Shown here piece by piece: positions 1-20,000 of a stretch of DNA of 20,000 nucleotides (its first letter is position 1; the number at the start of each line of letters is the position of its first letter). The stretch is from an uncultured virus (IMG/VR IMGVR_UViG_3300020454_000007) (taxonomy: Duplodnaviria; Heunggongvirae; Uroviricota; Caudoviricetes). Made by a program: the position numbers and the translations under genes. The stretch is from IMG/VR virus record IMGVR_UViG_3300020454_000007; one strand, given 5' to 3'. The notes under the pieces are model-generated. The model was not told the origin of the DNA. It did not search any database and saw only the letters and a program-made list of their open reading frames with translations.

Positions 1-1
1 C

Positions 2-601
2 GATGTTACTGGCGCTTCGTTTGAAACTACCGGATATGCTCACGTTCTTGGTGGACCCGTTCAGTGTTATCAAACAAACGGGAACGCGCCAGTTTTTACT
101 GCATCAAATCAGGCTGTTACCTTCAACACTTCTGGTATTACAACAAACTCGACTGTTGAGATCACAGCTGACGGTGACGCAGCTTTTTCAGGTACTGTAT
201 TTTGTAATGACATTCAGCCTACGCAACCTCTGCCTGTCTCTTCACTAGGTAACTTTGCAGATACAAGTCTATATACATTTGATAGTAGCGGTAACTTCAC
301 AGCTACAGGTAATGTCACTGCATTCTCTGATGTGAAACTTAAAAAGAATGTAGAAGTCATTCCAGATGCTTTGGATAAAGTTAGCCAAGTGCGTGGAGTT
401 ACTTTTGATCGTACTGACATAAAGACCCCACGTCAAACGGGTGTAATCGCCCAAGAGCTTGAGGCTGTGCTACCAGAAGCAGTAATTACTGGCCCTGACG
501 GCACGAAGGCAGTCGCTTACGGCAATGTCATTGGCTTACTAATTGAAGCAATTAAAGAGCTTCAATACGAAATCTACACAATCAAGACTGGAGGTTACTG
601 A
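2..601 (+). CDS. Tail fibre C-terminus with peptidase S74 intramolecular chaperone (5' partial)
   Basis: Frame 2 is open from base 2 (DVTGASFETT...) to TGA at 599-601, longer than the 332 start in the track. It contains GNFTATGNVTAF-SDVKLKKNV (S74 autocleavage S-D-x-K-L-K) and TGVIAQELEAVLPEAV...VAYGNVIGLLIEAIKEL. Confidence 0.88.
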   Translation, partial: DVTGASFETTGYAHVLGGPVQCYQTNGNAPVFTASNQAVTFNTSGITTNSTVEITADGDAAFSGTVFCNDIQPTQPLPVSSLGNFADTSLYTFDSSGNFTATGNVTAFSDVKLKKNVEVIPDALDKVSQVRGVTFDRTDIKTPRQTGVIAQELEAVLPEAVITGPDGTKAVAYGNVIGLLIEAIKELQYEIYTIKTGGY

Positions 602-2493
602 TGGCTATTAGCTCTGCTGGACAACAGAAGTCATTGTCTGACTTGGCTACAGAGATGGGCATCGCTGCTAATCAGCCCGTCTCCCTAGGTAATATACAGA
701 CACGATTCTTTCTCAGTAACTCAGGAGGAATCACCGTTGATGCTTCTGCAGCAATTGGACTTGATTCATTCTCAGATAAAGAATATATCGTTCAAGATGC
801 TTACATCGCAACGGTTGGTGTGAAAGATAGTGGTAATACAACCACCCTGCTTGCAAGCACACATGCTGGTGAGGTTGAATTAAGTCACCCGAAGCTTGGT
901 CAAGGCATCTGGCCTGCAGATCCTAAGGTCGCCAATGAATCTGAATACTATTACTTCCGCATTACGTTTACTGATCCTATCTGTAATAGAACAGGTGAAG
1001 ATATTTACTTTGTTGTTGAACTAGAAGATACAACAGACTTTGATTGTAGGTTTAGAGATAGTGCATTCGATCAAGGATTAGGTACGTTGCCACCTACTGG
1101 GGCTCCAGCTACACAACCTGCTATTGACTTTAAAACAAATGGCACGTACGTACAGAGCACTAAAGCTATGTGCAAGTTGGTTAGTGGCAGTAATCAAAAA
1201 GTACAAGTCGTAGAATTCTCAACAAAAGCTGGAAGTAGCGCAACTAAGTTTGGACCATTCTATTGGGCAACTGAGCCGACAAACAGTAATGGGATAGGCC
1301 AAACACCACTAGATGTTATCAACCAAACGGAGAATGATTTCATTGAAGTGCAGTATGTAGTTGTAGGTGGAGGTGGTAACGCCGGTCAACTCCAAGGTGG
1401 TGGTGGAGGTGGAGGAGGTGTCTCCTTCAATGAGACATATAGTTTGATGATTCCAAACAACTTGAAGATGACATCTAGGGTGGCACCTCAGTTTACTGGA
1501 GGGTACATCCGTGATGCAACTGGCACTGATATGAACTTGGCTAGTGGCTTAGGTGCAGTAGAAGAAGCCAACTCACGTTTTGGCGCTGGTACTTTTGATC
1601 TAAAGTTTCTTACCGTTGGGTACTCAGGCGGGACTTGTTATCTAGAACTAGAAGACCATACGTTTAGTCGCAGTGTTTATAAGATCTACGGAAGTGGCGG
1701 CGGTGGCGGAGGCTCCTGGTTCTCTCCTGGGCCGTACTACTCCAGTGTGCCTGATTCAACTTTCACCGACACTCCAAAACAACTTACAACTCGTCAAGAT
1801 GGTTTAAGCACCTCTACTTACGGAACTGCGCCTGAAGACGGTAACTGGTTAGCCGGTGGTAGCGGAGCCGGTTCTTATTGGAGTCCTGGTTACTTTGTTT
1901 ATGGAGTAGCAGGCGGCGATGGTGGAGTTGGCAAGTGGCGCTATGCCGGTGGAGGCGGCGGAGGTGGTACTCGTTCAGTGAGTGGTTCCGCTGGAGGTAA
2001 TGGCTCAGGTGATGGCAGTACTACCTTGTCTAATCACATAGCGGGTGTTGGTGGTAATCCGGTGTTTGTTGGAGGTAGAGATAACAATTATCACGGTCAA
2101 GGCGGTGCTGGTGCTGGAGGAACCACAGGCACAGCTCTTAACGGAGCTGGCGGTGCTTTGACTGAACAAAGTAAGCCTGCTCCTGCCGGAAGTCACGGCT
2201 ATGGATATGACGCAGCTGGTACTAAAGATGATTCAAGAGGAGGCGGTGCTGCTCCTGGACAACAATTAACGGAACCACATCGTCAGGGTGGCTTTGGTAT
2301 TGTCAAGTTATACTGGAACTTGTCTACAAGCTTTGAGCTGAAGATTCTTTCAACATCTAATCAAGGTTTAAATACCATTACTAACGCTGGTGGGAAGTAC
2401 TTGCACTATGACAAAGGTGACAATGAAATTTTCTACATTGACACAGCGCTGCATAATACCGATGGTAGTTGGAAAGCTAGCGTAATCAATTAG
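601..2493 (+). CDS. Glycine-rich virion/tail protein, adhesin-like
   Basis: 630 aa, TGATG-coupled to the upstream fibre. N-terminus MAISSAG..SLSDLATEMG..PVSLG; YVVVGGGG..GGGGGGG and many GGxGG runs in the C-terminal half. Confidence 0.7.
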   Translation: MAISSAGQQKSLSDLATEMGIAANQPVSLGNIQTRFFLSNSGGITVDASAAIGLDSFSDKEYIVQDAYIATVGVKDSGNTTTLLASTHAGEVELSHPKLGQGIWPADPKVANESEYYYFRITFTDPICNRTGEDIYFVVELEDTTDFDCRFRDSAFDQGLGTLPPTGAPATQPAIDFKTNGTYVQSTKAMCKLVSGSNQKVQVVEFSTKAGSSATKFGPFYWATEPTNSNGIGQTPLDVINQTENDFIEVQYVVVGGGGNAGQLQGGGGGGGGVSFNETYSLMIPNNLKMTSRVAPQFTGGYIRDATGTDMNLASGLGAVEEANSRFGAGTFDLKFLTVGYSGGTCYLELEDHTFSRSVYKIYGSGGGGGGSWFSPGPYYSSVPDSTFTDTPKQLTTRQDGLSTSTYGTAPEDGNWLAGGSGAGSYWSPGYFVYGVAGGDGGVGKWRYAGGGGGGGTRSVSGSAGGNGSGDGSTTLSNHIAGVGGNPVFVGGRDNNYHGQGGAGAGGTTGTALNGAGGALTEQSKPAPAGSHGYGYDAAGTKDDSRGGGAAPGQQLTEPHRQGGFGIVKLYWNLSTSFELKILSTSNQGLNTITNAGGKYLHYDKGDNEIFYIDTALHNTDGSWKASVIN

Positions 2494-2529
2494 TAGATAA
2501 AATTGTAGTAACACTCAAAGAGTACACCC

Positions 2530-5211
2530 GTGGCGATACTTAACTTCCCCAACAATCCGAGTAATGGTGATACGTATATAGAAAACAACGTCACCTACAC
2601 ATATATTGGCACGTCTCCGAATGGCTTTTGGCAAGCAGATAATGGGAATGCACTGGAAGATATTTATGTAAACCGTAGTGGCGATACTATTACTGGTGAT
2701 GTTACGATCACCACGCTGTCAGGTACTGGCACTCGCAGCCTTGGTGTAGACAGTGCCGGTAAATTGCAAGTCGTTACCAGCAGTGGTGGTGGAGCAGCTT
2801 CTCCTTATGTGGATGAAAGTGGCGACACAATGACGGGTGACCTGCTTTTTAATGCTAAAGCTCAAATTAAAGCTGATAGTGGTAAAGCAACATTTGGTGG
2901 TACGGGCACACCCCGTGAGCAAGTCGAACTTACAGCAAGTGGTGATGTAGCCCTTGAGTTGAACTCCAGTGGCGCTAAGTTTGCACAACTTAAGCTGAAG
3001 ACAGCTGGCGATCTTGAGATAATTGGCGCTGATGGAGATATCAAATTTATTAATGGCAATGCTGATGGTCCAACTGGTACTGAGAAAGTACGTATCCACG
3101 ACGATGGCAATGTAAGCATTGGCACCCCAACAGCAAACGAAGCACAGCTGACATTAGGTCAAGGTACGGGCACGGCTAATGAAGCAATCGCTATTACTGG
3201 CGGTAACACAGTCGCAGGTAAAGGCATACGTATTGGGATGGATTCCAATCAAGATGCGTACATTAGCCAAAGAGACGACAAGAGCATTCTTCTCTACACG
3301 AACTTGTTGAAGCGGTTCACCGTAGATAACGTAGGTCGCGTGATGATGAATGTTGACCAGCCGTCTACTGCTGGCGCAGCTGGACTTACTGTCGCTGAAC
3401 CTGGCGATATCAACACTGGTATCCAGATTCGTACTTCTACAACTGGTCAGGGCAGCATTCAATTTGGAGATTCAAACAGTGGCACTGACGCATATAAAGG
3501 TTATATAACCTACGATCACGCCAATGACGATTTAGTAGTTGGCACTAACGCTACAGAAGCATTAGTTATAGGTTCAGATGGTCGTATTGCTATCAATCAA
3601 ACAGGGTGGTCTAGCACTGCAGGTATTGAGTTAAATCAAGAAGCCACAGCAATGCACGGCATTCAAATCAATTCTTCGACAAGCGATAAAGCCAGTATTG
3701 GTTTTTATGCTGGTTCAAGTGTGTGGGGAATCGGTACTGACAGTAATAATGCAGATTATATGAACCTCTTCTATGACGCCGCCACTCGTTGGTCGATGGA
3801 TGGTAACGGTAATATCAGTAACTACGTATCCAACGTCCTCAACACATATCACACCAACGTCACATTATGGTCAGGTAGTGATAACGGCACCATCAACATA
3901 GGCTTCCGTAACAACACGACTGGTCCTGGTGCAAACTCAGGCTTAGACCTTCTTTATGATGACGTCGATCTAAAGCTGTTGAACCACGAAGATGGTGGAA
4001 TCTTCTTTGGTCATAACGGTTCTCTGCATTCAGGTTTTGACAGTGAAGGTCGATGGCTTATTGGTGCTACTGGTTTTAACTTTAATCAAGCACTGATCCC
4101 TGGATCAAACGCAGCTGTAATTGTCAAGGGCAATGCAAGTAGCACCTCTGATGGACGCATTCTTTTAGCTAACGACGGTGCAATTGGATCTGGTCTAGGT
4201 CATTCGACAGCTCTAGGAACCATCACGTTTGGTGATAATACTGGCAGTGAGTTTGGACGTATCACTTGTGAGACCGGCCCATCTCCTGACCCTACAGGAA
4301 CTGACTACCCTGGTGAGTTGCGCTTCTTCACTAACAGTGGCAGCAACGCTACTGGAGCTACTGTGAAGATGACGCTCGATAAAGAAGGGAAGCTGGGCCT
4401 CAATTCAACACAACCTAAGTCAGACCTTCATATCTACAGGACGGATACGCCAACCATACGCTTCACGAACAATCACTCGAACAACGGTGCAGATGATGGT
4501 ACTCGTATGGGTCTACGAAATAACGATGACTGGGAGATAAGGAACAAAGAATCAGGTGGCTATATTTACTTCTCGCCTGGTGACAGAGAATCTATCTGTT
4601 TAGAGCCTACAGGATTACAAACTATCTACAGCGACAATGGTAACTTCAGTCTGGAAGTTTCTACTGCTCGGGCATCAGGCAGCAGCACTGCTTTGTTTAA
4701 CGGGTATCACAGCGGCACCAGCACTTCCGCACGTGGAACTAACGTCGTTAAGATAACGTCAGATGGCAACATTACAAATGTAAACAATAGCTACGGTGCA
4801 CTGTCGGATATTAAAATTAAAACAAATATCGTTGATGCACAGTCGCAGTGGAATGATGTGAAGGAAGTTCGCTTGGTGAACTATGAGTACAAAGATTCTG
4901 TTGCTTATGGTGAAGGATCACGCTTAGGTGTAATCGCACAGGAGATTGAACTAATCAGCCCTGGCTTGGTCGAGACTACCGACGACTTGATTACGCAGCA
5001 AGTTCCTCAGTGGGACTCCGAAGGTAATCCCATCATTGACACAGACGGTAACCAGCTGAGTGAAACTGTCACTCAAAAGACTGGTAGTCAAACCAAGAGC
5101 GTGAAGTACTCCGTGCTTTTCACTAAAGCATTGGGTGCTTTACAAGAAGCAATGGAGCGCATTGAGCAACTGGAAGACGAAGTCAATACGTTGAAAGCGG
5201 CAAACCAATAA
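2530..5211 (+). CDS. Long tail fibre with C-terminal S74 chaperone
   Basis: 893 aa. N-terminal LNFPNNPSNGDTY motif, YVxxSGDTxTGD twice, fibre repeats (EKVRIHDDGNVSIGT, RFTVDNVGRV), SDIKIKTNI, LGVIAQEIELISPGLV, KSVKYSVL and a terminal coiled coil. Confidence 0.9.
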   Translation: MAILNFPNNPSNGDTYIENNVTYTYIGTSPNGFWQADNGNALEDIYVNRSGDTITGDVTITTLSGTGTRSLGVDSAGKLQVVTSSGGGAASPYVDESGDTMTGDLLFNAKAQIKADSGKATFGGTGTPREQVELTASGDVALELNSSGAKFAQLKLKTAGDLEIIGADGDIKFINGNADGPTGTEKVRIHDDGNVSIGTPTANEAQLTLGQGTGTANEAIAITGGNTVAGKGIRIGMDSNQDAYISQRDDKSILLYTNLLKRFTVDNVGRVMMNVDQPSTAGAAGLTVAEPGDINTGIQIRTSTTGQGSIQFGDSNSGTDAYKGYITYDHANDDLVVGTNATEALVIGSDGRIAINQTGWSSTAGIELNQEATAMHGIQINSSTSDKASIGFYAGSSVWGIGTDSNNADYMNLFYDAATRWSMDGNGNISNYVSNVLNTYHTNVTLWSGSDNGTINIGFRNNTTGPGANSGLDLLYDDVDLKLLNHEDGGIFFGHNGSLHSGFDSEGRWLIGATGFNFNQALIPGSNAAVIVKGNASSTSDGRILLANDGAIGSGLGHSTALGTITFGDNTGSEFGRITCETGPSPDPTGTDYPGELRFFTNSGSNATGATVKMTLDKEGKLGLNSTQPKSDLHIYRTDTPTIRFTNNHSNNGADDGTRMGLRNNDDWEIRNKESGGYIYFSPGDRESICLEPTGLQTIYSDNGNFSLEVSTARASGSSTALFNGYHSGTSTSARGTNVVKITSDGNITNVNNSYGALSDIKIKTNIVDAQSQWNDVKEVRLVNYEYKDSVAYGEGSRLGVIAQEIELISPGLVETTDDLITQQVPQWDSEGNPIIDTDGNQLSETVTQKTGSQTKSVKYSVLFTKALGALQEAMERIEQLEDEVNTLKAANQ

Positions 5212-5947
5212 CTTGGAAGGCACGACGGGTATAGTCCCGCCTATCTTGGTAACCGTTTGGTAGGTACTTGCCGTTAACGCGAGCGCCTACTTCATCAACA
5301 TTAGGATTCGTTTTACAATACGAGATCATTTCGTTGTCGTACCACCAGAATCCGCTAATACTCCAAGGATACATTTCTGACGTGTAGGTTTTACCTACTT
5401 CCATAATCTTATTGTCGTACTGACTTTTTTTCTGTAGGTAATCACTAAAGCTTTGGTGGTTGTATCTGCCTGTGACTTGAATCCAGCCTGTTCCAGCGAA
5501 CTTAACCCCGTCGCCTGGATAGATGTTGCCAAGATCACGGCGATATTCATAATTACTTCCAGAGTGCAGTTCGACGGGATAGCGCAGCCCAGCAGATTCG
5601 TGACCGCACTGCCCCAAAAAATATGCAAGGTTTAAGTCGTCAAAATCATACAGCTCATAGCACTCCCGTAAGTCATTCATCAGACTATCTGGTAGTGACT
5701 TAGGGTCACACAACATAATTTCCCCAAGCTGCTCCTTAGTTATCGGCCAGTCACCTGCCTTTACAGGCTTAGATTCTATTTCATTACGGTAAGTCATAAT
5801 CCAATCAGCGTCTGTATAAAGCTGGTTGTTAAACATTGACTTATTGATCTCGTCATACAGCAGCCCGATTGCTCGATGCTGATGTGGCTCATCAGCGTAG
5901 TATTTAAAGAAGTTTTTGAATTCTTCGAAGGTAAGTTTTTTCGCCAT
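5183..5947 (-). CDS. Endolysin, glycoside hydrolase family 19 (chitinase-like), with cyanophage-type N-terminal domain
   Basis: FLGQCGHESAGL, YEYRRDLGNIYPGDGVKFAGTGWIQVTGRYN and NGYQDRR match the GH19 pattern; N-terminal FFKYY...PHQ..AI segment. Confidence 0.85.
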   Translation of the reverse strand: MAKKLTFEEFKNFFKYYADEPHQHRAIGLLYDEINKSMFNNQLYTDADWIMTYRNEIESKPVKAGDWPITKEQLGEIMLCDPKSLPDSLMNDLRECYELYDFDDLNLAYFLGQCGHESAGLRYPVELHSGSNYEYRRDLGNIYPGDGVKFAGTGWIQVTGRYNHQSFSDYLQKKSQYDNKIMEVGKTYTSEMYPWSISGFWWYDNEMISYCKTNPNVDEVGARVNGKYLPNGYQDRRDYTRRAFQVIGLPLSTY

Positions 5948-5967
5948 TGGTATAACCTTTTACCTGC

Positions 5968-5984
5968 ATTCTACACCTTACAAT
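5968..5984. promoter_or_regulatory. Back-to-back divergent -10-like elements
   Basis: TAGAAT on - (5973-5968) faces the endolysin and TACAAT on + (5979-5984) faces the 6008 ORF, within a 60-bp intergenic gap. Confidence 0.45.
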
Positions 5985-6007
5985 GTATATATCGGTAAAG
6001 TAAGGTT

Positions 6008-6283
6008 ATGACACCTCAAGAGCGACAAAAATTTTGGGACGCAGTTGAAAGTGGAGATAACCCTCTGCTGTCAGTTATGCACGGACTCACTGAAAAGTGG
6101 GGACTACCCGCAATCATTATGTGCCTTGGAGATATCGGACACATTCTTTCTGAGGATGCTTTGGATGCTGAGCTAACGCCACATCAACGCGGTCTGATCA
6201 TTGGTGCCTGTGCCCAAGTCTGTCAACTGAGCGATCAAATGCACGCCGAGATGGACCACTTACAAGAGATTGAATCCTCATGA
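6008..6283 (+). CDS. Hypothetical protein
   Basis: 91 aa, AAGG upstream, ATGA-coupled to the next ORF. Confidence 0.7.
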   Translation: MTPQERQKFWDAVESGDNPLLSVMHGLTEKWGLPAIIMCLGDIGHILSEDALDAELTPHQRGLIIGACAQVCQLSDQMHAEMDHLQEIESS

Positions 6284-6441
6284 GCCCTGAAGAACTAACC
6301 AACTGGCAGAAAATCAAAGATCACTTTGAAGGACTGCCCGAAGAAAAACGCGACAACTACTTCTACAAGCGAGCCGTAGCCATCACAGCTGGTGAGGTTG
6401 ATCCAATGGAGCAGCCCCTGTGGAAACCGGATGATAAGTAA
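6280..6441 (+). CDS. Small cyanophage-type hypothetical protein (53 aa, not in ORF track)
   Basis: MSPEELTNWQKIKDHFEGLPEEKRDNYFYKRAVAITAGEVDPMEQPLWKPDDK. ATGA overlap; the NWxKIK...DNxFYKRA...DP pattern is one I recall from cyanophage small proteins. Confidence 0.7.
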   Translation: MSPEELTNWQKIKDHFEGLPEEKRDNYFYKRAVAITAGEVDPMEQPLWKPDDK

Positions 6442-6498
6442 GGCTTATCGTTAGCTTCACTTAGGCGTGCTAATTTGTGGTGAACAACGTCAATCAAT

Positions 6499-6522
6499 AG
6501 GGTGCGAATCCCACCCTCTCCG
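6499..6522 (+). other. Putative attP core: 3' fragment of a tRNA (probably tRNA-Ser)
   Basis: CGAATCCCACCCTCTCCG matches a T-loop/T-stem/acceptor 3' end with a G discriminator. AGGGTG and CACCCT form a perfect inverted repeat around the 7-bp CGAATCC. It lies 80 bp upstream of an integrase. Confidence 0.75.
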
Positions 6523-6601
6523 TTTTTGACACATAAGGTTGCTATTTTGCAGCTTTGTCAATAAACTATTGATAGGCGTTGCTTATATACAACCACACAC
6601 A

Positions 6602-7393
6602 ATGAAAGTCTCTGAACTTGTCGAAGAACTCAAGGAACTTTATCCAAAGTTCGCACCATCTACCTATCTGTACTGGCAAAAATCGATAAAACCAATTGCA
6701 GACCTGGATACCCAGGAGGTTACGAAAGCCACTGCAAGAAAATACAGAGTGCAGTCATTGCAGTCAATGTCGGAGAATACCGTACTCAGACGCATTGCAT
6801 ATCTCAAGTCGATCTGGACCAAAGGCTTGTACTGGGAACTACTGTCCGGCACTAACCCGTGGCAACACGCAGCAGATGGGTTAATCAAAAAAGATCGTGA
6901 ACCGGAGTACCACCCTTGGGAGTTCTACGAGCCATATCACGAGCATCCCTGGTTCAGGATCCTGTGGTATACCGGAGCAAGGATTGCAGAGGTAGCTGCA
7001 TTAGATCCTAAAAATATTGTTATGAACGCTTCTATCCCATACGTAAATTTCGTAAATCAACCTAACCGTAAGCTGAAGAATCCTTCGTCAAAGCGTAAGG
7101 TTCCCCTGCACCCTTCTACTTGGGATTACATCGAAGACTTCAAACCTACGAAGATGACATACAACCATGGTCATCGTTGGAGCTATGACTTTGGCCAGCG
7201 ACTAGGTCTACCTCATGGGATAGCCGCACACACGCTGCGTCATTCATTTACGACTATGTGTAGGGACCAAGGCGTTGAAGAATACTTCATTGATATTTTC
7301 ACCGGCCACGCAAAGCAGTCAGTCACTTCTAGATACGGTCGTACTCACTTTAAAATACTGAAAGATATTGTTTATAAGTTTGAACATCATTGA
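6602..7393 (+). CDS. int: Tyrosine recombinase/integrase
   Basis: Catalytic set present: YTGARIAEV (R), KNPSSKR (K), HTLRHSF (HxxR), FTGH, TSRYG (Y). ATG at 6602 is preferred over TTG at 6539. Confidence 0.92.
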   Translation: MKVSELVEELKELYPKFAPSTYLYWQKSIKPIADLDTQEVTKATARKYRVQSLQSMSENTVLRRIAYLKSIWTKGLYWELLSGTNPWQHAADGLIKKDREPEYHPWEFYEPYHEHPWFRILWYTGARIAEVAALDPKNIVMNASIPYVNFVNQPNRKLKNPSSKRKVPLHPSTWDYIEDFKPTKMTYNHGHRWSYDFGQRLGLPHGIAAHTLRHSFTTMCRDQGVEEYFIDIFTGHAKQSVTSRYGRTHFKILKDIVYKFEHH

Positions 7394-7429
7394 CCACAAA
7401 ATGTGACTACAAAATATGACTACAAAATA
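7391..7429 (+). repeat. Three tandem 13-bp repeats TGACYACAAAATR, possible integrase arm-type or accessory binding sites
   Basis: TGACCACAAAATG TGACTACAAAATA TGACTACAAAATA, starting at the integrase stop codon. Confidence 0.75.
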
Positions 7430-7572
7430 ATAGAGACAGTCTGAGAGCTATCTGAGATCATAACGGTTTTACGGTTGGGTATACGATGAACATTAATGTC
7501 ATATCCTCTTAAAATAGAGTTAGGGTATCACTCTAATACAACTCTCAGTCTGGTACATTTTAAGGAGCGACT

Positions 7573-7845
7573 ATGCCTGAATATGTTGTGGCTACAGCTA
7601 TAGCAGCAACTCTATCAATGTTCGGCGTGTCATTCCGTAAAATTGATGCCGCTGACCGCAGAATGGATGCTCTAGAACTAAAAGTCGCCGAGAAGTATGT
7701 CACAAAAGAAGAGTTCCGAGCACAGTTTACTGAACTGTTCAGAGTTCTGGCACGCTTAGAAGACAAGATTGATGCTCACGTTAGTGAGGAGCAAAACAGG
7801 ATTGCATATATGAAAAAAAAGTACCACCTGGATGAGTGGGAGTAA
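7573..7845 (+). CDS. Small membrane-anchored coiled-coil protein (holin/lysis-accessory-like)
   Basis: AAGGAG RBS, N-terminal hydrophobic helix, then LELKVAEKYVTKEEF...LARLEDKID. Confidence 0.65.
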   Translation: MPEYVVATAIAATLSMFGVSFRKIDAADRRMDALELKVAEKYVTKEEFRAQFTELFRVLARLEDKIDAHVSEEQNRIAYMKKKYHLDEWE

Positions 7846-7964
7846 ACCACAAAACCACGCTAACTGCACTACTTATCTATATGTTGAAAATAAATATTAG
7901 ATAGAGAGTATAGGGATAATAAAAAATAGGATATATAGAAAACCACGGTAGTTAGCGTGGCTTT
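7844..7964. repeat. Inverted repeat around an AT-rich spacer with AAACCAC iterations (origin-like)
   Basis: AAAACCACGCTAACTGC (7851-7867) versus GTAGTTAGCGTGGCTTT (7948-7964) match 15/17 as an inverted pair. AAACCAC occurs at 7844, 7852 and 7940. Confidence 0.55.
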
Positions 7965-7993
7965 AGAATGTATGGAGATCGTCAGTAATTACT

Positions 7994-8134
7994 ATGGCTA
8001 TTTTAGAATCAGCAGCGTTTTGGATTATCGTAGCAGCTGCCAGCGAGGTCATTGCTTTGTCACCTCTGAAAGAGAACTCTGTGGTGCAAGTTGTATTCCA
8101 CGTATTGAGATCAATTAAGGGCAAGAAGTTCTAA
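7994..8134 (+). CDS. 46-aa membrane peptide, holin-like (not in ORF track)
   Basis: MAILESAAFWIIVAAASEVIALSPLKENSVVQVVFHVLRSIKGKKF: hydrophobic N-terminus and basic C-terminus; TAGAAT at 7964 upstream. Confidence 0.65.
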   Translation: MAILESAAFWIIVAAASEVIALSPLKENSVVQVVFHVLRSIKGKKF

Positions 8135-8191
8135 ATATCCCAAGAAAGAATCAACTGTCGACTAAAGTGTAGGCAGTTGTAACAACAACAT

Positions 8192-8638
8192 ATGGGTATA
8201 CCGGACGATTGGGGAGAACTGCTCTTCAATCTAAACTGCCTCTCTAAAGGCAGTGCTAAGCGGCAATTCCGGCACGCTATCCGTTACGCTTGGGGCGGTA
8301 TGTGTTGTTTCTGCAGAGATCAAAGAGCAACGACCGTAGACCATTTACGTCCGCGTTCCCGAGGTGGTTCCGATTTAAGATCCAATCTCGTTCCGTGTTG
8401 CCATAGCTGCAATCAAGACAAAGGAAGTCAAGATTGGCTAGTGTGGTTTAAACAACAAGACTTCTATAACGAAGTTGCGGAAGAGTTAATTGTTGAATGG
8501 ATTGAGAATCGTAATTATGTCGCAACAGTATCCAACGAAACTAACGCTAGAGCAGCGCTTCGCCATGTCGAGGGCTCGCTACGAAGTATCGAAGATGAGC
8601 CGTCCTGCGCTGGAAAAGACTGCCTTGCGCCTGCTTAA
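8192..8638 (+). CDS. HNH endonuclease (McrA/HNH_5-like)
   Basis: CCFC...TVDHLRPRSRGGSDLRSNLVPCCHSCNQDKG. Confidence 0.88.
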   Translation: MGIPDDWGELLFNLNCLSKGSAKRQFRHAIRYAWGGMCCFCRDQRATTVDHLRPRSRGGSDLRSNLVPCCHSCNQDKGSQDWLVWFKQQDFYNEVAEELIVEWIENRNYVATVSNETNARAALRHVEGSLRSIEDEPSCAGKDCLAPA

Positions 8639-8861
8639 AACCCGTATGGAGCAGAAGAACGGTATGCAGCACACACTTGCTGCTAACGGCATCCTTATTA
8701 AAGTTGAAGAGAACGGTAATGGTTTACCGGAGATTATGTCCGAGGAGACCTTTATGGACCTGCTGATTATGCAGGAAGAAGAGGATGAGATGCCTCTCGA
8801 TATTGAAGACGAAGGCTGGGAAAACGAAGACTTAGACGACGATGGCCTCACATTTGTGTAA
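8517..8861 (+). CDS. nblA: NblA-like phycobilisome degradation protein with acidic C-terminal extension
   Basis: From ATG 8517: LTLEQRF...VSKMSRPALEKTALRLLKTRMEQKN resembles the NblA pattern L(S/T)LEQxF...VxxMSREQ...L...xN. It is followed by a D/E-rich tail. Confidence 0.65.
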   Translation: MSQQYPTKLTLEQRFAMSRARYEVSKMSRPALEKTALRLLKTRMEQKNGMQHTLAANGILIKVEENGNGLPEIMSEETFMDLLIMQEEEDEMPLDIEDEGWENEDLDDDGLTFV

Positions 8862-8899
8862 ATGCTGCTAGATTTACAGCATAGTTATGAACTAATATC

Positions 8900-9133
8900 A
8901 TGCCAATTGAAGCAATAGTTGGTCCTATCCTTGCGTTAGTCGTGTCAATGAAGTTCACTAAGTACACGGATGACGAGCGCAAGAAGAATCTGGTTATGGA
9001 GATAGATGCACTTCGAGCCGAGATGGTGGTTAAAACTCAACAGGAACATGCAGAGCTTGCCAAGAAGATGCTAATCACTGTCAGTCCTATGGCTAAAGCA
9101 CTTCGAGAATTGAAGGAAACTCTCGGCGTATAA
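8900..9133 (+). CDS. Hypothetical protein with N-terminal hydrophobic segment
   Basis: 77 aa, ATG start, fits the gene packing. Confidence 0.65.
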   Translation: MPIEAIVGPILALVVSMKFTKYTDDERKKNLVMEIDALRAEMVVKTQQEHAELAKKMLITVSPMAKALRELKETLGV

Positions 9134-9158
9134 TAGGGAAAGCAGAGTATAGATAGCG

Positions 9159-9452
9159 TTGGCAAATCTTAGAAACAAACCAATTGACAAGCGCTATCTT
9201 TCCCCACGGGATCGCTCTTCTGTAAGTAACAGGAGAGCTACAGCTCTTGCACGTACAAAGGCACGGCGCGGTCAAGCTGCGTATGAGTACAGTCGGCCTA
9301 AAAAATCTACTAAAAAGTACAGCGGTAGTAACGCATTCGCTCCAGGCATTAGAGCGCAGCAAGCTCGTATGAAGCAATTGTCTGCGGATAAGCAAAGGGC
9401 AGAGAGTTTACGGCCAGAAAAGGTTGCTTCTATAAATACAATCTATTCTTGA
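9159..9452 (+). CDS. Basic hypothetical protein
   Basis: 97 aa, R/K-rich, TTG start; fills the gap before the terminator region. Confidence 0.5.
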   Translation: MANLRNKPIDKRYLSPRDRSSVSNRRATALARTKARRGQAAYEYSRPKKSTKKYSGSNAFAPGIRAQQARMKQLSADKQRAESLRPEKVASINTIYS

Positions 9453-9500
9453 AAACAAACTTTTAATAAGAGAAATCCTTATTAAAGGTTTGAAAGAAGT

Positions 9501-9525
9501 AAAAAAATAGCCCGCGTTAGCGGGC
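9501..9525 (-). terminator. Rho-independent terminator for the psbA strand
   Basis: Hairpin GCCCGC-GTTA-GCGGGC (9510-9525) followed on the - strand by TATTTTTTT. Confidence 0.75.
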
Positions 9526-9566
9526 CTTAAGTATTACATTGTGAAAGTAGTTAATTATATTTAGTA

Positions 9567-9986
9567 GTGAAAACCTGCACTAAGTGCGGGTCTACAAAAC
9601 CGGATACTGACTTCTATACATACGGGAAGAAAGGCAAGAGACACGGTTCATGTAAGACCTGCTATAAGAAAAGATCAAAAGAAGACAAGGTCAAGCAAGG
9701 GCGGCGACACCGTAAATCTGTTGAATTACGGTGGCAATACGGATTGTCAATAGAAGATTACGAGAGAATGATTGAACTGTGCGACAACAAATGTGAAATT
9801 TGTGGTGCACCTCCACCTACTAAAGGCAGAAAAAAGACCCTGTGCGTAGACCATTGCCACGACACAGGGATTGTTAGGGGGTTGCTCTGCGACAAGTGCA
9901 ACAGAGCTATTGGACTTATAGGAGAAGACCATCAGACTTTGCTGAAAGCTATCCAATACTTGGCGCGGTCAAGGCCACTTCAGTAG
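9567..9986 (+). CDS. Endonuclease VII-family free-standing homing endonuclease (F-CphI-like)
   Basis: N-terminal CTKC...[45 protein letters not shown]. It overlaps the psbA 3' end by 38 bp. Confidence 0.88.
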
Positions 9987-11028
9987 AGCTGGCAGAAGCC
10001 AGATCAAGTGGAAAGTTATGTGCGTTCCTCTCATGGATCACCTCTAGACCGAGATTTGCTCCGTTTAGAACGTCAGCCCAGCTGTTGATAGGGCGACTTT
10101 GGGCATCCAGAATTGACTGGTTATTGTTAATGCCATTTAAATTGAACGCCATAGTAGATACTCCAAGGGAAGTAAACCAAATGCCCAGGACGGGCCAAGC
10201 AGCAAGGAAAAAATGAAGACTACGACTATTATTGAACGAAGCATATTGGAAAATAAGTCGTCCGAAATAACCGTGCGCCGCAACGATGTTATACGTTTCT
10301 TCTTCCTGTCCAAACTTGTAGCCATAGTTCTGTGAAACCGTTTCAGTGGTCTCACGAACAAGGGAGGACGTGACCAAAGATCCGTGCATAGCACTGAACA
10401 GCGCCCCACCGAACACGCCAGCAACTCCGAGCATATGAAAGGGATGCATAAGAATATTGTGCTCAGCCTGGAATACCAACATAAAGTTGAAGGTACCGCT
10501 AATCCCCAACGGCATACCGTCAGAAAAAGAGCCTTGTCCAAACGGATATACAAGGAATACCGCTGAAGCTGCGGCAACGGGGGCAGAATATGCAACACAA
10601 ATCCAGGGCCTCATCCCTAATCGATAGCTAAGTTCCCATTCGCGTCCCAGGTAAGCAAAGATGCCAATGAGGAAGTGGAAGACGACAAGCTGATATGGCC
10701 CGCCGTTGTAGAGCCATTCGTCAAGTGAAGCAGCTTCCCAAATTGGATAGAAATGTAGTCCGATTGCATTGCTGCTTGGGACGACAGCTCCTGAGATGAT
10801 GTTGTTTCCGTACATAATTGAGCCGGAAACTGGTTCTCTGATGCCATCGATATCTACCGGGGGTGCTGCAACGAATGCTGTGATAAAGCAGATTGCTGCT
10901 GCTAACAGTGTGGGGATCATTAATACACCGAACCAACCGACGTAAAGACGGTTGTTGGTGGATGTTACCCACTCACAAAAAGATTCCCAGTTATTACGGG
11001 ACTGGGTACCCGAGATCATTGTAGTCAT
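9949..11028 (-). CDS. psbA: Photosystem II D1 protein
   Basis: 359 aa; [40 protein letters not shown]. No intron; E at position 130; C-terminal extension after A344. Confidence 0.99.
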
Positions 11029-11137
11029 TATTAAGACGTGATTTGTTTACGGGTATTACTCAGCGTTCTCACGCCTACTTTACTATCTTAGGTCAGTAAA
11101 TTCTCACATAGGGGATATTCACTTAAAAAAGTGCAAT

Positions 11138-11163
11138 AAAAAACCCCTGCCGTAGCAGAGGTT
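11138..11163 (-). terminator. Rho-independent terminator upstream of psbA
   Basis: On the - strand: AACCTCTGC-TACG-GCAGGGGTT followed by a T run; cUACGg tetraloop. Confidence 0.75.
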
Positions 11164-11199
11164 GAAACCCTAAGAGTTGGTCTAACCATATCCTAATGT

Positions 11200-11493
11200 T
11201 TATTCACCAGGAAAGTCGCGGGGTCTAGGTGTTGTTTCTTCCGTACTAAAGTCAACACCTTGTCCCGCATTATCAGTCGAGGGAGAGCCTTCGTTACATG
11301 CTTCAGTACGTTGAAATGTAACGCGCTTATACCTGTTTTTAAAAACATCAGGTATCCAGTGTACTTCTATCCAATCAATTGTTGGATTAAGTTCTCTATG
11401 CCTCTCGATACTGTGTGAATGAATACCTGTCTGAATGTAACCGTCATGTGATATGCAGCGGTCACGAAATCTGTATAGGTATAACGTCTTCAC
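11200..11493 (-). CDS. Hypothetical protein co-transcribed with the riboswitch-controlled peptide
   Basis: 97 aa; GTG start overlaps the upstream stop (GTGA) and the ORF ends just before a terminator. Confidence 0.6.
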   Translation of the reverse strand: MKTLYLYRFRDRCISHDGYIQTGIHSHSIERHRELNPTIDWIEVHWIPDVFKNRYKRVTFQRTEACNEGSPSTDNAGQGVDFSTEETTPRPRDFPGE

Positions 11494-11654
11494 TTGGTAT
11501 AGGTAACTCCTCTGTAAGTATAAGAACCGTGGGGTTCTGTGCGCTGCCAGTTATAAGAAACAGGCACACCGCGATAGGCAGTATGAGAAAGTTGCGCACG
11601 ACGAGTTGCTTCCGCCTTTTCGATTTGGCGCTTGATGATTGAGAGTGTGTTCAT
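11490..11654 (-). CDS. 54-aa DUF4278-like YRGV peptide (not in ORF track)
   Basis: MNTLSIIKRQIEKAEATRRAQLSHTAYRGVPVSYNWQRTEPHGSYTYRGVTYTK, with two YRGV motifs and GGAG 6 nt before the ATG. Confidence 0.85.
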   Translation of the reverse strand: MNTLSIIKRQIEKAEATRRAQLSHTAYRGVPVSYNWQRTEPHGSYTYRGVTYTK

Positions 11655-11683
11655 TGGAAACTCCATAGTTAAGTGAAATTTCC

Positions 11684-11734
11684 CGTTCCTTCGGACTCTG
11701 TCCTACTTGCGTCCCCTCTGCGGGGATGAACGAT
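11684..11734 (-). ncRNA. Glutamine riboswitch (glnA RNA class)
   Basis: On the - strand: ATCGTTC-A-TCCCC-GCAGA-GGGGA-CGCAAGTA-GGAC-AGA-GTCC-GAAG-GAACG. P1 is CGTTC/GAACG, P2 is TCCCC/GGGGA, the E-loop is AGTA/GAA and P3 is GGAC/GTCC. It sits in the 5' UTR of a YRGV peptide. Confidence 0.85.
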
Positions 11735-11740
11735 ATTTAT

Positions 11741-11764
11741 ATTGTAGCTGTTGCTACTTGTCAA
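11741..11764 (-). promoter_or_regulatory. Promoter with NtcA box overlapping the -10 element
   Basis: On the - strand: TTGACA-A-GTAGCAACAGCTAC-AAT-ATAAAT-ATCGTTC. GTA-N8-TAC lies at 11757-11744 and TACAAT at 11746-11741, 6 nt before the first riboswitch base. Confidence 0.75.
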
Positions 11765-11942
11765 AGTTGATTTCTAAGATCATTGCTTGAAATCTGGTAC
11801 GGATAGTGAATAATGCATCCTGATCTATGTAACCCTCACCCGCCCACTTTTCGAGGGTGTAGGCAACTGCACTCTCAATGGCACGTACAGTGCGCTCGTT
11901 AAGAGTACAGACAATTAGGTCACCTGGGTTTTCTTCATTCAT
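11754..11942 (-). CDS. Hypothetical protein
   Basis: 62 aa, starts 1 nt after the polymerase stop; its stop codon lies within the NtcA box. Confidence 0.65.
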   Translation of the reverse strand: MNEENPGDLIVCTLNERTVRAIESAVAYTLEKWAGEGYIDQDALFTIRTRFQAMILEINFDK

Positions 11943-11943
11943 A

Positions 11944-13260
11944 TCAATGGGTGTCAGACCAGCTCACGCCTTTGTCGGCGGATGCTGTGATGGGCACTTT
12001 AAAGTTGTAGTGTTTACCGGCAAGAGGCGCTGCCTCAACCAAGATTCTTGCAAGGCGATCAGCTTCGCTCGGTATGACTGAGAATTGTTGTTCATCGTGT
12101 ACGTAGGCGCAACGGGTATAGTCTTTGTTGTAAGTTAAGCCGGTATTATCTATCATATCTTGTGAAATAACACACCAACGCTTACTTAGAATCGCTCCAG
12201 CTGATTGAAGCAAGAAGTTGATAGCACTGTGTTCTGCACGTACAAAGATAGGACGCCTGTCTAAGCCCTTCAGCTGCCCCTCACGGCGAGCCTTTTGCTT
12301 GACAGCTTCTACCAGTGGTTCAAGTCCGGGAATAGCATCCAGGAACTTTCTACGCAGCTCTCCGCCAAGGGAGCGTTTGGCTGCATCTGATAGAGCAGGG
12401 TCCATCGTATGGCCCAACTTTAGGTCGCCAGCGCCATAGATAAAGGCATAGGTCAGCGACTTCACCTCCTTGCGGCTGCATCCCACACGGTCAGCGTTCT
12501 GCTGGTGGATGTCACCATTGATGACAACGTCAGCAAAAGAGCCACCGTCAAACCTGCTGAGGTAGTGACCAAGGCAACGCAGCTCCAGACCTTCAAGGTC
12601 ACAGCCAACCATTACGTGTCCGGCGTGCGGAACAAATAGTTTCCGTGCCCACGGTGCACTCACAACCTGTCCCAAATTTGGACCCCGATGCGCGTTCCTA
12701 CCCGTGACTGTTGCAAGGGAGCAGCTGTGGTGAATGCAGCCATCGCCCTCAATAGAGTTGAACCAAGAGTTGGTTCCCTCCGATAGCTGACCCAACCACT
12801 TCTGTAATTGCAGCAGCTTGATAAACAACTCGCACTGATCGTGAAGAGGTTGATTACCTTGCTGTAGTGCAGTGTCCTTTAGCTCCGACAGGGTGGCTTC
12901 ATCGACTTTGGGTTTGCCAGTGTCGGTGGTTTTAGTGAAGCGAGCACCCTGGTGGTTTTGTAGAGCCCAGGCAATGTGTTGACGGGAGGTCGGGTTGAAT
13001 TCCGTAAGCCTGGTCATCGGTGAGCCAGAGACATAGCCGTTCTTCTTGTCATTCCGCTTAGGTGTGAACACCTTGCCCGGTATGTAAAGGTACTTAGCTT
13101 TGATCTGGTTAGAGAGTTCGTCAAACTCGTCCTGCAGTTGTTGCCTGACTTCAGTGGCTGCGTTCATATCGAACTTGAAGCCTGATGTCTCCTGGTCCGC
13201 CATAAGGCAGGCCATTCGCATCTCCAGGGCAACGCAATCCGGTAGCTTCATCATCATCAT
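11944..13260 (-). CDS. polA: Family A DNA polymerase, polymerase domain only (T7-like)
   Basis: FNPTSRQHI, ATVTGRNAH, motif A DLEGLELR, motif B RKEVKSLTYAFIYG, motif C VHDE. Start is one of four tandem ATGs at 13260-13249. Confidence 0.93.
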   Translation of the reverse strand: MMMMKLPDCVALEMRMACLMADQETSGFKFDMNAATEVRQQLQDEFDELSNQIKAKYLYIPGKVFTPKRNDKKNGYVSGSPMTRLTEFNPTSRQHIAWALQNHQGARFTKTTDTGKPKVDEATLSELKDTALQQGNQPLHDQCELFIKLLQLQKWLGQLSEGTNSWFNSIEGDGCIHHSCSLATVTGRNAHRGPNLGQVVSAPWARKLFVPHAGHVMVGCDLEGLELRCLGHYLSRFDGGSFADVVINGDIHQQNADRVGCSRKEVKSLTYAFIYGAGDLKLGHTMDPALSDAAKRSLGGELRRKFLDAIPGLEPLVEAVKQKARREGQLKGLDRRPIFVRAEHSAINFLLQSAGAILSKRWCVISQDMIDNTGLTYNKDYTRCAYVHDEQQFSVIPSEADRLARILVEAAPLAGKHYNFKVPITASADKGVSWSDTH

Positions 13261-13372
13261 CGTCAAATATGAATTCGTAAGTTGTACTGTCTGGTTGATA
13301 GCTCAGACGGAGCCAATTGACTGGACAATCGTCCAGCCACTGTTCAAATAAAGCTCTATTCATCGTTGTCAT
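13151..13372 (-). CDS. Small hypothetical protein overlapping the polymerase start
   Basis: FEQWLDDCPVNW...YEFIFDDDDDE, coupled to the upstream ORF; the last ~35 codons run inside polA in another frame. Confidence 0.5.
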   Translation of the reverse strand: MTTMNRALFEQWLDDCPVNWLRLSYQPDSTTYEFIFDDDDDEATGLRCPGDANGLPYGGPGDIRLQVRYERSH

Positions 13373-13574
13373 TAATAAAACCGATACCCATGGGGCTTGC
13401 TTTCGTGTCAGAACGCTTCTTCATTACAAGAGCGCCCAGTGATTTCATTACAGCTAGTACGTCTTCGGCTTTAGCGCCAGTACCTAGCTGCTTCTTTACG
13501 TAGTTGTACTTCTCGAAAAATTCAGGTCCGATGTCTTGGTAGTCCTCAAGTGTGATCTCTTTGTTCTTACTCAT
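13356..13574 (-). CDS. Hypothetical protein
   Basis: 72 aa, overlaps the exonuclease stop, ends ...PMGIGF. Confidence 0.7.
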   Translation of the reverse strand: MSKNKEITLEDYQDIGPEFFEKYNYVKKQLGTGAKAEDVLAVMKSLGALVMKKRSDTKASPMGIGFINDNDE

Positions 13575-14088
13575 AGTCTTTCATTCTCCTGAGCATAAGC
13601 TCAAATAGTTTTACGGTTACTTGTGTGTCTTGGATGCAGTAGTCGAGCATCTCAGGGGTGTAGGTGGCCCAGTCATTGGTCTCACCAAAGTCGCCTTTGT
13701 AGCAACGCAGGCGGAAGCCCCACGCCTTGAGGCTGTGTGAGCCATAGAGCTTTGCAGGCATACCTGATGGTTTGCGCTCAAAGTCTTTGTCTTTGATGTT
13801 CGGATAGAACAGTCGGCTAAGGACAAGCGTGTCGATTAGCTCACCTTGAAAGTCAAAGTTGTACTGCTCTTTGATTAGAGGTATGTCATAGGAAATGATG
13901 TTGTGACCAATCAGCGCATGAGAGTTACGCAGTTGATCAATGCCCATCTCCAGCGTCTGATCTTCACGATGGTCATAGACCATTGCGTCGTCAGGACTCT
14001 GCATATCGCGAGCGACGATGCAGTGAATACGAGAGCCTCTCCTGAGTAAGCCAGTGCTCTCAATGTCAAACAGAAGTGTTGAATTCAT
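13567..14088 (-). CDS. Stand-alone 3'-5' exonuclease domain of family A DNA polymerase
   Basis: From ATG 14088: FDIESTGL (ExoI), GHNIISYDIP (ExoII), DTLVLSRL, SHSLKAWG, YCIQDT (ExoIII). Confidence 0.92.
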   Translation of the reverse strand: MNSTLLFDIESTGLLRRGSRIHCIVARDMQSPDDAMVYDHREDQTLEMGIDQLRNSHALIGHNIISYDIPLIKEQYNFDFQGELIDTLVLSRLFYPNIKDKDFERKPSGMPAKLYGSHSLKAWGFRLRCYKGDFGETNDWATYTPEMLDYCIQDTQVTVKLFELMLRRMKDYE

Positions 14089-14647
14089 CTGAGTACTCTG
14101 TATGTTTCTCAATGTCAAAAGATTCTTCTTCAACCGGACTGCTCGTGTAGAGGTCTTTGTTTTGGAAGTGCTCTTCTTGGTTGTCGAAGCGGGGGGATTG
14201 ATTGTTTGTGCTGAATCTTTGATCTTCATCTTCCCAGTGTGGTTCAATTGATATTTGCAATTCGCGAGCCAGACGTGCTGCACGTCTAAACTCATCTTTG
14301 TAGTAGGGTTCCCACTCGTGAGCGAGAACAATCACCTTACGGATACCCATAAGGTGCAATTGAAATATAGCAGCGGAGAATGGATAACGGGTGGTATAAA
14401 CAACCGCACCTTGTAACGGTGTGCCTCTGCTAGCAGCGGTGCCTATTGCATAAGCAACGCAGTCAACTTCAACCTTGCAGGAAGCAAGGATGCTGCGGCC
14501 ATCACCAAGTATGTTTCGCTGTCGTACTAACACGCACCCACCGGGGGCGATGGGATGAGTCGAGCCTTCAGCGATGACTTTGGCCACGTTCATAAAATAT
14601 TTATCCTGATCAGTAATATGTGTTGGGTCACCTTTAATAATGGCCAT
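14066..14647 (-). CDS. dCMP deaminase-fold protein lacking Zn ligands
   Basis: DKYFMNVAKVIAEGST..GCVLV..G...AI...G..LQGAVVYTTRYP...GIRKV framework. HAE is replaced by DCV and PCxxC by PFSAA. Confidence 0.75.
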   Translation of the reverse strand: MAIIKGDPTHITDQDKYFMNVAKVIAEGSTHPIAPGGCVLVRQRNILGDGRSILASCKVEVDCVAYAIGTAASRGTPLQGAVVYTTRYPFSAAIFQLHLMGIRKVIVLAHEWEPYYKDEFRRAARLARELQISIEPHWEDEDQRFSTNNQSPRFDNQEEHFQNKDLYTSSPVEEESFDIEKHTEYSDEFNTSV

Positions 14648-14713
14648 TACTATTGCATTATCGAGTCATCTTCTATATACTAAGTACATAGAAAACGATA
14701 CGCGAATACAACT

Positions 14714-15085
14714 ATGGAAAGAGATTACACCCAGTTCCTAAGGGATTTTGAATTCCAAAAAGAGTGGGACGACTTATATAAGTGCGACGTTATCTTTGAT
14801 GAAGATACTCAGGCAGCTGAATTTCAATGTATTCCAAAAGCGGATATGGTTAATAGCCCTGACCATTACACAAAGGGTAAACAAGAAGCAATCGACATCA
14901 TTGAAGAAGCAATTGCAGATGCACCCGGACCCAAGACTGGGCTACTTCAAGGCAACGCACTGAAGTATCTCCTTCGCCTTTGGCATAAGGAGAACGCATT
15001 GCAGGATGCCAAGAAAGCCCGTTGGTATCTTGACCGTCTGATCGAAAAGCTTGAAGGGAACGAAGGTCCGTGCGTTCTCGGCTGA
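14714..15085 (+). CDS. DUF3310 protein (T7 gp1.7-related nucleotide kinase family)
   Basis: DMVNSPDHYTKG..EAIDII...GNALKYLLR..HK....QDAKKARWYL. Confidence 0.85.
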   Translation: MERDYTQFLRDFEFQKEWDDLYKCDVIFDEDTQAAEFQCIPKADMVNSPDHYTKGKQEAIDIIEEAIADAPGPKTGLLQGNALKYLLRLWHKENALQDAKKARWYLDRLIEKLEGNEGPCVLG

Positions 15086-15288
15086 GAAAGCTCTCTCTAG
15101 GCACAGGTTTTGTCGGCCTGTGCTGCTTTGTTAATGGATATTACATCGCAGCTTTGTCAATCAGAATCGGTACTGAGCTACTACGCTTGCCCACTTTCAT
15201 GTATGAACAAAAGAAAGATCAAGTCGCATTAGCATATTTGTCAGTCGGTGCCTGCTGTTTTGGCATTTACCGTTTAACATTTTGGTAA
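15070..15288 (+). CDS. Small membrane protein
   Basis: 72 aa, hydrophobic, GTG start, ends at the hairpin between convergent genes. Confidence 0.5.
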   Translation: MRSRLRKLSLGTGFVGLCCFVNGYYIAALSIRIGTELLRLPTFMYEQKKDQVALAYLSVGACCFGIYRLTFW

Positions 15289-15289
15289 C

Positions 15290-15307
15290 AACCGGCGTTA
15301 GCCGGTT
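15290..15307. terminator. Hairpin between convergent genes
   Basis: AACCGGC-GTTA-GCCGGTT; no clear U-tract on either strand. Confidence 0.45.
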
Positions 15308-15716
15308 AGCACCTCTTAAATAAAAGGCAGTTGTCCCGTACTTCAAGTTCTTCGTGATCTTTGATGTGCGGGATTAACTTTGTATATGCGGTTTTAGTTC
15401 TAAGTACAGTGTGCTCGAAATACAAACAGATACCTTCTGACAACTCTTTAACATCTGGCTTAAACCAAGCAAGGGGTTTAATGCAATGCCATAGCTCCAT
15501 ACTCTGACTGCACCAAGAGTTTAGCTCTTCAACACGCTGCGCAGTTTTGATGATGTGTTGCTCATGCGCTAGGTCTTGGGGTATATGAACTACACCCTCA
15601 GATGCTAATGCGTCACGCCAAGTAAGCGTACCGTCACGAATGATCAGTCGTTGAGGGTGGAATTTGTTACCTGACGGTAGGTTGTAAAAAGTGCCTTCTG
15701 CAAAGTATTTCTGCAT
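15306..15716 (-). CDS. Hypothetical protein
   Basis: 136 aa, TGATG-coupled to the upstream gene. Confidence 0.7.
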   Translation of the reverse strand: MQKYFAEGTFYNLPSGNKFHPQRLIIRDGTLTWRDALASEGVVHIPQDLAHEQHIIKTAQRVEELNSWCSQSMELWHCIKPLAWFKPDVKELSEGICLYFEHTVLRTKTAYTKLIPHIKDHEELEVRDNCLLFKRC

Positions 15717-16384
15717 CAGATATTACCCCGCTGCTCTTCGTAATACTCAAGGTCTTTAGCCCAGCTATCTCCAGCAAATTCGCTGTAGATGACTCGTCCG
15801 ATGTCACGGAACGAATTGTAGAAAAGCGTGACCTTATCAATGTCTTGCATTACTGGGTCAACGGGTGGCCCATAGACGATGACATTCCAAGTACTAGGAG
15901 AGACAGCTTCAAAGCCATCAGGTGTTGCACGCAGCTGCTTGACCCGTTTGAACGGGATGCAGACTGGATAGTCAAAGATTGCAGGGGCTGCACGCAGGAT
16001 CTCACTAGCGCTTGTGAAGAACACAAACGATTTAATATAGTTATTCCTGTACTCATTAATGGTCTTGTTAAACCAAATACGTGTGTTACGTACAGCTCCT
16101 TTGGGAGCAACAAACACGTTGCCATGCCAGTGCTCTTGTAGTGGATTGATCTCTATAGAAGGAACAGCAGTGCTGTCCACAAGTACTTGCTGAACGGGAT
16201 CAGAAGTAGGGTCAAAATCAATAGACCCCATAACAAAGCGTGCACGGTCAATGATCTGCGGTGTTGGATACAGAGGGAGCTTGAGACCAGAGTTCTTGAG
16301 CTTATTTTGTAAGTTCGTCTGTGATCTCTCGGAGGCTTTCTTGGCTCCTTCCTGCCTCGACACTAAATGTTCTTGTTCCTGCAT
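15716..16384 (-). CDS. Phage N6-adenine DNA methyltransferase-like protein lacking the NPPY motif
   Basis: YPTPQIIDRARFVMGSIDFDPTSD...WHGNVFV-APKG...WFNKTINEY..., with APKG where NPPY/F is expected. Start uncertain. Confidence 0.7.
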   Translation of the reverse strand: MQEQEHLVSRQEGAKKASERSQTNLQNKLKNSGLKLPLYPTPQIIDRARFVMGSIDFDPTSDPVQQVLVDSTAVPSIEINPLQEHWHGNVFVAPKGAVRNTRIWFNKTINEYRNNYIKSFVFFTSASEILRAAPAIFDYPVCIPFKRVKQLRATPDGFEAVSPSTWNVIVYGPPVDPVMQDIDKVTLFYNSFRDIGRVIYSEFAGDSWAKDLEYYEEQRGNI

Positions 16385-16724
16385 CTGAAATGATAGTTAG
16401 TAAGACGTTATCGTTCCAGGGATTCTCGTCTATCCGACACATCAGATCACGTAGAAAATCAGCAACGTCTTCATCTTCCTCTCGTTCCGCAGTAGCAATA
16501 TCCTTCTCAATTTCATGACCGCCCATGTAAGTGGTGCTGTCATTCTGGAGATTGATGATTAGTGACCCAGGTCCGTATGTAAGGAAGCCGTTGATAGCAA
16601 TGTTGATTAGATCGGTAAGGATCAGCTCAGCAGTTGCAGCCAGGAACTTTTGTTCCTTCTCCTTCTCATCTCCAAATTTATCAGATCTGAGCAGTTGATT
16701 TAGTAGATCAGTGCGTCGTGACAT
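16302..16724 (-). CDS. Hypothetical protein
   Basis: 140 aa, AAGAGAG upstream, in operon. Confidence 0.72.
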   Translation of the reverse strand: MSRRTDLLNQLLRSDKFGDEKEKEQKFLAATAELILTDLINIAINGFLTYGPGSLIINLQNDSTTYMGGHEIEKDIATAEREEDEDVADFLRDLMCRIDENPWNDNVLLTIISDAGTRTFSVEAGRSQESLREITDELTK

Positions 16725-16756
16725 AATATGAAACTCTCTTAATAAAATAAATGTTT

Positions 16757-17572
16757 TTAAAATTCATTGTGGGGTGACTCATCATCTTCTTCATTTTCAA
16801 CTGGCTTCCGATACATACCGGGATCGTCAGGTTCAAGTAAAGATGGATGATGTCCTCCCAATAGGTCTGTGATTACAGCTTGAAAGCGATCACCAAAGTC
16901 TGCATCAGTGTCAATCATCATCGCATTATGTGCGTCGATGCCTGCAGCTTCGTCGATCCGCTCTTGCTGCTTCATTGCCTCTTCAATCATATACTCTTGA
17001 ACTTGCTGCTTAAGAGTTTGAATCTGGATAGCTAGCTCAAAGGAATCAATATAGGATTCGTCGTCGACAAATACGCCAACGTTCTGAGGGATGAGATGAA
17101 AAGGATTACAGCAATACTTATTCCCACAAGTGGTCTTGACCCCGGCAAAGCCGAGATCGCCCCAACTAAACCACATAGCAACACGTTGAGGGTGATGCTG
17201 AGTGCTACTAGCAATTCCGTGACGACGCCAGGCGAACTGTGGTTGGCTAGTACGCTTGTTGATACATCCATTCCAATTCCAACATTCATCGGGACTCCTG
17301 ATATCGACTTGGGACCAGAACTTCAGGGCGCGTTGCCTGTACTTCTTAACTAGACGGTCAATGTCAAGAGACATCCGACCTTCACGTGCTGCTGCTACGC
17401 ATCTCACGCAAGCCTGGTGACTGTCGTAGCGCATTGAATGTGAAGAGAAGCGGCCAAGTGAATGACCGGAGTAGATACATAGCTCGCCCTCTTCTGCTGT
17501 GTTACTAAGCTTTAGGTTCCTACGCCCGTAGGCATGACCACCGCGCTTCTTAGCAGGCTGTGCTTCACTCAT
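16757..17572 (-). CDS. Zn-finger plus degenerate HNH (HNH_3-like) protein
   Basis: From ATG 17572: CIYSGH...RY....CVRC; KFWSQVD...ECWNWNG...RVAMW...VKTTCGNKYCCNPFHL; acidic C-terminus. Confidence 0.7.
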   Translation of the reverse strand: MSEAQPAKKRGGHAYGRRNLKLSNTAEEGELCIYSGHSLGRFSSHSMRYDSHQACVRCVAAAREGRMSLDIDRLVKKYRQRALKFWSQVDIRSPDECWNWNGCINKRTSQPQFAWRRHGIASSTQHHPQRVAMWFSWGDLGFAGVKTTCGNKYCCNPFHLIPQNVGVFVDDESYIDSFELAIQIQTLKQQVQEYMIEEAMKQQERIDEAAGIDAHNAMMIDTDADFGDRFQAVITDLLGGHHPSLLEPDDPGMYRKPVENEEDDESPHNEF

Positions 17573-17786
17573 TTGTATTTCCGTAGTTACCACCCAAAGC
17601 TACGTATTGATCTTCTATAGGAAGTTCTCGTAGCTGAGTGCTGATCATGTATTCGTAACGAGTACTGTTCTCATACTTAATGCGAACTAGTTTAGCTCGC
17701 GGTGTGTAGTATTCAGGTCGACCAACAACAAGTGCGGTCAGATCATTAGTGAGAACTTGTACTCGGGTACCAATTTGTAATGACAT
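17565..17786 (-). CDS. Small hypothetical protein (SH3/KOW-like pattern)
   Basis: 73 aa, LQIGTRVQV...VRIKYE. Confidence 0.65.
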   Translation of the reverse strand: MSLQIGTRVQVLTNDLTALVVGRPEYYTPRAKLVRIKYENSTRYEYMISTQLRELPIEDQYVALGGNYGNTNE

Positions 17787-17815
17787 TATAAGTCTTTCGT
17801 CTGGAAAGAATATAA

Positions 17816-19999
17816 CTAAAAGTCGTTAAGAATGTGATCTTCGTTGATAGGATCATCCTTCGGACGTAACCACAACCGCACCGACTTTGATTTACCTGTA
17901 ACAGGATCTTTGCGCGATGTATTTACACGACGCCAGCCAAGTGTCTGAAGAACGTCAACAACACGCTTAGCTTCACGTCTACCTTGCTGACGTGGGTCAA
18001 GATCCAAAGCAGAGGTGAGAACCTCAGCTGCAGTAACTTCTTCACGAAGATTGACGTACACACTGATCTTGTCAGTCCAAGGGTCAGGGTCGCCAAACTC
18101 AGCGATGTACTCAGAGATCTGAGCAATCTCGCCAGAGTTGAACTCGTAAGGAACACCTGCCTTGTATGCCTGCACTGCAGCAGCCCATAGAGCATCACGC
18201 TGTTGAGTGAGCAGCTTCCAAGGAATGAGGAAGCCTGAGCCAATTTCTAGTGGCACAAAACGACGGTTGCCTGTGCTGTCAACCAAGAACTGGTTGCGAT
18301 TGGTAGTACCAATCATTACGAACCGGCGATACAGTGACTCAGGTAAGGAGGCGTAAGGACGACGTACCTCATCAACACGAGTGGTAATCAAGTTCTTGAA
18401 GTTCTCGATGTTCTTTGTGTTGAAGAAGTGGTCAATCTCAGGTAGCTCCAGTAGCCAAGCAACGTGCAAGCGATATTGCTCTTTCATCAGCGTCTCTAGT
18501 GGAGTTGTGATTTCAGAGAAGAGCTTGTCCGGGACAAGGCAGCGGGAGAACATTGACTTACCTACACCCTGAGCACCGACGAGGATGGGCAGCCAGCTCA
18601 TAGAGCAGCCAGGGTTGAACGCCCTAGCGACTGCGCCAATCATCATCCGCTGCATAGCCAGCGTTGCTAAGTGATGTGGGTTACCAAGAAAGATTTCACC
18701 GATCTTGTCCCACTCAGCGAAAGCTGCATTGTCAGAAGCGCACCGTTCTAGATACGTACGGATAGGGCAATATCTATTTTTCTGTGCTGCGTACTGAACT
18801 GCAGCCTTGACACGCATCTCAGGAATGAATACGCCGTGCTCGCAAGACAACTTTGTGGTCATTAGATCCAGGTCGTTGCCCTGCATCTCCACGACTTTGC
18901 CTGACAAGTCGTTGTACTCGATTGCGCTGGTTAGTTCGTTCTTGCGCAGGTTGGATAATAATTCTTGGACTTTCTTCACATCGGACTCGCGTTCCTTTGC
19001 TAGGTCGTCCGAGGATTTTTTGGGACGACCGGGACGCTTTTTTACAGTTGGGGTACTGGTATCCGGTAGTGGCTCCGGTAGATCTTGTGCAAAATTTTGT
19101 TGATCTGTTTGTGTTGTCATCTTTGTTGGGGTATTAGTTTCGTTTTCAAATATGGGCAGAGCGTCAAACTCTGTATATCCCGCAGCTGTACCTTGGGCTC
19201 CGAACCTTAGGTGTGCTGGTAGAAGTCTTGTCCAGTTAAGATCTTGCTTCTTACACAGCGAATACAGTGTAGTGTGCCCTGCATAGTTGCCGAGACCTCG
19301 CCACTTCCACGCCTGGTAATTTTCTTCTTTACTACCGTGATGGCCACGTATGACCCAGTCAACCCAGTCGTCAAAGATCTCACCCCCTACGCCCGCACAA
19401 GCAGCCATAACAGGTAAGAAGTATATGTTGTACTCACCGTCGTCAGATGGCCTCAGAAAGTTCTGTAAGAGCCACTGACAGCGTTGAATGTCGATGGGTT
19501 CACACTCAGTTGCTTTGAAGTCAGTAAGTTCTTCGTACTCAATATTCTCAAGTAAGAAGTCCGGCACAGCTTGGAAGCTGTCGTTGTACTGAAACTCTGC
19601 TGCTGTATTGCCATACCAAAGACGCTCAGGCTTTTGACCGCAGTTGTCTTCTAGTTTCTCTAGTCCGAGATCTTGTAAGAGCCGGTCGACGATGAGCCAG
19701 TAAGCCCCTTTGTGTTGACCGATGGACACCATTTCCAGGGATAACGGAAACAACGCCCGAAATCTGTGACTGGTGGGACTGTGGCTGCTGCTGGTATAAG
19801 TAGCCGCACACCAAGATCTGGCCGTATGCGTTGCCCAAAATGCATCGAGAGTAGTGTCACCGTCAATGTCAAGAACAATGACGTTAGAGCCACGAGAGTT
19901 AGTAGTAAGTCGGTACCTGTCCTGGAAATGGGTTGCGCACCAGCCATAGCCTGATTTGACCCATCCTTCGAGCCATTGGATGTCTTCGTGGATATTGAG
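17816..19999 (-). CDS. AEP primase-polymerase / PriCT / VirE-family helicase (5' partial)
   Basis: Frame is open to the window end: VIVLDIDGD, YTSSSH and RFRALFPL (AEP motifs); Walker A GAQGVGKS, ELPEID, GTTNRNQFLVDSTGNRRF (VirE). Confidence 0.9.
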   Translation of the reverse strand, partial: LNIHEDIQWLEGWVKSGYGWCATHFQDRYRLTTNSRGSNVIVLDIDGDTTLDAFWATHTARSWCAATYTSSSHSPTSHRFRALFPLSLEMVSIGQHKGAYWLIVDRLLQDLGLEKLEDNCGQKPERLWYGNTAAEFQYNDSFQAVPDFLLENIEYEELTDFKATECEPIDIQRCQWLLQNFLRPSDDGEYNIYFLPVMAACAGVGGEIFDDWVDWVIRGHHGSKEENYQAWKWRGLGNYAGHTTLYSLCKKQDLNWTRLLPAHLRFGAQGTAAGYTEFDALPIFENETNTPTKMTTQTDQQNFAQDLPEPLPDTSTPTVKKRPGRPKKSSDDLAKERESDVKKVQELLSNLRKNELTSAIEYNDLSGKVVEMQGNDLDLMTTKLSCEHGVFIPEMRVKAAVQYAAQKNRYCPIRTYLERCASDNAAFAEWDKIGEIFLGNPHHLATLAMQRMMIGAVARAFNPGCSMSWLPILVGAQGVGKSMFSRCLVPDKLFSEITTPLETLMKEQYRLHVAWLLELPEIDHFFNTKNIENFKNLITTRVDEVRRPYASLPESLYRRFVMIGTTNRNQFLVDSTGNRRFVPLEIGSGFLIPWKLLTQQRDALWAAAVQAYKAGVPYEFNSGEIAQISEYIAEFGDPDPWTDKISVYVNLREEVTAAEVLTSALDLDPRQQGRREAKRVVDVLQTLGWRRVNTSRKDPVTGKSKSVRLWLRPKDDPINEDHILNDF

Positions 20000-20000
20000 C

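Follow-up and report, generated by a model that had tools for sequence, protein, structure and literature searches.

Rare substitutions in the lumenal tail of a cyanophage D1 protein and their possible origin in conflict with psbA-targeting endonucleases

The DNA analysed here (the window, 20,000 nucleotides of the uncultured virus IMG/VR IMGVR_UViG_3300020454_000007) is part of an uncultured marine cyanophage genome, as judged by gene content and domain matches. It carries an intact, intron-free psbA gene for a D1 protein of 359 amino acids (9949..11028, minus strand), recognised as an open reading frame and by the NCBIfam equivalog. A gene for a free-standing Endo VII endonuclease of the DHHRN, F-CphI-like family (139 amino acids; 9567..9986, plus strand; Pfam PF02945, E = 1.7e-21) runs towards psbA and covers the last 38 bases of it, and just beyond this gene a terminator-like hairpin, identified by a consensus match only, lies on the psbA strand (9509..9526, minus strand). 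The family A DNA polymerase is split into an exonuclease (13567-14331, minus strand) and a polymerase (11944-13266, minus strand). Other genes of the window encode a VapE-like primase/helicase, an integrase, an HNH gene product, an NblA-like protein and tail proteins. Between 93 and 97% of the sampled window words were contained in six marine DNA runs from two studies; runs holding a small share of these words were left out of the habitat reading. RNA runs of the same samples contained next to none of the window words. One RNA contig (run X10) matched 10859-11078 with 0 differences at depth 6, which, as a single contig in a single run, is no evidence of transcription.

The closest cultured match of the polymerase shares 46% identity, and 80 IMG/VR relatives share 71-88%. 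In 36 of these relatives the locus reaches across the whole slot from the polymerase to the conserved downstream genes; psbA is present in two of them and a nuclease in one. The latter locus, L056 (= L182), belongs to a sister phage (DNA ~77% identical) with the same psbA-nuclease cassette, and it is the sole locus of the 36 in which a nuclease adjoins psbA in this slot. A second family member, L196, has both psbA and psbD in the same slot, with a canonical D1 tail and no Endo VII gene; psbA therefore probably entered this phage family more than once.

The psbA reading frame is uninterrupted by stop or frameshift, and an Rfam scan of the window found no intron family, so that a group I intron in psbA is absent. 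Its product scores 742 bits against the NCBIfam psbA equivalog (cut-off 596), follows standard D1 numbering (His at 332; ungapped alignments to solved D1 chains), reaches 90.8% identity with the best cultured cyanophage D1 and is 80-95% identical to 511 of 512 cultured phage records. Every Mn4CaO5 ligand is kept (D170, E189, H332, E333, H337, D342, A344), together with D61, Y161, H190, N298, D319, N322, E329, R334, N335, H252 and G256, bearing out the retention of the ligands, Y161 and H190 claimed in the original prediction. Atypical D1 proteins of Groups 1 and 2 are described in the available text of PMC4408414 as having lost one or more of these ligands, sharing 63-73% identity with standard D1 and carrying acceptor-side changes (an insertion at 253, W256, loss of H252), and Group 3 D1' as marked by A80, L158 and A286. 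We rejected Group 1 (super-rogue) and Group 2 (rogue) D1 for the window, given its complete ligands, 80-95% identity, ungapped alignment and retained H252 and G256. Group 3 was likewise rejected, the window D1 having G80, F158 and T286, which are the Group 4 states. What it has in common with Groups 1 and 2 and D1' is change in the lumenal segment at the C-terminus: L300 occurs in two genome-encoded rogue-like D1s, as it does in viral variants, and cellular D1'-like proteins have P313 and I331. Unlike atypical D1, it keeps all Mn4CaO5 ligands, E329, R334, N335, H252 and G256. The complete ligand set and the equivalog score are those of standard (Group 4) D1, and the best explanation of the sequence is a working, standard-type viral D1. 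The suggestion of an atypical viral D1 is thus unsupported as regards membership of an atypical group (ligands, G80, F158 and T286 are kept), but its second part, an altered donor side, may still apply, because F300, F302, R323, M328 and M331 line the YZ proton channel/PsbV contact region.

All eight substitutions first proposed were found in the translation at their proposed positions. They comprise F300I (ATT, 10131-10129) and F302N (AAT, 10125-10123) in codons 300-302 (10123..10131, minus strand); G311S, V313P and T316S in a variable loop of codons 311-316 (10081..10098, minus strand), G311S being common to the sister phage; R323G (GGA, 10062-10060; feature 10060..10062, minus strand), at a residue of the PsbV contact and YZ channel, its codon differing from AGA in the sister phage by a single A-to-G change; and M328L and M331I (ATC, 10038-10036) in codons 328-331 (10036..10047, minus strand). 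Single contigs of runs X1 (depth 52, 9000-10218) and X2 (depth 57, 9000-10221) cover both nuclease and cluster with 0 differing letters, and a short contig of run X7 (depth 3.7, 9987-10160) also shows 0 differing letters; this comparison drew on 4 of 24 listed runs, its longest pieces fall short of the full 2.8 kb, one of the three runs is possibly the source sample, and the two studies possibly belong to a single campaign. The exact D1 protein is found on 20 contigs. An assembly or sequencing error might be suspected from F302N, which was not found elsewhere, but the agreement among contigs of three runs from two studies and the 20 contigs with the exact protein make it extremely improbable; at the level of assembled contigs, such an error is excluded. 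The eight-change allele is real and fixed.

The rarity of these residues is uneven. Among 102 background viral D1s, Phe is present at 300 in 100 and at 302 in 99, and R323 and M331 are likewise conserved in 99-100; G311 (89/102) and V313 (91/102) are less so. The description of the replaced residues as near-invariant therefore holds for F300, F302, R323 and M331, less for G311 and V313, and not for M328. Seven residues of the window D1 are seen in at most 3% of the background, and six of them fall in codons 300-331 (binomial p = 9e-5), leaving one in codons 13-292. Among 329 distinct D1 segments from outside the window, some of which had been chosen for carrying variants, the counts of the window's residues are as follows: I300 2, N302 0, S311 10, P313 4, S316 15, G323 0, L328 26 and I331 7. 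The 126 readable database proteins contain G323 once and I300 twice. Seven of the eight changes thus occur in other D1s; Asn302 was not found in the 329 segments, in a completed pattern scan at codon 302 or in the 126 database proteins. That these residues might be common in cyanophage D1, which would have undermined the prediction, proved true for M328L and partly for T316S and G311S, but not for the other changes.

The complete scan for codons 302 with any second base but T returned 23 stretches (22 Tyr, one non-psbA, 0 Asn). A codon 300 not starting with T was found in at least 120 stretches of viral contigs, with 117 Leu, 2 Ile and 1 Met among the matches listed. The same scan of 185,579 species genomes gave 14 stretches, five of them D1-like: two rogue-like proteins, one copy from Synechococcus lacustris and two from bins that are not cyanobacterial. 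A phage-like psbA (L618, with L300, Y302 and V331) lies in a bin labelled Microbacteriaceae, where the contig is probably mis-binned. A peptide-derived pattern for the N298-Q304 variant matched 21 viral stretches, none of them psbA. Among the matches listed, D1-tail searches of viral and metagenome contigs contained no allele above 82% identity and a D1 protein search reached 81% at best. By amino-acid-changing distance from the background, the window tail ranks 6th of 189 distinct D1s; it is unusual, not unique.

Parts of the combination recur in other lineages. P313 occurs with I331 in the viral loci L021, L288 and L339 and in the cellular proteins P0035, P0036 and P0064, and I300, S316, L328 and I331 occur together in P0062 and P0094; the cellular proteins with P313 and I331 have A80 and L158, and the best solved match is annotated D1 2. 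Such recurrence would be expected if the tail had been imported by recombination from a rare D1 lineage, either a D1'-like cellular gene or a divergent phage allele. There is no close DNA donor, however: over codons 309-332 the best identity to 234 other full-length genes is 0.74 and the median 0.64, L021 lies outside the top eight by DNA identity over this stretch, and L021, L288 and L339 themselves adjoin nuclease-like genes. We consider import highly unlikely. Four viral D1s, L021, L476, L288 and L339, have strongly altered tails (N322G/R323K, N303Q or V, A336S/N338G, P340A), and three of the four directly adjoin GIY-YIG-like or Endo VII genes.

The nuclease beside psbA carries the catalytic residues D95, H96, H98, R104 and N112 and eight Zn cysteines. 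Among 94 homologs D95, H96, R104, N112 and seven of the eight cysteines are invariant, and C7 and H98 nearly so. Its predicted fold (pLDDT 94.6) best matches Hpy99I and T4 Endo VII, and it is 39.6% identical to F-CphI over 133 residues. The D-H-x-H...R...N motif with Zn cysteines and the optional, free-standing gene beside its target gene agree with the DHHRN family. The overlapping C-terminus is shared by homologs P0124 and P0125, and the last residues of P0126 would fit translation antisense to a D1 tail. The N-terminal half (9567-9776) is mosaic. Its first 35 residues agree with L056 at 33/35 positions (~92% in DNA), whereas residues 36-70 match L056 at 12/35 and P0126-P0129 at 21-24/35 (permutation p = 0.0005). 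The helix in the swapped part (residues 36-70) could not be established as the base reader. The available text of PMC2699513 assigns the major-groove contacts of Hpy99I to its first-repeat hairpin, which aligns elsewhere, weakly with residues ~16-28, in the part common to the sister phage. Used as a query, the window nuclease itself found 80 loci, none with psbA. Because the window psbA has no intron, an active nuclease would need some other protection of its own genome.

Since earlier rows had been partly selected by psbA state, we searched by nuclease instead, with an alignment of five clade members as the query; these five were first found beside variant psbA, and the search favours their kin. 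It yielded 61 loci, of which 48 had a readable psbA segment (of the remaining 13, one was cut off and twelve were weak matches). Residue 300 or 302 was non-Phe in 48 of these 48 loci, which form 19 clusters at 90%. Five solutions were seen: L300 in 33, Y302 in 11, W300 in 2, M300 in 1 and I300 with L302 in 1. Codon 300 was TTC in 0/48 clade loci versus 49/60 in the background, and silent shifts occurred at 296, 301 and 305. The IMG/VR loci L622-L670 belong to this Endo VII clade, and six loci also have Gly at 304. L496, a more distant clade member, retains F300 and F302. No cultured phage carries the clade: one search gave no match at 1e-25, and in another all matches were under 60% identity. 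The window nuclease lies outside the 48-locus clade, to which it is weakly sister (SH-aLRT 83, with long branches, in a quick tree). Its own group has two members with readable psbA, both changed at 302, and the sister phage L056 has TTT300/TAC302 (F302Y), a solution also seen in 11 of the 48 loci.

Counting neighbours from the psbA side gave a similar association. An Endo VII gene follows psbA in 24/40 variant clusters versus 8/62 canonical clusters (OR 10, p = 8e-7, uncorrected for kinship); the count used loci with at least 850 bases downstream, namely 68 of at least 120 from the codon 300 scan, 20/23 from the codon 302 scan and 71 of 120 canonical controls. A quick tree of 55 psbA-adjacent nucleases resolved a 20-row clade (SH-aLRT 99) with F300 or F302 replaced in 19, an 8-row clade (SH-aLRT 94) with L328, V331 or S331 in 7/8, and the F-CphI clade, in which most members have introns. 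A tree of psbA codons 101-292 was built from 41/48 rows (26 distinct; seven with very long branches, probably from upstream introns, were dropped). On it the nuclease changes state 12 times, and 5/5 supported independent pairs agree (p = 0.0625), a test that is unable to reach significance. Across 24 loci the correlation of psbA identity with nuclease identity is strongest in codons 293-308 (rho 0.61), lower in codons 309-344 (0.48) and lowest upstream (0.24-0.28). Such tracking of the nuclease by the psbA tail would follow from co-conversion that starts at a cut near codon 300.

Phe300 is also replaced away from such nucleases. No Endo VII neighbour was found in 16/34 F300-variant clusters; some of these loci have other nuclease-like genes (HNH, T5orf172, NUMOD3), many have none, and many of the loci lacking Endo VII are podovirus-like, with a capsid gene after psbA. 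Over the part of psbA upstream of the cluster, the closest relatives of the window gene are two of these loci, L268 and L278 (L300, no Endo VII), and F300I could thus go back to an ancestral L300. F300L in many nuclease-free phages would fit relaxed or drifting selection on an optional psbA, under which the lumenal tail tolerates change and rare residues accumulate regardless of any nuclease. The same reading could draw on the presence of psbA in only 2 of the 36 family loci, on the greater variability of D1 tails in general relative to the body (median pN ratio 1.6) and on P313 with I331 in cellular D1'-like proteins that have all ligands. To the sister phage, pN is 0.157 in codons 293-332, but codons 13-292, with their single rare residue, are under strong purifying selection (pN 0.054 versus pS 0.67). 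There is no stop, frameshift or ligand loss, and drift leaves the replacement of F300 or F302 in 48/48 clade loci unexplained. Relaxed selection is therefore an unlikely main cause.

The association with Endo VII genes extends to residue 331: Endo VII accompanies 8/12 cases with non-Met at 331 versus 39/219 otherwise (p = 4e-4). The links of L328/I328 (p = 0.11), non-R323 (p = 0.31) and P313 (p = 0.18) to Endo VII were not significant. F-CphI of Synechococcus phage S-PM2 is reported in the available text of PMC6083498 to cut intron-less psbA and to be blocked by the S-PM2 intron, and to act with the psbA group I intron in collaborative homing; its 60-bp substrate reads as D1 codons 325-344. 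The homologous stretch of the window (9997..10056, minus strand) contains M328L and M331I and the silent codons R334 AGG and F339 TTT, and silent R334 AGR and F339 TTT are enriched beside Endo VII genes. Y339 was seen three times in D1 segments, each time beside Endo VII. The silent-codon departure of the window peaks at codons 289-300 (1.43), slightly above codons 241-252 (1.20).

We propose that nuclease escape, in the form of intronless homing, is the main cause of the tail changes, with a probability of roughly 60% on the comparative sequence evidence. Of the two explanations offered in the original prediction, divergence driven by the adjoining endonuclease is the better supported, through the related nuclease clade. 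The 3' end of psbA would then owe its present form mainly to conflict with homing endonucleases that target this gene: a nuclease of Endo VII type, encoded by a free-standing gene, would cut the psbA of co-infecting phages and spread together with the psbA tail during repair, steps that have been shown for F-CphI in the literature and that we infer here by analogy. A carrier lacking a protective intron would have to hold an uncuttable psbA allele, and at a site over Phe (TTY) or Met (ATG) codons the room for silent change would be limited, so that amino acids change. By comparison with the related clade, the window nuclease probably reads codons ~296-305, placing the putative escape site at codons 300-302. 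F300I and F302N may be second steps from a TTT/TAY state like that of the sister phage; TTT to ATT and TAY to AAT are each one amino-acid-changing T-to-A step. These second steps possibly followed an exchange of part of the nuclease's DNA-binding region. M328L and M331I may be escapes at a second site, and for G311S, V313P, T316S and R323G, hitchhiking, compensation and escape from other nucleases are all candidate explanations. The escape reading is firmer for 300/302 and 331 than for 311-323, and the evidence suggests that at least some changes arose against self-cutting of psbA rather than for photosynthesis.

The changed residues also have structural roles. According to the available text of PMC11614991, F300 and F302 belong to a hydrophobic pocket, R323 belongs to a charged chain and M328 and M331 lie in a helix shielding the YZ proton channel (pathway II). 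Mutants at R323, N322, D319 and H304 are reported to retain 63-91% activity and lose PsbV (PMC9732884, in a passage citing Zhu et al. 2022). These placements, the loss of PsbV in R323 mutants within that set and the radical nature of several changes (Phe to Asn, Arg to Gly, Val to Pro) would suit adaptive donor-side remodelling, in which the phage modifies the YZ proton channel or the PsbV interface and so affects the oxygen evolution or PSII turnover of infected cells. About half of positions 300-332 are listed as channel in the available source, however, and 5/8 is near chance. The polar channel residues N298, D319 and N322 are unchanged, and the combination was present in no other lineage searched, although an adaptive D1 type would be expected to recur. 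We regard such adaptation as quite unlikely to be the main cause. Because the ligands and the protein body are conserved, the window D1 is most likely functional, with a somewhat weakened donor side.

Known homing systems offer partial precedents for nuclease escape. Like F-CphI, the window nuclease is free-standing, of Endo VII type and directly behind psbA, with catalytic residues kept, and M328L/M331I fall within the stretch homologous to the F-CphI substrate. Unlike F-CphI, it is encoded antisense to psbA with an overlap at the psbA end, beside an intron-less gene and in a phage outside the T4-like group; the putative site lies ~30 codons further upstream and protection would come from amino-acid change. 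Collaborative homing with a protective intron was rejected for the window, where the 359-codon reading frame is uninterrupted and no Rfam intron was found. Closer in this respect are T4 MobE, which is described in the available text of PMC2790892 as self-protected by a Lys/Arg polymorphism at its nrdB site, and the intronless homing of the free-standing T4 nucleases SegF and SegG (cited in PMC6083498), with which the window would share self-protection by target polymorphism and co-conversion of flanks. Homing nucleases that target codons for critical residues are reviewed in PMC2988022, as far as its available text goes. The difference from MobE is that the window nuclease is of another family and that its changes are several, partly radical, convergent across phages and at near-invariant D1 residues. 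The locus is best explained as intronless homing with a new aspect, namely that escape costs amino-acid changes at conserved D1 residues. Our literature search, in which subscription journals were mostly outside coverage, found no paper linking D1 F300/F302 replacement to a nuclease, and the main text of a 2026 preprint on cyanophage D1/D2 mentions no F300, F302, R323, M331, homing or endonuclease.

Where viral and host D1 differ, the usual interpretation is adaptation of photosynthesis during infection. Replacement of F300 and F302 in step with a selfish nuclease indicates that part of viral D1 diversity has a non-photosynthetic cause, and the escape reading predicts a new psbA cut site near codons 296-305. 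As an abundant natural allele (depth 52-57 in two marine runs), this D1 also probes which changes are tolerated by the YZ proton channel/PsbV interface. A bolder version, which we hold tentatively and at less than even odds, is that cyanophage D1 goes through round after round of amino-acid replacement, driven by homing endonucleases whose DNA-binding parts are reshuffled, the window representing a second round (302 Phe to Tyr to Asn, 300 Phe to Ile, 323 Arg to Gly) that alters water splitting. If true, the YZ-channel and PsbV-contact surface would have been pushed beyond anything in host D1, infected cells would split water measurably less, or differently, because of a selfish gene, and the 'viral-specific' diversity of the D1 tail would in large part be a scar of nuclease conflict, not photosynthetic adaptation.

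Several minor features of the window are shared with the phage family. Small genes sit between the exonuclease and polymerase reading frames (11944-14331, minus strand), and the same split recurs in relatives. The NblA-like reading frame (8490-8861, plus strand; 123 amino acids with an acidic tail), whose Pfam match (E = 4.9e-05) is below the cut-off, is conserved at 56-75% across the family. A glutamine riboswitch (11680-11734, minus strand; Rfam RF01739, 51 bits) lies directly upstream of a 58-amino-acid reading frame (11490-11666, minus strand) with two YRGV-like repeats. This frame has no match in Pfam or NCBIfam and has homologs in many family members, and it may resemble DUF4278/glutamine-synthetase inactivating factors.
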